Source: an uncultured Aminicenantes bacterium
GTDB lineage: Bacteria > Acidobacteriota > Aminicenantia > UBA2199
Length of the DNA: 64,000 bases
Direction: 5' to 3'
Assembly (NCBI GenBank): GCA_965195285.1
Contig: CBDAFS010000015.1
Coordinates: forward strand, 1-64,000
Shown piece after piece: positions 1 through 64,000 of the stretch. Positions within the stretch are counted from its first letter, which is position 1; each line of letters begins with the position of its first letter. Under the pieces are notes generated by a model, which saw nothing but the letters and a program-made list of their open reading frames with translations, was not told where the DNA came from and ran no database searches. The translations under genes and the position numbers were made by a program.

Positions 1-86
1 CTACGGAAAATGTTTTCTCTACGATGTCCCCTGGAAACGACATGATAGAATGCATGTTCATATTCAATTCGAATTGGCCTAGCCAT
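1..86 (-). mobile_element. 5' end of a REP-associated tyrosine transposase (RAYT, Y1 HUH family), cut by the window edge
   Basis: Manual translation of the minus strand from ATG at 86 gives MARPIRIEYEHAFYHVVSRGHRRENIFR, the typical RAYT N-terminus. It resembles the N-terminus of the ORF at 51416 (MRRARITYQGAFHHAMNRGHEGKKIF). Not in the ORF track. Confidence 0.8.
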
Positions 87-130
87 AAATTTATTTTAAC
101 ACAAAATGAATTTTAATTCTTTATTCTTTA

Positions 131-196
131 GACCTGACCCCTTAATTGATGACCCCTTAATTGACCCCTTAATTTGCTTAATTTGACCCCTAATTT
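131..196 (+). repeat. Imperfect tandem TGACCCC(T)TAAT units (REP-like end motif) upstream of the RAYT
   Basis: gacctgaccccttaattgatgaccccttaattgaccccttaatttgcttaatttgacccctaatt contains four TGACCCC cores. Confidence 0.75.
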
Positions 197-202
197 CTTA
201 TC

Positions 203-1405
203 TTAAATTTTATTCTTCATTTGAATCCAATTTTTAATCTTAAACCTTTTGATTTTTATATCTTCTGAGTCATCACTTTCATCAATTTTATATAAATATC
301 CACTTTTTATGATTTCTGGTAAAAATGGAATCGTTATTTGATAAAGATAATATCCTTCTTTATTAAAAATATCAAATACCACATTATTATTTTTTTTCTC
401 TTCTTTTAATAAAACTGATTCTAATCTTGACACATAAATTCTTCCAATTTCATCCACAAGTATCTTATTAAAAAAGGGTCGATAGTCGGGAAATTGAAGA
501 GCTTCTTTTAGTATCTTTTTCGTCCATTTTTTTTCATAATAAGGCGCATACCAACTATAGATAGTATCTTTCTCCTTCTCTGTAATCCGTTGTCTATTCC
601 CTTCTTTTTTAATCTTTAAAATATAATCTCCTTTTGAGTTAATCATATTTAATGTATAGTCGGTTGAATATGCAAAAATACAGTTTTCATTAAATGTCCT
701 TTGAAAACATAATTGAGGTGTATAAACATTTTCAATAAAAAAGTTCAGTTTTTTTCCATTCAATTCCTTTCTAACTTGTAATCCATCAAATAGGCGTACA
801 ATTTCTTTCTTGATATTAAAATCATGATTAAGTAATACTACTAATCTTTCCTTGATTTTTGGTGAATAAAAGATATAAGAAATAATACCCTCACCATTTG
901 AATTGACAAAGAAATCTGTTGCATTTTTGTTCAATTTAATTTGATCTTTATAATTGCCTTTTTTGTCAAATACATGAATAATGCGGTTGTCTAAAACATA
1001 AATTATTCCTTTTTTGTTAATAAAAAAATCTATGGGTCTTTGAAATTCACCAGGACCAGTTCCCTTTCTGCCAAATTTGAATAAATGGAATCCCTGACTA
1101 TTAAATTTATGAATAACACATTTATTACTATCAAGTAAATAAATATTACTTTCATTATCCAATTCAACTTTAGATATCCACTCGAAATAATCATTTTCAT
1201 TTTTTCCATAACCGATACATAAATCTTCTTTTAAATCAAAATTGAAATTTTGAAAGAGAGGTTTTTGAGGATTCATTATTATCTTTACGCCATTTTTAAA
1301 TTTAATCTTTCCATCCCATTGCAAACTATTATCATCTCCAATTAAACAATAATAATTTAAAAGAAAAATTAACAAAATTAAACTCTTTAATGCGATTTTA
1401 TTCAT
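203..1405 (-). CDS. Secreted 6-bladed beta-propeller (NHL-like) protein
   Basis: Signal peptide; FGRKGTGPGEF propeller motif; AT-rich. Confidence 0.8.
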   Translation of the reverse strand: MNKIALKSLILLIFLLNYYCLIGDDNSLQWDGKIKFKNGVKIIMNPQKPLFQNFNFDLKEDLCIGYGKNENDYFEWISKVELDNESNIYLLDSNKCVIHKFNSQGFHLFKFGRKGTGPGEFQRPIDFFINKKGIIYVLDNRIIHVFDKKGNYKDQIKLNKNATDFFVNSNGEGIISYIFYSPKIKERLVVLLNHDFNIKKEIVRLFDGLQVRKELNGKKLNFFIENVYTPQLCFQRTFNENCIFAYSTDYTLNMINSKGDYILKIKKEGNRQRITEKEKDTIYSWYAPYYEKKWTKKILKEALQFPDYRPFFNKILVDEIGRIYVSRLESVLLKEEKKNNNVVFDIFNKEGYYLYQITIPFLPEIIKSGYLYKIDESDDSEDIKIKRFKIKNWIQMKNKI

Positions 1406-1468
1406 TCTTTCCTCCCAAAAATAAATAAAAATACAATTTACCTATTATAATATCTAAAAGTAGAAAAT

Positions 1469-1919
1469 AAAATAGGGACAGCTACCATTTTTGATTAAAA
1501 AATTATTAAAAGATCTTTATCATTTTTTTTATGCCAAGAGTAGTAAAATTTTTTGCAGTTGATTTACCCCACCACATTACACAAATAGGTAATTACCAGA
1601 GGGTTAGTAAAAAAAACCTGGGAGTGGAAGTGGTCAAGTGCGATAGACCGTATGAAAAATTTAAAAAGGATTAAAATTGTAATTGGAAAACATTTTTAAA
1701 TATTATAGATATGAAGCCCTTTGATTGGGAGAATTATATTGATATTCAGGATGATGGAGAATTCGTGGAGAGAATGGAGAAGCATATTTTAACAGGACGT
1801 CCTTTGGGTACAATGGAATTTGTTGAAAGTCTAGAAAATAAATTTGGGAGAAGATTGAAAGCCATTCCAATAGGTAGACCTAAAAAGAAGAGAAATTAAA
1901 TGGTCGCTGCCCCAATTTT
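1469..1919 (+). pseudogene. Internally deleted RAYT remnant bounded by 22-bp imperfect inverted repeats
   Basis: ATG 1531 gives MPRVVKFFAVDLPHHITQIGNYQR (RAYT N-terminus). ORF 1711-1899 gives ..TGRPLGTMEFVESLE..GRPKK (RAYT C-terminus). IRs: aaaatagggacagctaccattt (1469-1490) and aaatggtcgctgccccaatttt (1898-1919), 3 mismatches. Confidence 0.75.
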
Positions 1920-2054
1920 TAGGGGCAAATGGATTCAGTTTTTAGCCGGTCCAGGAGGTGCGAGTGGAAATCCATCCGGTTCTATGCTACCATATGGTCT
2001 GTCATTTTGAACTTCCATATCCGGCAGTTTGAAGCGGATGGTCACGAATCGTAA

Positions 2055-4535
2055 ATGCAAAAAATTGAAATAATCGGTGCCCGAAAGCATAACCTGAAAA
2101 ATATTAATTTAGAAATCCCCAAGAAAAAGATGGTTACTTTTACCGGGGTTTCCGGATCCGGAAAATCTTCCCTGGCCTATGACACGATTTTTCAGGAGGG
2201 GCAGCGGAAATACCTGGAATCTCTATCGATTTATGCCCGTCAATTTATCAAATCTCTGGAAAAACCCGAAGTTCAATACATAAAAGGGATCTCGCCCACC
2301 ATTTCCATTGACCAAAAGCATTCATCTTATCATTATAATTCAACAGTCGGAACGGTTTCTGAAATCAGTCAATATCTGAGACTGTTGTATGCCCGGGTGG
2401 GAGTGGCCTATTGCCCGGAATGCGGAAAAAAAATAGAAGCCTATTCCTATCAAAAGATCGTTGACTTTGTTTTTGACCGATTCAGCGGAAAACCGGTTCA
2501 GATACTGACTCCGGTGGTTAAAAACAGGAAAGGTATTTACAAAGCCTTATTTGAACGCTACCTGAAGCGTGGTTTCTTGAAAACCATGGTTGATGGCCAT
2601 CTTTATGATCTTGACGCGGTACCGCTCCTGAACCGCCATGCCACCCATGACATTTCCATATTGATTGATATGCCGGACATCACTCCCAATAATCGGTTAC
2701 AGATCACTGAGAGTATATCGATGGCCATTTCAGAGGGAAATGGTGAGGTGATTATCATATCCGGCGGCCTGGAATTGAATTTTTCAGATCGTTTATTCTG
2801 TTTCGATTGCAATCTGTCCTTAAAGGAGCCCCAGCCGGCAACATTTTCATTTACCTCTCCCCTGGGCTGCTGTTCGTATTGCCAGGGGATAGGAGAGGAT
2901 GAGCAGAACCAAACATGCCCGCATTGCGGGGGTAGCGGACTGAATAAGCAAGCCCTGTCTTTTCGGTTCAAGGGGAAAAATATTTTTGAACTGGGAGAAA
3001 TGGAGATCGGAGATTTACTTATCCTTTTTAGAAAAATCCGGCTGAATAAGTCGGAAAAACAGATATTGTCCCAGATTTTTCCCCATATTTTACAGAGGCT
3101 TGAGAGTTTTGTGAAATTAAACCTGGATTACCTTAGCCTGAATCGAAAGGTGAACTCGGTCTCGGGTGGGGAATTGCAGCGGACCCGGTTGGTTTCCCAG
3201 ATCGGATTCAGCCTGAGTGGTATTATTTATATTCTGGATGAACCATCAATTGGAATGCATATGGCCGAGCAGCATAATCTAATCCATATTCTGCACCATC
3301 TGAAAGAAAAGGACAACACCATTATTGTGGTTGAACATGACGAAAACACCATCAGATCTTCGGATTATATTGTTGATCTCGGACCCGGTGCCGGTGAAAA
3401 AGGAGGCCGAGTGGTCTTTTCCGGCTGGTTTGAGGATTTCGAAAAGGCATCCGATTCAATAACGGCTGATTACTTGTTTAAGCGAAAGCGAATTGAACTG
3501 AAAAAAAAATACAAACCTGATTTTTCCCGGAATATGATCTTTTCAGGGATTTCGATCAACAATATCCGTGATGTAGATTTGTGTATTCCGGTTCAGGCCT
3601 TGACTGTGGTTACCGGGGTTTCCGGATCCGGTAAGAGTTCCCTGATTATCGATGCTGTCTATTGGATATTGAAAAGTAGAATCGACAAACTGGATATCCC
3701 TTCCAAACGGATTCACTATCTGAATTTCAGCGGGAATGGCCATATTGGCCGTGTGATCAAGGTGGATCAATCATCAATCGGGAAAAATTCCCGGTCCTGT
3801 CCGGCCACCTATGTCGATTTGATGCCGATCATAAGGGACTTTTTCGCGGGATTGCCGGAATCCAGAATGAGGGGCTATAACAAGAGCAGGTTCAGTTTTA
3901 ATGTCAGGGGAGGTCGCTGCGAATCCTGCCGGGGTTTGGGAAATAAAAAAATCGAGATGAGTTTTTTACCCTACCTGGAGGTTTGCTGCCCGGTGTGTGA
4001 GGGGAACCGGTATAATTCCGAAACCCTGAAAGTGAAATACAGGGGGTTATCAATTGCCGAGGTTCTGGAACTGACTGCCAGTGAAGCCTATGTTTTTTTC
4101 AGGAACATTCCTTTTTTAGCTAAAAAGATACGTTTATTGAAAGAAGTAGGCCTGGGTTATCTGAAGCTGGGCCAGAGTTCATTGACTCTGTCCGGGGGGG
4201 AATCTCAGCGTATCAAACTCTGCAAGGAACTTTCGCGTATGTCAAATTCTCCAACACTTTATGTTCTGGATGAACCCACGGTGGGATTGCATTTTGATGA
4301 TATCCAGAAGTTGATCAATGTATTTCACTCCTTGATTGTTAAAGGTCATACCATTGTGGTGATTGAGCATAACCTTGAAATAATTAAATCAGCTGATTAT
4401 ATTGTCGATATGGGACCGGGCGGAGGGGCTAAAGGAGGAAGAATCGTGTATCAGGGACATTTATCTGGTATAATGAAATGTTCAGAATCAGTGACTTCTG
4501 GATACTTAACAAAGAAAATTCAAGATGCCGTTTGA
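2055..4535 (+). CDS. uvrA: Excinuclease ABC subunit A (short form)
   Basis: Two GVSGSGKSS Walker A motifs, SGGE signature motifs, Zn fingers. Confidence 0.92.
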   Translation: MQKIEIIGARKHNLKNINLEIPKKKMVTFTGVSGSGKSSLAYDTIFQEGQRKYLESLSIYARQFIKSLEKPEVQYIKGISPTISIDQKHSSYHYNSTVGTVSEISQYLRLLYARVGVAYCPECGKKIEAYSYQKIVDFVFDRFSGKPVQILTPVVKNRKGIYKALFERYLKRGFLKTMVDGHLYDLDAVPLLNRHATHDISILIDMPDITPNNRLQITESISMAISEGNGEVIIISGGLELNFSDRLFCFDCNLSLKEPQPATFSFTSPLGCCSYCQGIGEDEQNQTCPHCGGSGLNKQALSFRFKGKNIFELGEMEIGDLLILFRKIRLNKSEKQILSQIFPHILQRLESFVKLNLDYLSLNRKVNSVSGGELQRTRLVSQIGFSLSGIIYILDEPSIGMHMAEQHNLIHILHHLKEKDNTIIVVEHDENTIRSSDYIVDLGPGAGEKGGRVVFSGWFEDFEKASDSITADYLFKRKRIELKKKYKPDFSRNMIFSGISINNIRDVDLCIPVQALTVVTGVSGSGKSSLIIDAVYWILKSRIDKLDIPSKRIHYLNFSGNGHIGRVIKVDQSSIGKNSRSCPATYVDLMPIIRDFFAGLPESRMRGYNKSRFSFNVRGGRCESCRGLGNKKIEMSFLPYLEVCCPVCEGNRYNSETLKVKYRGLSIAEVLELTASEAYVFFRNIPFLAKKIRLLKEVGLGYLKLGQSSLTLSGGESQRIKLCKELSRMSNSPTLYVLDEPTVGLHFDDIQKLINVFHSLIVKGHTIVVIEHNLEIIKSADYIVDMGPGGGAKGGRIVYQGHLSGIMKCSESVTSGYLTKKIQDAV

Positions 4536-5529
4536 AGATTTATTTGGAAATGATCGGATAAAAAATATCCTGGTCAGCTATTTGAAAAATGATATAATTC
4601 CCTACAGTATTATATTTTCCGGATCGGCTTCGACCTCGGTAGTAAGCTTTGCCCTTGCTTTTGCCAAGGCAATCAATTGCCAGAAACTGAAACATGATTT
4701 TTGTAATGATTGTCAGAACTGCCGGGATATCGACAAGGGGATCTTTCCTGATGTGGTGATGCTCTCGCCGGATGGAAAGTTTTATAAAAAAGATCAAATC
4801 ACTTATTTAATCCAAGAAAATTACAAACGACCTCTGCGGGGATCCAAAAAAATCCATATCTTACAGAATGTTCATTATATGAATGAAAATGCCTCCAATT
4901 CCTTTTTGAAGGCACTGGAAGAACCGGCGGTTTTCAATATTTTTCTTCTCATGACCAATAATTTAAGTGGCTTGCTGCCAACCATTAAATCCCGTTGTCA
5001 GATTTTAAAATTTATCCCTGCCTCACAATACGAAATGAATGCATCTCTGCTCAAACAGGGTCATGATCCTGACAAGGCCAGGCTCATTTCCCATTTGAGT
5101 CAGGGAGTGAATGATCCGATGATAATTGAGAACCTGAATCTATTCCTTGAAAAGCGATCCAAAGCACTGTCTGTGCTGGTTAAACTGATCACCAGACGAG
5201 AGGTTGAGGATGTTCTGCTTGACCTCTATAACCGCAGCCGCAACCGGGGAAAATTTCTGCATTATTTCAGCCAGTTGATTCATTTGATTTCTTTGTTTTT
5301 AAGAGATATAATGATACTTAAAATAAATTCAGAGAGTCATTTTATAGTCAATATTGATCTGAAGGATATTTTGATGAACATCGGTGAATATGTAACCATA
5401 AACAAGCTTTTGTTTCTGCTATACAGAATGGAGTTAATGTTTCGGGATATTCAGAGAAATTTGAATACCCGTGTACTCATACTGGAATTTATTCGCTGTT
5501 ATACCCAGAAGGAGGGGACACATGGCTAG
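4525..5529 (+). CDS. holB: DNA polymerase III delta' subunit
   Basis: CxxCxxC Zn module, ASNSFLKALEEP, LLPTIKSRCQ. Confidence 0.88.
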   Translation: MPFEDLFGNDRIKNILVSYLKNDIIPYSIIFSGSASTSVVSFALAFAKAINCQKLKHDFCNDCQNCRDIDKGIFPDVVMLSPDGKFYKKDQITYLIQENYKRPLRGSKKIHILQNVHYMNENASNSFLKALEEPAVFNIFLLMTNNLSGLLPTIKSRCQILKFIPASQYEMNASLLKQGHDPDKARLISHLSQGVNDPMIIENLNLFLEKRSKALSVLVKLITRREVEDVLLDLYNRSRNRGKFLHYFSQLIHLISLFLRDIMILKINSESHFIVNIDLKDILMNIGEYVTINKLLFLLYRMELMFRDIQRNLNTRVLILEFIRCYTQKEGTHG

Positions 5530-6235
5530 GGTGATAACCGTTCAGGTTGAGGGTAACCGGGATATTCTCCATTTTAAATCCAAACAGGAAAAAATAAAAC
5601 AGAATGATTATGTCATTGTAAAATCCCTCTGCGGAGAAGAGTTAGGCAAGGTGATCAAATATTTCGGGGATTGTTTCAATAAAATAAAAAATATCTCCTG
5701 TATCCCTGAAATTCTGCGGATTGCCAGCCAGAGAGATCTGGATAATTTTAATAAGAAGAAAATGGATGAGAAAGAGGCCTATGATTTCTGTCTGAAAAAG
5801 ATCAAAGAGAGGGAAATTCCCATCAAACTCATCCGGGTTACTTTTTTTACTTCAGAGCGCAAGGCCATATTTTATTTTTCTTCCGAGGGCAGGATTGATT
5901 TCAGAGACCTGGTCAAGGATCTGGCAAAAAAATTCAAAATGAGAATTGAAATGAGACAGATCGGTATCCGAGATGAGGCCAAAATGATCGGGGGAATCGG
6001 CATCTGCGGCCGGCAGTTATGCTGTAAGACTTTTTTAAACAGTATTGAACCAATTACCCTGCAGATGGCTAAAAAGCAGAACCTCAACATGAATCCAGTG
6101 AAGATATCCGGACAGTGCGGACGGTTGATGTGCTGCCTTTCCTACGAGGAAGATCATGGGGGGAGAATTTTTATTGAAGATCAGGATGAACTGGTTGGTT
6201 ATAACGAAGAAGAAGATCTGGAAGAAGCGGATTGA
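5522..6235 (+). CDS. PSP1/YaaT (RicT)-family Fe-S protein
   Basis: RIDFRDLVKDLA, CGRQLCC, SGQCGRLMCCL; GGAGG RBS before ATG 5522; usual position after holB. Confidence 0.88.
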   Translation: MARVITVQVEGNRDILHFKSKQEKIKQNDYVIVKSLCGEELGKVIKYFGDCFNKIKNISCIPEILRIASQRDLDNFNKKKMDEKEAYDFCLKKIKEREIPIKLIRVTFFTSERKAIFYFSSEGRIDFRDLVKDLAKKFKMRIEMRQIGIRDEAKMIGGIGICGRQLCCKTFLNSIEPITLQMAKKQNLNMNPVKISGQCGRLMCCLSYEEDHGGRIFIEDQDELVGYNEEEDLEEAD

Positions 6236-7545
6236 TCGAGCCTAAAAAATCTTTTTGGATCGGTTTGATTATTTTATGCCTTTTCTTGGTCCAGCCGGTC
6301 AGTTCCAAATACAAACCGTTTTATACCTATTATAATTTTTCCCTGGGTACCAAGGCCCTTTCAATGGGAAATGCCTTTATTGCTGTAGCCGATGACCTGA
6401 GTGCTGTTTTTTGGAATCCAGCCGGCCTGGCCGATCTTCTCTGCCCGATAGTTTCGCTGAACTACCGTATGGATGGTATTTCCTATTCACATGAGCGGCA
6501 GGAAAATATTTTCGATACCGGTAAGCGGACATGGACAGAGGATTTTGATTCCGACTCATCCCAAATAGATTTTCTTTCCATTTCAGTTCCGGCCAGCTTC
6601 TGGAATATGAAATGGAACCTTGCCTTAAGTTATTACCATTATATTTCCTATGATGTCCAGGGTAGCCGGGAATCGGAATTAGCCGTTATCGGAGAAGGGT
6701 CCGGGACCCAAAGATTCACAGACACATTTTCCGGAACCGGTGGGGTTGATGTTCTGGGATTTTCAGTGGCCGTTTATTTAACAGAATATTTTTCCATTGG
6801 TTTTACCCTTCAGCATTTTTTTAATTCCGGATTCATTCGATATGGTTTCCAATCCGATGACAGGCAGTATGAACAGGAATTTACCGAAAGCCTCCAGGGC
6901 CAGAACCTGATTTTTGGTTGCCTGCTTAAACTGGAGAAAAACTTTCAGATCGGTTTTTCCTATCACAGTGGAATTGAAGATGTGTTCACTTCCGAATCCC
7001 GGTATGAAAACATTACGGATAATGAAATCATCCAGGAATCAAGCCGCAGTGAAATTGTTATTCCAGCCCAATTCTCATTTGGCCTGGCATTTAAACCCCT
7101 CAAAAACTGGTTGTTAGCTTATGATTTTTCAAAAATTCTCTGGTCCAGGGGAAAGATTTCGAATTATTACGATCATGCGGGTGATTTACCCTTTCCGGTC
7201 CGGGATGATTACGAACAGGATCAGCGAAATATTGTCAATCATCGCCTGGGTACGGAGATCAATGTGGTCATGCCCAATGCTGTTTTTTATATCCGGGGCG
7301 GACTTTTTTGGGAACGGCAGTTATTCGTTGATGCCAATGATGAAGCGATATGGATCAGGGGTTTTTCCCTGGGTCTGGGCGTGCAGCTATTTTCGAAGAT
7401 TTTGATCGATCTGGCCTATATGAATCAGAGCGCTTCCTGGAAGGAAACCGGATATTTTTCCGCCGAAACCCTGGTGGATACCCTTTACCAAAACCATATT
7501 TTCGCTTTTTCGATCACATATATTTTCCAGAAGGCTGCCAATTGA
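6232..7545 (+). CDS. Outer-membrane beta-barrel, FadL/OmpP1-like
   Basis: Signal peptide; ALSMGNAFIAVADDLSAVFWNPAGL motif. Confidence 0.75.
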   Translation: MIEPKKSFWIGLIILCLFLVQPVSSKYKPFYTYYNFSLGTKALSMGNAFIAVADDLSAVFWNPAGLADLLCPIVSLNYRMDGISYSHERQENIFDTGKRTWTEDFDSDSSQIDFLSISVPASFWNMKWNLALSYYHYISYDVQGSRESELAVIGEGSGTQRFTDTFSGTGGVDVLGFSVAVYLTEYFSIGFTLQHFFNSGFIRYGFQSDDRQYEQEFTESLQGQNLIFGCLLKLEKNFQIGFSYHSGIEDVFTSESRYENITDNEIIQESSRSEIVIPAQFSFGLAFKPLKNWLLAYDFSKILWSRGKISNYYDHAGDLPFPVRDDYEQDQRNIVNHRLGTEINVVMPNAVFYIRGGLFWERQLFVDANDEAIWIRGFSLGLGVQLFSKILIDLAYMNQSASWKETGYFSAETLVDTLYQNHIFAFSITYIFQKAAN

Positions 7546-7635
7546 TCTAATCAAATATATAAAATAAATAATTAAAAAATTGGAATATTTTGGGGGAATT
7601 CGCTACAATAAAAATTGAAGTTGAGGAGGACGGGT

Positions 7636-9756
7636 ATGAAAAAGCCCATTAAAATCAACCTGATTTTTGCCATGATCCTGATGCTATCTGTTGGGTTAAA
7701 TAGCATGGATGTGAAAAACAAACGGGCGTTTACCCTTGATGATGTATACCGGATAAAAGGAATATCCGGCTTGAATATTTCTCCGGATGGCCAACAGCTG
7801 CTATTTTCGATAACGGCATATGAACTGAAAACCGGGAAACAGAATTCCGAAGTTTATTTGCTGGATTTGAAGACCGGCCATCAGATGCAGTTGACTGTCC
7901 AGGATAAATCCGACTTCCATCCATTCTGGTCCGGGGATGGTCAGAAGATCTATTTTCTCTCCAACCGAAAAGACGGGACCCAGATATGGGAGATCAGCCC
8001 TCATGGAGGTGAAGCCAGGCGGTTATCTAATTTTTATACCGGCGTGGATTCCCCGATTATATCCGAACAGAATGACAACATATTTTTCACCTCTGCGGTA
8101 TTTCCGGAATGCATGGTGGAAAACGAGTGTAATGAGCGTCTTGAAAAGCAATTGGAAGATGGACCGGTGCAGGCCAATCTGGCCGATTCCTTGTTATACC
8201 GTCACTGGAATGCCTACCGGGGGTGGAAATACACCCATCTGTTTTATCTCCATTTAAATGATGGTAAAATTCGCAGTATAACGAGTGGAAAACGTGATTA
8301 TCCGTCCTTTTCCCTGGGTGATGGCAGCGGATACGCTGTTTCTCCCGATGGAAAGGAGGTTTGTGTTGTCAGTAATTATGAACAAAATCTGGCTGGCTCG
8401 ACCAATAGCGATCTGTTTGTCATTGATTTGAAATCCGACCCCCCTGCTCCCGTTAATATTACCGGTGAAAACAGGGCCTATGACGGTTCACCTGCCTATT
8501 CTCCTGACGGGCAATATATTGCCTATCTGACCCAGCGTATTCCCGGGTATGAGGCTGATAAATTCCGGCTGGCCTTATACCATTGCCAATCCAACAAAAG
8601 TGAAACCATTACCGAGGGTATTGATAACTGGGTTCAGGATTTTCAGTGGTCCAGGGATTCCCGCTTCATCTATTTTTCGGTTGTGGAAAAGGGGCGAAGC
8701 CCCATCTACCGAATCCGGGTAAGCAACCGCAAGATTACAAGAGTTCTGGCAGGCCATCGGATCGGAGAATTTATCGTTTCCCCGGATGGAAAAAAATTGA
8801 TATTCACCCGGTCCAGGGTAGGAGAGCCCTATGAGATCTGGCAATATCAAATCGGTCGTGTGAAGAGCTTGAAATGCCTGACCGTGTTTCATAAAAAAAT
8901 GAGTCAGGAGGTTGATATCCGGCCCGCAGAAGAACACTGGGTTTCCGGTTCAAATGATCAAAAGGTTCATGTATTTGTGGTCAAACCTCATGATTTCGAT
9001 CCGGAGAAAAAATATCCGTTGATTATCAATATTCACGGTGGTCCCCAGATGATGTGGTCTGATTCATTTCGTTATGACTGGCAGGTGTATCCGGGTTCCG
9101 GTTATGTGGTTGCCTTTCCGAATCCGCATGGCTCAACCGGATACGGGCAAAAATTCACTGCAGCCATCTCCACCGACTGGAACGGCAAGGTGATGGGAGA
9201 TATCGAGCGGGTAACCGATTATCTGGCCGGGCTTGATTTTGTTGACGAAAACCGAATGGGTGTGATGGGCTGGTCCTGGGGCGGTTACGCGGTCATGTGG
9301 CTGCAGGGCAACAGTACACGCTACCAGGCGTTAGCAGCCATGATGGGGGTATATGATCTGGGTTCCATGTACAGTGCCACCGAAGAATTATGGTTTCCCG
9401 AATGGGATCTGGGTGGCAAACCCTGGGAAAAGATTGATTCCTATTTTAAACAATCACCTTCTTCCCATGTCAGTAATTTCAAGACCCCCTGCCTGGTTAT
9501 TACCGGAGAGAAAGACTATCGGGTTCCCTATACCCAGAGCCTGCAATTTTTTACCGATCTCCAGCAAATGGGTGTGCCTTCAAGACTCATTGTGTTTAAA
9601 AATGACTGTCACTGGCCCGATCATGTCAGGTCCATGCCGGTTTACTATAACGCCCACCTGGAGTGGTTTCACAAATATTTGAAGGGAAAATCGGCTCCCT
9701 ACAATACCGAAAAATTAATTCGCAACCAGCAATTTAGTCAGGAGAAAGCGGATTGA
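7636..9756 (+). CDS. S9 family prolyl oligopeptidase / dipeptidyl aminopeptidase, secreted
   Basis: PD40-like repeats, IHGGP, GWSWGG nucleophile, D and H of triad; GGAGG before ATG 7636. Confidence 0.9.
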   Translation: MKKPIKINLIFAMILMLSVGLNSMDVKNKRAFTLDDVYRIKGISGLNISPDGQQLLFSITAYELKTGKQNSEVYLLDLKTGHQMQLTVQDKSDFHPFWSGDGQKIYFLSNRKDGTQIWEISPHGGEARRLSNFYTGVDSPIISEQNDNIFFTSAVFPECMVENECNERLEKQLEDGPVQANLADSLLYRHWNAYRGWKYTHLFYLHLNDGKIRSITSGKRDYPSFSLGDGSGYAVSPDGKEVCVVSNYEQNLAGSTNSDLFVIDLKSDPPAPVNITGENRAYDGSPAYSPDGQYIAYLTQRIPGYEADKFRLALYHCQSNKSETITEGIDNWVQDFQWSRDSRFIYFSVVEKGRSPIYRIRVSNRKITRVLAGHRIGEFIVSPDGKKLIFTRSRVGEPYEIWQYQIGRVKSLKCLTVFHKKMSQEVDIRPAEEHWVSGSNDQKVHVFVVKPHDFDPEKKYPLIINIHGGPQMMWSDSFRYDWQVYPGSGYVVAFPNPHGSTGYGQKFTAAISTDWNGKVMGDIERVTDYLAGLDFVDENRMGVMGWSWGGYAVMWLQGNSTRYQALAAMMGVYDLGSMYSATEELWFPEWDLGGKPWEKIDSYFKQSPSSHVSNFKTPCLVITGEKDYRVPYTQSLQFFTDLQQMGVPSRLIVFKNDCHWPDHVRSMPVYYNAHLEWFHKYLKGKSAPYNTEKLIRNQQFSQEKAD

Positions 9757-11975
9757 ACAATACGACCCGGGACCGGATGAAATCGAAGATTGCCGAACTT
9801 GACCGGATTGCTATCTCCGTGCGTTCTCATAAATTACTCAAGCGGTTGTTGAAAGAAAATCCCAAGCTGGAAGAAATAATGAGAAATGCCAAGAATGAAA
9901 TCGAGGCACTGGTCGGGATGAAAAACTGGGTAATGGATGAAATCCAGGACCGACCCCAGGCATATCAATTTTATCAATATGAATTCAGGCCGGAAGAAAG
10001 GCACCGGATGTTTAAAAACCTGGAATGGAGGGATTTTGCTGCCATCCGGATTCTGGATTATATTGACCATGCCGGACAGGAATTCTCCGACCTGAATCTG
10101 AGGGGAGAGATTGCGGTTAGCAATCCGATCAAATTGATCTGGATGGCTGTCAATTACGGCACCGGTGGAGCCAAGCCCTTTTTCTTTGAAGACATGCTGC
10201 ATTTATTTCGTCAATTTTCAGCCAGGAATCTTCAGCATTTACCTTTGAAAGCGGATGTGGAAGAATGGATGAAACGGTATCCATCCGGTTTGGATCCCCG
10301 GATCATCAAATTGAGAGAGGAAAACCGGGCCCGCATCCTGAAGGTGATCATTGATAAAATCGATCAGGGCCAGATCAGGGATTCGGTATATCATTTCGAT
10401 CAGGACCTGTCCCAGGAACAAAAATTTATCCTGACCCTGAAATGGTGGAAGGAGAGCCGTTTTCATCTTCACTTTGCGGTCCGTTCACCCGATCTGTTGA
10501 ATCAAATGCTGGGTTATTCACTGGATCCGGATACCATGAAGATCCTGTACCGAGCCGAAGCCAACGGAATTCCCTTTTTTGTGAATCCGTATTACCTGTC
10601 TCTATTGCATGTCCGGGTTCCTTATTTTGCCATTGGGGCGGATCTGGCCATTCGTCATTATGTGGTATACAGCGAACAATTAGTTGATGAATTCGGTCAT
10701 ATTGTGGCCTGGGAAAAGGAGGACGAAGTGCAGCCTGGCAAACCCAATGTGGCCGGTTGGATACTGCCTTCTGACCACAATATCCATCGACGCTATCCAA
10801 AGGTGGCCATTTTAATTCCGGATACCATTGGCCGGGCCTGTGGCGGTCTTTGCGCATCCTGTCAGAGGATGTACAGTTTTCAAAACGGTATTTTAAATTT
10901 TGAGCTGGATAAATTGAAGCCCGGGAAAAACTGGCAGGAACAGCTCAAGGAATTAATGAAATACTTTGAGCGGGATTCGCAGCTTCGCGATATACTGGTC
11001 ACCGGCGGTGATGCCCTGATGAGTTCCGACCATACCATGGAAGAAATACTGAAACAGATTTACGATATGGCGGTTCGGAAAAAGCAGGCCAATAAAGACC
11101 GAAAGGATGGTGAAAAATATGCCGAGATGGTCCGGGTCAGACTGGGAACTCGGCTTCCTATTTATCTGCCCCAGCGAATCACCCCCGAGTTGATCAGGAT
11201 CTTAGAGGATTTCAGGAAAAAAGCAATCGGAATCGGCATCAAACAATTTATTATCCAGACCCATTTCGAATCTCCGATGGAGGTGACGCCGGAGGCCCGG
11301 GAGGCGGTTAAGCAACTCATTTCAGCCGGGTGGATGGTCACCAACCAGCATGTGTTGACCGCGGCATCATCCAGGCGGGGTCACCGGTCCATGTTGCGTA
11401 AGGTCTTAAATGATATCGGTGTGCTGCCCTACTATACATTTGCGGTTAAAGGTTATATGGAAAATCATTTTAATTATGCCACCATTGCCCGGACGGTTCA
11501 GGAGCAGATCGAGGAAAAAGTGGTGGGCCTGGTGCCTGAAGCCTATCAGGAAACCATCAATCAATTTTCCCGTGAACCCGAGTTGATGGTAGAGAATATT
11601 GCCGCGGTCAGAAAATCGACCGGACTCCCTTTCCTGAGCACGGATCGGAGTGTGTTGAATCTTCCCGGTGTTGGCAAAAGCCTGACGTTCCGGGTGATCG
11701 GGATCACCCGCTACGGGCGCCGGATCCTTGAATTCGATCATGATCATACAAGGTCCCACAGTCCCATTATTGAGAAGATGGGCAAGGTGGTCATTATTGA
11801 ATCCAAATCCATCAGTGAGTATTTACGTCAAATGGAGGATCTGGGTGAGGATCCTGCCGAGTACGAAGGCCTGTTCGGCTATTCCATTGGCGAGACCGAG
11901 CCCCGGTTTCCAGTTTATGAGTACCCCGGGTATGAATTCAAAATAACCGGAAAAATCACCAATTTACAGATTTAA
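9753..11975 (+). CDS. Long KamA-family radical SAM (lysine 2,3-aminomutase-like) protein
   Basis: CGGLCASC radical SAM motif, HRRYP, DILVTGGDAL, RLGTRLP; long N-terminal extension. Confidence 0.85.
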   Translation: MNNTTRDRMKSKIAELDRIAISVRSHKLLKRLLKENPKLEEIMRNAKNEIEALVGMKNWVMDEIQDRPQAYQFYQYEFRPEERHRMFKNLEWRDFAAIRILDYIDHAGQEFSDLNLRGEIAVSNPIKLIWMAVNYGTGGAKPFFFEDMLHLFRQFSARNLQHLPLKADVEEWMKRYPSGLDPRIIKLREENRARILKVIIDKIDQGQIRDSVYHFDQDLSQEQKFILTLKWWKESRFHLHFAVRSPDLLNQMLGYSLDPDTMKILYRAEANGIPFFVNPYYLSLLHVRVPYFAIGADLAIRHYVVYSEQLVDEFGHIVAWEKEDEVQPGKPNVAGWILPSDHNIHRRYPKVAILIPDTIGRACGGLCASCQRMYSFQNGILNFELDKLKPGKNWQEQLKELMKYFERDSQLRDILVTGGDALMSSDHTMEEILKQIYDMAVRKKQANKDRKDGEKYAEMVRVRLGTRLPIYLPQRITPELIRILEDFRKKAIGIGIKQFIIQTHFESPMEVTPEAREAVKQLISAGWMVTNQHVLTAASSRRGHRSMLRKVLNDIGVLPYYTFAVKGYMENHFNYATIARTVQEQIEEKVVGLVPEAYQETINQFSREPELMVENIAAVRKSTGLPFLSTDRSVLNLPGVGKSLTFRVIGITRYGRRILEFDHDHTRSHSPIIEKMGKVVIIESKSISEYLRQMEDLGEDPAEYEGLFGYSIGETEPRFPVYEYPGYEFKITGKITNLQI

Positions 11976-12037
11976 AGTGCGGGATGTAACGGCCATAAGC
12001 CGGGGATTGAGGCCGAAGTCCGATACAGACAAATCAA

Positions 12038-13408
12038 ATGGATGAAAACAAGAGAAAATCGATTTCAAAACTGTCCCTGAGATTAACCCTGGTTGTTTTT
12101 TGTGGCATATTAATGGTGGGTTTTGCCGATCAGTCCATGCTGGGCCCCCTGTTGAATCCGCTGATGGAGGATTTTTTCCAGGACACCAGCCAGGTGGTCC
12201 CGCTGGGCTGGGTCTCCTTTGTTTTTACCATTCTATCAGCTATATCCATGATCATTGCCGGGATTCTGGCCGATCGAAAATCCCGAAAAACCATCTGTTT
12301 GGCAGGTTGCCTGATTTATGGCGGTTTTTCTGTTTTGACCATTCTGGTCCCCCATGGTCAGGCGGGTTATGTATTCTTCTTTATCACCCGGGCCTTGAAT
12401 GGAATTGGGATTGGTGCCATTGTGCCAACTATTTTTTCCATGGTCGGTGACAGTGTCAGTGCCAATCGGCGTTCTATTTCTTTTGCCTATATTTCGCTGG
12501 CCATTCTGGTCGGCCGGATGTCGGGTTTCATGATTGCCGGTTCAAGTGGAAATAAATGGAGGCTGGCCTACTTCATGCTGGGAGTAATTAATTTAATCCT
12601 GGCCATGGGTTTATTATGGATTCGGGAACCCCGGCGCGGGAGCCAGGAAGAGGAGTTGCGCCATTTGATTCTGGAAGGGGCGGAATACCGTTTTAAAATA
12701 TCCAGAGAGAATATCAAATTTATATGGTCCAACCGAAGCAATTTCTGGCTGGTTATGAATTTTGTAGATGCGATTCCCGCCTCCATCATCATATTCCTTA
12801 TTTTCAAATATCTGAAAGATATTCACAATATGGGAAGTGATATCATCAATCTCACCATCATTGTGGTTGCGGTTTTGGGCGGGGCCGGAACCTTGATCTT
12901 TGGAAAACTGGGAGACTGGGGATTTAAAAAGGACAAACGGGCCAAGGTTGTCATTGCACTGTTTTGCAATGCGGTTCCCATTGTGTTCATGATCGGGTTT
13001 CTGAGCCTGGATTTTCGGATTGCCGAGGGGACCTCATTGAAGGGGGTATTGGGATTACCGGTTGTCTGGATGCTGATGGGTTTGATCGGTGTGGCCATGT
13101 TTATCAATCAGGGGGTCAGCCCCAACTGGTACAGCACCCTGACCGACATTAACCTACCGGAACATCGGGCGACCTTGATTTCAATTGCTTCCTTCATGGA
13201 TATCATGGGATATGCACTGGGTCCATTGATCGGTTCCTACCTGGCCACTTCCCGGGGGATCAGTACTGCCATGTGGTCGGTTCTGTTATTCTGGATGTTG
13301 AATGTCGGTTTGTGGCTGCCCATCCTGTTCCATATTAAAAAAGATTGGATAAGAACGCATGACTGTTTGAAACAGCGGGCGCGGGGAATGGAGAAAAGAC
13401 CAGAATGA
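12038..13408 (+). CDS. MFS transporter
   Basis: About 12 TM segments, GILADRKSRK motif A. Confidence 0.88.
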   Translation: MDENKRKSISKLSLRLTLVVFCGILMVGFADQSMLGPLLNPLMEDFFQDTSQVVPLGWVSFVFTILSAISMIIAGILADRKSRKTICLAGCLIYGGFSVLTILVPHGQAGYVFFFITRALNGIGIGAIVPTIFSMVGDSVSANRRSISFAYISLAILVGRMSGFMIAGSSGNKWRLAYFMLGVINLILAMGLLWIREPRRGSQEEELRHLILEGAEYRFKISRENIKFIWSNRSNFWLVMNFVDAIPASIIIFLIFKYLKDIHNMGSDIINLTIIVVAVLGGAGTLIFGKLGDWGFKKDKRAKVVIALFCNAVPIVFMIGFLSLDFRIAEGTSLKGVLGLPVVWMLMGLIGVAMFINQGVSPNWYSTLTDINLPEHRATLISIASFMDIMGYALGPLIGSYLATSRGISTAMWSVLLFWMLNVGLWLPILFHIKKDWIRTHDCLKQRARGMEKRPE

Positions 13409-14181
13409 AGCCAAACAGATGGGTTCGGAAAAAAGCAGGTGTTTTCTGGCTTTCCATGGCTGTTTTCTTATCTGGTTTTGCCATGGCCTCCGATCCGGTG
13501 GACCGATTAATGGATGAGGCGGATGGGCTATATCAAAACCGTAAGAATCTGGACAATGCTTATTTGGCACTGGAAAAATATCGAGAAGTTTTAACATATA
13601 AACCCGATTATTATGAGGCCCTGTGGAAGGTTTCAAAAACCGCATTTTTTATCGCCGAGATGCATATTTTAAAGGAAAAGAAGTGGGAAGTGGTTGAGCC
13701 GGGCATTGAGTCGGCTAAACTGGCCATTAAAGTGAATCCATCCGGAGTGGATGGTTATTTCTGGCTGGGGGTTCTCTATACCAAGGTGGGCGAAATCAAG
13801 GGGATATTGAAGTCGCTTTTTCTAATTGCTCCGATCAAACGGGCCATGAGAAAAGTCCTGGAAATCAATGAAGCCTATGAGGGTGGTGGAGCCTATACGG
13901 TCCTGGGCCGGGTATATTCAAAACTTCCCGGCATACTGGGGGGGAGTGAAAAAAAAGCCCGGGATTATTACCAGAAAACCCGGCAAATTTGCCCGACCAA
14001 TTTTTTAAATTTGCTGTTTTTAGCTGAGACTTACCATGAGCTTGGAGAAAAACAATTGGCTTTGAAAACCCTGGATACTCTACTGTCCATGGAAGCGGAT
14101 AATCGCTGGAAGGCCGAAGCCATGAAGCATAAAGATGAAGCCCGAAAATTACTCCGGAAATATAAAAGAAACAACGATTAA
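13405..14181 (+). CDS. Exported TPR-repeat protein
   Basis: Signal peptide, helical TPR-like repeats (GYFWLGVLY, GAYTVLGRVY). Confidence 0.7.
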   Translation: MKPNRWVRKKAGVFWLSMAVFLSGFAMASDPVDRLMDEADGLYQNRKNLDNAYLALEKYREVLTYKPDYYEALWKVSKTAFFIAEMHILKEKKWEVVEPGIESAKLAIKVNPSGVDGYFWLGVLYTKVGEIKGILKSLFLIAPIKRAMRKVLEINEAYEGGGAYTVLGRVYSKLPGILGGSEKKARDYYQKTRQICPTNFLNLLFLAETYHELGEKQLALKTLDTLLSMEADNRWKAEAMKHKDEARKLLRKYKRNND

Positions 14182-15071
14182 GTTTTCAGGAAGTGCTGGG
14201 TGGAAAACAATGAAGAGAAGAGCCCGATAGCTGTTCCCAGTACAATCAGCCTGATAAAAATAAAATGCGGTATGATCTCGACATTGATCATCCCTTTGAT
14301 CAAGTCAAACATGAAGGTGGCATAGGTGGGAAACAGTTTTAACAGACCAAACAGGATAACCGAAGCCATGATGCTGCCAAAGAAACCCAGAAGGGCACCC
14401 TCGATGATAAAGGGAAACTTTATATACCAGTGGGTGGCCCCGACCAATTTGAGAATATGGATCTCATCCTTCCGGTAGAGGATGTTCAGTTTGATCACAT
14501 TGTAGATGATAAAAATTGAAACAAGCAGAAGGATGGAACTCAGGAACAATCCCACTATAGAAATGAATTTTTTTATGGTCATGATCTTTTTGGCCCATTC
14601 GGTGTTAATCTGCTTGCTGTCAATGATATTCATTCTTTCGATTTCATCCAGAAAAGATGTGATCTTGGTATCCAGGCTGTATTCCGGTTTGAAGGTTATT
14701 TCAATGGAAGCGGGAAAGGGTGATTGCTTGAATTCTGTAAGGATATATTTCAGATCGGGGAATTGCCGGGTAAAATTGGTCTCAGCTTGATTTTTTGAAT
14801 TGAATATCACCTGCTCAACCAGCAGGTTGTTTTTTACCCTCTGGATCAAGTTTTCGATCCTGTTGATGTCCACATTATCCTTGAAGTAAAATATGGCCTC
14901 GATGCTTTTGGAAAATTCCCGGGTCGCCAGATTCAGATTGAATGAGATATAATTGAAAATGCCGTAAATAAGCAGGGTAAAGGCAATGATACCCAGGCAC
15001 AAAACGCTAATCAGCTTGTTCCTGGCTATATTTTTGATGGCATTGTGCAGGGATGTTTTAATCAAGCTCAT
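14178..15071 (-). CDS. ftsX: Cell-division permease FtsX
   Basis: 4 [21 protein letters not shown] motif; downstream of ftsE. Confidence 0.9.
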
Positions 15072-15745
15072 AATATTTCTTCCTTGCTCCAGTCCGATAT
15101 GAGCCTTCCTTTTTCAAGACGTATGACCCTTTTGGGAAACATCTTGATCAAATTCTTATCATGGGTTGCAATGATAATGGTAATTCCGTTGGTGTTAATT
15201 CTTTCGAATATTTTGAGGATTTCAATGGACAATTCGGTATCCAGATTGCCGGTTGGCTCATCGGCAATGATTATTTTGGGATTGCCGACAATGGCCCGGG
15301 CAATGGCCACCCGCTGCTGCTCTCCTCCGGAAACATGTTCAGGAATATAGTTGCGCCGGTGGGTGAGTCCGACCAGAGAAAGTGCGCTGTGAACCCGCTT
15401 GTCAATGACCGATTTTCTTTCTCCCCGGATTACCAGTGGTATGGCAATGTTCTCATAAATAGTTCTCCGGGTGAGAAGCTTGAAGTCCTGGAAGACAATT
15501 CCGATGTTTCTCCTGAGTTTGAATAATTTTTTTTCCGGTATCAAATTGATATTGAATGAATCAATCAGGATTTGTCCCTTGCTGGGCAATTCTTCCTTGA
15601 ATGCCAGTTTCAGCAGTGTGCTTTTTCCGGCGCCGGATGCTCCGGTTAAAAAAGTAAATTCCCCTTTTTCAATGGTCAGGTTGATGTCATTCAGGGCGTA
15701 CTGATTTTTTACATACTGTTTGCTGACATGATAAAATTCAATCAT
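15068..15745 (-). CDS. ftsE: Cell-division ATP-binding protein FtsE
   Basis: [33 protein letters not shown]. Confidence 0.93.
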
Positions 15746-15774
15746 AAAATCTTACCCGTCCATTCGGTTCAGGT

Positions 15775-16704
15775 TTATTTCAGAATATTCTTGGTCTCGA
15801 TGACGATGTTTTTGGCCGATAATCCATAGTGGGTATACAATTCGTCGGGTGATCCCGATCGACCAAATTTGTTATCAATGCCCATGATTTTCATTTTGGT
15901 GGGATGATTTTGAGAGAGGCATTCAGCAATGGCGCTACCCAGGCCACCGTAAACAGAATGGTCTTCGATGCTGATAACGGCCCGGGTAGTTCTGGCCATA
16001 TCCAGTATGGTCTGTTTGTCTAACGGTTTCAGGGTAGACATGTTAATCACAGCCGTTGATATGGATTCTTTTTCCAGTAATTCTGCAGCCTCCAGGGCTT
16101 TCTCCACCATGGCGCCGATAGCAAAAACGGCAATATCCTGTCCTTTTCTCAGAATTGATGCTTTACCCAGTTCAAATGAATAGTTTTCATCATAAATTTG
16201 ATCCAGGTTGCTGCGGGTCAGGCGGACGAAATAAGGGCCATGATGGTGTGATACATATTCAATAACCCGGGCGGTTTCAATGGCATCGGCCGGAACGATA
16301 ATATTGATATTGGGGAGCGGTCTCATCAGGGCAATGTCTTCGAGTGACTGATGGGTGGAACCATCCTCGCCGACTCCGAGCCCGGAGTGGGTGCCGATCA
16401 ATTTCACGTTGGCGTTGTTGTAACAAACCGACTGGCGTACCTGGTCATAGACCCGGCCCACCAGGAAAACACAAAAACTGCTGGCAAAAACTGTTTTTCC
16501 GGTCAGGGAGAGTCCGGCTGCCATCGAAACCATGTCCTGTTCAGACAGCCCGACATCAATAAAACGTTCGGCAATTTCCTTGCCAAAAACAATGGTCTGG
16601 GTGGATTTGGCCAGGTCAGCGTCCATGACAACAATGTTCTTGTCCTTTCTTCCCAAATCCAAAAGGGTTTGTCCGTAGGTTTTTCTCAGGCTGACCTTAG
16701 GCAT
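15775..16704 (-). CDS. Transketolase, C-terminal subunit
   Basis: DADLAKST, GEDGSTHQSLED. Confidence 0.9.
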   Translation of the reverse strand: MPKVSLRKTYGQTLLDLGRKDKNIVVMDADLAKSTQTIVFGKEIAERFIDVGLSEQDMVSMAAGLSLTGKTVFASSFCVFLVGRVYDQVRQSVCYNNANVKLIGTHSGLGVGEDGSTHQSLEDIALMRPLPNINIIVPADAIETARVIEYVSHHHGPYFVRLTRSNLDQIYDENYSFELGKASILRKGQDIAVFAIGAMVEKALEAAELLEKESISTAVINMSTLKPLDKQTILDMARTTRAVISIEDHSVYGGLGSAIAECLSQNHPTKMKIMGIDNKFGRSGSPDELYTHYGLSAKNIVIETKNILK

Positions 16705-17584
16705 TGCTTAACTCCTTCAGGGCAATTTCTGTTTCCTCGGGATTGGGTGCCTTGCCATGAAAATCAACATTATTTTCCATGAATGAAACGCCTTTGCCTT
16801 TAACGGTATTGGCAATAATGAGGGTGGGTTTTTGTTGCTGGGCTTTAAACGCCTGGACGGCTTTCTCGATCTCAAACAGGTCATGGCCATTTATTTCCAA
16901 TACATGCCAGCGAAATGCCTCCCATTTAGCTTTGATGGGGGTTATATCTTTTATTTCCGATACTTTGCCATCGATCTGAAGGTTGTTGTAGTCCAGGAAA
17001 ACACAGAGGTTGTCGATTTTTCTAAAGCCGGCGGTCATGGCCGATTCCCAAATCTGCCCTTCCTGAGATTCACCGTCTCCGATGATGGCGTAAATACTGG
17101 CCGGGATTCCGGATAGTTTATAGCCCAGGGCCATGCCACAGGCCATAGACAGTCCCTGACCCAGTGAACCGGTCGATGCTTCAACTCCCGGGGTGTCCAG
17201 ACGGTGGGGGTGCCCCTGGAACATCGAGTCAATTTGTCGGAGTGACAATAAGCTGCTCTCGGGAAAATAGCCCCGGAGTGCCAGTACCGAGTACAGTGCC
17301 GGGGCTGCATGTCCTTTGGACAATACAAAGCGGTCGCGGTCGGCTTTTTCCGGATTGAGGGGGTCGATATTCATGGCTCTGAAGTAAAGATAGGCCAGAA
17401 TTTCCGCAATGGAAAGGGAACCCCCGGGATGGCCTGAACCGGCTTCACTAATTATTTTAATAATATTTATTCTGATTTTTCTGGTCATTTCAACCAGCTG
17501 AACCTGGATCTCATGATTCATGACCGGCTGACTGTAAAAGTGGAGGTCATTTGGTTTCGGGTTAGATGAAGTTGAGTTATTCAT
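16697..17584 (-). CDS. Transketolase, N-terminal subunit
   Basis: SGHPGGSLS, LSKGHA, GDGE..EGQ TPP-binding motif. Confidence 0.9.
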   Translation of the reverse strand: MNNSTSSNPKPNDLHFYSQPVMNHEIQVQLVEMTRKIRINIIKIISEAGSGHPGGSLSIAEILAYLYFRAMNIDPLNPEKADRDRFVLSKGHAAPALYSVLALRGYFPESSLLSLRQIDSMFQGHPHRLDTPGVEASTGSLGQGLSMACGMALGYKLSGIPASIYAIIGDGESQEGQIWESAMTAGFRKIDNLCVFLDYNNLQIDGKVSEIKDITPIKAKWEAFRWHVLEINGHDLFEIEKAVQAFKAQQQKPTLIIANTVKGKGVSFMENNVDFHGKAPNPEETEIALKELSNA

Positions 17585-18313
17585 CTAACTACCTGTTTTT
17601 TTCTGGCTTTCAATTTGTTTAAATAAAATTCTGCCACAATTTTCACAGATAAAAAGGTTGTCGGTGGAAATAATTTCATTGAGGAGCTGAGGCCGTATTT
17701 TGACATTGCAAATGCCGCAAAACATTGTTTCAACCACGGAAATGGCTTTTCCGGCTTTTTTATGAAACAAATTGTCATAGATTTTCAAAAGATTGACGGG
17801 AATTTCATTTCTCAATTCAGCCTTGTTTTCGGTTTCCTGGCTTACCTTGGACTTGTTGTAATCCAGATGGCTGTTCAGTTCCTTTATTTTGTCGTTGTAT
17901 TCCGCGGCAATATCATTGAATTCACTTTCCCGTTTTCTGATTTCATCCATGATTTCATCAAACTCCAGCATCCTCTGAATGATATTCTCTTCAATCTCTG
18001 AAATTCGGTCTTCCTCATATTTTATTTCGGTTATAAACCCCTGGTATTCTTTATTGGTGGTGGATTTGTTCATCTGCTCCCGGTACTTTTGAATTTTCTC
18101 TTTGATGAGTAAAATGTTTTTTTCCAGTTGCTCCCGCTTTTTTACATTTTCTTCCCGCTGAACCTTGACCTGTTCGATAATATGCTTTTCGCTGTCTCTC
18201 TCGGCTTCCAGATTTTTTATGGTTACGGGGATTTCCTGGATGACTATTTCGATTTCGACAATTTGATCGTCATGTTTTTGTAGTAGATTTAAAAGTTCCA
18301 GACCTTCTTTCAA
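17585..18313 (-). CDS. Coiled-coil C4 zinc-ribbon protein (CT398/DUF164-like)
   Basis: Long coiled coil, then CGIC...CENCGRIL. Confidence 0.85.
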   Translation of the reverse strand: MKEGLELLNLLQKHDDQIVEIEIVIQEIPVTIKNLEAERDSEKHIIEQVKVQREENVKKREQLEKNILLIKEKIQKYREQMNKSTTNKEYQGFITEIKYEEDRISEIEENIIQRMLEFDEIMDEIRKRESEFNDIAAEYNDKIKELNSHLDYNKSKVSQETENKAELRNEIPVNLLKIYDNLFHKKAGKAISVVETMFCGICNVKIRPQLLNEIISTDNLFICENCGRILFKQIESQKKTGS

Positions 18314-18338
18314 TGAGGCTCCTTATCGGTATAATACG

Positions 18339-18411
18339 TGGGCCTACCAGGATTCGAACCTGGAACCTACCGGTTATGAGCCGGTGGCTCTAGCCGTTGA
18401 GCTATAGACCC
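18339..18411 (-). tRNA. tRNA with CAT anticodon, probably tRNA-Ile2 (lysidine); CCA not encoded
   Basis: GGGTCTATAGCTCAACGGCTAGAGCCACCGGCT-CAT-AACCGGTAGGTTCCAGGTTCGAATCCTGGTAGGCCCA folds as a cloverleaf. Ile2 rather than Met is inferred from acceptor and anticodon stem resemblance. Confidence 0.9.
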
Positions 18412-18483
18412 TCAATATTATTCTTTAGATTATCAAAAAACTGATTTTGTGTCAAGTAGAGGAGACGGGTTCGGAATGGCAGT

Positions 18484-19260
18484 CTAAAATATGATACCGC
18501 GCTTTGATTGCTGGATAAAGGCAATTACTTCCTGAATTTCAGGAGTCGGTTCAAAGGCTGATTTAATCTGTTCCAGGGCCTGGGAAATATTGAATTCGGA
18601 GCGGTAAATCAGTCGGTATACCTCTTTCAGCAAATTGATGGTCTCATTGTTGAATCCAAAGCGGCGCAAACCGACCACATTGAGCCCGGTGTATTTCAAC
18701 GGTTCTCCGGCGGCAAGGATGTATGGCGGCACATCCTGCACACAGCGAAAGCCGCCTCCGACAAATACATGGGCCCCGATATGGGTAAACTGATGAATGC
18801 CCGACATGCCTCCGATATAGGCCCGCTCATCGATGGTGACATGCCCGCCGAGCTGCACACTATTTGAGAGGATGACATGGTTTTTAATATGGCAATCGTG
18901 GGCCACATGGGAGTAGGCCATCAGCAGGCAGTCAGTGCCGATTTTGGTTTTTTCTCGCTCGGCCGTGCCCCGGTGAATGGTTGCGTATTCCCGAATCCGG
19001 GTTCTGTCTCCGATCAGAGCCAGGGTATCCTCGCCCTGGAATTTTAAGTCCTGGGGAATTTCCGCGACCACTGCGCCATGGAAAATATGACATTTTTTAC
19101 CGATACGGGCACCGCTGGCGATTTTCGCACAGGAATCGATTCGGGTGCCATCCCCGATTTCGACATTATTGTCCACCACGGTTCCGGGTCCGATGGAGAC
19201 GTTTTTCCCGATTTTTGCTCCCGGATCAACAATTGCATTTTTATGGATTATGGTATTCAT
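18484..19260 (-). CDS. lpxA: Acyl-ACP--UDP-GlcNAc O-acyltransferase
   Basis: Hexapeptide repeats, PQDLKF, IHRGT, HVAHDC, HQF, DVPPY. Confidence 0.92.
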   Translation of the reverse strand: MNTIIHKNAIVDPGAKIGKNVSIGPGTVVDNNVEIGDGTRIDSCAKIASGARIGKKCHIFHGAVVAEIPQDLKFQGEDTLALIGDRTRIREYATIHRGTAEREKTKIGTDCLLMAYSHVAHDCHIKNHVILSNSVQLGGHVTIDERAYIGGMSGIHQFTHIGAHVFVGGGFRCVQDVPPYILAAGEPLKYTGLNVVGLRRFGFNNETINLLKEVYRLIYRSEFNISQALEQIKSAFEPTPEIQEVIAFIQQSKRGIIF

Positions 19261-19418
19261 TTTTATCTCACTGGTTATGTTTTTTTGCTTTATTGAACTC
19301 TGTCGGCATGGTTATTTTATTTGAACCCGGTATATTTGTCAACTTTTTGGCATTTTCAGGTTCTGTGCGGTAATCCTAACCCTTAATGGTTGACATTCTG
19401 ATCTTATTTCAGTAAAAC

Positions 19419-20432
19419 ATGATCATAAAGAACAAACAGGGAAATATGAGAACACATCATTGGTTATGGCCATTGTTTTTTCCTCTTTTTTTAATATTCA
19501 TTTTTCCCTTTTTGCAAGGAGAGTCAAACAACATGCAATCCAACAAAATAAACCTGCCCGATTCCATTGAACAGTGGAGGCTGGAGGATCTGCCCAAACG
19601 TATTGATTCGAAAAACATATTTGATTATATGAATGGAGCGGGAGAACTATACCTGGGCTATCATTTTGATCACCTTTGGGTATATGAATACCGGGATCAA
19701 AGCGGTAATGATATCCTGGTGGAATTATACCATATGAAGGGTTCGAATGATGCCTTTGGATTACTATCACTGGATTGGGGTGGTGAAGCCGAAACAACAA
19801 TGATCGCTTTTCCTGATGCGTTATATGGTAAGGGATTGTTGCGGATATGGTCAAATAATATTTATGCCAGGATCATGGCTATGAAGGAAACTTCCGCGGC
19901 CAGGGATGTAATCCTGCAGTTGGGAAAAATCATCGCCTCCAATCACAGCAACCCCTCACCTCCAAAACTGTTGCGGGTACTTGAACCGGTATTGGGATCC
20001 CAGTGGACATTGAGGAGAGACAGAATAGGCTATTTCTATTCCCATCTGGTATTGAATTCATTGTACTACCTCAGCCATGAAAACATTTTAAACCTGAACC
20101 ACTCAACCGAAGCCGTCATTGCCGCCTATGAAAAAACCCGGAAAGACCATGATCAAAAACGGTTTCACTTCCTGGTCATCAACTATCCGGATCATCAACA
20201 GGCCCTGAAGGCTCTGAATGGTTTTGTCGAAGCCTATCTGCCCGACAGGAAAAGAGAAAGCCAACCGGAATTAAAGAGCGAGAATAAAAAATTTTATCAA
20301 ATTGAGGATGGCTGGATGGGATACAAATTACAGAACCGATATTTAGCTTTGGTGTTTGAGTGTCCGGATCTGGAATCCGCCCGGGAGATCATGAATGGAG
20401 TCAATTTAAATAAATATCAGCAGGAGGAATGA
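19419..20432 (+). CDS. Exported hypothetical protein, DUF6599-like
   Basis: IFDYMNGAGELYLGY motif; upstream of DUF362 gene. Confidence 0.65.
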   Translation: MIIKNKQGNMRTHHWLWPLFFPLFLIFIFPFLQGESNNMQSNKINLPDSIEQWRLEDLPKRIDSKNIFDYMNGAGELYLGYHFDHLWVYEYRDQSGNDILVELYHMKGSNDAFGLLSLDWGGEAETTMIAFPDALYGKGLLRIWSNNIYARIMAMKETSAARDVILQLGKIIASNHSNPSPPKLLRVLEPVLGSQWTLRRDRIGYFYSHLVLNSLYYLSHENILNLNHSTEAVIAAYEKTRKDHDQKRFHFLVINYPDHQQALKALNGFVEAYLPDRKRESQPELKSENKKFYQIEDGWMGYKLQNRYLALVFECPDLESAREIMNGVNLNKYQQEE

Positions 20433-21314
20433 ATGACTGAGAAAAAGGGTGTGGTGACAAGAAGGGATTTTATACGCGGAACCGTGGGGGCCTCAATTGG
20501 GGTGACCATGCTGGGACCGGAATGGCTTAAGGGAACCAAGAAAAGGGAGATCAGGAGTTCGGTTGTCATTGTTCGGAACCGGCGAGCCATGGATGAAGCC
20601 ATGAATGTGGATAAGAACGTACTGGGAAAAATGTTAGAACAGACCTTAATCAAGGTAACCGGCAAGAACAATGTCAAAGATGCCTGGCTGAGTCTGATCA
20701 GTCCCGGAGATATCATTGGTCTGGTGCCCACTCCTCATCTGAATCCTACCCATGATGAGGTGATTGAGGCGGTGAAGGGTTCTCTGGTAGCGGCGGGCAT
20801 TCCGGCAGGGAATATCAGAAATGCCCAGGGCCGGTCGGTAAACCTTCAGGGCATTACAGCCCTGATATCACTACCCGGTCTCAAGGCCCACTGGTTGACC
20901 GGAATCGGGACCGTGCTGAAAAATTATATCCTCTATTCAGGAGCTCCCCGGAATTATCACAACCAGGACAGTGCCAAGATGGGGGAGATCTGGAATCGCC
21001 CGGAAGTCAAAGGTAAGACCAAGCTGGTTTTAGTGGATGCGCTGTATCCCTTATGCGATAAGGGGCCTCAGCCGGATCCGCGCTACAAGTGGGCCTATAA
21101 TGGTTTGATTGCCGGTACGGACCCGGTGGCAGTGGAGGCGGTATGTTTAAAGATTATCACTGCCAAAAGAGAAGCCTTAAGAGGCGAACCCTGGCCACTC
21201 TCTCCGCCGCCAATTTGCCTGGAGGCTGCGGACAAAGTCTATAAACTGGGTACAGCCAACCTCAGGAATATAAACATCCAGACCATTGGCTGGGACAAGG
21301 ATTTATTAATTTAA
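20433..21314 (+). CDS. DUF362-family protein with Tat signal
   Basis: TRRDFI twin-arginine motif; LKAH..LKN, DPVAVE. Confidence 0.75.
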   Translation: MTEKKGVVTRRDFIRGTVGASIGVTMLGPEWLKGTKKREIRSSVVIVRNRRAMDEAMNVDKNVLGKMLEQTLIKVTGKNNVKDAWLSLISPGDIIGLVPTPHLNPTHDEVIEAVKGSLVAAGIPAGNIRNAQGRSVNLQGITALISLPGLKAHWLTGIGTVLKNYILYSGAPRNYHNQDSAKMGEIWNRPEVKGKTKLVLVDALYPLCDKGPQPDPRYKWAYNGLIAGTDPVAVEAVCLKIITAKREALRGEPWPLSPPPICLEAADKVYKLGTANLRNINIQTIGWDKDLLI

Positions 21315-21318
21315 AATT

Positions 21319-21522
21319 TCAAGCCCGGGGAGCACGTTTATTAAATACGTGTGTGGTTTTTTTTGGCGAATCCGGATGAGAAATATGATGTTTATTTAAT
21401 ACTTCATAATCCAATATTTCTTTTAAGGAATATAGTTTTCCTTTAATGTTCACTTTAGTATCAATAAAACTCAGTTTTATTAATTCCGGTTTTTCCCATT
21501 TCTTTTTTTTAGTCTCATTCAT
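21319..21522 (-). CDS. Small peptide with RiPP-leader-like KKKWEKPEL motif
   Basis: GGAGA RBS and sigma-54-like promoter upstream; WxxPxL motif. Confidence 0.5.
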   Translation of the reverse strand: MNETKKKKWEKPELIKLSFIDTKVNIKGKLYSLKEILDYEVLNKHHISHPDSPKKTTHVFNKRAPRA

Positions 21523-21562
21523 TCAGTCTTCTCCAAAGCTTTTTTGTAATACATATATGCTT

Positions 21563-21578
21563 AGCAATATATGTTCCA
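21563..21578 (-). promoter_or_regulatory. Putative sigma-54 (-24/-12) promoter
   Basis: TGGAAC-ATATA-TTGCT versus consensus TGGCAC-N5-TTGCW, about 40 nt before ATG 21522. Confidence 0.6.
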
Positions 21579-21923
21579 AATCTGTTTTATGACTCAAACT
21601 CTGCTCTATATAATGGTTTTGGAAATATAAAAAAGTTTATTTTATTTTCATAGATGTTTTGATATGAAACAATAATTTTTAAAAAATATCCCATAATACT
21701 ACTATATCATCATTATTGGTCTTTTCTTAACATGTGTCATTTTGATACGATGATTTATTATTGTATTGTATAATTACTATTATCAAGGATGTAGAAATAT
21801 GACGCAAATGTACTGTTTTGAAACACTTCTAAGAAACGAGTAAGAGATGAAAGTTTTTATGGAATATATTATAATATATTTTAGATAGACTGATTGAATT
21901 TGAAATATCATAGAGGAGGGCAC

Positions 21924-22061
21924 ATGGAAAAGGAGGAGAAACGGTCAGGGAAGGTAAGGAGATTAGGAAAACCGAGAAGAAAGGACACGGTTCCCATAGA
22001 AAAGGAACAACGATCTAATAAAGAAAGAAGGATTGTTAAAGAGAGGAGAAAAAAAACCTGA
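21924..22061 (+). CDS. 45-aa basic peptide with repeated ExRSxxxRR motifs
   Basis: Strong GAGGAGG RBS; MEKEEKRSGKVRRLGKPRRKDTVPIEKEQRSNKERRIVKERRKKT; below the ORF-track cutoff. Confidence 0.6.
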   Translation: MEKEEKRSGKVRRLGKPRRKDTVPIEKEQRSNKERRIVKERRKKT

Positions 22062-22258
22062 TCTGGAATACGATAGGGTTTTGAATTTTAACAGTGAAAA
22101 AGATTTTTTATTTGACAATTGGTGAAAAATAGGTTACACTATTTCTTCGTTGTGAATAAGGGTGTGAGAACTTCTTGTTTCAAAAAATCAAATCTTTATT
22201 GAATGATTTAAGGTTTTTACCTCTATTTGCGGGAAAATTTAAACAGGAGGTAACGACT

Positions 22259-22459
22259 ATGGCCAAAGGAAAAGTAAAATGGTTCAGTGCCCAAAAAGGT
22301 TACGGATTCATTGAAATGGAAAATGGTAAGGATATTTTTGTTCATCACAATGAGATCCGTGGCAATGGTTACAAGTCTTTAGACGAAGGCGAAGCCGTTG
22401 AGTTCGAAGTTAAGCAGGGCGACAAAGGCGATTATGCCGCAGATGTAACCCGGGCATAA
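22259..22459 (+). CDS. Cold-shock protein (CspA family)
   Basis: GKVKWF, KGYGFI (RNP1), DIFVH (RNP2); AGGAGG RBS. Confidence 0.95.
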   Translation: MAKGKVKWFSAQKGYGFIEMENGKDIFVHHNEIRGNGYKSLDEGEAVEFEVKQGDKGDYAADVTRA

Positions 22460-22473
22460 TTCTCATTAACAAA

Positions 22474-22547
22474 TAAAGGGATTTGATTTTAATAGTAACT
22501 CTTAATGTTGACAATTATAGGGTAACAGAGAAAATCAAATCCCTTTA
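22474..22547. repeat. 17-bp perfect inverted repeat (long hairpin) after the csp gene
   Basis: taaagggatttgatttt (22474-22490) and aaaatcaaatcccttta (22531-22547). Confidence 0.7.
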
Positions 22548-22711
22548 ACACTTATAACTTAAAAAAATTCTCCTACTTGAATGAGCTTCAATCACACGTC
22601 CGTTCATTTATATTAGCGGTAATCATAAGGGGACAAATCTTTATTTTAATATGATCTTTTTCTGTTGACCCCTTTCTTATAATTAAAAATCTTGTTAAAA
22701 TTCGATAGATT

Positions 22712-25700
22712 ATGAAAAAATGTCTTTTATTATTACTCGCGACCATTTTAATGGGATCATATTCGAATAGAGATAATCATATAAAAGATTATCCTGTTAA
22801 ACCGGTAGACTTCACAAATGTAAAATTTACAGACAATTTCTGGCTCCCACGGTTGGATACCAATAGAAATGTTACCATCCCATACGATTTTAAAAAATGT
22901 GAAGAGACTCACAGGATTGACAATTTTGCAATTGCAGGAGGCTTACAGGAAGGTTCTTTCATTGGAATCAGATATAATGATTCTGATGTTTATAAAGTAA
23001 TAGAAGGGGCGTCATACTCGTTGAATATCCATCCTGATCCGGAATTAGAAAAGTATTTAGACAATTTAATTGCAAAAATTGCTGCTGCTCAGGAAGATGA
23101 CGGTTATTTATATACCTGTAGAACCATAAATCCCGACAGTTTGCCACGGTATACGGGAGAAGCCAGATGGTCGCAATTAAAAGACAGCCACGAACTTTAT
23201 AATATAGGACACATGTACGAAGCTGCCGTTGCCTATTATCAGGCAACCGGTAAAAAAACGCTATTAACGGTCGCCATTAAGAGTGCAAATTTAGTTGATA
23301 AAATTTTCGGCCCGGCCAAAGATCAGTTACACGGGGTTCCCGGGCATCAGGAAATAGAAATTGGCCTGGTAAAACTATACAGAGTTACCGCTGATGAAAA
23401 ATATTTAACACTTGCCAAATATTTCCTGGATCAAAGAGGAAATGCCGATGGTCATAAACTATACGTTTATGGTGAAGATGGAAATAACAAGGTATATACT
23501 CAAGATCATAAACCGGTAATCGAACAATCGGAAGCCGTAGGACACGCGGTAAGAGCAGCATATATGTATTCGGGAATGACAGATATTGCAGCGCTTACCG
23601 ATGATAAAAAATACAACAAAGCAATTAATAAATTATGGAATAATGTAGTATCTAAAAAATTATATATTACCGGAGGAATTGGATCCAAGCATGCCGGCGA
23701 GGCATTTGGCGAAAATTACCATTTACCAAATCCAAGCGCTTATAATGAAACCTGTGCGGCTATTGCCAATATGCTATGGAATCAAAGAATGTTCTTATTA
23801 AATGGGAACGCAAAATATATTGATGTTTTAGAACGCACTCTTTATAACGGATTTCTTTCAGGGGTTTCCATTCATGGTGATAAATTTTTCTATCCGAATC
23901 CGCTTGAATCCGATGGCAGTCACCAAAGAAAACCATGGTTCAGTTGCTCGTGCTGTCCGACAAATGTTGTCCGCTTTTTACCATCATTACCCGGATATGT
24001 ATATGCACACACAAAAGATGATTTATTTATAAATCTGTATATTGGGAATAAGGCAAATATAAATATGAATGTCGGGGAAATAATTATATCGCAAAGCACT
24101 GATTATCCATGGGATGGAAATATAAAAATCAACATTGAACCTGAAACCAAATCAACATTTACTATCTCATTAAGAATTCCCGGATGGGCTCAAAACAAAC
24201 CCGTACCATCTGATCTATATCATTATATGAATGAATCGGATCAGATACCTGTAATTAAAATCAACAACAAAACAATACCATATAATATCAGTAATGGGTA
24301 TGCGAAATTAAGCAGACAATGGGAAAAAGGAGATATTATTGACATAAATTTCCCGATGCCTGTCAGAAAAGTTATTGCAAATGAAAAAGTTGCGGAAGAT
24401 AAGGGGAAATTCTCTATTGAAAGAGGACCCATGGTGTATTGTGCGGAATGGGTTGATAACGGAGGAAGAGTACGGAATCTGTTATTGGATAAAAATACCG
24501 GTTTTACTACTGAGTTTGAAGAGAACTTAATTAACGGTGTTAACATTTTAAAAGGAATATCAAAATCATTATCCATCGATAAATCAGGTAATGATACAAT
24601 AGAAAAAGAACAACAATTTACTGCTATTCCGTATTATGCATGGGCCCACAGAGGAAATGGCGAAATGATGGTTTGGTTTCCATACAAAAAATCGGCTGCT
24701 AACCCAACTCCACCACCAACTAACGACAGTATGAAAACACAATTAAAAACCTTTATCCTATCGAACAAAACCAATTGTTCTGTGGAAATTACAAATGTCG
24801 GGGCAACAGTCATGTCAATAAATGTGCCTGATAAGAATGGGGATATTGATGATATTGTTTTAAGCTATGATACTCCTGAAGAATATATCGATGGAAATCC
24901 ATACTTTGGAGCCATAATCGGACGATACGGAAATCGAATTAATAAAGGCAAATTTGTTTTAAACAACACGGAATATTCTTTGGCTACCAATAATGGCAAC
25001 AATCATCTCCATGGCGGGCCAAATGGTTTTCACAATGTAATTTGGGATGTAGTAGAATATGAAAACGATGATAACCAACATTTTGTAAAATTCAAATACT
25101 TCAGTAAAGACGGAGAAGAAGGATATCCGGGCAATTTAACGGTTTATGTAAAATACTCATTTACCGATGAAAATGAATTAATAATCGATTATAATGCTAC
25201 ATGTGATAAGGATACGATTATCAATCTTACTCATCATTCATTTTTCAATCTTAAAGATGCTGGAAAATCTGATATTCTTGAACATGAACTCAAAATCTTT
25301 GCCGCTAACTTCACCCCGGTAAACAATGAACTAATTCCTATCGGGCAAATATTAAAAGTAAAAAAAACTCCGATGGACTTTACGGAATTTACCACTATAG
25401 GCAAACGAATTAATGATAAATATTTACAACTTGAATATGGAAAAGGCTATGACCATAACTGGGTTTTAAATAAAACATCAGGTTCATTAAGCTTGGCTGC
25501 AATTGTCCGTGAGCCTGTTTCGGGAAGAAAGATGGAGGTGTTTACCACGGAACCGGGATTACAATTCTACTCCGGCAATTTTCTTGACGGATCCGATATC
25601 GGCCAAAACAGCACAGGATATAATTACCGAACTGCGTTTTGCCTGGAAGCCCAGCATTTTCCCGATTCCCCGAGTCATAAAAATTTTCCATCAACAGTGC

Positions 25701-25759
25701 TTCAGGCAGGAAAAACATATACACAAAAAACAATATACAAATTTTCAATAATTGAATAA
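22712..25759 (+). CDS. GH127 beta-L-arabinofuranosidase-like domain fused to aldose 1-epimerase (GalM) domain
   Basis: GHQEIE, GHAVRA, NETCA, CSCCP (GH127); GRYGNRI, HLHGG, GYPGNL, GYDHNW, CLEAQHFPDSP (mutarotase); signal peptide. Confidence 0.88.
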   Translation: MKKCLLLLLATILMGSYSNRDNHIKDYPVKPVDFTNVKFTDNFWLPRLDTNRNVTIPYDFKKCEETHRIDNFAIAGGLQEGSFIGIRYNDSDVYKVIEGASYSLNIHPDPELEKYLDNLIAKIAAAQEDDGYLYTCRTINPDSLPRYTGEARWSQLKDSHELYNIGHMYEAAVAYYQATGKKTLLTVAIKSANLVDKIFGPAKDQLHGVPGHQEIEIGLVKLYRVTADEKYLTLAKYFLDQRGNADGHKLYVYGEDGNNKVYTQDHKPVIEQSEAVGHAVRAAYMYSGMTDIAALTDDKKYNKAINKLWNNVVSKKLYITGGIGSKHAGEAFGENYHLPNPSAYNETCAAIANMLWNQRMFLLNGNAKYIDVLERTLYNGFLSGVSIHGDKFFYPNPLESDGSHQRKPWFSCSCCPTNVVRFLPSLPGYVYAHTKDDLFINLYIGNKANINMNVGEIIISQSTDYPWDGNIKINIEPETKSTFTISLRIPGWAQNKPVPSDLYHYMNESDQIPVIKINNKTIPYNISNGYAKLSRQWEKGDIIDINFPMPVRKVIANEKVAEDKGKFSIERGPMVYCAEWVDNGGRVRNLLLDKNTGFTTEFEENLINGVNILKGISKSLSIDKSGNDTIEKEQQFTAIPYYAWAHRGNGEMMVWFPYKKSAANPTPPPTNDSMKTQLKTFILSNKTNCSVEITNVGATVMSINVPDKNGDIDDIVLSYDTPEEYIDGNPYFGAIIGRYGNRINKGKFVLNNTEYSLATNNGNNHLHGGPNGFHNVIWDVVEYENDDNQHFVKFKYFSKDGEEGYPGNLTVYVKYSFTDENELIIDYNATCDKDTIINLTHHSFFNLKDAGKSDILEHELKIFAANFTPVNNELIPIGQILKVKKTPMDFTEFTTIGKRINDKYLQLEYGKGYDHNWVLNKTSGSLSLAAIVREPVSGRKMEVFTTEPGLQFYSGNFLDGSDIGQNSTGYNYRTAFCLEAQHFPDSPSHKNFPSTVLQAGKTYTQKTIYKFSIIE

Positions 25760-25828
25760 ACAATAAAAATCCCAACCTCTTTCTGTTAAACGCTTCTACG
25801 TACCGAGTAGGTAGGGTTGAGGAAAGGT

Positions 25829-27415
25829 TTATTGTAAAGAAACCTTTTTTTGTTCACTCATGGTCTCATCGGTCCGCATGTCTTTCACATCAACAAGAAT
25901 ATAATAATCACTCGGCTGTAATTCATCCAAACGTATTGATAACTTGTTGTCGACCTTTTTTAAAAACAATACTGTTGATTTATTAAAAACCACGGTATTA
26001 TTCATGTCAATAATTTTTATTTGAACTTCCACTTTGCCTTGATTTTTTTTCCCCATATTTTGTGTTTTGAAATCAGTCACATTAAATGAAAAAGTACGAT
26101 TATTATAATGCAGATTTTCAATTCTGATTTCCGGTATATCCTTTTCTTTCTTATCCAGATAGTCCTTAAAAAAATCCGCGTAAACTGTTTTATCATAGAT
26201 GACTTTGTATGGTTTTCCTTTTACCTTTACTTTTATTTTTCTATTCCTTTTTTGTTTGTCCGAAGGCTCATAGGTCAACAGGTAAAATATATCCTCTTTT
26301 TCTGTTATCTTTTCCAGCGATTTTTCCAGATTATTGGAAAGAATGAGTTCTCCCCCGGTTATTTTCGTGATCTCTCTGAGAGTGTTTTCAATATCCGTAT
26401 TTATTTCTCTGTACTCATAATCTTCCGATGAATCAATGTTAACAGGTTTCATGAATATGGAGTGAAAGGTGGTGTTTACTTTTAAAAATAATTTGGTTAT
26501 CTGGTCCACCGGAAAATCAGTGGAAACCTTCAACTCGATATCGATCCTTCTTAAAAGATCTTGTAAACGTCTTTTTCCCTCGGCATTCCAGCCAATTTGC
26601 TGTTCGATTTTTTTCCAGAGAGAACCTTCCGATCTTAGTTTCGGGAATCTTTCCAATTGATAAAAGTTGATTACCCATTTTTCCATTTTCACCTTTTCCA
26701 AATACCGGGCAAAGTGGTAATATTTGTCAAGGTCCGGGATCAGGTAAGATTCTTTATAAATACGGAAATACATTAAGTACTTATCAAGGAAAGCAACTAT
26801 GGCTTGCAGAGGCGATCTGAATATAAATCCATAACTCAATTCGTTTTTTAACAAATGAAGTTGATTTTCCATATCACGAAATACTTTCAAAACCTGTACC
26901 CGGGCCGTTTTACATTCTTTTTTGATAATAGACTTCAGCTGGTTTTTATGGGTTTGTAAATCGGTTATGGTTTTTTCCGGTATAAAGGTATAATTAGCCA
27001 GAACCATTATCCTATCATGTTTTCGGAACACTTTTTCGAATAAGTAGTCGATTCCCTTATCCATTTTTAAGAAATAGTCGGTCAGGTTAAAAACAAGAAC
27101 AAATAACCGGGGTTGGTATATGACTTTTTCCAATCGGATATCAAATTCGGTTTCTTTTACATCAATCTTTCTTCTGTATTCATTGAATCCGTGAATGTGT
27201 TGAATCTTACCGTTCTCATAAATTTTAAAATCACTCTTTTTCAGTCCTCCCAATAATTTACCTTTATAAATCACGCGGACCGGTACTTCAATATTAATAA
27301 CCTCAACTTTCTCTTCTATGGTTTCCTGAGCAAAATTAAAAAGGCATGCAAGTAAAATAAATATAAATAGTTTTAACGGGATTTTCAGCCTCGAAACCAT
27401 AAGTTTTCTCTCCAC
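25829..27415 (-). CDS. Secreted VWA-like hypothetical protein
   Basis: EKVEVINIEVPVRV..GLKKSDFKIYENGK, ITGG, YLLTYEP motifs typical of Acidobacteriota-type VWA proteins. Confidence 0.65.
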   Translation of the reverse strand: MERKLMVSRLKIPLKLFIFILLACLFNFAQETIEEKVEVINIEVPVRVIYKGKLLGGLKKSDFKIYENGKIQHIHGFNEYRRKIDVKETEFDIRLEKVIYQPRLFVLVFNLTDYFLKMDKGIDYLFEKVFRKHDRIMVLANYTFIPEKTITDLQTHKNQLKSIIKKECKTARVQVLKVFRDMENQLHLLKNELSYGFIFRSPLQAIVAFLDKYLMYFRIYKESYLIPDLDKYYHFARYLEKVKMEKWVINFYQLERFPKLRSEGSLWKKIEQQIGWNAEGKRRLQDLLRRIDIELKVSTDFPVDQITKLFLKVNTTFHSIFMKPVNIDSSEDYEYREINTDIENTLREITKITGGELILSNNLEKSLEKITEKEDIFYLLTYEPSDKQKRNRKIKVKVKGKPYKVIYDKTVYADFFKDYLDKKEKDIPEIRIENLHYNNRTFSFNVTDFKTQNMGKKNQGKVEVQIKIIDMNNTVVFNKSTVLFLKKVDNKLSIRLDELQPSDYYILVDVKDMRTDETMSEQKKVSLQ

Positions 27416-27770
27416 CTATTATAATAACGAACCAGGTTTTTTTTTCAATAATTTTTTAAAAATAAATTTGGTCATATGCGTTTTTTTTACAGAGTAAATG
27501 AGCACCAAAATTGAACGTTGAACTTTCGATATCAGGGATAGTAAACTCTTCCCGAAAAAATGCTTAATAATTAGTATGTTATGTAATAAAAAGAATTGAT
27601 GAGATGATAGACCAGCGTTAGCGGCAGATTTAATCCTTTATGCTTATGTCTTATGCTTTGTAAAATTGTCAAAAACCATTCAAGATTCAAGAATTGACCC
27701 CGCTTATATTACGCTTATATAATGAAATTTCATTCTTCGGGAAGTATGTATAAAAATGCGGTTAGGGTAG

Positions 27771-27934
27771 ATGAAAAAAAGTAAGAATCCAAAAATAACG
27801 ACTCCGTCCATCATTCTGTCTTTACCCTTTTTCACCAACCTTCAGGTCCACTCCCTTCCAAAATTGTATCGGGATGCAAAAATAAGAAAGGCGAAAATAA
27901 AGAATTTAAAGTAATAGAGTAAGGCACCGTCCCT
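27771..27934 (+). pseudogene. RAYT C-terminal remnant plus right-end motif
   Basis: LPFFTNLQVHSLPKLYRDAKIRK aligns with the C-terminus of the 51416 RAYT (VPIFSDLKINSLGWIYKNAKIRL). It is followed by aaggcaccgtccct, compare aagcaccgtcacccct at 52341. Confidence 0.6.
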
Positions 27935-28131
27935 CATTCTGAGAAGCCTTGGATGGCAGTGTTTCGGCCGTATGATCCGACATAGAGACTACGCGAGGTC
28001 TCTGATGTTGTGTTCCAGAAGTCGGTGTTGAGCCGACGAGTTATGGTTTTGTACCGTGTGGAGATCGTGCCTCCATCCTGAACTTGGATGTTTGAGCAAA
28101 AGTTGCTGAACCAATCTGCTAATCCCATCAC
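27934..28131 (-). pseudogene. N-terminal fragment of a SMODS/CD-NTase (cGAS/DncV-like) nucleotidyltransferase
   Basis: FSNFCSNI..RYKTITRRLNTDFW...SLYVGSYGRNTAI; ends just before the expected DxD. Confidence 0.75.
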
Positions 28132-28148
28132 ATTTCTCCAAGGCTAAT

Positions 28149-28181
28149 GGAAACAGCTAACCTGAACCTTTAGCTGTTTCC
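28149..28181. repeat. Perfect 12-bp hairpin (attC-like context)
   Basis: ggaaacagctaa-cctgaacct-ttagctgtttcc. Confidence 0.7.
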
Positions 28182-28330
28182 GTTATAGGTGACGCGTAAG
28201 CGTCGGCTACAACTATTAATAAATATTACTATATATATTATTACAATAAAAAAGAAATATCAATAAAAATTGATATTGTATGCCTTACTAGATATGTCTC
28301 GAACCTGGTGAGCGTGCACATTTAATAATT

Positions 28331-28735
28331 TTATAATAATAAAATAAATCCAAAAACTAATAATACAATTCCAAAACAACCAGTTGAGTGGGGATTTTTT
28401 TCTAAATTAACATAGTCAAAAATTACATCATTAAATAATGTCATAAACATTGATGATACCAATTCTAACTTTTCTTTAATTATTTTGTCATAAACATCGA
28501 TAAATTCTTTAAATTGGTCAATATTCATGTTACTCGGGGTCTCTTTATTTCTTATCTTTTGTTCTAATAATTTTCTTTTTTCTTTCCAGTCCCAATGAAA
28601 AACCCAGTAAGTTTTTGCAAATTGATGTTTATTATCACAATTTGAAATCAGATCTCTTGCTTGATCTAACTCCATTTTTTTTCCCTCTTTTTTAAGCCAA
28701 GCAATATCAAACTTGAAATCATCTGATTCTGGCAT
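28331..28735 (-). CDS. Hypothetical protein with C-terminal TM helix
   Basis: AGGAG RBS, AT-rich ORF, hydrophobic tail. Confidence 0.55.
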   Translation of the reverse strand: MPESDDFKFDIAWLKKEGKKMELDQARDLISNCDNKHQFAKTYWVFHWDWKEKRKLLEQKIRNKETPSNMNIDQFKEFIDVYDKIIKEKLELVSSMFMTLFNDVIFDYVNLEKNPHSTGCFGIVLLVFGFILLL

Positions 28736-28968
28736 AGAAAGTTATCTCCTTCTCTTTATTTGATAGATGATACAGAGAAAAATCTTTCTAAATTAGAATG
28801 AAAGCCTATTATGAGAACTGCTTTAAATCGCGAAAGTTCCATCTCTCATAAAATTATACAAGATCAATGATTTTTAATCAATAATTCTTTTACTTTTTTT
28901 GCAGAACTATTCATGATGCTGTAGGTTGTTTCGACTATGAACGTTGGACGTTGAACGGTTGGAAAGGG

Positions 28969-29020
28969 TTGACAGGGGGGTAAAAGTATATTATATTATA
29001 AAGGCGAACAAAAGGCGAAC
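28969..29020 (+). promoter_or_regulatory. Sigma-70 promoter plus GAAC-N7-GAAC LexA box upstream of dnaE2
   Basis: TTGACA-17-TATATT, then aaggcGAACaaaaggcGAACaaATG. Confidence 0.8.
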
Positions 29021-29022
29021 AA

Positions 29023-31449
29023 ATGAAATATATTCCCCTGCGGGTTCATTCGGTGTTTTCCAACGGAAGGGGCGTGGTCCGGGCCGCGGAACTGGCAAAT
29101 TTGATGAAGAAAAACAAACTGCCGGCCCTGGCCGTGTCCGACCCCTTCAGCCTGATCGGCTGGGAACATTTTTATCGGGAGGCAAATACCTGTGGTTTAA
29201 AACCCCTGTTGGGAATGGAAATCAAATTACATCGGCTGGGCTCTCTGGTGATGTTCCCCATGAATGCCGATGGATATTCTTCGATTGTTTCTTCTTTTAA
29301 CACCAAAATATTTTCAAAGATGCAGGATGTCGCGGTTATTTTTATTCCCTGCAGCAACCTGCCCGGAGGCCCGGCCAACCGGGCCGCTGTCATCAGGAAT
29401 GTTATTCGACAGGTTCCGGAAAAGAACTTTTATCTGGGGCTGGAGTGGAACAGCAAACACTGGCTGGTAAACCTGGCAGCCGCCCGGAAGCTACCGCTGG
29501 TGTGGGCCCAGGCCCTGAAATGGGTTACCCGACCCCGCAACTACCTGGTGGCTTCCGCAATATTTTCCCATCGGCCGATTCCGGAAATGCTGAACAGCGG
29601 GGTCCACCCGGGCATGGTTCTGCACGGTCCCGTGGATGATCGGGCCATCCTGAAACGATGGAGGGATGCCGGCCAAGAGGCCATGAATAACACATTCGAG
29701 GTTGCCTCCCGGATAACATTTGATTTTGACCAGATGTTTCCCAATATGCAGGGTGATTACCGACTGCTGGAAGAAGTGGTCAATGCGGAAATGAGGCGAA
29801 AAAAATTAAAAACCGCGGAAAAGGAGAGGACCTGGCGGGAACTTAAAATAATAGAGGATATGGAATTTGCCTCCTATTTTTTGATTGCCGCAGAAATCGG
29901 TTCCTATTGCCGGGCCAACAAGATTTATTTCAATCTGCGCGGTTCGGCTGCTTCTTCATTTATTCTCTACCTGCTGGGTCTGTCCAGAATCAACCCGCTG
30001 GCGCACCATCTTCTGTTCGAGCGTTTTGTCAACAGTTTAAGGGAGGATTTGCCGGATATCGATATTGATATCGATTCATCGAGACGGACCCGGGTTCTGG
30101 ACTGGGTGTTCGAGAATTACAAAGACAAGGTGGCCTTTTTGTCCACCCATAAGTTCTTCAGGGCCCGGTCGGCCCTGTATGAGGTGGCCCGTTCATACGG
30201 GTTTAACCCCGGGGAAGCCCATAAGTTAAGCAAGGAGTTGCCCATGTTTGCCTCTCCTTCGGAACTAAAGGGAAAAGGAAAGGGAAACCTGGCCGAGATA
30301 TATGAACATGCCTCGCTTTTAGAGGGGGTATACAGGGAACTTTCCCTGCACCTGGGCGGGGTTATTTTTTCATCCTCCGCCATCAAAGAATCCTTTCCGG
30401 TAAGAGTCTCTCCCGCCGGTTTCCAACAGGTGGTGTGGGATAAGGATACCATTGAACGGTTGAGAATTTTCAAACTGGACCTGTTAGGGGTCCGGGGATT
30501 TGATGTGATTTCCGTCCTGGCTCGGAAGCCCCATATTGATTTTGAACATGCCGATACCTGGAAAAATATTTCCCGGGCCCGAACCGTCGGTTGTTTTCAG
30601 CTGGAAAGCCCCCTGGCCAGGGAGAATCTTAAGGCTGCCCGGCCCCATAACCTGAATGAACTGGCCATTTCGATTGCCATCATCCGACCGGGTCCGGCCA
30701 AGTCAGGTATGAAAAAATCTTATCTGGAAAGCAAACCGCTGTTTCACCCGGTTTTTCGGGAAATCTTTCCCCATACCCGGGGAACGGTGATTTTTGAAGA
30801 GCAGATATCGGTTCTGCTTCATACCATTACCGGGTGGAGCCTGGAATTTTCGGAAAAGATCAGGAGGGAACTGAAAAAAAAAGAAGGTAAAAAGTACCGG
30901 GAATTGTTTTTTCGCATGGGGGAAAAAAATGGCTGGAACCGGCCGGAACTGGAAAAATTCTGGAAATTAGCCGGAGATTTTTCGCTTTATGCTTTCAATC
31001 AGGCCCACAGTGTTTCATATGCCTATTCAGCCTATCTGTCGGCCTGGTTTAAAACCAATTATCCGGTTGCATTTTTCAGCCGTCTCTTCAATTCCGGGGC
31101 CGGGTATTATACACTTCCTTTTTATATTGAAGAGGCCAAACGCTGGAAGGTCAGGCTTCTGCCCCCGGATGTGAATAAAAGCTCCGTTGGTTTTTTGCAG
31201 GAGAACGGCTGCATTCGCACCGGGCTTATATTTATAAAAGGGATCGGAGACAGCCTGTCCAAAAAGATACTGGAGTCCAGGAGAAACGGTTATCAGAGCC
31301 TAGAAAGCTTCGTGTCCCGGGCTGCTGTCGGAGAAAGGGAACTTTCAGCCCTGATGGCCGTTGGTGCTTTTACCTCGCTGGGATTTGACCGGCTGTTGCC
31401 TGATGACAAAAATAAGAACTGGCAGAAATACCTGGGCTTTTCACCTTGA
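29023..31449 (+). CDS. dnaE2: Error-prone-type DNA polymerase III alpha (DnaE2-like), short C-terminus
   Basis: Degenerate PHP domain, RGSAASS, LLFERF, PDIDID, KLDLLG, FNQAHSVSY, HhH; LexA box upstream. Confidence 0.78.
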   Translation: MKYIPLRVHSVFSNGRGVVRAAELANLMKKNKLPALAVSDPFSLIGWEHFYREANTCGLKPLLGMEIKLHRLGSLVMFPMNADGYSSIVSSFNTKIFSKMQDVAVIFIPCSNLPGGPANRAAVIRNVIRQVPEKNFYLGLEWNSKHWLVNLAAARKLPLVWAQALKWVTRPRNYLVASAIFSHRPIPEMLNSGVHPGMVLHGPVDDRAILKRWRDAGQEAMNNTFEVASRITFDFDQMFPNMQGDYRLLEEVVNAEMRRKKLKTAEKERTWRELKIIEDMEFASYFLIAAEIGSYCRANKIYFNLRGSAASSFILYLLGLSRINPLAHHLLFERFVNSLREDLPDIDIDIDSSRRTRVLDWVFENYKDKVAFLSTHKFFRARSALYEVARSYGFNPGEAHKLSKELPMFASPSELKGKGKGNLAEIYEHASLLEGVYRELSLHLGGVIFSSSAIKESFPVRVSPAGFQQVVWDKDTIERLRIFKLDLLGVRGFDVISVLARKPHIDFEHADTWKNISRARTVGCFQLESPLARENLKAARPHNLNELAISIAIIRPGPAKSGMKKSYLESKPLFHPVFREIFPHTRGTVIFEEQISVLLHTITGWSLEFSEKIRRELKKKEGKKYRELFFRMGEKNGWNRPELEKFWKLAGDFSLYAFNQAHSVSYAYSAYLSAWFKTNYPVAFFSRLFNSGAGYYTLPFYIEEAKRWKVRLLPPDVNKSSVGFLQENGCIRTGLIFIKGIGDSLSKKILESRRNGYQSLESFVSRAAVGERELSALMAVGAFTSLGFDRLLPDDKNKNWQKYLGFSP

Positions 31450-31481
31450 CATAATGGGTTTGATGTGGCATCTTTTTAAAT

Positions 31482-31778
31482 ATGGGTGTTTCAATGAAGT
31501 CCTGGTTTCCCGGTCTATGGTTGCAGAAGGAGATTATTGAAAAACTTCGCCAGTCCGGAGCCTGTTCCCCGGATATGGCAAAGTCTGTTCAGGATCTGGA
31601 GCTGAAGGATTCTTCGGTGTTCAGAAACCTGATCAGAAAAGGAATTGCCGTCCATGCCGGTTCCAAGACCTATTTCCTGAATGAGCAGCAATGGTTGCGC
31701 CACCGGTTGAACCGGGTAAAATGGGGAATGATCGCTTTATTTGTGGTTTTGCTGATGGTTTTTGCATGGTTTTTTTGA
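31482..31778 (+). CDS. Small membrane-anchored hypothetical protein
   Basis: C-terminal TM helix. Confidence 0.55.
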   Translation: MGVSMKSWFPGLWLQKEIIEKLRQSGACSPDMAKSVQDLELKDSSVFRNLIRKGIAVHAGSKTYFLNEQQWLRHRLNRVKWGMIALFVVLLMVFAWFF

Positions 31779-31808
31779 GCCAAATGAAAGGCCTGGGGAG
31801 GTGACAAG

Positions 31809-32837
31809 ATGAGAATGCTTATTTTTCAGGTGGTAAACGCTTCGGAATCAAATCAATCACAGAGTTTTCCGGCCTGGGTTTTCTGGCTGCTGGTTTGTAT
31901 TATTGCCGTTCTTTTAATTTTTATTATTATAAGAGACAAAAGAGCCCGGGCCAAGATAGGGGGTTTTTTTTCCTGGATCGGAAGCAAAATCCGAATGGCC
32001 AGAATCAAATCCAAAATTAACCGGGAAACTCAGGAGAAGATGAAGGTGATTGCCCGGCTGGGTCAGTTGGCCTGGGATAAACAGATTGATCTGGCGGAAA
32101 TCGGATCTGAAACCAGAGAAATAAAAAAGTTAAAGGAGGACCTGGTCCTGATCAATAATGATATCCGTAAACTGGATTCGGAACTTGAGAAACACCAAAC
32201 CCGGACGGAAGCGATCAAAAAAGATCATGACACCGGGATTTCTTCGCTTGAAGAGAAAAAGAAACCGCTTGCTCTGAGTCATAAAGAACTGCTCCGTCAG
32301 ATTGATTCCATTGGCAATAAAATCAAGGAAAATGACAAATTGAAAACAAAACTGGCCCGGGATATCAGGCATCAAATCCAGGAAATGGAAAAAACGGGAA
32401 AGGACGGGTATTTATCCAAGATTGAAAAAGACCTGAAGCTGAAGGAATATGAAAAAAAGATCGAAGCGTTAAAACAAAAGGAGCCCCGGTTCCAGTCAAT
32501 TCAAAATACTGCCGAAGTAGAAAAGCAAAATACCAGCGGACAAATCACGGAATTGAATGCCAAAATAGATGAAATGGAATCCCGGATCAATGGATTGAAG
32601 AAAGAATTCAGTGAGCAGCACAAAAAGGACGAAGAGATTATTGGAAATTTACAGAAAAACCGGAAGGCACTAAGCATAAAAAAGATCGGGATAGAGAAAC
32701 AATTGACCGTTTTGTTTGAAAAAACCGGTGAAAAACTCAATCAGAACCGGCCGGACCGGGCAGAACTCAAGGAAATTTATTCCCGGATCGATCTAATTGA
32801 TCAACGCATCCGGGAACTTGAGAGTAAGATGAAATAG
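31809..32837 (+). CDS. Membrane-anchored long coiled-coil protein
   Basis: N-terminal TM then K/E-rich heptads; GGAGG RBS. Confidence 0.7.
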   Translation: MRMLIFQVVNASESNQSQSFPAWVFWLLVCIIAVLLIFIIIRDKRARAKIGGFFSWIGSKIRMARIKSKINRETQEKMKVIARLGQLAWDKQIDLAEIGSETREIKKLKEDLVLINNDIRKLDSELEKHQTRTEAIKKDHDTGISSLEEKKKPLALSHKELLRQIDSIGNKIKENDKLKTKLARDIRHQIQEMEKTGKDGYLSKIEKDLKLKEYEKKIEALKQKEPRFQSIQNTAEVEKQNTSGQITELNAKIDEMESRINGLKKEFSEQHKKDEEIIGNLQKNRKALSIKKIGIEKQLTVLFEKTGEKLNQNRPDRAELKEIYSRIDLIDQRIRELESKMK

Positions 32838-32838
32838 G

Positions 32839-33516
32839 TTAGAAGGCATAGGTAAACTTCAGACTGTATTTTTCTATAGTGTCGTTTCGATTGTTGTAAA
32901 ATAATATTCTGGAAATCAGTTCAATCATCAGAGAGCCGGTTTTTCCAGTTTGGATTTTAATGGGCAGGGTCAACACCAGGTGAGATTGCACTATCCCCTT
33001 GTCCATCTCTTCATACTCGGTCCGCTGCATGTAGGTCAAATAGGCGGCGATCCCGATGGCCGGATACAAACGGATATGTTTCCCTAACTTGATCTCTTTG
33101 AAGAGTAATAAGTGCGGATCAATTTCAGCCATGAATTTGGTTTTGTCTTCCTCGGTTTCGGTTGAGGTAAGCGACGAATAAAGGGAAAGCCAGAGATTCA
33201 TGGTAAAGCGCAGTCCGGCCCTGCCTTTTTTAAAGGCGATGGTGTGTGCCCACATGGGACCGATGGTGAGGTTGCTCCCCTCTAAAAATTCTTCCGGATT
33301 ACTGAAATCATAGTAATGGACTCCCCAGCCCAGCTCGGTTTTTTCATTTATCTGGTAAAAATAAAATATCCCCGCATGCAGAACATGATCATCCAGAAAA
33401 CTGGAAAAAAACCCGATTTTTGATTTTTCGGTTTCATGCTTTTCATAGATCCAGCCATACTGGAACAGACTGGCTGTCAACAGGAAAAAGATGAAAAACG
33501 TTGTTTTGATATTCAT
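32839..33516 (-). CDS. Putative outer-membrane beta-barrel protein
   Basis: Signal peptide, alternating beta strands, C-terminal YAF. Confidence 0.55.
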   Translation of the reverse strand: MNIKTTFFIFFLLTASLFQYGWIYEKHETEKSKIGFFSSFLDDHVLHAGIFYFYQINEKTELGWGVHYYDFSNPEEFLEGSNLTIGPMWAHTIAFKKGRAGLRFTMNLWLSLYSSLTSTETEEDKTKFMAEIDPHLLLFKEIKLGKHIRLYPAIGIAAYLTYMQRTEYEEMDKGIVQSHLVLTLPIKIQTGKTGSLMIELISRILFYNNRNDTIEKYSLKFTYAF

Positions 33517-33595
33517 AGGCTTTTAACCTGTATTATACCCCATTCATCCATGACACGCAAAAAGATTTGTCAACCATTTCCAAAATACTTTTTTG

Positions 33596-33645
33596 TTGAC
33601 AAACCGGGAGAATGATATTATAATGAAGGCGAACGGAAAGCGAAC
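33596..33645 (+). promoter_or_regulatory. Sigma-70 promoter plus GAAC-N7-GAAC LexA box upstream of lexA
   Basis: TTGACA-17-TATAAT (perfect), then aaggcGAACggaaagcGAACagATG. Confidence 0.85.
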
Positions 33646-33647
33646 AG

Positions 33648-34223
33648 ATGTTGACCAAGAAACAGAAGGGTTTTCTGGAAATCCTTAAAAAAATGGTAGA
33701 GCAAAAGGGATATTTTCCCACTGTCAGAGAGATTGGCCAGCGTATGCGCTTTTCATCTCCGGCCACGGTTCATGCTTATCTGAACCGGTTGTATCAAAAG
33801 GGAAAGCTTACCAAACAGAACAATTCCTGGGAACTGGTCTCTGATCTTTCCCCGATCCCCCTGATGGGGATTGTGCCGGCAGGTTCCCCGCTTGAAATTT
33901 TCGAGGCCCTGGGGGAGGAAGTTACCCTGCCTGAATGGATGCTGGAAAGGGGAGGCGATATGGTTGCTTTTCGGGTTCAGGGTGAAAGCATGAAGGATGC
34001 TTATATCCGGGAAGGCGATATTGTGATTGTCAAGCGAACTGCGGATGCGGAAAACGGTGAAATGGTGGTGGCATTCCTCTCCGATTCATCCATTACCCTG
34101 AAAAGATTAAAAAAAGAAAAAGACCGTTATTGCCTGATTCCTGAGAATCCCGACTATGAGATCATATGCGAGCCCTTTCAACTGGTAGGCAAAGTGATCG
34201 GTGTACTGAGAAGCTACCGATGA
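33648..34223 (+). CDS. lexA: SOS repressor LexA
   Basis: PTVREI wHTH, VPAG cleavage site, GESM catalytic Ser, TLKR catalytic Lys. Confidence 0.93.
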   Translation: MLTKKQKGFLEILKKMVEQKGYFPTVREIGQRMRFSSPATVHAYLNRLYQKGKLTKQNNSWELVSDLSPIPLMGIVPAGSPLEIFEALGEEVTLPEWMLERGGDMVAFRVQGESMKDAYIREGDIVIVKRTADAENGEMVVAFLSDSSITLKRLKKEKDRYCLIPENPDYEIICEPFQLVGKVIGVLRSYR

Positions 34224-35407
34224 AGGCTCCTTTTATTCTTCACATTGATATCGATGCTTTTTTTGCGGCCGTGGAAGTGATGTTGAAACCTTCCCTGAAA
34301 GGCAAGCCGGTCATTGTCGGCGGTATGCCCGATGAGCGGGGAGTCGTTTGTACCGCTTCCTATGCAGCCAGAAAGTTTGGCGTTCATTCGGGAATGGCCC
34401 TGAGAACTGCTGCCCAAAAATGTCCTTCCGGTATTTTCTTGAGAGGGCGATACCATATTTACAGTCAGATTTCCAGGCGTTTTTTTGATTCCCTCAACCG
34501 CCTTTCTCCCGGAGTTGAAGGGGTTTCCATTGATGAGGCCTATATTGATTTGAGAGGAATGCGGTATCTTTATCCTTCTGTTTATCAGATGGCTCAATGC
34601 CTGAAGGAATCGGTTGAAAAGGAGATCGGCCTAAAGGTCTCGGCAGGCCTGGGTTTTTCAAAATTAGGGGCCAAACTGGCTACCGAAGTGGCCAAACCCG
34701 GAGGTTTCTTTTTTCTGGGCGATGAAAGAACCTTTGTCTCCAATCTGGCCCTGGAAAAGATTCCGGGGATCGGGCCCCATACCCTTTTGATTCTCCAGGG
34801 GTTGGGCATAAAGCGGGTGAAGGAACTGGAGTCTGCTTACCCGTCTATCTGGAAAAAGCTCATCGGCCCGCATCTGTATTCCAGCTCCCGCTATCCGGGC
34901 AATACTCAGGGACAGGCCAAGAGTTTCAGCCGGGAAACCACTTTTCCCGAGGATATTTCGGACCGGGAAATGATCATGTCTCATCTGGCTTACCTGGTTG
35001 ACCGGTTATCGGTGTGTTTGATTGAACATCATCTGTTTGCCGGGCGGATTGAAGTCAAGGTGAGGTTCGGTGATTTTTCAACTTTTACCCGGAGAACCAC
35101 TCTGGAATTTCCCACCGGTTCTTATCAGCACCTGTGGAAAGCGTCATTATCTTTATTGAATCAGTTGCTCAATAAGAAGAAACTGGCCTTGAGACTGGTG
35201 GGGGTTAAGGTGGAAGATATGATGAGACAGAGGGATTTATTGCCTTTTGTCTGTTTGAAGAGCGAGAAATTGAGTCATGGGATAAGCGATATCCGCAAAC
35301 GGTTTGGTTTTTCGTCTATTTTTATTGGAAGGGAACTGTTTCTGGAAGGCATATACCCGGTGGAAAGGGAAGGAATGGTCTTGAAAACCGCTTCTTTAAC
35401 CAAATAA
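34220..35407 (+). CDS. dinB: DNA polymerase IV (Y family)
   Basis: HIDIDAFFA, ASYAAR, SIDEAY catalytic motifs; ATGA overlap with lexA stop. Confidence 0.88.
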   Translation: MKAPFILHIDIDAFFAAVEVMLKPSLKGKPVIVGGMPDERGVVCTASYAARKFGVHSGMALRTAAQKCPSGIFLRGRYHIYSQISRRFFDSLNRLSPGVEGVSIDEAYIDLRGMRYLYPSVYQMAQCLKESVEKEIGLKVSAGLGFSKLGAKLATEVAKPGGFFFLGDERTFVSNLALEKIPGIGPHTLLILQGLGIKRVKELESAYPSIWKKLIGPHLYSSSRYPGNTQGQAKSFSRETTFPEDISDREMIMSHLAYLVDRLSVCLIEHHLFAGRIEVKVRFGDFSTFTRRTTLEFPTGSYQHLWKASLSLLNQLLNKKKLALRLVGVKVEDMMRQRDLLPFVCLKSEKLSHGISDIRKRFGFSSIFIGRELFLEGIYPVEREGMVLKTASLTK

Positions 35408-35491
35408 TTTTTCATAACCTGGTACTCTGGTGATTGAATATTTACGCATTATGATTTACACTAAATAAGATGATTTAATTATTGAACAACC

Positions 35492-38440
35492 ATGACACTT
35501 TCTAAAGATTATCAGCCTCAATTTGGTATATTTCATGATTTAATGAAATTCAGGGTGAGGGAGATCCTGTTGGTATCGAGTTATTATGATGCGTTTGTTC
35601 TGGAAGAAGACGGGAGGATATCCGAAAAGATATTCAGTGAGTATCTGGATTTAAACCTTCGTTATGTCCCCCGTATCAACCGGGTTTCAAGTGCCGAAGA
35701 AGCGCTGCTGCTATTGGAAGAAGGACATTATGACCTGGTGATTACCATGATGAGGATAGCCGATATGGATGTGATGGAATTCGGCCGCAAGATAAAGGAA
35801 ATAAACCCGGAACTCCCGGTTGTCCTCTTAACGTATGAATGGGTGGGGATTGATCTTTTTAGCCAATTGAGGACTTCAGCCAATATTGATAAAATATTTT
35901 TCTGGTCCGGGGATACCCGGATTTTGTTAGCCATCATCAAATATGTAGAAGACATCAAAAATGTCGATCAGGATATTAAGCAGGGGGTTCAGGTCATTCT
36001 TATCCTGGAGGATTCTCCCAAGTTTTATTCCATGTATCTTCCGGGCATATATACCGAGATCATGACCCAGACCCGGTTGTTAATCACCGAAGGTATCAAT
36101 GATTTACATCGATTGTTGAGAATGAGGGCCAGACCCAAAATCATTATGGCTGAAACCTATGAGCAGGGCATGAAACTCTTTCGAAAATATCGAAAGAACC
36201 TTCTTGGAATCATTTCGGATGTTGAATTTATCAGAAACGGTGAAATGGATGATACCGCGGGCTTTTTATTTGCGGAAAAAGCCAGGGGGGAAATCCATGA
36301 CCTGCCCATTTTGATCCAATCGGCCAAGTTGAAAAACAGGGAAATTGCTGTTCAAAACGAATTGGATTTCATTAATAAGAATTCCCCGCATTTATTACAG
36401 GAGTTGACCCAGTTCATTCTGAACCGGTTTGGCTTCGGTGATTTTGTTTTCAGTTATCCCGACGGCAGGGAGATTGGCCGGGCCGGTTCGCTTCATGAGT
36501 TTCAGAAGATGATCCAAATTATTCCGGCCGAAAGCCTGGAGTTTCATGCCAGCAGGAATCATATCTCCATCTGGCTGCGGGCCAGAACTGAATTTGAAAC
36601 AGCTGAAAAACTAAGGCCCAGAAAAGTATCGGATTTTACAGATATTGAAGAAGTGAGAAAATTCATTCAACGGACCATTCAAAATTTGATCATTCAGAAT
36701 CAGTCCGGTGTGATTACCGATTTCGGACCGGCCCGGTTTGATATGGACCATTCATTTGTGCGTCTGGGAAACGGTTCGATGGGTGGAAAAGCCAGGGGGA
36801 TCGCTTTCCTCAATAGCTTATTGATGGACTCACCAATCAAAAAAAACTTCGAAGAGGTAGATATCCGGACACCCCATACTTTTGTGATCTGCAGTGAAGT
36901 ATTTGAGGAATTTATCGCTGCCAATGATTTGCAGAACGTTGCCATCGGGGAAACCGACAATGACCGGATTGCTAATGCATTTATAGAAAAAAAGCTTCCG
37001 GATAGAATTGCCAGTGATCTTCGAACCTTGCTGGAAAATATCCGCTACCCTTTGGCCATTCGTTCTTCGAGTCTGCTCGAGGATTCTCAAATGCTGCCGT
37101 TTGCCGGTTTGTATTCCACCTATATGCTTCCCAATAATCATCGGGATGTCAGGGTACGGTTGGAACAGCTGTGCAAAGCCGTCAAGCTGGTATTTGCATC
37201 CGTGTTTTACAAATCTCCCAAGGAATATGTAAAAAATACAAATTTCAGAATAGAAGAAGAAAAAATGGCGGTGATTATTCAACAGGTAGTGGGCCAGGAA
37301 TTCAACCACAGGTTTTATCCGGTCATCTCCGGTGTGGCCCAGTCTTATAATTATTACCCGATTTCCAATATGGAACCGGAAGATGGGATTGTCCAGCTCG
37401 CACTGGGTCTGGGCACCACCATTGGAGAGGGCTCTCAGACCCATAAATTTTCCCCCCGGTTTCCGGAGATGAATCCACTGTTTTCAGCCCCGGTTGAATG
37501 GGTGAATAATTCTCAGAATTATTTTTATGCACTGAATCTCGCTGAACCGGATGTGGAAATAATAAAAGACGAAAAATTCAGTTTGAATAAATTGGACCTC
37601 ACCCATGCTGAAAGCGATGGGACCCTGTATTTTGTTGCCAGTACTTTTTCACCCCAGGACAATGTCATTCAGGATAACCTTACTATCAAGGGACCCCGAT
37701 TGGTGACGTTTGCCCATGTGTTGAAATACAATATTTTTCCGCTCTCGGAGATTCTGCTTGAGATCTTGAAATTGGGTCGCACCTCTTTTGGTTCTCATAT
37801 CGAATTGGAGTTTGCCATCAACCTGTTCAGGGAAAAGAAAAAGAAACCGGAATTTTTTCTGTTGCAGATAAGACCACTGGTTGGTGGGCGGGAAACCATC
37901 CAGGTATCCTGGGATCAGGATTCTCAAAAGGATATCATATGCATGTCATCCCATGCCCTGGGAAATGGGATATACGATGATTTGTATGACCTGGTTTATG
38001 TGGATCCCGATGCCTTTGATGTTTCCAAAAGCCGGGTTATAGCGGGCGAAATCGGAGAAATAAACCAGGGATTCATTGCAGAAAACCGAAAATATATTTT
38101 AATCGGCTTTGGTCGATGGGGTACCGCCGATCCCTGGCTGGGGATTCCGGTTGAATGGTATCAGATCTGCAAAGCCGGTATTGTGGTAGAATCCAACAGG
38201 GATGGTTTTATTGTAGACCCATCTCAGGGCAGTCATTTTTTTCACAATCTGGTATCTTTAAAAATTGGATATTTTCACATTAAAAAAACCAATGACCAGG
38301 AGTTCATATCCTGGGACTGGATCAAGAAACAACGCCCTTTCCGAAAAAAAAAATATATTAGACATGTTCGATTTAAAAAACCGCTTCCCGTAAAAATTGA
38401 CGGACGCCAGTCTAAAGGTATTATTTTGAAGCCCCGCTAA
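35492..38440 (+). CDS. Receiver-like domains plus PEP/pyruvate-binding (PPDK_N) domain protein
   Basis: GGKARG, AIRSSSLLED, FAGLY, SQGSHFF; degenerate N-terminal receiver domains. Confidence 0.8.
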   Translation: MTLSKDYQPQFGIFHDLMKFRVREILLVSSYYDAFVLEEDGRISEKIFSEYLDLNLRYVPRINRVSSAEEALLLLEEGHYDLVITMMRIADMDVMEFGRKIKEINPELPVVLLTYEWVGIDLFSQLRTSANIDKIFFWSGDTRILLAIIKYVEDIKNVDQDIKQGVQVILILEDSPKFYSMYLPGIYTEIMTQTRLLITEGINDLHRLLRMRARPKIIMAETYEQGMKLFRKYRKNLLGIISDVEFIRNGEMDDTAGFLFAEKARGEIHDLPILIQSAKLKNREIAVQNELDFINKNSPHLLQELTQFILNRFGFGDFVFSYPDGREIGRAGSLHEFQKMIQIIPAESLEFHASRNHISIWLRARTEFETAEKLRPRKVSDFTDIEEVRKFIQRTIQNLIIQNQSGVITDFGPARFDMDHSFVRLGNGSMGGKARGIAFLNSLLMDSPIKKNFEEVDIRTPHTFVICSEVFEEFIAANDLQNVAIGETDNDRIANAFIEKKLPDRIASDLRTLLENIRYPLAIRSSSLLEDSQMLPFAGLYSTYMLPNNHRDVRVRLEQLCKAVKLVFASVFYKSPKEYVKNTNFRIEEEKMAVIIQQVVGQEFNHRFYPVISGVAQSYNYYPISNMEPEDGIVQLALGLGTTIGEGSQTHKFSPRFPEMNPLFSAPVEWVNNSQNYFYALNLAEPDVEIIKDEKFSLNKLDLTHAESDGTLYFVASTFSPQDNVIQDNLTIKGPRLVTFAHVLKYNIFPLSEILLEILKLGRTSFGSHIELEFAINLFREKKKKPEFFLLQIRPLVGGRETIQVSWDQDSQKDIICMSSHALGNGIYDDLYDLVYVDPDAFDVSKSRVIAGEIGEINQGFIAENRKYILIGFGRWGTADPWLGIPVEWYQICKAGIVVESNRDGFIVDPSQGSHFFHNLVSLKIGYFHIKKTNDQEFISWDWIKKQRPFRKKKYIRHVRFKKPLPVKIDGRQSKGIILKPR

Positions 38441-38609
38441 GCCTGGAATCCTTATTCCTTTTGATGACCCGGCCGGCGATAGATAAGGAATACCAGTCCC
38501 CCCAGGATACCATAACCCACTCTCATCCCCAGATCGATGAGTTCGCCGGACAGGGCAAAGGCTGGCGGAAAATTCATCAACTGTTTGAAACTGGCTGTCC
38601 GAATTCCCA
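38403..38609 (+). repeat. 207-bp direct repeat, copy 1
   Basis: Matches 40062-40268 with 5 mismatches by manual comparison. Confidence 0.95.
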
Positions 38610-38756
38610 ATAAATTTATTTTAAACGGAGTGATAATGCTTTTTCCGACTGCAGGTGTTCGGTGGACCTGAGTAGTAATTTGACTTTTTTAGTGATATCT
38701 ATAAAATAAATATTGAGAGGAGATCTGATTTTTATTAGATGATTAGGAGGAGAAGC

Positions 38757-39974
38757 ATGAAGAGATTTTTATTTTTTGTCATAATACCCATTTTGATTTT
38801 ACCAGTAATGACCTGTAACGAGGTGGTGGAGGAAATTATTGAAGAAATAACCTCCATGTCCTTTACCACACCCAATAAAATTTATGATGGCAATCTTCCG
38901 GCGGAGGGGGATAATACCAGTTATTTATTGGATCCAGCCATGGAGGTGAGTACGGATGGCGAGATTTATCTGATCTGGAATAATTGGATAAATGATGATG
39001 AAGATCGTATTTCCTTTGGATGGTCCGGTGATAGGGGGGATACCTGGAGTGAATCAAAAAGGATATCCAGTGGTTACAAGGCCTCCATTTCCCTGTCAAA
39101 TTCAGGAAATGTTAATGTTGTTTATCCTCGGTGCTGCCCCTGGGATTTATTTCATATCAGCTCATCGGACAATGGTACTACATGGCGATCACCGGTCCAG
39201 ATAACCAACTCCAGTTTCCTCACTCCCTCCCTGGATCCAAAAATTTGTATTGATAATTCTGGTAATATGAATGTGGCTTGGAATAAAGGGAATCAGCAAG
39301 ATGTATGGGAAGTGTATTTCAGCCACTCCTCTGATAGTGGCTTTAACTGGTCAGTGTCAATAGGGATATCAAATAAGCCCAACTATCATTCAAATGATTC
39401 CTCCATCACCTGTTTGGCAAGTGGAAGCATTTATTTGGTATGGCAGCAGAATCTTCCCCAAAACGCCATGCAGGTATTTTTCAGTCAATCGGATGATTAT
39501 GGGGTCACCTGGACAATACCCAAAGATGTATCGCCGGGGGACAATCATTCTGAACACCCCTTTATTACCTGTGATGGTTCATCCACCATCTACCTGACCT
39601 GGTCCAATAATTACCATTATACGGAAAAACTAAATGTATTTTTATCATTCTCTACTGATAATGGTGCAACCTGGAGAACTCCAGTCAATGTATCCAATAC
39701 TGCCAATGCTGATTCCAAATATCCGGTAATGGCTATTGATAATAAGGGATATATTTATATCGCCTGGATGGAGAAGGTGAGTGGCAACTGGGAGATATAT
39801 TTTAAGCATTCTCCGGATGGGGGAGAGAATTGGAGTGATCCGGTTAATATATCCAGTAATTCGGGTGATTCCTGTGTGCCGGTAGTGGGAGTGGATGGTG
39901 ATGGAACAGTATACCTGGTCTGGGATGATGATACCTCCGGCAAAAATGCCATTTACTTTGCTAGGAGTTTTTAA
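38757..39974 (+). CDS. BNR/Asp-box (sialidase-like) beta-propeller, probable lipoprotein
   Basis: Six SxDxGxxW Asp-boxes; signal peptide ending VMTC; GGAGG RBS. Confidence 0.8.
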   Translation: MKRFLFFVIIPILILPVMTCNEVVEEIIEEITSMSFTTPNKIYDGNLPAEGDNTSYLLDPAMEVSTDGEIYLIWNNWINDDEDRISFGWSGDRGDTWSESKRISSGYKASISLSNSGNVNVVYPRCCPWDLFHISSSDNGTTWRSPVQITNSSFLTPSLDPKICIDNSGNMNVAWNKGNQQDVWEVYFSHSSDSGFNWSVSIGISNKPNYHSNDSSITCLASGSIYLVWQQNLPQNAMQVFFSQSDDYGVTWTIPKDVSPGDNHSEHPFITCDGSSTIYLTWSNNYHYTEKLNVFLSFSTDNGATWRTPVNVSNTANADSKYPVMAIDNKGYIYIAWMEKVSGNWEIYFKHSPDGGENWSDPVNISSNSGDSCVPVVGVDGDGTVYLVWDDDTSGKNAIYFARSF

Positions 39975-40061
39975 TTGATAATGGTATTTATTTGAATACT
40001 TTTATTAAATAGAACACTGATAATTGATTCTATTTAATTCTAAAGTGAGGAGAGAATTACA

Positions 40062-40268
40062 GACGCCAGTCTAAAGGTATTATTTTGAAGCCCCGCTAAG
40101 CCTGGAATCCTTATTTTTTTTGATGATCCGGCCGGCGATAGATAAGGAATACCAGTCCCCCCAGGATACCATAACCCACTCTCATCCCCAGATCGATGAG
40201 TTCGCCGGACAGGGCAAAGGCTGGCGGAAAATTCATCAACTGTTTGAAACTGACTGTCCGAATCCCCA
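40062..40268 (+). repeat. 207-bp direct repeat, copy 2
   Basis: Matches 38403-38609. Confidence 0.95.
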
Positions 40269-41094
40269 GTCCATTTATGGCCGGTACGGTCATGAGCAGA
40301 ACGATCATTACCGGTACTTTGATCATGAAATCAATGGTATCCGGATTCTGGCCCAGAGCCCGGGCAATCAGGTAATAGTATATGATCATATTCAATTGAA
40401 ATATAATGCTGATCAACAGCGCAGACATGAGCTCAAAAGGCCGGTGAAAGTAAATGGATAGGGCTTGGTAAGATTCGTTTAATAAATGACCGACTTTTTT
40501 CGGTAATATTTTATTCAAAAAATTAAGAACTTTGGGGGCAATACCGGGATGAGCCAACATCATTCCAACCGCTCCCATTAAAATCAGGACAGCGAATAAA
40601 AACCAGATTCCTGTATTTTCATTGTCTCCCCTTAGGGTTTTGATGATTAAAGCGGTCAGGGCGATTAAAATCAGGGCTGCCAATCCGGTTATCCTTTCCA
40701 TTATGACAACCATTAAAGAGGTGGTGGTTTTCCCGGTCAGTTTTTTGCTTTCAATGACTCGGAGGGTATCGCCTCCGATTGTGGATGGTAAAAAAGTATT
40801 GAAAAAAGCTGCCATAAAATAGTAAAGAAAGAGTTGGCCGAAGTTGGCCTGGACATCCTGGGCTCTTAACATGAATTTCCATCTCAGGCTAATCAGGCCG
40901 AATCCTACCAGGTGGAGCAGACTGGCCGGAATAAGGTACTTGAGCGAAGCAGAAGAAAAGGCCTCAAAGATCTTTTTAAAAGCATCGGTGAGGCCACCCT
41001 GTTGATTGGAGAGCATGAGCAGAAAGTATCCGATCAGTATGGTGCTGACCACTATCCTGAGAAATAAAAGTATTGTCTTTTTTTTCATGTTCAT
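40111..41094 (-). CDS. LPG-synthase-TM / flippase-like membrane protein (UPF0104)
   Basis: SLRW, FFNTFLPSTIGGD, GLGIR; multiple TM. Confidence 0.8.
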   Translation of the reverse strand: MNMKKKTILLFLRIVVSTILIGYFLLMLSNQQGGLTDAFKKIFEAFSSASLKYLIPASLLHLVGFGLISLRWKFMLRAQDVQANFGQLFLYYFMAAFFNTFLPSTIGGDTLRVIESKKLTGKTTTSLMVVIMERITGLAALILIALTALIIKTLRGDNENTGIWFLFAVLILMGAVGMMLAHPGIAPKVLNFLNKILPKKVGHLLNESYQALSIYFHRPFELMSALLISIIFQLNMIIYYYLIARALGQNPDTIDFMIKVPVMIVLLMTVPAINGLGIRTVSFKQLMNFPPAFALSGELIDLGMRVGYGILGGLVFLIYRRPDHQKK

Positions 41095-41249
41095 GCAGAC
41101 CCGATATCAGAAATACATCCATACTAACACCCTGCTGAAACATAGTCAATAATCCTTTGACTTTGGTTTGGGGGGGTGATAAAATCAATCTTGGATCAGG
41201 TGTTTCCTGAGGCATATACACAGACATTTATCTTAAACAGGTTAATAGA

Positions 41250-42458
41250 ATGATCAGGTATTCCGGAATTATCGGTATTGTGGTTTTCTTGCTGGTTGCT
41301 TTTTTATTGTCCAATAACCGGAAAAAAATTGCTTTGAAAACTGTTATTTACGGTTTGATTACCCAATTTGTTATAGCGGTTTTCATGCTGAAAACCGCTG
41401 TGGGTGTGGTCCTATTCGAATGGGTGAACCGCATTTTTGTCAGGATCCTGGGATACAGTGATAAAGGGGCTGAATTGTTATTCGGAAAACTGGTTCACTC
41501 CAGTGAGATCGGGGCCACACTGGCCTTTCAGGCGCTCCCGGTTATCATATTTGTGTCGGCCCTGATGGGCTTACTGGTCTATTTCGGGGTGATTCAATTC
41601 ATTATCAGGATTTTGGCCCGCATTTTTTATAAAACGTTGAAAATAACCGGAGTTGAGGCTTTTATCGCTTCACTATTGATATTTATGGGAATCGAGGCGA
41701 TTACCGGAGTTAAAGAATATATTAAAAACATGAATGAATCCAGGATTTTTACCATCATGGTTACCTTTATGTCAACCATTGCCGGAAGCGTCATGGTTGC
41801 CTATATGAGTTTTGGGGCCAAGGCCGGGCATCTGCTGACCGCCTCATTGATGAGTGCTCCGGCTGCAATTGTGATATCCAAGATAATGATCCCGGATGTG
41901 GATAAATCGGAAACCGATCCTCTGCATACCGTTAAAATTGATAAGAAAGGAGGGACTGCGATTGAAGCCATTGCCAATGGCACTTCTGATGGTTTGAATT
42001 TATCCCTGCAAATTGCAGCAATGCTAATTGCTTTTATGGCCATCATTCATTTGGTAAATGGGATCTTTGGGAATATCACCGGATTAACTCTGGAACGGTT
42101 CCTGGGATATTTGCTCTCTCCGGTGGCTTTTTTAATCGGAATTCCACCGGGTGAGTCTATTGAAGTGGGGAGACTGCTGGGTATCAAGATCCTTTTCACG
42201 GAATTCATTTCCTATCTTCAATTGAAAACCCATATCATTGACCAGACCCTTTCAGCCAGGACCATTGCCATTACCACTTATGCTTTATGCGGATTCACCC
42301 ATTTCGGGAGTGTGGCAATATTGATCGGCGGAATCGGAACCCTGGTGCCAGATAAGAAACCAATGGTTTCAAAACTGGCCATCAAGGCCTTGATCGGAGG
42401 TTTCCTGGCCACGGTTATAACGGCTGCTATTGCCGGGATTTTAATCGGGACGGCCTGA
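41250..42458 (+). CDS. CNT-family Na+/nucleoside transporter (NupC-like)
   Basis: STIAGSV, ASLMSAPA, TYALCGF. Confidence 0.9.
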   Translation: MIRYSGIIGIVVFLLVAFLLSNNRKKIALKTVIYGLITQFVIAVFMLKTAVGVVLFEWVNRIFVRILGYSDKGAELLFGKLVHSSEIGATLAFQALPVIIFVSALMGLLVYFGVIQFIIRILARIFYKTLKITGVEAFIASLLIFMGIEAITGVKEYIKNMNESRIFTIMVTFMSTIAGSVMVAYMSFGAKAGHLLTASLMSAPAAIVISKIMIPDVDKSETDPLHTVKIDKKGGTAIEAIANGTSDGLNLSLQIAAMLIAFMAIIHLVNGIFGNITGLTLERFLGYLLSPVAFLIGIPPGESIEVGRLLGIKILFTEFISYLQLKTHIIDQTLSARTIAITTYALCGFTHFGSVAILIGGIGTLVPDKKPMVSKLAIKALIGGFLATVITAAIAGILIGTA

Positions 42459-42486
42459 GGTTTAGTGAAAATCAGATGAGGAGAAA

Positions 42487-43743
42487 ATGTTAGAAAAAAC
42501 GGTTTTGGATTGTGGCTTAACCATTCTCAGTGAATACCGACCCGAACTGCCCTCATTTGCACTCAGTTATTCCCTCAGAAGCGGCTCCCGGACCGAAACC
42601 CCTCAAAACAATGGTATCCACCACTTGATTGAACATATGATGTTCAAGGGCTCTCAACAATACGATTTGAAACAAATAGCCAGGATTTCAGATCAACTGG
42701 GTGGCAACTTGAATGCCTTTACCGGTAAGGAGATTACCCAGTTCTATTTAAAAGCCATTGATGAGAGATTTGAATTGGGTTTCGACATTCTGACCGATAT
42801 CATACTGAATGCCACTTTTCCCGGGGAGGAGTTCTTTAAAGAAACCAATGTGGTTTTGCAGGAGATCAAGGAGTCAGAAGATACACCCGATACCCATGCT
42901 TTTGAAATCTTTTACGAGCAGATATTTGAAAATAATCCTCTGGGTTATCCCATCTCGGGAAGGGAGGATCAGGTTTTGCTTTTCACCCAGGATATGGCCT
43001 TTAAGTTTTACAAAAAAAAATACAACCCGGAAAACCTGGTGTTGGCAGCTGTCGGGAATTTGGACCATTATTCTCTGGTCAAGGAAGCCCGGAGCTATTT
43101 TTCAGGCTTCAGGGCAAAATTACCAGCTGATTTTTCTTTTAAAAAACCGGAAATGGTTTTTGGAACTGCCGTTAAGGAAAAGGAATCCTTAAAACAGACT
43201 TACGTGATTATCGGATTTAAGGGCATTCCGGTTGTATCTCCCATCAGATATAAATTTTTATTGATGAATGAGATACTCGGCTCCGGGATGAGTTCCCGAT
43301 TGTTTCAAAGAATCCGTGAAGAAAAAGGCCTGGCCTATACCGTGCATTCCTTTCTGGATTTTTATCTGGATAACGGTTTGTTAATCGTTTATTCGATTGT
43401 CGAAGCGGAAAAAATCAATGATTATCTTCAGTCGGTAAAAGAGGAAATTAATTTATTGAAGCAAAAGGGGATCAGTAGAGAAGAACTGTCCAGAGCCAAA
43501 GATCATCTGAAATCTTCGATTATACTGGCTTTGGAAAGCAATGCGGCCAAAATGAGTTTCAATGTCAGCCAGGACCTGTTTTTAAAAAGAGAGGTGAAGA
43601 TCAATGAAATTTTAGAAAATATAAATGAAACCACTGTTCATGATATCAATAAATTACTGGAAATCCATTTGAATCTGGATCAGGTTGCCATGTTATTGTA
43701 TGGCAATGTTCAGGAAGAAAAATATCAAGATTTCACTTTTTAA
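42487..43743 (+). CDS. M16 family zinc peptidase
   Basis: HLIEHMMFKG inverted Zn motif, SSRLFQRIREEKGLAY. Confidence 0.92.
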   Translation: MLEKTVLDCGLTILSEYRPELPSFALSYSLRSGSRTETPQNNGIHHLIEHMMFKGSQQYDLKQIARISDQLGGNLNAFTGKEITQFYLKAIDERFELGFDILTDIILNATFPGEEFFKETNVVLQEIKESEDTPDTHAFEIFYEQIFENNPLGYPISGREDQVLLFTQDMAFKFYKKKYNPENLVLAAVGNLDHYSLVKEARSYFSGFRAKLPADFSFKKPEMVFGTAVKEKESLKQTYVIIGFKGIPVVSPIRYKFLLMNEILGSGMSSRLFQRIREEKGLAYTVHSFLDFYLDNGLLIVYSIVEAEKINDYLQSVKEEINLLKQKGISREELSRAKDHLKSSIILALESNAAKMSFNVSQDLFLKREVKINEILENINETTVHDINKLLEIHLNLDQVAMLLYGNVQEEKYQDFTF

Positions 43744-43792
43744 AAGGAATATGTTTTTTTCATATAGATTTTAATTATGATATGATATCCGA

Positions 43793-46700
43793 ATGGATAA
43801 GGCGAAGAAGATGAGAGTTGTTTTTACCGGAGGTGGCACCGGGGGCCATGTCTATCCGAATATTGCCATTTATGATGTCATAAAGGAGAGATACCCAGAG
43901 GCCTCTTTTTTGTATATCGGGACCAGAAAGGGGGCAGAGGAGAGAATCGTTTCCAATCTTCCCCAGCCTATAGAATTTGTCAGTATCGTGTCCAGGGGGA
44001 TTCCCCAGAAAATAAGGAGTTTTAAAACCATAATGGCCCTGCTGGTTATGTTTTTTGGATTTGTAAAAAGTTTTTTTGCACTCAGAAAATTTAAGCCGGA
44101 TGTCGTTATCGGCAGTGGTGGTTATGTGTCAGCCCCGGTTCTGTTTGCCTCGGCGTTTCTACGCTTAAAGATTTTTATTCATGAACAGAATGCGGTTCCC
44201 GGAAGACTAAATCGCTATATATCCAAGTTCGCACACAAAATAGGGGTCAGTTTTGCCTCTACCGCCAGTTTTTTTCCAAGGAAAAAAGTTGCCATTACCG
44301 GATATCCGCTCAGAAAGTCAATCCTGAAGAAAAAAGATGTGAATGTAAAAGAAAAATACGGTATTCCATCAGACAATCGTGTCCTGTTTATCTGCAGCGG
44401 AAGTAGCGGTGCCCGGACCATCAACAATGCCATTGCGGAAATTCTTCCGGATTTGTTGACCATCGATGATCTCACCATTATTATTTCAACCGGAAGGGGG
44501 TACACCAGAGAATACAGGGCTTTTGACGATACGGTTGCCATTCTCCAAAGAATTGGGGTTCAGCCTGATATTGAAGGGAAACTGATTATCCGGGAATATT
44601 TTGACAATATTGATGAAATTTATTCCATTTCGGATTTAATTGTTTCCCGAGCCGGTGCAGGTACCATCAAGGAAATTACCACACTGGGAATTCCTTCGAT
44701 TTTAATTCCAAAGATCGATCTTCCCGGGGATCACCAGATCTTAAATGCCATTGAAGTGCAGAAGATGGGGGGAGCTGAGATTGTATATGAAGAAGTCGAT
44801 CTGCGAAATAATCAGAAAACCATATATGTTCCGGAGAAAATACTTTTAGATACCATTCGGAAACTATTATTTGATAACCGGTTCTTTTCCCTGATGAAGA
44901 AGAATTTAGATAAGATTGATAAGCGGAATAGCGCCGAACTCATCCTGGCTGAGATTGAGTTGATCCTGGAAATTAAGCAATCGGTTGAGGAAAAACAGAT
45001 CAAGATTTTTTATCTGCAGTCTGAAGAAAGTGATAAGAGCTATGAATTGATTTTTGATTCCACAACCCTGGGGAATTCCTTCCTTTGTGATGTTTATCTG
45101 GGAGAGATCAAGTCCAATGTGATCTTCCGGATCAAAAATATCAACAATGATGAAAAGTTGATCCTTAAAAGGGTGAAGGGAAGGATTACATTGAATGGGG
45201 AGGAAGTGGGAGACTGGACTGAAATTGTAGAGAATGACTGTCTGGAAATTGCCGGTCATGTTTATGTTTTAAAACGTTATCTGGAAAAATTGGAACAGTT
45301 TCATTTTGAAAAAACCACTTCTTCTAAAATTTTGGGATCCTCTTTTGGCATTATGATCTCCCGGATTGGCGGATTTTTCAGGGAGATCGTTTTTGCCGCT
45401 ACTTTCGGAGCCGGGAAAACCATGAGTATTTTTGCGGTCGGATTAACCATTTCAAATTTTTTGAGGCGGGTGGTTGCCGAGAATGCCCTCGAGAATGCCT
45501 ATCTTCCCATATTTTTAAGAATTTTTCACCGGAGCGCGCGAAAAAAAACCTGGAAGGCTGCTTCATCCATTGTCAATGTCACTCTTCTGCTCTCCGTTAC
45601 CTTTACCCTGCTGGGTATTTTACTGGTCCCGCTGTTGATTAAATTTCTGTTTCCTGCATTCGTGGCCAGGGGAATGATTAATGAAACCATCAACATGACC
45701 CGACTGATGTTCCCTTATCTTTTTCTGGTGACAGTGGCATCGGTGATGACCACCTACTTGAAGGCCTTCAACCGTTTTGGTATTGCCGAGTCTTCGGCTC
45801 TGTTTTTTTCCGTCGGTACTATCACCGGAGTGGTTATCCTGCATTCATTCACCGGGATTTATTCTCTGGCTTACGGTGTTTTACTCGGCGGGGTTTTACA
45901 AATATTATTTGCCTTGCCATTTACCGTTAAAATACTTTCACAAAAGGCCTTGCAGTTTCATTATTCTCCCTCCATTCAATTTGCCAGCCCTGAGAATAAA
46001 AAATATTATTCACAACTGGGACCCATATTCATTGATGTCATCCTGTCAAATTCCTCTGAAATTGTTGCGCAGATACTGGCTGCCGGATTGAAAACAGGGG
46101 CCATTGCTTTTTTATATTTTGCCAAGACGATTTTCAGGTTGCCTTTTGCCATAATCTCACAGGCGATCAACAGTGTGATTTTAAGGGAGTTTTCGGATAA
46201 AATTGCCCTGTTCGATAAAGAGAAGGCCAGAAAATTATTCATCGATGGACTGAAAACCAATTTATTCCTACTCACTCCTATATCGATTTCTATGATTATT
46301 CTGGCAGAACCGATTGTTTCATTGATCCTGGGTCGCGGTGAGTTCAACCAGTCGGATATACTTCATACTGCATATGCACTCCAATTTTATTCGATCGGGT
46401 TGATCGGGTGGGGGATTCATTCGTTTACAGTCAGAATATTCTCGGCCAGGATGGATATTAAGACTTCCATGATATTGAATTTTTTCATGCTGACCACTAA
46501 TATTACACTATGCCTTCTACTGGTCAGGACAAGCTTGACTTTTGCCGGGTTGGCCCTGGCCACTTCACTTTCATATTTGATCTTTTCGGTTATCCGGGTG
46601 CTGGTATTGAAATACAAGCTGGAAAGAGAAGATATTCGAATCGCCTACCGGGAAATATTAATATCTTTTTTCAAAACCCTCCTGGCCTCATGTTTCATGG

Positions 46701-47578
46701 TGGTCATCATGCTGGAAACCAAATTAATATTTAAGAAAATTCCTTTCGGATCCAAAACCTTTGAAAACATTATAATGCTGGTATCCTTGCTGTTTATCGG
46801 AACTGCGGTATATTTCCTTTCATCTCTGTTACTTAAAAATACCGAAATTCTCATTTTAAGAAAAACCCTGATGAAAGGAGATAGAAATATACCGATTTCC
46901 ATGCTGTCACCTTTTGAGTTTTTAAACCGGGCCGCTCGATTTCCTGAAAAATTCAGGGATGATTACCTTTACAAGATCAATATTTTCATCTCCAGTGAAA
47001 AATGGGAGATCAGAAATGTGGGGGTTAAACTGGTAGGCATTTTTCAGGATAGAACCAAAATTGATTTTTTATTAAATTTGATAAAATCAACTTCTGCCAA
47101 TGGTTTCATCAAACGAAACGCACTGATGGCCTTGATCCAGCTGGATTTCTGGGATGCCAAACAAAAAGATTTAATGAAAAGCCTTTTAAATGACAGCTAT
47201 TTTGAAGTTAGAGCCGCCACAATTGAATACCTCTACAACAAGCTGCCTGACCAGGACTATGATGAATTCAAGGGTATGATTCATAAGAAATTGAAAAGAT
47301 CATCTCTGGAGGAAAAAATCGCCTCTTTGAAGCTCATTGGGAAACTCGGTTCAAAAGATGAACTCGCTTTACTGAAGCATTTCTACCTGAGCAGCAATTC
47401 CATCCTGAGAGAGGAATTGCTGGAAATGATTTTAAGATTTTACCGGAGGAAGCTGCTTTCTGTTGATGAAGTCAAAGAGCAGATTGATAAAATACTGAAA
47501 ACCTCCAATAACTTCAGTCCTGAGTTTAAGCTGAAGGCAATAATAAACAAGGTTTTTAAGGAGCTAGGAGAAACATGA
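43793..47578 (+). CDS. MurG glycosyltransferase - FHA-like - MurJ flippase - HEAT-repeat fusion
   Basis: GGGTGGH, HEQN, RAGAGT (MurG); TTLGNSFLCDVYL..TLNGEEV..ENDCLEIAG (FHA-like); SRIGGFFRE..FGAG, RLPFAII, GLALATS (MurJ); SEKWEIRN, NDSYFEVRA (HEAT). Confidence 0.88.
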   Translation: MDKAKKMRVVFTGGGTGGHVYPNIAIYDVIKERYPEASFLYIGTRKGAEERIVSNLPQPIEFVSIVSRGIPQKIRSFKTIMALLVMFFGFVKSFFALRKFKPDVVIGSGGYVSAPVLFASAFLRLKIFIHEQNAVPGRLNRYISKFAHKIGVSFASTASFFPRKKVAITGYPLRKSILKKKDVNVKEKYGIPSDNRVLFICSGSSGARTINNAIAEILPDLLTIDDLTIIISTGRGYTREYRAFDDTVAILQRIGVQPDIEGKLIIREYFDNIDEIYSISDLIVSRAGAGTIKEITTLGIPSILIPKIDLPGDHQILNAIEVQKMGGAEIVYEEVDLRNNQKTIYVPEKILLDTIRKLLFDNRFFSLMKKNLDKIDKRNSAELILAEIELILEIKQSVEEKQIKIFYLQSEESDKSYELIFDSTTLGNSFLCDVYLGEIKSNVIFRIKNINNDEKLILKRVKGRITLNGEEVGDWTEIVENDCLEIAGHVYVLKRYLEKLEQFHFEKTTSSKILGSSFGIMISRIGGFFREIVFAATFGAGKTMSIFAVGLTISNFLRRVVAENALENAYLPIFLRIFHRSARKKTWKAASSIVNVTLLLSVTFTLLGILLVPLLIKFLFPAFVARGMINETINMTRLMFPYLFLVTVASVMTTYLKAFNRFGIAESSALFFSVGTITGVVILHSFTGIYSLAYGVLLGGVLQILFALPFTVKILSQKALQFHYSPSIQFASPENKKYYSQLGPIFIDVILSNSSEIVAQILAAGLKTGAIAFLYFAKTIFRLPFAIISQAINSVILREFSDKIALFDKEKARKLFIDGLKTNLFLLTPISISMIILAEPIVSLILGRGEFNQSDILHTAYALQFYSIGLIGWGIHSFTVRIFSARMDIKTSMILNFFMLTTNITLCLLLVRTSLTFAGLALATSLSYLIFSVIRVLVLKYKLEREDIRIAYREILISFFKTLLASCFMVVIMLETKLIFKKIPFGSKTFENIIMLVSLLFIGTAVYFLSSLLLKNTEILILRKTLMKGDRNIPISMLSPFEFLNRAARFPEKFRDDYLYKINIFISSEKWEIRNVGVKLVGIFQDRTKIDFLLNLIKSTSANGFIKRNALMALIQLDFWDAKQKDLMKSLLNDSYFEVRAATIEYLYNKLPDQDYDEFKGMIHKKLKRSSLEEKIASLKLIGKLGSKDELALLKHFYLSSNSILREELLEMILRFYRRKLLSVDEVKEQIDKILKTSNNFSPEFKLKAIINKVFKELGET

Positions 47579-48675
47579 TTGTCTGGTTAATGGAGTTTAT
47601 GGAATTTATTCCGGAATCGATTCAGCGGCTCTTTTCTTATGTTAGTTTTAGAGCATTGATGGCCATGTTAACTGCTTTTTTGTTCGGGGTTTTTGTGGGG
47701 AAAAGACTGATTAACATTATTTATCAGCTTAATTTCCGGGATGTATCCAGGAGTTATGGGAATTTGTCCCCGAAAAACAAAACAGGAACTCCCACCATGG
47801 GCGGGATCATCATTTTTTTATCTTTCCTGATTGCGGTGTTGATTTGGTCAAAGCCGGATAATTTTTTTATTTCAATTATTCTACTGGCCGCTTTCTGGTT
47901 TACCACTCTGGGTTTTTTTGATGATTATTTAAAAAATGTGAAAGGCACCAGTGATGCGGGTATGAGCCGGGGATTGAAGCTCTTTTTTCAGGCATTGTTC
48001 GGACTAATCCTGGGACTCCTGGTTTTATCAAACAACTCACCCATCGGCCAGGAAATAGCAACGAAACTGTTCATTCCCTTTATTAAAAATCCAGTTATCG
48101 ATCTTTCTTTTTTTTATTATATTTTTATTATACTGGTGATCATCGGAATTTCCAATTCGATTAATTTTGCCGATGGCCTAGATGGGCTGGCCGCAGTACC
48201 GGTTTCCCTGCTGGCTTTTGTGTATGCCGTATTTGCCTATATATTAGGCAATTCAAAACTGGCTGAATATTTACTCTTTCCCTATATAAACGGGGCCGAG
48301 GAACTGGTGATTGCACTGGCTGCCCTGGCAGGTGCCATGATCGGTTTTCTGTGGTTTAATACCTATCCGGCCGAGATATTTATGGGAGATACCGGTTCTC
48401 TGTTTTTGGGTGGAATTATTGCTACTACGGCGATATTGTTAAAAAAAGAAATACTATTTCTGGTTGCAGGCGGACTCTTTGTGATTGAATTCCTATCTGT
48501 TTTTATTCAGGACTATATTGGTATCAAATGGTTCAAAAGAAGGATTTTTTACCGGGCCCCGATTCACCATACCTATCAATTTTTGGGAATTGCTGAACCT
48601 AAAATTGTGGTTCGATTCTGGATTATAGCCGGGATTTTTACCCTGGTCAGTTTAATCAGCTTGAAGTTACGGTAA
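47575..48675 (+). CDS. mraY: Phospho-N-acetylmuramoyl-pentapeptide transferase
   Basis: KTGTPTMGG, GFFDD, NFADGLDGL, IFMGDTGS, APIHH. Confidence 0.93.
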   Translation: MIVWLMEFMEFIPESIQRLFSYVSFRALMAMLTAFLFGVFVGKRLINIIYQLNFRDVSRSYGNLSPKNKTGTPTMGGIIIFLSFLIAVLIWSKPDNFFISIILLAAFWFTTLGFFDDYLKNVKGTSDAGMSRGLKLFFQALFGLILGLLVLSNNSPIGQEIATKLFIPFIKNPVIDLSFFYYIFIILVIIGISNSINFADGLDGLAAVPVSLLAFVYAVFAYILGNSKLAEYLLFPYINGAEELVIALAALAGAMIGFLWFNTYPAEIFMGDTGSLFLGGIIATTAILLKKEILFLVAGGLFVIEFLSVFIQDYIGIKWFKRRIFYRAPIHHTYQFLGIAEPKIVVRFWIIAGIFTLVSLISLKLR

Positions 48676-49385
48676 TGAAGGATATCAAAGACATTCTTGT
48701 TTTTCTGAGCCTTTCTCTTAAGATTTTTCTGAGTTTGGTGTTTTTCAATTTATTGTATTTGCTCATATCTATCATGATTATTGTTGGTCTCTTTTTTGTA
48801 TCTCCTGCACCAATGAGCCATTCGGGGTCTCTATTGTTGTTATTGATATCCATCATCGCTTTCCATATCGCTTTTAAAAACATTTTTTTGTTTAAATATC
48901 AGTGGTTGCTCAATTTCAGGTTTATAGATTTTTTAGGTAACAATCCATCATTGAACCCGCCGATATCGATGGACTATGACCGTGGGTTGAAACTTCCCAT
49001 TGAAGAGATAAAAAGTCAATATAAAGCCGTCAAATCTGGTTTAAAACCAAGAGGGCTGGCATTATTCTCAAAAATGTTTGTTATTTCCATGATAATGACC
49101 CTGATTTTAACTGAGCACCCATTCAACTGGAATCGGGGTATTACCGAAAATTTAAAAAAAAGCGTATTGAAGCTATACTTGTTGAATTTGCTGATTTTTT
49201 TCATGATATTGGTTACGTTTACCCTGATTTCATTTTTACTTACTATTGGAATTCATTTGGAATTGAAATGTCTGGTTTTTTTTATCGGATTTTTGTTTGC
49301 TTATTTTTTGCATGCTGCCCTGTTCGATCCCATTGTTTCACTCATGATTCAGAAGCAAACTTATTTGTCGGTTTCACAGAGTTGA
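48675..49385 (+). CDS. Hypothetical membrane protein
   Basis: Several TM segments; TAATG overlap with mraY. Confidence 0.6.
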   Translation: MKDIKDILVFLSLSLKIFLSLVFFNLLYLLISIMIIVGLFFVSPAPMSHSGSLLLLLISIIAFHIAFKNIFLFKYQWLLNFRFIDFLGNNPSLNPPISMDYDRGLKLPIEEIKSQYKAVKSGLKPRGLALFSKMFVISMIMTLILTEHPFNWNRGITENLKKSVLKLYLLNLLIFFMILVTFTLISFLLTIGIHLELKCLVFFIGFLFAYFLHAALFDPIVSLMIQKQTYLSVSQS

Positions 49386-49391
49386 TAATAA

Positions 49392-49901
49392 TCAACCCTC
49401 GGATGGGAGAAAATCTCGCCGGATGAGCATTTCAATCTTGGGATTCCAGCAAGGATTTTCAATGAAACGGCGTTCCTGGCGTATCGAGTTTCTGGAAACA
49501 AAGGTATCCCCCCCTTTGTTAAATCGGATAATACCGGATCCGGTCATGATACTCATTTGGGTGGCCAGTGTAGCCACCGGATGGCCGGTTGAATCCAGAA
49601 TACCTTCACGATCTCCGCTTTTAAACATCAACAGGTGATGTCCGATTTCATGCAGTATTTCCCGGGCCAGGGATTTGGCATGAGAGACATCGATGCTCTT
49701 ACTGGCCAACCACCAGAAATCAGACCAGATGAAAATGGCCGGTGATTTTCCAGCCATCGAACTGCCCGTACCATAAGCAGACCATTCGATCAGATCCAAT
49801 TCCTCGGGACTGTAATGATAGTGATAGTCGACCGGAATCGGAGTGTCTTTATCCTCTGATTGGTTATTATATATACCTGAATTTATATCAAAAAGACTCG
49901 T
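49392..49901 (-). pseudogene. Probable 5'-truncated zinc-metalloprotease-like gene fragment
   Basis: EILHEIGHH motif and a downstream SIM Met-turn-like motif; frame stays open to about 49901 with no ATG or RBS. Confidence 0.4.
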
Positions 49902-49964
49902 TTATGGCATTTTTTTTCAAAAAGGAAATAGTGTATAATATTTGGTATATTGGAAGAGATAGAA

Positions 49965-50684
49965 ATGAGATTGTTTTCCGCTTTTCAGGAATTGTTCAAT
50001 CTGGTTCGGGTCTCGGTCTATCAACCCAGGTGTATATGCTGTCAGGACTTACTGGTATTCAAAGAGGAGCAGCATATCTGTGGGTCATGCCGTTCTCAAA
50101 TTCAACCCTTTTTTTTTCCGGTCTGCCGTCTTTGCGGAAAATCTATCAACGAAAATGGGGAGATCTGCGGAGAGTGCTCGATAAATCCCCCTCCCTTTCG
50201 GAAACATGCTTCCTATACACGGTATGAAGGGGTTATTAAAGAGCTGATTATTTATTATAAGTTCAAGGGCATACAGGGATTAAAAGTTCTTTTTGAGAAT
50301 CTTCTGGCTGAACTGTTCAACAGCCAAATCACCGGGCATTTCGACTGGATGGTTCCGGTACCGGCTGACAGGGGGAGGAAGCGGGAACTGAATCCCATTC
50401 TGGCTCTCTGTAAAAGGTTATCCAGGAGTGTGGACATTCCTTTAATGCGGAAAAATCTAATCAAGGTTAAAAGGACCGAACCCCAGGTCCTGTTGAGTCA
50501 GGCCAGGCGTTTGAAAAATCTGGACGGGGCTTTTCAACTAAAAGATCCAGCCGCAGTCAAAAAAAAGAGAATATTGCTGGTGGATGATGTGTATACCACC
50601 GGTACCACCATAAAAAAGTGTACTCAGTTGCTTAAAAAGGCCGGAGCCGACGTAGTGGCCATTACCCTGGCCCGATCAATATAA
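49965..50684 (+). CDS. comF: ComF family protein (double Zn ribbon plus PRTase)
   Basis: Four CxxC pairs; ILLVDDVYTTGTT. Confidence 0.9.
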   Translation: MRLFSAFQELFNLVRVSVYQPRCICCQDLLVFKEEQHICGSCRSQIQPFFFPVCRLCGKSINENGEICGECSINPPPFRKHASYTRYEGVIKELIIYYKFKGIQGLKVLFENLLAELFNSQITGHFDWMVPVPADRGRKRELNPILALCKRLSRSVDIPLMRKNLIKVKRTEPQVLLSQARRLKNLDGAFQLKDPAAVKKKRILLVDDVYTTGTTIKKCTQLLKKAGADVVAITLARSI

Positions 50685-50787
50685 ATATTTCAATTAGACC
50701 ACTAACTCTTTCGGGTGTTGCGTTGGTTATATAAAGTTTATCCTGACTGTTAAGATTTGTGTCAGTATGTGAATTTAATATTATTTT

Positions 50788-51156
50788 TTATCTGGTGCAG
50801 CTCCAGGTACCAGTCCAACCCGAATCTTCAATAAATGTGCCATTCATGGAGTTGTTGGTTGGAGCTGACCCAATATAATTTGATGAATTGCCGTTGTCCC
50901 AGACAACATTGAAATTTACCGTTGTTCCTGTTACCGTATATGTACCGATTCCACCCCAGCCATCCACTGCAGTGCCTGCAGTTGCTGATCCTGAAAATGT
51001 GATTGTGGTAACATATATGTCCATATCAGAATAAGTAAGGGTTAAACTCCAAAGTCCGACAATGTTAAAAACTTCTTCTTCAGCGGTTTTACAAGCAGGC
51101 ATAAATATTAAAGCAATACAAACTAAAAATAATAACAACAAAGAAAACTTTTTCAT
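50788..51156 (-). CDS. Small lipoprotein (beta-barrel-like)
   Basis: Lipobox-like MPAC; GGAGG RBS; T/G-rich strands. Confidence 0.75.
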   Translation of the reverse strand: MKKFSLLLLFLVCIALIFMPACKTAEEEVFNIVGLWSLTLTYSDMDIYVTTITFSGSATAGTAVDGWGGIGTYTVTGTTVNFNVVWDNGNSSNYIGSAPTNNSMNGTFIEDSGWTGTWSCTR

Positions 51157-51263
51157 TGTTCCTCCTTTTTTTTTATATTATATAATTGAAAATATAAAAT
51201 CAATAAAAAACTTCAATAGCTTTATTTATGAAAAGAGCGATTATAACATACAAAAGTGATTTT

Positions 51264-51350
51264 TGACTGATAGATCCTGTTGCAGTCAAAAAAAAGAGAA
51301 TAGTGGTGGCCATTACCCTGGCCCGATCGGTGTAGATCGGGCGGGGTAAG
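51264..51350 (+). repeat. 87-bp direct repeat derived from the comF 3' end, copy B
   Basis: One mismatch to 52363-52449; homologous to 50531-50573 plus 50652-50677. Confidence 0.95.
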
Positions 51351-51365
51351 AGTATATATGACAAT

Positions 51366-52357
51366 AAGGGGTGACGGTGCTTGTATTCTTGTAAATATGT
51401 TGTTAAAATAAATGTATGAGAAGAGCCAGGATAACATACCAGGGTGCCTTTCATCATGCGATGAACCGAGGACATGAGGGAAAGAAAATCTTTTTAAAGG
51501 ATTCAGAAAAGAATTCATTTTTAAAACTATTAAAAGAGACTGCAAAAGGATACCGTATCAGAATTTTTGCCTATTGTATAATGGATAATCACTACCATTT
51601 AGTACTGGAAAACAGTTCAGGTCGGATGTCAGAATTTTTTAAAAAGCTTAATGGACAATATGGGAGGATTTATCGGAGAGAGAATAAAGGAAAAGGGTAT
51701 GTTTTCCAAGACAGATTTAAATCAAAGCTAATTCAGGATGATTCATATCTATTGATGGTTATTGGGTATGTATTGAAAAATCCTGTTAGAGCTGGTTCGG
51801 TTACAGATTTTGTGGATTATCAGTGGTCCAGTTCTTCAATGTATTTTAATAAAAATATTTTGGATATTGTAGATAATAAATATGTTGAATCACTCTTTGG
51901 TTCCTTTCATAATATGTCCAATCAGATCAGGAATTTGACAATCAAAAAATTGCCTGTAATTCTAACCAGGGTTGGAGAAATTATAGGTGGAGAAGAGTTT
52001 GTTGTCGAATCTTTGGAGAAGTTCAATCGTCGGAAACCGAATGATCAAGTAGAAGAGTATAAAAGAAAAGATGATTATTATTTTGATCCTGTAGAAAAAG
52101 TGTTTTATGAATTTAAAAAGAAACATAAAATAAATGCTTTTGATATTGACACAAGATCTTATAAAGGCAAACGATTGAGAGGTGAATTGTTGGTTTATTT
52201 GAAGGATAATGCGGGATTAACATATGGAATGATAAAAAAAGTACCTATTTTTAGTGACCTTAAAATCAATTCCTTGGGATGGATTTACAAAAATGCAAAA
52301 ATCCGGTTGAAAAGCTAATTTGAGATAAATACAAGTTTACAAGCACCGTCACCCCTT
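51366..52357 (+). mobile_element. RAYT element bounded by terminal inverted repeats
   Basis: aaggggtgacggtgcttgta (51366-51385) and tacaagcaccgtcacccctt (52338-52357), perfect 20 bp, extendable to 28 bp with 2 mismatches. Confidence 0.85.
51416..52318 (+). CDS. REP-associated tyrosine transposase (Y1 HUH) with C-terminal helical extension
   Basis: NRG, YCIMDNHYHL (HUH), FQDRFKS, YVLKNPVRAG (catalytic Tyr), YQWSS. Confidence 0.9.
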   Translation: MRRARITYQGAFHHAMNRGHEGKKIFLKDSEKNSFLKLLKETAKGYRIRIFAYCIMDNHYHLVLENSSGRMSEFFKKLNGQYGRIYRRENKGKGYVFQDRFKSKLIQDDSYLLMVIGYVLKNPVRAGSVTDFVDYQWSSSSMYFNKNILDIVDNKYVESLFGSFHNMSNQIRNLTIKKLPVILTRVGEIIGGEEFVVESLEKFNRRKPNDQVEEYKRKDDYYFDPVEKVFYEFKKKHKINAFDIDTRSYKGKRLRGELLVYLKDNAGLTYGMIKKVPIFSDLKINSLGWIYKNAKIRLKS

Positions 52358-52362
52358 TTTTA

Positions 52363-52449
52363 TGACTGATAGATCCTGTTGCAGTCAAAAAAAAGAGAAT
52401 AGTGGTGGCCATTACCCTGGCCCGATCGGTGTAGACCGGGCGGGGTAAG
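52363..52449 (+). repeat. 87-bp direct repeat derived from the comF 3' end, copy C
   Basis: Matches 51264-51350. Confidence 0.95.
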
Positions 52450-52504
52450 GACCTATAGAGAAGGAGGAGGTTGATTATTAATCGATAAGATGGCTTTCAT
52501 TATT

Positions 52505-53131
52505 TTAATCGTCATCATCATCTTCTTCTTCATCAACGTTCGTCACCTTTAAGACTGGATTTAATTTATATTTCGGATTGTCCTTGTTTCCGGTGACTTT
52601 TAGCGATGCCTCAGGATCAACTTCGATGGTAATTTCTGTTGTACCATCCTCATAAACAATGAAAGGCACATTGACTTTGATTTTACCACTGGGAACTTCA
52701 GCTTCATAGACCCCGCTTTCAGTGGTTACCTGGGCTCCGGTTACATCAAACCTGAATTTATTATAATTTCCGGCAGCTATATCAGTCTCAGATATTATTT
52801 CAGCCCAGGAAGTAGCATCAAGCACCATCAGATCAAAAGTGCCATCAGATATTGGAAGTGAAATCCAGCCTGCATCCTGATCAGAAGTTCGATGCACGTC
52901 AAGATTTTCAAAAGTAACCACAAGACTAATCACATCTTCTTTATTAGCTTGAGATGCGATCATCGCAATGTTTGACGCACTGTCAGCAGTTATAGAGAAC
53001 TTGAAAGTACCTGTCTTAGTGCCTAACTCAACATAGTCTTCATTTTCCTGTAATTCTGAACTTTTTTTGCAATTGTTAATCAAAAAAATCATCATCAAAA
53101 TTAAAATGCTTACATACCATATTTTTTTCAT
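52505..53131 (-). CDS. DUF4382-like lipoprotein
   Basis: Signal ending INNC; FDLM, GNYNKFRF, VPSGKIK, YKLNPV; AGGAG RBS. Confidence 0.75.
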   Translation of the reverse strand: MKKIWYVSILILMMIFLINNCKKSSELQENEDYVELGTKTGTFKFSITADSASNIAMIASQANKEDVISLVVTFENLDVHRTSDQDAGWISLPISDGTFDLMVLDATSWAEIISETDIAAGNYNKFRFDVTGAQVTTESGVYEAEVPSGKIKVNVPFIVYEDGTTEITIEVDPEASLKVTGNKDNPKYKLNPVLKVTNVDEEEDDDDD

Positions 53132-53164
53132 AATATTCTCCTGATAAAGTTTCCAAATTATAAT

Positions 53165-53180
53165 AGCATTTATCATGCCA
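53165..53180 (-). promoter_or_regulatory. Putative sigma-54 promoter
   Basis: TGGCAT-GATAA-ATGCT, 33 nt upstream of ATG 53131. Confidence 0.55.
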
Positions 53181-53351
53181 ATTTATTCAGGTTTGTTTCT
53201 TTATTTTTAATTTTAGCATAGAATCCATTACCAATAATACTTTTCAGAAAAATTTATTTTTTGGTAATTTTATTTTTTTGAAAATAAATTAAAGAATTGA
53301 CAATATTCATGGTTTACAATCTGTCAAGTTGTAAACTCAAATGATTTCCCT

Positions 53352-53451
53352 AAAGGCCGGAGTCGAAGTGATGGCCATTACCCCGGTCCGATCGGTTTAA
53401 GCCGGATGAGTTGAGGAGAGGGTGTGGTATCCTGTTGATATTAATCGATAA
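53352..53451 (+). repeat. Degenerate comF 3'-end copy D
   Basis: aaaggccggagtcgaagtgatggccattaccccggtccgatc resembles 50636-50677; tail gttgatattaatcgataa resembles 52470-52488. Confidence 0.8.
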
Positions 53452-53561
53452 ATAGAGTTTGATTAATTGATTCAATCCAGGTATAATTTTTTTGACTTGA
53501 ATTGAATTCAAATTCAAAGCATTATGTCCCAAAAAAATTAACCGAAAAAGGACAACAAGAC

Positions 53562-54965
53562 ATGAGTGGATTTTTTGGAATCACCAGTAAAAAGGATTGC
53601 ATCGTTGATCTTTACTATGGCATTGACTATCATTCCCATTTGGGAACCCGTTACGGTGGCATGGCTGTGGCCACTTCCCAGGGGTTTAACAAGGCTATTC
53701 ATAGTCTGGAAAATGCTTATTTTCGCTCAAAATTTGAGCCTGACCTTTCGTATCTGGCCGGAAACCGTGGAATCGGAATCATCAGTGATCTGGAACCACA
53801 GCCCATTATCGTAAATTCTCACCTGGGGCGGTTCGCAGTGGTTTCTGTGGGAAAAGTGTGTAATGTTGATCAACTGGAATCCGTTGCCTTAAAAAACAAG
53901 AGACATTTTTCCGAAACCGGGGGGACTAAAATAAATCCCACCGAATTGATTGCCATGTTGATAACCGAATGTGACAGTTTCGAATCCGGCATTGCCAATG
54001 TCCAAAACAAGGTACAAGGGTCCTGTTCGATGCTGGTTTTAACCGAAAAAGGACTCTTTGCCGCCCGGGATAAACTGGGCAGAACCCCCATCATATTAGG
54101 GAAAAATGACCATGCCTATGTAGCGGCATCCGAAACCAGTTCATTTCCGCCTCTGAATTTTGAAATTGAACATTATCTGGGTCCCGGAGAGATCGTATTT
54201 ATGACTCCGGAGGGTTATGAGCAGCGTCAGAAACCAGGGGACAATCTTCAGATATGCTCTTTTTTATGGGTATATTTCGGTTATCCTCCATCATACTATG
54301 AAGGTATCAATGTTGATGAATGTCGCTACCGCTGCGGCCGGGCACTGGCCCGGAATGATGATGTCGGGGCTGATTTTGTTTCCGGAATACCAGATTCGGG
54401 GATCGGTCATGCCATCGGATACAGCAATGAACGCAGAATTCCCTATAAGCGGCCTTATGTGAAATATAGCCCGACCTGGCCCCGCAGTTTTATGCCCCAG
54501 AATCAGGATACCCGGGATCTGGTAGCCAAGATGAAGCTGATATCCAATTCGGATTTGATAGAGGATAAAAAAATCATTTTTTGTGAGGATTCCATTGTCA
54601 GGGGAACCCAGTTGCAGGATAAAATAAAGGCATTGTTTAAACTGGGAGTCCGGGAAGTTCACATGCGGGTCGCCTGTCCACCACTGATGTTTCCCTGTCA
54701 GTTTCATAATTTTTCTACCTCCAGATCCACTATGGAGCTGGCTTCCCGCAAAGCTATTTTTGAACTGCAAGGAGAAGAATCTCCCGGACTGGAAGAATAC
54801 CAGCTGGATCATTCAGAGAAAAATCAGCAAATGGTTGAGCAGATTAGAAAGCGGATCGGTGCTACCACCTTGAAATATCAAAAAATATCTGACCTGGTTA
54901 AGGCCATCGGCCTCCCCTTTGATCAATTGTGTACCCATTGCTGGGATAATTCCAGCTATTTTTGA
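53562..54965 (+). CDS. purF: Amidophosphoribosyltransferase, variant lacking the N-terminal Cys
   Basis: PDSG, EDSIVRGT PRPP site, VHMRVACPP, Fe-S cysteines; starts MSGFFG. Confidence 0.85.
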   Translation: MSGFFGITSKKDCIVDLYYGIDYHSHLGTRYGGMAVATSQGFNKAIHSLENAYFRSKFEPDLSYLAGNRGIGIISDLEPQPIIVNSHLGRFAVVSVGKVCNVDQLESVALKNKRHFSETGGTKINPTELIAMLITECDSFESGIANVQNKVQGSCSMLVLTEKGLFAARDKLGRTPIILGKNDHAYVAASETSSFPPLNFEIEHYLGPGEIVFMTPEGYEQRQKPGDNLQICSFLWVYFGYPPSYYEGINVDECRYRCGRALARNDDVGADFVSGIPDSGIGHAIGYSNERRIPYKRPYVKYSPTWPRSFMPQNQDTRDLVAKMKLISNSDLIEDKKIIFCEDSIVRGTQLQDKIKALFKLGVREVHMRVACPPLMFPCQFHNFSTSRSTMELASRKAIFELQGEESPGLEEYQLDHSEKNQQMVEQIRKRIGATTLKYQKISDLVKAIGLPFDQLCTHCWDNSSYF

Positions 54966-54990
54966 AGCCTTCAGCCGAATAGGAATAAAA

Positions 54991-55269
54991 ATGAATATAA
55001 AACATGTCGAGGGAATTAAAAAAAGGGGTATCATGCTTTATGCATTGAGTACCTGTGTATGGTGTAAAAAAACCAAAAGGTTGTTAAACGAGCTGGATGC
55101 TGAATATGACTATATTGATGTGGATCTCCTGGATGAAAATGAGAAGGAAAGGGTTGAGGAGGAAATCAGGCGCTGGAACCCGGCCTGTTCGTTCCCCACA
55201 CTGGTAATTGATAAGGAGAGATGTATTGTCGGTTATAAGAATGATGAAATAAGGGAAGCCTTGGGATGA
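54991..55269 (+). CDS. Glutaredoxin/NrdH-like redoxin
   Basis: LSTCVWC, SFPT. Confidence 0.88.
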
Positions 55270-55784
55270 GTAACGACAATTCTACTGTCAGTGAGCAGGA
55301 GATTGACAGACTTTATGACAAATTAAACCGGGAAGCAGAGGCCTCCGGTTATCATCTGAATCCGGATATCGAATTCACCCGGGAACTGGCCATGGGTTTG
55401 ATTGTCAATCAGAAAAGATACGGTTATATGGCCTGTCCCTGCCGTCTGGCTGTCGGAAAAAAACGATTGGATCTGGATATCATATGTCCCTGTGACTACA
55501 GAGACCCGGATTTGAATGATTTTGACGTCTGTTATTGTGCTCTCTATGTCTCCCAGACTGTACTGGCAGGGAATAAGACTGCGGAACCCATACCGGAAAG
55601 ACGTCCATCCGCAAAAATCCGGCAGGAACAAAAACCGACTGTCCAATCTGGGTCAGGGGTTTCGCTTTCCTTTCCGGTCTGGAGATGCCGCGTTTGTGGC
55701 TATTTATGTGCCCGTGAGGGGCCTCCCGAAGTCTGTCCCATCTGCAAAGCCAAGAAGGATCGATTTGAAGCCTTCTTGAGCTAA
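55266..55784 (+). CDS. Ferredoxin:thioredoxin/glutaredoxin reductase catalytic subunit with C-terminal rubredoxin-like domain
   Basis: CPCR, CPC, CYC motifs; [12 protein letters not shown]. Confidence 0.9.
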
Positions 55785-57031
55785 AAATCTTCTAAATAGG
55801 CAATTGCTGCCCCTGCAAAAAGCATTGGCCCAATTTTCAAAATATTTTCATCAATTGAAAAAGTGGGCGTGTGAAGGGGAGAGGTATTACCGGTTCCCAG
55901 GAAGAAAAACACAGCGGGAATCTGATGTGAGTAATAAGAAAAATCCTCGGCTATACTCATGGGTTTAACCTTCTGAACCTGATTTTTTCCTAATATTTTT
56001 TCAAAAACAGGTATGAAAAACTCGGTGAGTTCCGGATCATTGTTCACAAAGGGAGCGTCTTTGCTGAAGGTGAATTGATAGGTGATACCATAGGCCACAG
56101 CCAATCCCTTTAAAATCTTTTCCATTCCCTCAGCAATTTTATCCTGTAGTTCAAAAGAGAATGTACGAACGGTTCCCTCCAGTTCAACTTTTTCAGCAAT
56201 CACATTCGTTCGGACACCACCTTTTATTTTTCCAACCGACAGAACCGCCGGTTCTTTTGGATCTCTGAATCGGCTGATGAGTGATTGAAACTGTTGAATC
56301 GCAGAGGAGGCCACATAAATGGCATCAATTCCCTGGTGGGGGAAGGCACCATGGCTGGCCTTTCCTAAAATATCCACATAGAAGGAAGCCACATTGGCCA
56401 TAATCGGGCCGGTGCGGATTCCAATGCTGCCAACCGGAATGCCGGGCAAAACATGAAGGCCCAGTATGGCATTTACCGATGGATTTTCCAGGACATTCTC
56501 CTGAATCATGGCCTGGGCACCACCGGGCTGGTTGGGAAGGGGGCCTTCTTCACAGGGTTGAAAAATAAACACGATGGTACCGGGAATCCGATCCCTCAGA
56601 TCAGACAGTATCTTGGCTGTAATTAACACATTGGTCATGTGGGCGTCATGTCCGCAGGCATGCATATGTCCCGGATTTCTGGAGGCATAGGGGAAATCGG
56701 TTTGTTCGGTAATGGGTAACGCGTCCATGTCGGACCGGATAGCCAAAGCAGGTTTCTTTCTGGTGCCCCGGAGTATGGCCTTGATGCCGGTTCCGGCGAT
56801 ACCGGTTTGGACTTTCAGGCCCAGTTTTTCCAAAAAAGTAGCGATAAATTCAGAGGTTTCCTTTTCCTGGAAACACAACTCCGGACATTGATGTAAATGT
56901 CTTCTCAGCTTCAGGGCCTGGGGATGATATTGCTCTGCCTTCTGACGGATTTGCTTGATGATCTCAACATCCAGGCCCAGGCAGGGAAGAAACAGCCAGG
57001 TGACCAGAACCAAGCTGATTGATTTTTTCAT
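55781..57031 (-). CDS. M20/M40 amidohydrolase with signal peptide
   Basis: [25 protein letters not shown]. Confidence 0.9.
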
Positions 57032-57127
57032 TATATCAAATTATAACAGAAAAATATTATTATCAATAATCTGAATTTCTTGCTTTTTGATTATTTAAAG
57101 TATAAAATATGGGTAATTGATCAAACC

Positions 57128-57661
57128 ATGAATCTGGCAAATCTTATCACTATTTTAAGAATTATTCTGGTCCCGTTTTTTTTGGTTATTCTACTGACCG
57201 AGATGGAAAATAAAGAGATTTTTGCCTTGATCATTTTTGTTATTGCCTCGATTTCCGACGGGATTGACGGATATATTGCCAGAAAATACAATCAGATCAC
57301 AGAATTGGGCAAATTCCTTGATCCCTTAGCCGATAAACTGTTAGTATCGGCTGCATTACTGGCCCTGGTTTATCTTCAGATTGTCGAAACCTGGGTAGCA
57401 GCGGTTATCATATTAAGGGAAATCTTCATCACTGCTTTCCGATTTTATTTTCTGGTCAAGGATTCCACATTTTCAGCATCCTGGATTGCCAAGAAAAAAA
57501 CCCTGTCTCAAATCATTGCCATTTCCATTTTGATCGTGCATAACAAAGTGCCCGGTTTTGAATCTGTTGCCTTGAAATTCGGTACTTTTTTACTGTATTT
57601 TGCCACTTTCCTAACCATATACAGCGGAATAGAATATCTCATTAGATATTCAAAGAAATAG
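57128..57661 (+). CDS. pgsA: CDP-diacylglycerol--glycerol-3-phosphate phosphatidyltransferase
   Basis: DGIDGYIAR..GKFLDPLADK. Confidence 0.9.
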   Translation: MNLANLITILRIILVPFFLVILLTEMENKEIFALIIFVIASISDGIDGYIARKYNQITELGKFLDPLADKLLVSAALLALVYLQIVETWVAAVIILREIFITAFRFYFLVKDSTFSASWIAKKKTLSQIIAISILIVHNKVPGFESVALKFGTFLLYFATFLTIYSGIEYLIRYSKK

Positions 57662-57669
57662 AGTTCAGA

Positions 57670-58617
57670 ATGCCGTATAAGAAATATCCTCCGTTGAACA
57701 AAAAGAATTTAAAAACCATTTCCATCAACGATAGAAAATCTCTGGTTGAAATCGACAGTTTTGCCAAGCCCTTTGCGCCGGGATCAAGTTTTGAATCTTT
57801 CATGCATTCGTTACCGAATAGCTTATCGGCCAAAGATTTATTAGAGTTTTCGACTCATGTTAAAGATGCCCGGAAAAAAGACAAACCCATTATTTTCGGA
57901 ATGGGTGCCCACACCATTAAGGTGGGGCTCAATCCCATTATCATTGATCTGATGGAAAGGGGGTGGGTCTCGGCCATCAGTATAAACGGGGCCTTTATGA
58001 TTCATGATTTTGAGATCGCCTTGTGCGGTAAAACTTCGGAGGATGTGGCAGCGAATCTGCATAAAGGTACTTATGGTAATACCGAAGAGACCGGTTTGTT
58101 CTTGAATATTGCCTTGAAGGATGGATATAAACATGGGTTCGGGTGCGGAGAGTCTATCGGTCATTATTTGATTCAATCGGAGTTTCCCCATAACCAGTCC
58201 AGCGTTCTGTACCATGCCTATAAAATGAATATTCCCGTTTCCATTCATCCGGCAATCGGAACTGATTTTATTCATTACCATCCCAGTTTTGACGGAAGTA
58301 TCATGGGGGCATTAGCTGAAAAGGATTTTTTATTGCTTTCATCGATTATATCTCAGTTGGCTGACGGGGGCGTCTATATGAATATCGGTTCAAACGTGAT
58401 ATTACCCGAAGTTTTTCTGAAAGCCATTGCCTTTTGCACAGCTCAGGGTATTCGCTTGGACGAATTTTATACAGCTGTTTTTGATTTTAACAAACATTAT
58501 CGTCCCTATGAAAATGTAGTCAGGCGACCGGTTTTGAATGGGGGAAAAGGGTATTATTTTGTCGGTTCCCATGAGATTATGATTCCTCTACTGGCAGCGG
58601 TTTTATTGAGCATTTAG
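57670..58617 (+). CDS. Deoxyhypusine-synthase-fold protein of unknown function
   Basis: MGAHTIKVG, IHDFE, GSNVILPEVFLKA, GSHEIM. Confidence 0.65.
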   Translation: MPYKKYPPLNKKNLKTISINDRKSLVEIDSFAKPFAPGSSFESFMHSLPNSLSAKDLLEFSTHVKDARKKDKPIIFGMGAHTIKVGLNPIIIDLMERGWVSAISINGAFMIHDFEIALCGKTSEDVAANLHKGTYGNTEETGLFLNIALKDGYKHGFGCGESIGHYLIQSEFPHNQSSVLYHAYKMNIPVSIHPAIGTDFIHYHPSFDGSIMGALAEKDFLLLSSIISQLADGGVYMNIGSNVILPEVFLKAIAFCTAQGIRLDEFYTAVFDFNKHYRPYENVVRRPVLNGGKGYYFVGSHEIMIPLLAAVLLSI

Positions 58618-58637
58618 GCAGGGATGAGAACGGTCTT

Positions 58638-59000
58638 ATGAAAATTGAATTCAGCCCGGGGGCCAGGTTGCAGCTGGATGTATTATCTGAATTGGATTCA
58701 ATCGAGACCGGGTTCTTATTCGGATTCAATATGGGTCGGTATTTAATTATTGAAAGTTTTTTTCCGCTACGTTTCACAAAAAATAGTATCAATCGGATAT
58801 ATCCCCAGATTTTCAATCATTTCAGTGACCGATTGCTTGGAGTATTTTTTGTCAATGGGAAGGCATTTTTAAATGATTGGTTTCTCGAGAATATTATTAT
58901 CCAGGTTAAGAATCATTCCCGAAAAATATTCTTATGCCGGTTTGATGATCAATCAGGTCAGAAACAGTGGGTGCCGATTTCGGGAAGTGAGAAGGGATAA
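58638..59000 (+). CDS. Hypothetical protein (possible degenerate MPN-like fold)
   Basis: ETGFLFG strand; no HxH motif. Confidence 0.5.
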   Translation: MKIEFSPGARLQLDVLSELDSIETGFLFGFNMGRYLIIESFFPLRFTKNSINRIYPQIFNHFSDRLLGVFFVNGKAFLNDWFLENIIIQVKNHSRKIFLCRFDDQSGQKQWVPISGSEKG

Positions 59001-59569
59001 TGGATGGAAATTTCAGAAACGAAGAGAAAAAAGAACTCTTAAACCTGGCCAGAAAGACCATTCGATCATTTCTTGAAAGCGGGAAGGTCGAATATTCCTC
59101 GTATCATAATCCCAAATACAAAATAAAAATGGGCGTTTTTGTTACCCTGCATATGAATAATGCGTTAAGGGGATGTATTGGGTATCCGTTACCCCAGAAG
59201 CACTTGTCTGAGGCAATAGCGGACAACGCCATTGCTTCTGCCACCCAGGATCCAAGGTTTGAACCGGTTTCACTGTCTGAGCTGGAAGCAATTGATATAG
59301 AGATATCAATTCTAACCGTTCCGGAAAAAATCACGCAAGTGAGTGAAATTAAGGTAGGAAGGGACGGAATAATCATCAGCAAGGGATTTAACCGAGGATT
59401 GCTTTTGCCCCAGGTTCCCCTGGAACAGAATTGGACACTGGACCAGTACATTTCTTACGGTTGTATGAAAGCCGGACTGCCTGGTGATGAGTGGAAACGC
59501 GGGGTGGAAATTGAGACTTTCCAGGCAATTGTATTTGGTGAGAAACACCAATCGCAGATCGGTGAGTGA
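59000..59569 (+). CDS. AMMECR1 domain protein (AmmeMemoRadiSam protein A)
   Basis: GVFVTL, LRGCIG, DPRF, LLLPQV. Confidence 0.92.
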   Translation: MDGNFRNEEKKELLNLARKTIRSFLESGKVEYSSYHNPKYKIKMGVFVTLHMNNALRGCIGYPLPQKHLSEAIADNAIASATQDPRFEPVSLSELEAIDIEISILTVPEKITQVSEIKVGRDGIIISKGFNRGLLLPQVPLEQNWTLDQYISYGCMKAGLPGDEWKRGVEIETFQAIVFGEKHQSQIGE

Positions 59570-59985
59570 TGGATAGTAAACATGGCTCCTTTAAAACAAT
59601 CCATCTCAGAACGGAAAAGCACATTGATTTTTATGATATAACCTCTGAAATCGAATTCCAGGTGACGGATTCCGGAGTTCGGGATGGAATCCTGCTGGTG
59701 TTTACACCACATACCACTGCCGGTATAACCATTAACGAAAATGCGGATCCATCGGTCAGGTCCGATATCAGGGAGTTCATCAGTCGAAATATTCCTCCCG
59801 GGTCATACTTCAAGCATCTGGAGGGTAATTCCCCCTCTCATATTATGTCCAGTCTTTTTTCTGTCTCTGAGACGATCATTATCCAGGACGGTCAACTGGT
59901 TTTAGGGTCCTGGCAGGGGATTTTTTTTTGTGAATTCGATGGACCCAGAAACAGAAAGGTATATGTAAAAATCATTGGAGATTGA
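59566..59985 (+). CDS. YjbQ/UPF0047 family protein
   Basis: HTTAGITINEN, EGNSPSH, LGSWQGIFFCEFDGPR. Confidence 0.92.
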   Translation: MMDSKHGSFKTIHLRTEKHIDFYDITSEIEFQVTDSGVRDGILLVFTPHTTAGITINENADPSVRSDIREFISRNIPPGSYFKHLEGNSPSHIMSSLFSVSETIIIQDGQLVLGSWQGIFFCEFDGPRNRKVYVKIIGD

Positions 59986-60027
59986 TGCTTCAGTGATAGT
60001 GGATTTGAATTTCCCTAAAAAACCAGA

Positions 60028-62070
60028 TCAGTCTGAAACCATCAGGACTTCATTTAACTTGTCGACCAGTTGATTCAGTGAATATGGCTTCTGGATAAAT
60101 CCCGCCAATCCCTGCCCGATAAAATGACTGGTGGCTTCCTGTTCACTGTATCCACTGGAAAGAATCACTTTAATTTTTGGTTCTATGCGGGTCAATTCCC
60201 GAAATGCCTCTTCTCCATTCATATTGGGCATGGTGGTATCAAGAAGGACCAGAGCAATGCTTTCTTTATGCCGGCTGAAAACATCCACCCCTTCACGCCC
60301 ATCCATGGCTTTTAAAACCTTGAATCCAGCACACTCCAGCATATTGCTGGTCACATCCAGAACCGCCTCCTCGTCATCGACGACCAGAATGGTTTTGGCG
60401 TCTATGTTTTTCTTGTCGTGATTTGATTTCTCCTGGGTTTTCATTTTGGTTTTTTTCTCCATTATAGGCAAAATTGCTCTTATTGATGAACCCTTTCCAG
60501 ATTTACTCCAAACCTTCAGGGTACCATTATGACCCCGTACAATCCCCAAAACTACAGCCAGGCCCAATCCCCGCCCGCTGAATTTCGTGGTGAAAAACGG
60601 ATCAAATATTTTATTCTTGATATTGGCTTCCATTCCCGGACCGGAATCGGTTACTTCCAGGCAAATATATTCACCCTCCCTTAGATTGGGATCCAGATAA
60701 TCATCTACAAACGAGGCCCGATTCATCTTCAATCGACAGGTTTTTACCTGCACGGTCCCGTTTTTTTCTCCAATCGCCTCTGAAGCATTGATGATGAGGT
60801 TTAAAATAACCTGTCGAATTTGAGATGAATCGGCCATAATTGGGGGCAGAAGCTTATCAAATTCGAATTTGAGAGAAACTTTTTTGGATATGGAGGCTTT
60901 CAATAGCTGGCGCATATCATCAATTAGTCGGGAAAGATTGACCTCTTTCAGGATGAACTTTCCCTTTCCCGAGTAGGCCAGCATTTGATTGGTGAGTTCA
61001 GCGGCATCTTTTGATGACTTTTCAACTTTTTTTATAAATTTATAGGGTAGGGCTTCCGGTGATAAATAACTGGAGGCCAGACTGGCATTGCCCAATATTG
61101 CCATCAGTAGATTATTGAAATCATGGGCAATCCCTCCGGCAAGGATTTCCAGACTCTTCAGTTTCTGAGTATATTGCATCTGGGACTGCAATTTTTGACG
61201 CTCTGCCTCTGCTTTTTTTATTTCGGTGATATCGGTTAGCAGACCTTCATAGTGAGAAATATTCCCGTGTTCATCTCGGACGATTCGGGCATTTTCAAGA
61301 AACGTGATTTTACGGCCATTCTTGCATCGAAGCTGCAACTCAAAATTTCGCACTTCACCTTCTCTTTCCAATTTGTGGGTTAAAAACTTCCGGTATTCCG
61401 GGTTGACATACAGATCCTGTACCTTGGTGGTTTTACATAATTCCGCTTCAGAATTATATCCCAGCATCTTCACCAGTGCCGGATTGGCAGCCAGAATTAT
61501 TCCGTCAGGCCGGGTCAGGAATAATCCTTCAATCATGTTTTCAAAAAGACTGCGGTATTTGGCTTCGGATTGCTGAAGCTCAAGGTTGGCCGTTTGGAGT
61601 TCGGAGGTCCGCTCCCTTACCCGATTTTCCAGCTGAATATGAGCTTGCTTGAGGGCCTGTTCGGTTTTGATACGATCGGTAATGTCTTCAACGATTCCAT
61701 CTAAATATTTAACCTGTCCATGATGATCCCTGACAGCCATGGCCGTGGTGGAACAAATGATTGGAGTTCCGTCTTTTTTCTTGCAATTCAAAATTTCATT
61801 TCTGACCAAACCCTGGCTGAGAACTTTGTGACTGAATTTATCCCGGTCCTCGGGCAATTGATAGATATCGACCGGATGTATCCTGAGATATTCAGATTTG
61901 CTGGAATATCCAAACATCTCATACATGGCCGGGTTCACTTCAATGTATTTACCTTCCGGACCTGCAGTACTCCGGTATATTCCCACATTAATATTTTCAG
62001 TTATGGACCGGTACTTTTCCTCGCTCTCCAGAAGTGTTGCTTTGGATTTATCCCCTTCTTTTTTTGCCAT
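60028..62070 (-). CDS. PAS-PAS hybrid sensor histidine kinase/response regulator
   Basis: Two PAS domains, AHDFNN H-box, DPFFTTK..GRGLGL, C-terminal receiver. Confidence 0.92.
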   Translation of the reverse strand: MAKKEGDKSKATLLESEEKYRSITENINVGIYRSTAGPEGKYIEVNPAMYEMFGYSSKSEYLRIHPVDIYQLPEDRDKFSHKVLSQGLVRNEILNCKKKDGTPIICSTTAMAVRDHHGQVKYLDGIVEDITDRIKTEQALKQAHIQLENRVRERTSELQTANLELQQSEAKYRSLFENMIEGLFLTRPDGIILAANPALVKMLGYNSEAELCKTTKVQDLYVNPEYRKFLTHKLEREGEVRNFELQLRCKNGRKITFLENARIVRDEHGNISHYEGLLTDITEIKKAEAERQKLQSQMQYTQKLKSLEILAGGIAHDFNNLLMAILGNASLASSYLSPEALPYKFIKKVEKSSKDAAELTNQMLAYSGKGKFILKEVNLSRLIDDMRQLLKASISKKVSLKFEFDKLLPPIMADSSQIRQVILNLIINASEAIGEKNGTVQVKTCRLKMNRASFVDDYLDPNLREGEYICLEVTDSGPGMEANIKNKIFDPFFTTKFSGRGLGLAVVLGIVRGHNGTLKVWSKSGKGSSIRAILPIMEKKTKMKTQEKSNHDKKNIDAKTILVVDDEEAVLDVTSNMLECAGFKVLKAMDGREGVDVFSRHKESIALVLLDTTMPNMNGEEAFRELTRIEPKIKVILSSGYSEQEATSHFIGQGLAGFIQKPYSLNQLVDKLNEVLMVSD

Positions 62071-62204
62071 ATCAAAGCTGCTTTATTTTACCTTTTAAAA
62101 AAAACAATTTCAACCCCATCGGTATAAAATGTTACAATTTTCCGGGGGCCTGGAAGAAAAGATGCTTTTGATTATTTGGTTAGTTGTGATAAAATAGCTC
62201 TATT

Positions 62205-62278
62205 CGGGGTGTAGCGCAGGCTGGTAGCGCGCACGGTTCGGGATCGTGAGGTCGGAGGTTCGAATCCTCTCACCCCGA
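62205..62278 (+). tRNA. tRNA-Pro(CGG); CCA not encoded
   Basis: CGGGGTGTAGCGCAGGCTGGTAGCGCGCACGGTT-CGG-GATCGTGAGGTCGGAGGTTCGAATCCTCTCACCCCGA. Confidence 0.93.
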
Positions 62279-62290
62279 TTTTATTAAAAC

Positions 62291-62370
62291 AGTAAGTAGT
62301 AGGAAGTAAGTAGTAGGTAGTAGGAAGTAAGTAGTAGGTAGTAGGAAGTAGGAAGTAGGAAGTAGGTAGT
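62291..62370 (+). repeat. Heptamer tandem repeat (AGTARGW)x11
   Basis: Units AGTAAGT, AGTAGGA and AGTAGGT. Confidence 0.9.
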
Positions 62371-62526
62371 GGATTAATTTCTCATAAAAGTCTCGTATAA
62401 TTCTCACGGATTTTTCCCAAATTTTATTAATAATATTCGAACAATATCTTCATGAACGGATTTTTGGTGATATTTAATTGAAAATGCAAGATTATGATGT
62501 AAATCTGGGTATCAGTTTTCATTTTT

Positions 62527-63549
62527 TCAATTTGCCAATTTTATTTGAAAGCGGTTGATCTCCCAGACCTCTTTTTCAATATTTTCTTCAAGATAATAAT
62601 AAAATCCATCCAGGATACTGTGGAGTGTGGCCTGGTCGGTGTAGAAATTTATTGCAGGCAAATGGGTGTTCCCTTTTAAATTACCCTTCAGATCAAAAAC
62701 AAGCCATTTTATCTGTCGATTTTTAACCTGAAAGGTTTGCACATAAATCAAATCTTGATCAATAAAAAAATCCCTGACCGCCGGAAAATGATCCGGGAAG
62801 GTAAGGTATTGTTTCAAGTAATTCCAAAAGATTTTCCATTCGGGGCTGGTCCTGTAGTAAGTTTTCAATTTTTCGATGTATGCAGCGGGAACCTTTAATT
62901 TGTCTGCTTGATGGTCTATTGGTGACAATCTATTTCCTTTAAAATCAAATACACGTATAGATATGGTATCCAAATCGCTGGACAGGTAGATTTTTTCCTT
63001 ATACACTATAAATTTGTAGTTGGGCTTGGGTACAAATATTTTCACTCCCATCCCTACGGGGGTATTGGTTCTTAAAAGGATTTTTTTTCTCCTCATTTCC
63101 TTATCAAACAGGGCAATCCCCTGAACCTGAAATCCCTCTCCCGTAGCCAGTGAGGTTGAGGAGATAAAACCGCCTTCCACCGGAATAAACCGCTGCATGG
63201 GAGGAACCTTGCACTCCCCGATTGGATTTCCTTCCAGGGTAAAAAGGGACAGCTTCCCGATACTGCCAATCGCCAGCTTCCCGTCCACAGCATCAATGGT
63301 AAGGCTGTTGATCCCGTGACCCAGTTTGAATTCACCGGGTCCTTCTCCGGGATTTCCGAATTTCTTGATCAATTTCAAATCTTGTAAAGAATAGATATAA
63401 ACCCGGTGTTTCTCTCCGATGTAAATATGGTTTTTGGTTAGCAAGAAGGCATCTGGTTTGGAGACTTCGTACAATATTTTTTTACTTCCGAGAACAATAC
63501 TGGGACAAAATATGAAAACCATAACTATAACTGTAACCATCTTTTTCAT
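62527..63549 (-). CDS. Secreted 6-bladed beta-propeller-like protein
   Basis: Signal peptide, FGNPGEGPGEF; AGGAG RBS. Confidence 0.75.
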   Translation of the reverse strand: MKKMVTVIVMVFIFCPSIVLGSKKILYEVSKPDAFLLTKNHIYIGEKHRVYIYSLQDLKLIKKFGNPGEGPGEFKLGHGINSLTIDAVDGKLAIGSIGKLSLFTLEGNPIGECKVPPMQRFIPVEGGFISSTSLATGEGFQVQGIALFDKEMRRKKILLRTNTPVGMGVKIFVPKPNYKFIVYKEKIYLSSDLDTISIRVFDFKGNRLSPIDHQADKLKVPAAYIEKLKTYYRTSPEWKIFWNYLKQYLTFPDHFPAVRDFFIDQDLIYVQTFQVKNRQIKWLVFDLKGNLKGNTHLPAINFYTDQATLHSILDGFYYYLEENIEKEVWEINRFQIKLAN

Positions 63550-63589
63550 ATATATTCTCCTAAATAACAATGCTCAGGGTTCTTTTCTT

Positions 63590-64000
63590 TCATGAATTCT
63601 CCAGGGTTTTCATTACTTCATCTAAAAACTGCATTTCCAAAGTTAATGCACGGTGGATATATTCTATTGCCAGATTGGTACTTCCGTGATGGTGATTGTT
63701 TGGTGCTGCGTTGCCTTCAGTCTTTTTATTGAAAATGGCAATATACTTTTCAATTTGAGATTTTCGATTTCGAATTAGTTTAACGGCTTCAGGCGCTGGT
63801 ATTGCATCTAGAAAGCAAATGCTTACCATACCAGGATGTTCACCGGGAGTGAAGGCAGTAAGTTGCTGTCTGAGGAGTTTGAAAAACATAGCTTCACCAC
63901 CCTCTGTAACTGTATATACTTTCCTTGCTCTATTACCAGTTAGTTCATCCCGATGTGTGATCCAGCCGTCTTTTTCCATTATTTCAAGCAAATTATACGA
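63590..64000 (-). CDS. PadR-family transcriptional regulator (5' end outside window)
   Basis: YNLLEIMEKDGWI...RARKVYTVTEGG. Confidence 0.8.
   Translation of the reverse strand, partial: SYNLLEIMEKDGWITHRDELTGNRARKVYTVTEGGEAMFFKLLRQQLTAFTPGEHPGMVSICFLDAIPAPEAVKLIRNRKSQIEKYIAIFNKKTEGNAAPNNHHHGSTNLAIEYIHRALTLEMQFLDEVMKTLENS

Follow-up and report, generated by a model that had tools for sequence, protein, structure and literature searches.

Copies of a comF 3' end around three inserts in an Aminicenantes genome: probable successive insertions with long target duplication

In the genome of an uncultured Aminicenantes bacterium, four copies of the 3' end of a comF-family gene lie within positions 50531-53452 of the window (the whole 64,000-nt stretch of DNA that was analyzed). 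Between them lie, in order, a gene for a lipoprotein, an element with a tyrosine transposase and a gene for a DUF4382 lipoprotein. How does an array of single genes come to be built on the end of a host gene? An earlier note on this DNA had proposed serial single-gene insertions, integron-like in outcome, with the comF end as their attachment site. Repeat search and alignments confirmed its starting point, the alternation of four comF-end copies with single genes, in the layout given below.

Structure of the comF-purF interval

49965..50684, forward strand: intact comF-family gene (open reading frame ending VVAITLARSI-stop), with a double zinc ribbon and a phosphoribosyltransferase domain
50531..50677, forward strand: copy A, part of the living comF, with B as its downstream duplicate; left repeat of insert 1
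50678..51259 (582 nt), reverse strand: insert 1, lipoprotein cassette; gene (open reading frame) at 50788-51156
51260..51350, forward strand: copy B, a displaced comF end that has two hairpins and lacks an internal stretch; left repeat of insert 2
51351..51367 (17 nt), no strand: filler between B and the element, outside the repeat and outside the element as found elsewhere
51368..52355, forward strand: insert 2, TIRtron; inverted repeats at 51368-51398 and 52325-52355, transposase gene at 51416-52318
52359..52504, forward strand: copy C (52359-52449) and its tail; right repeat of the transposase-element insertion
52505..53335 (831 nt), reverse strand: insert 3, DUF4382 lipoprotein cassette; gene at 52505-53131 (Pfam DUF4382)
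53336..53452, forward strand: copy D and its tail, reading VMAITPVRSV-stop and including the original comF-purF spacer
53459..54965, forward strand: purF-like amidophosphoribosyltransferase gene (53562-54965; Pfam GATase_7) with its promoter-like site

A Pfam profile search identified DZR_2 (3.6e-9) and Pribosyltran (3.7e-9) in the comF product, and the NCBIfam ComF/GntX matches (E values of 3e-26 to 6e-29) were under the curated cut-offs. On the other side of the array, the purF-like gene matched NCBIfam TIGR01134 (purF) at 2.9e-56 and 192 bits, under the cut-off of 350. Its promoter-like site (TTGATT-17-TATAAT, 53459-53487) begins immediately past the duplicated stretch.

The repeat search placed the starts of the comF-end family at 50636, 51287, 52386 and 53352. 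B and C form a 91-nt pair (51260-51350 and 52359-52449) with 98% identity, and a 50-nt repeat at 50531, 51260 and 52359 is 80-82% identical; A, B and C also have an identical 23-nt core. The divergence is graded as had been described, from B-C (98% over 91 nt) through A-B (82% over 50 nt) and A-D (73% over 75 nt) to C-D (70% over 105 nt), and the tail common to C and D ends in attaatcgataa. Homology of A to B and C stops at 50677, which is 7 nt upstream of the comF stop codon; the final two codons and the stop of comF come from insert 1. The internal deletion of about 78 bp claimed for B and C was also found: relative to comF both copies lack the same stretch, with A positions 50531-50580 resuming at 50655-50677, and its size is 74-78 nt depending on the placement of a common GTGG. 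In this genome the repeats measure 147 nt (A/B), 91 nt (B/C) and about 117-135 nt (C/D), and their boundaries vary from event to event on both sides. A blastn-short search of all 62 contigs found the A-D copies nowhere else; the sole other match was an A-rich stretch of 18-19 nt on contig C14.

Insert 1 encodes a 122-aa protein with a signal peptide and a lipobox Cys; it has no family match in Pfam or NCBIfam and 12 more tblastn matches in the genome at 29-41% identity. Positions 51230-51262 of this insert look like the 5' end of a transposase gene, a probable remnant. The product of insert 3 matched DUF4382 at 1.6e-17 and 64.5 bits (cut-off 25), and a promoter-like site lies at 53327-53300, 8 nt inside the cassette edge. 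Both cassettes run opposite to comF with promoter-like sites of their own, sites whose total count in the region was not above chance in the promoter scan. At 582 and 831 nt they are far below 20 kb, and neither has inverted ends or an integrase or transposase gene.

The gene of insert 2 encodes a 300-aa Y1/HUH transposase (TIRYT; Pfam Y1_Tnp 4.4e-11, 43.4 bits, cut-off 23), in the translation of which the HYH motif and GYVLKNP are visible. The element is bounded by 31-nt terminal inverted repeats that begin GGGGTGAC and recur genome-wide; with the arms taken as 51363-51398 and 52325-52360, they are 86% complementary. The genome holds 14 more tblastn matches to the transposase, and inverted repeats of 17-32 nt accompany 13 of the 15 copies (this one included). 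By both features tested, a Y1/HUH transposase and flanking inverted repeats, insert 2 classifies as a TIRtron with a TIRYT. The transposase between B and C had been called a RAYT; a Y1_Tnp transposase is indeed there, but it is not a RAYT in the strict sense, since its NCBIfam REP_Tyr_transpos (NF047646) score of 69.1 bits is under the cut-off of 80 and its flanks are terminal inverted repeats, not REP palindromes.

State of the locus in relatives and of the inserts elsewhere

We compared this genome (G000) with three fragmented genomes of one genus (G001, G002 and G003) and with public metagenome contigs from runs X2, X3 and X18. The cargo of the comF-purF interval proved variable among them, not invariant. 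The full array is present in G000 and in run X18, which belongs to another study; contigs of X18 span A-lipoprotein-B, B-element and C-DUF4382-D-purF, and the 69-nt unitig common to B and C has double depth (409 versus about 200). G003 reads comF-DUF4382-D-purF, and its comF end is undeleted and carries the C-type tail. A contig from run X2 has the same order: it joins comF position 50650 to 52401 and continues to 52980 (sides of 253 and 580 nt), and its lack of the lipoprotein cassette and the TIRtron is consistent with G003. In G002, comF is followed by the D-type tail and the sequence upstream of purF with no insert, on a contig that ends 83 nt past the stop. Empty sites were thus found for the lipoprotein cassette and TIRtron together (the X2 join) and for the DUF4382 cassette (G002, on that short contig); among the runs and relatives examined, no contig bridged a B/C site from which the TIRtron alone was missing. 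G001 has an independent insertion, with a 144-aa lipoprotein (32% identical), a 71-nt repeat of 100% identity whose boundaries are unlike those in G000, and a Ni-SOD gene.

Copy D matches the living comF of G002, across the gene end and what follows it, at 89% identity over 126 nt (88% over 102 nt), and it matches the D copy of G003 at 91%. These matches suggest that D is the oldest displaced comF end, and C, by the tail that it shares with the G003 gene, would be a former true comF end. In one X2 contig D is mostly gone, position 53335 being joined to 53421 with 10 other letters in between.

The inserts also occur away from comF. In G002, a sister species, the same DUF4382 cassette (91.6% over 842 nt) lies at an unrelated locus, where its neighbors are a gene for a sigma-54-type regulator and one that is BNR-like; its flank is 72.8% identical to G000. 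No flanking repeat longer than 10 nt was found around it, so not every insertion of these cassettes leaves a footprint. The TIRtron of G002 is 91% identical and sits at another locus, where the site is uninterrupted in G000; further copies, in different surroundings, come from runs X2 and X3 and have loose ends at 51368-51369 and 52358-52361. Homology in the copies from G002, X2 and X3 begins at 51368-51369, and C diverges from the continuation of B after GGGGTAAG, which leaves 17 + 3 nt of filler at the TIRtron junctions. Because neither the DUF4382 cassette (G002) nor the TIRtron (G002, X2, X3) has comF-like sequence at its borders at these loci, the comF-end copies appear to be derived from the target and not to travel with the cassettes. 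On this comparison, and with event-specific boundaries and no integrase on the 138-kb contig, the copies are best read as target DNA duplicated at each insertion and not as recombination sites carried by the inserts.

At least three other loci of this genome bear the same footprint. A 225-nt repeat at 38395-40278 of the window has an empty site in all three relatives, an 89-nt repeat on contig C43 has one in G003 and G002, and a 42-nt repeat at another TIRtron copy, on C8, has one in G001 and G002. At two of the five other loci tested, no clear empty site was seen.

Three insertions and how they may have arisen

We observed duplications with event-specific boundaries, intermediate states in relatives, inserts that move with no comF-like sequence beside them and further loci with the same footprint. 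It is likely, in our view, that three insertions with long target duplication took place one after another at the comF 3' end and left this array. Serial insertion of single genes at one site stands; what does not stand is the treatment of B and C as independent copies. A single duplication of 91 nt surrounds the transposase element, with B as one flank and C as the other, which gives three events and not four. Each incoming DNA would have landed in or beside the comF tail, with 90-150 nt of target copied to both sides. In this way comF would retain a complete end to the left of the insert, and purF its own upstream sequence to the right. In a first step, the DUF4382 cassette would have entered between comF and purF, giving the C/D pair of about 75 nt of coding sequence and at least 55 nt of spacer; the C copy with its tail is the left repeat of that insertion. 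The lipoprotein cassette would have followed, 7 nt before the comF stop, with duplication of 147 nt (A against the ancestor of B and C), and the displaced copy may then have lost 74-78 nt through slippage between GTGG repeats. Finally, the TIRtron would have entered the displaced copy, bringing 17 + 3 nt of filler and duplicating 91 nt (the B/C pair).

For the molecular step, we put recombinase-independent illegitimate insertion during replication or repair at a little short of an even chance. Synthesis would depart from the chromosome, continue on foreign DNA as template and return to a point upstream of where it had left. Its expected products are duplications of any length whose junctions have short microhomology and filler; homologous recombination would then carry filled alleles through a lineage that has DNA-uptake genes. 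Ku was not found in the genome (94.9% complete), which removes classical end joining as a route. At the junctions, microhomology extends over only about 3-6 nt and is fuzzy. Repeat boundaries coincide with hairpins at the comF array (percentiles of 0.05-0.13 for three of four boundaries), but across 15 loci there was no such coincidence (30 boundaries, median percentile 0.47, KS p 0.74). A site-blind process would give far fewer than the three or four hits that fall within about 150 nt, and this hotspot counts against what is still our best explanation.

A bolder reading is that this lineage regularly gains genes by insertion with long target duplication, independently of recombinases, and that such events are more than rare accidents. 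Replication that switches templates would copy cassettes of a promoter and a gene (mostly a gene for an exported protein or a lipoprotein), and even transposase elements, into the ends of genes; one landing pad could be hit repeatedly, and passage from species to species would follow. The same tendency to switch templates would have left a second trace in the clustered changes by which the B/C hairpins are perfected. We hold this combined reading to be doubtful. If true, integron-like arrays arise without any integrase.

The repeats could also come from Campbell-type integration, in which circular DNAs carrying a cargo gene and a comF-end fragment undergo a single homologous crossover that duplicates exactly that fragment. 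Such crossovers require cargo and target fragment to be joined beforehand and therefore account for spread and not for origin, even though they predict the arbitrary repeat length and event-specific boundaries that are seen. Repeat-flanked inserts can loop out as circles with one repeat, the genome has DNA-uptake genes (comF itself and ComEC), and the perfect G001 repeat fits a recent homologous event; however, no comF fragment accompanies the cassettes at their other loci, and filler at the TIRtron junctions would be unexpected from a clean crossover. We regard this origin as unlikely.

Quite unlikely, in our judgment, is decayed site-specific integration, in which tyrosine-integrase elements accreted in tandem at the comF 3' end and were deleted to one gene each, leaving the copies as attL/attR-type repeats. 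Such elements classically leave direct repeats of a gene's 3' end, a core around GTGGCCATTACCCTGGCC is common to all events, and the genome has direct repeats of tRNA ends as well as two full-length integrase genes, not obviously Xer, on C43 and C3, which could act in trans. Yet no integrase was found in the comF-purF interval of G000, G001 or G003, on the X2 and X18 contigs or on the 138-kb contig C15 that holds the array; the genome's six tyrosine-recombinase matches (PF00589) are on C58, C7, C43, C3, C60 and C50. The boundaries vary on both sides between events where a fixed crossover is expected, each insert is a minimal unit of promoter and gene, 0.6-1.0 kb long, and the cassettes sit at other loci without a comF-like site. 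Outside the genus, moreover, a comF-end repeat of at least 20 nt within 1.45 kb was present at 0 of 26 comF loci, and none of 9 such loci had a repeat in 1.9-9.3 kb of downstream sequence.

The integron-like proposal held that a folded comF-end copy serves as a single-stranded recombination site processed by the neighboring RAYT-type transposase. The two hairpins described in B are borne out by single-stranded folding, and C likewise folds into them (-21.9 kcal/mol, z -7.0, and -20.3 kcal/mol, z -5.0; none of 200 shuffles folded equally well). A Y1/HUH transposase does lie between B and C, families related to it act on single-stranded hairpins, and the result is an array of single genes. However, A and D have no such hairpins (z +0.6 and +0.55), the transposase comes with inverted ends of its own that occur throughout the genome, and it would be the last arrival, missing from the G003/X2 state and from G001. 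Flanking direct repeats accompany only 3 of its 15 paralogs, the site is not carried by the cassettes, and their genes run opposite to comF with their own promoter-like sites. We consider this proposal very improbable. A single tandem duplication at the comF end that later decayed, or an artifact of assembly, might be suspected in a 62-contig metagenome bin where repeats break the contigs of relatives (those of G002 and G003 end at the comF end). Taken together these are very improbable too, and the former can be set aside, because each repeat pair encloses cargo of its own, the boundaries vary from pair to pair and a derived deletion is common to B and C. X18 has the same junctions with double depth on the shared repeat, and the G003 and G001 structures are independent assemblies.

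Comparison with known systems

Insertion with long target duplication was reportedly described by Nobusato et al. in 2000 (Gene 259:99). By its sequence features, the comF array matches this known class. In the parts of Furuta, Abe and Kobayashi (2010; PMC2853133) considered here, the class is defined by an insert of <20 kb without integrase or transposase, direct repeats of >30 bp, an empty single-copy target in a relative and a genome-unique repeat; double-strand breakage is suggested and the mechanism is left unexplained. The comF array resembles that description in insert size, repeat length, single-copy target in relatives and genome-unique repeat, and also in that repeat length is event-specific and repeats often overlap a gene 3' end; insert 2, itself a Y1-transposase element, departs from it in the strict sense by having a mobility gene. 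Most cases treated there are from naturally competent species. The cargo here differs, consisting of lipoprotein genes and a transposase element and not of restriction-modification genes, although Lim et al. (2012; PMC3457768), in the part considered, recognize the mode for "other DNAs" as well.

Unlike known long target duplications, three events are stacked or nested here at one 150-nt site, which mimics a cassette array, and a fourth, independent event is found in a sister species. An integron (IntI, attI, attC) likewise presents an array of single genes parted by related repeats, some of which fold as hairpins. In the comF array, by contrast, there is no IntI, the repeats appear target-derived, do not travel with the genes and have no common structure, and the genes have promoter-like sites and run opposite to the upstream gene. 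In streptococcal ICEs, tandem accretion occurs at a gene 3' end, and integrase-less derivatives flanked by att sites exist. There, as here, copies of a host gene 3' end part blocks of foreign DNA and the host gene remains intact; at comF, however, no state seen has an integrase, the boundaries vary and the inserts occur elsewhere without an att-like site.

For insert 2, the inverted repeats beginning GGGGTGAC fit the GGGGWSAS consensus of TIRtrons (Di Nocera, De Gregorio and Rocco 2013; PMC3733652), a multicopy family with solo ends of which one sharply defined group is acidobacterial. In that paper, 'target site', 'duplication' and 'direct repeat' have 0 occurrences each; beyond that description, one copy here has a 91-nt flanking repeat and another, on C8, a 42-nt repeat with empty sites in relatives. 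Direct target duplications that are longer than usual and variable in length are also made by transposons such as Mycoplasma IS1630, where they measure 19-26 bp (cited in the Fig. 1 legend of PMC2853133). In this genome the repeats range from 42 to 225 nt, and neither the lipoprotein cassette nor the DUF4382 cassette has the inverted ends or the transposase of such an element. Among these systems, the comF array offers a tidy, multistep example of a known but unexplained mode of single-gene gain in bacteria.

The interval between comF and purF

Three inserts lie in the interval between comF and purF, set apart by four sequences that descend from the comF 3' end, here called copies A to D. Repeat finding and alignments confirmed all four copies. 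The lipoprotein, transposase, and DUF4382 genes that the earlier note had placed between them are present too.

Genes and comF-end copies of the interval (coordinates of the window, G000:C15:1-64000; strand for genes)
49965-50684, +, ComF-family gene
50531-50677, copy A, inside the living comF
50788-51156, -, 122-aa lipoprotein gene, insert between comF and purF
51260-51350, copy B, comF 3' end derivative
51416-52318, +, 300-aa Y1/HUH transposase gene, insert between comF and purF
52359-52449, plus tail, copy C, comF 3' end derivative
52505-53131, -, DUF4382 lipoprotein gene, insert between comF and purF
53336-53452, copy D, comF 3' end derivative
53562-54965, +, purF-like gene, right neighbour of the array

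We found no further copies of A to D elsewhere in the 3.28-Mb genome. Over 91 nt, copies B and C agree at 98%, and both lack the same 74 to 78 nt of comF, a loss first put at about 78 bp, with the deletion lying between GTGG repeats. DNA folding recovered the two strong hairpins previously seen in B, with z values of -7.0 for B and -5.0 for C. Such strong hairpins were not found in A and D, which argues against the idea that a hairpin serves as the attachment site. Near their start, over about 32 nt (51260-51296 and 52359-52395), B and C show seven differences from comF, three of which perfect a 10-bp inverted repeat, and the C-type tail after the stop codon is now complementary to the comF end. 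Quasipalindrome correction is a mechanism known from the literature, and both the perfected stem and the complementary tail look like products of its templated form.

Over 50400-53700, Rfam gave no match at E up to 1. A scan of the array region found no intrinsic terminators and 12 promoter-like sites against 12.4 expected; at this chance level, individual promoter calls can be taken only as consistent with function. Just before a promoter-like site for purF lies a non-coding spacer, 53401-53477, whose sequence agrees at about 92% between the genome under study (G000) and its sister species G002, compared with about 70 to 74% for comF DNA. By this conservation it appears to be a constrained element, one with no Rfam match. 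Separately, a short frame at 51230-51262 (MKRAIITYKSDF-stop) is similar to the N-terminus common to the transposase paralogs (MRRARITYQGAF...). Possibly an older transposase gene has left its 5' end here, at the right-hand border of the lipoprotein cassette; the DNA identity is about 73 to 75%, a level at which chance is possible.

Repeats as target DNA and the order of insertions

We compared the interval with same-genus relatives (G001, G002, and G003) and with public metagenome runs. Homologs of comF were present in 40 of the 41 genomes searched, and comF adjoins purF only within the genus of the window. Outside the genus, a comF-end repeat of at least 20 nt was found within 1.45 kb downstream at 0 of 26 comF loci, and likewise at none of the nine with 1.9 to 9.3 kb of downstream sequence. 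In G002, comF has a D-type tail and runs into the spacer that follows D in G000 (88% over 102 nt; 89% over 126 nt), with no insert, on a contig that stops 83 nt past the stop codon. In G003, about 92 to 95% identical to G000, the comF end lacks the deletion and carries the C-type tail and hairpin; after it come the DUF4382 gene (91% at the amino acid level), a D copy (90 to 91%), and purF. A contig from run X2 joins comF position 50650 to 52401 and continues through DUF4382 (sides of 253 and 580 nt); it is the G003 state with comF complete. Contigs from run X18, which belongs to another study, span A-lipoprotein-B, B-element, and C-DUF4382-D-purF, and a 69-nt unitig common to B and C lies at double depth. 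G001 has comF, a 144-aa lipoprotein gene (32% identical), a 71-nt comF-end copy (100%), a Ni-superoxide-dismutase gene (L031 3700-4167; Pfam Sod_Ni, 94.7 bits), and purF; no recognisable comF-end copy lies on the purF side of the dismutase gene. The cargo of the interval thus varies among G001, G002, G003, X2, and X18, and serial insertion at one site, as proposed earlier, stands. An assembly k-mer artefact is out, since the repeats are not perfect, independent assemblies show the structures again, and in X18 the shared repeat is at double depth.

G000 and G002 are unevenly alike, with 67 to 83% identity in most compared stretches and 94 to 95% in two (G002:C221:1-909 against G000:C15:69300-70208, and the G002:C257 flank against G000:C31:129104-129980). 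Exchange of DNA between the two species may therefore be common, and the comparison is to be read with that caution; the two stretches hint at frequent recent exchange within the genus. A search of metagenome contigs with a degenerate 22-nt repeat core returned two matches, on unrelated GC-rich contigs with no locus-protein homolog, and added no loci.

Next to copies B and C, inverted repeats at 51368-51398 and 52325-52355, both beginning GGGGTGAC, bracket the transposase gene. Inverted ends of 17 to 32 nt were present in 13 of 15 examined paralogs among the many that tblastn finds in this genome, and solo ends are dispersed through it. TIRtrons and their transposases (TIRYTs) are the subject of Di Nocera et al. 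2013 (PMC3733652), in which the consensus of the ends is GGGGWSAS and one sharply delimited group is acidobacterial; "target site," "duplication," and "direct repeat" do not occur in that paper. A different G002 locus carries the unit 51368-52355 at 91% identity, the corresponding G000 site being uninterrupted, and contigs from X2 and X3 that carry the TIRtron have unlike sequence from 51368-51369 and 52358-52361 outward. These borders make B and C the two flanks of one TIRtron insertion, with a 91-nt duplication and filler of 17 and 3 nt. The transposase gene is thus its own mobile unit with its own inverted repeats, and the role once suggested for it as a RAYT acting on the array is not supported.

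Just past the window end, G000:C15:64251-64309 holds a solo inverted end and the last bases of a transposase gene. It matches the right end of the array element at 100% over 35 nt and, by this match, would be the remnant of a second element copy about 12 kb off. Several other dispersed palindromic families in G000 begin GGGGACGGTCTTT... or GGGGTCAGGTCTAA... (for example at C27:8825-8920, C53:37417-37633, C55:110615-110724, and C39:440-489) and probably belong to other transposase paralogs; they underlie many intergenic direct-repeat pairs of this genome. Run X19 covers the transposase element to a depth of about 10 and its flanks to tens of thousands. Most cells there might lack the element; since no contig spans it, the drop was not counted as evidence. 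One X19 contig of low depth (9x; short side 43 nt; placed at 88% likeness) connects 51253 with 51359, skipping copy B, and could be either a deletion derivative or a chimera.

The DUF4382 cassette (52505-53335) runs from the stop codon to 8 nt past a promoter-like -35 site. G002 carries it at 91.6% over 842 nt between a sigma-54-type regulator gene and a BNR-like gene, the regulator flank being only 72.8% identical to G000. The borders of the G002 cassette have no comF-like sequence and no repeat longer than 10 nt, and TIRtron copies elsewhere likewise have no comF-like border sequence. This removes the integron-like model favored in the earlier note and weakens models with an insert-borne attachment site; moreover, none of the six tyrosine recombinase matches of the genome is on the array contig, C15. 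Compared in this way, the comF-end copies derive from the target and not from the inserts.

There were three events in the G000 lineage and at least one in G001, and the repeat boundaries vary between events on both sides. In the order that we propose, the DUF4382 cassette would have entered the comF-purF gap first, duplicating about 75 nt of coding sequence and the first 55 to 70 nt of spacer (C/D). The lipoprotein cassette would then have entered 7 nt before the comF stop, duplicating 147 nt (A/B-C) and giving comF a new ending, ...SI* in place of ...SV*. Loss of 74 to 78 nt from the displaced comF copy would have followed, and the TIRtron would have inserted last, into that copy (B/C).

The same footprint at other loci

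A self-comparison of the genome for direct-repeat pairs (30 to 320 nt, at least 80% identity, 250 to 8000 nt apart) yielded 83 pairs, many of which are dispersed REP-like families, tandem paralogs, or tRNA-end repeats. Thirty pairs were inspected in detail and five non-comF loci were compared with relatives; three of the five have a clean single-copy target there.

Loci with an empty target in relatives
Window 38395-38619 / 40055-40278, 225-nt repeat (95.6%) around a 411-aa BNR lipoprotein gene (38739-39974), empty in G001, G002, and G003
G000:C43:11830-14185, 89-nt repeat around a gene for a sulfatase-like exported protein of 690 aa, empty in G003 and G002
G000:C8:11250-12102, 42-nt repeat (100%) around an inverted-repeat-flanked Y1 transposase gene, empty in G001 and G002

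The 225-nt repeat consists of 3' gene ends, from a PPDK_N/response-regulator gene and the LPG_synthase_TM gene convergent with it. At the other two of the five loci, the repeat pairs C15:70486 and C41:26204, the relatives' contigs break. Long flanking repeats are not a trait of the transposase family (only 3 of 15 paralogs carry any) or of the lipoprotein family (only 4 of 13).

Direct repeats of tRNA gene ends also bracket single genes (294 to 1276 aa) with no integrase seen between them (G000:C41:39524-40729, C41:48685-50672, C43:59381-62276, and C46:48772-53283). Decay of former integrase sites could account for them, as could the duplication process seen at comF if it also acts on tRNA genes.

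Mechanism and relation to known insertions

The duplications vary in length, filler is present at the TIRtron junctions, junction microhomology of at most a few nucleotides is possible, and the inserts are complete units of gene and predicted promoter. These events would reflect a recombinase-independent step in replication or repair. Our preferred version, which we hold tentatively and at somewhat short of an even chance, is template switching, in which synthesis would exit the chromosome, copy foreign DNA, and re-enter upstream of its exit; the quasipalindrome-like changes in B/C and in the C-type tail are a local hint toward it. Alternatively, a staggered break could have been filled in around a captured fragment, or a circle could have entered by a Campbell-type crossover. 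Ku-dependent end joining was rejected because the genome, 94.9% complete, yielded no Ku match. Hairpins were rejected as a general determinant of repeat boundaries (15 loci, 30 boundaries; median percentile, 0.47; KS p, 0.74), the coincidence of boundary and hairpin being confined to the comF locus. ComEC is present in the genome.

Selection may contribute to the comF-end hotspot. Through the duplication neither neighbour loses what it requires: comF retains its reading frame on the left, and purF its conserved upstream region on the right. Because 53401-53477 is conserved and lies just upstream of the purF promoter-like site, perhaps only insertions that duplicate the region spare both.

Insertion with long target duplication has reportedly been known from genome comparison since 2000, chiefly for restriction-modification genes. 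The array is a clear multi-step member of this known class. Furuta et al. 2010 (PMC2853133) asks for an insert of <20 kb, a duplication of >30 bp, a genome-unique repeat, a related genome with an empty site, and no other mobile element; it describes the mechanism as unknown, notes that double-strand breakage has been suggested, and finds most cases in naturally competent species. Lim et al. 2012 (PMC3457768) state that this mode of insertion is also recognised for "other DNAs." The accessible parts of the literature on the class describe no stacked multi-event site that we found, though one may exist in print. Three dated events are stacked here at a single site, intermediates of them exist in nature, a sister species shows an independent event, and the inserts are also visible at other loci. 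Since the cargo comprises lipoprotein genes and a Y1-transposase element, the footprint is not bound to restriction enzymes. For genome scans, the locus is a warning that stacked events of this class can mimic an integron-type cassette array or att sites without any recombinase.
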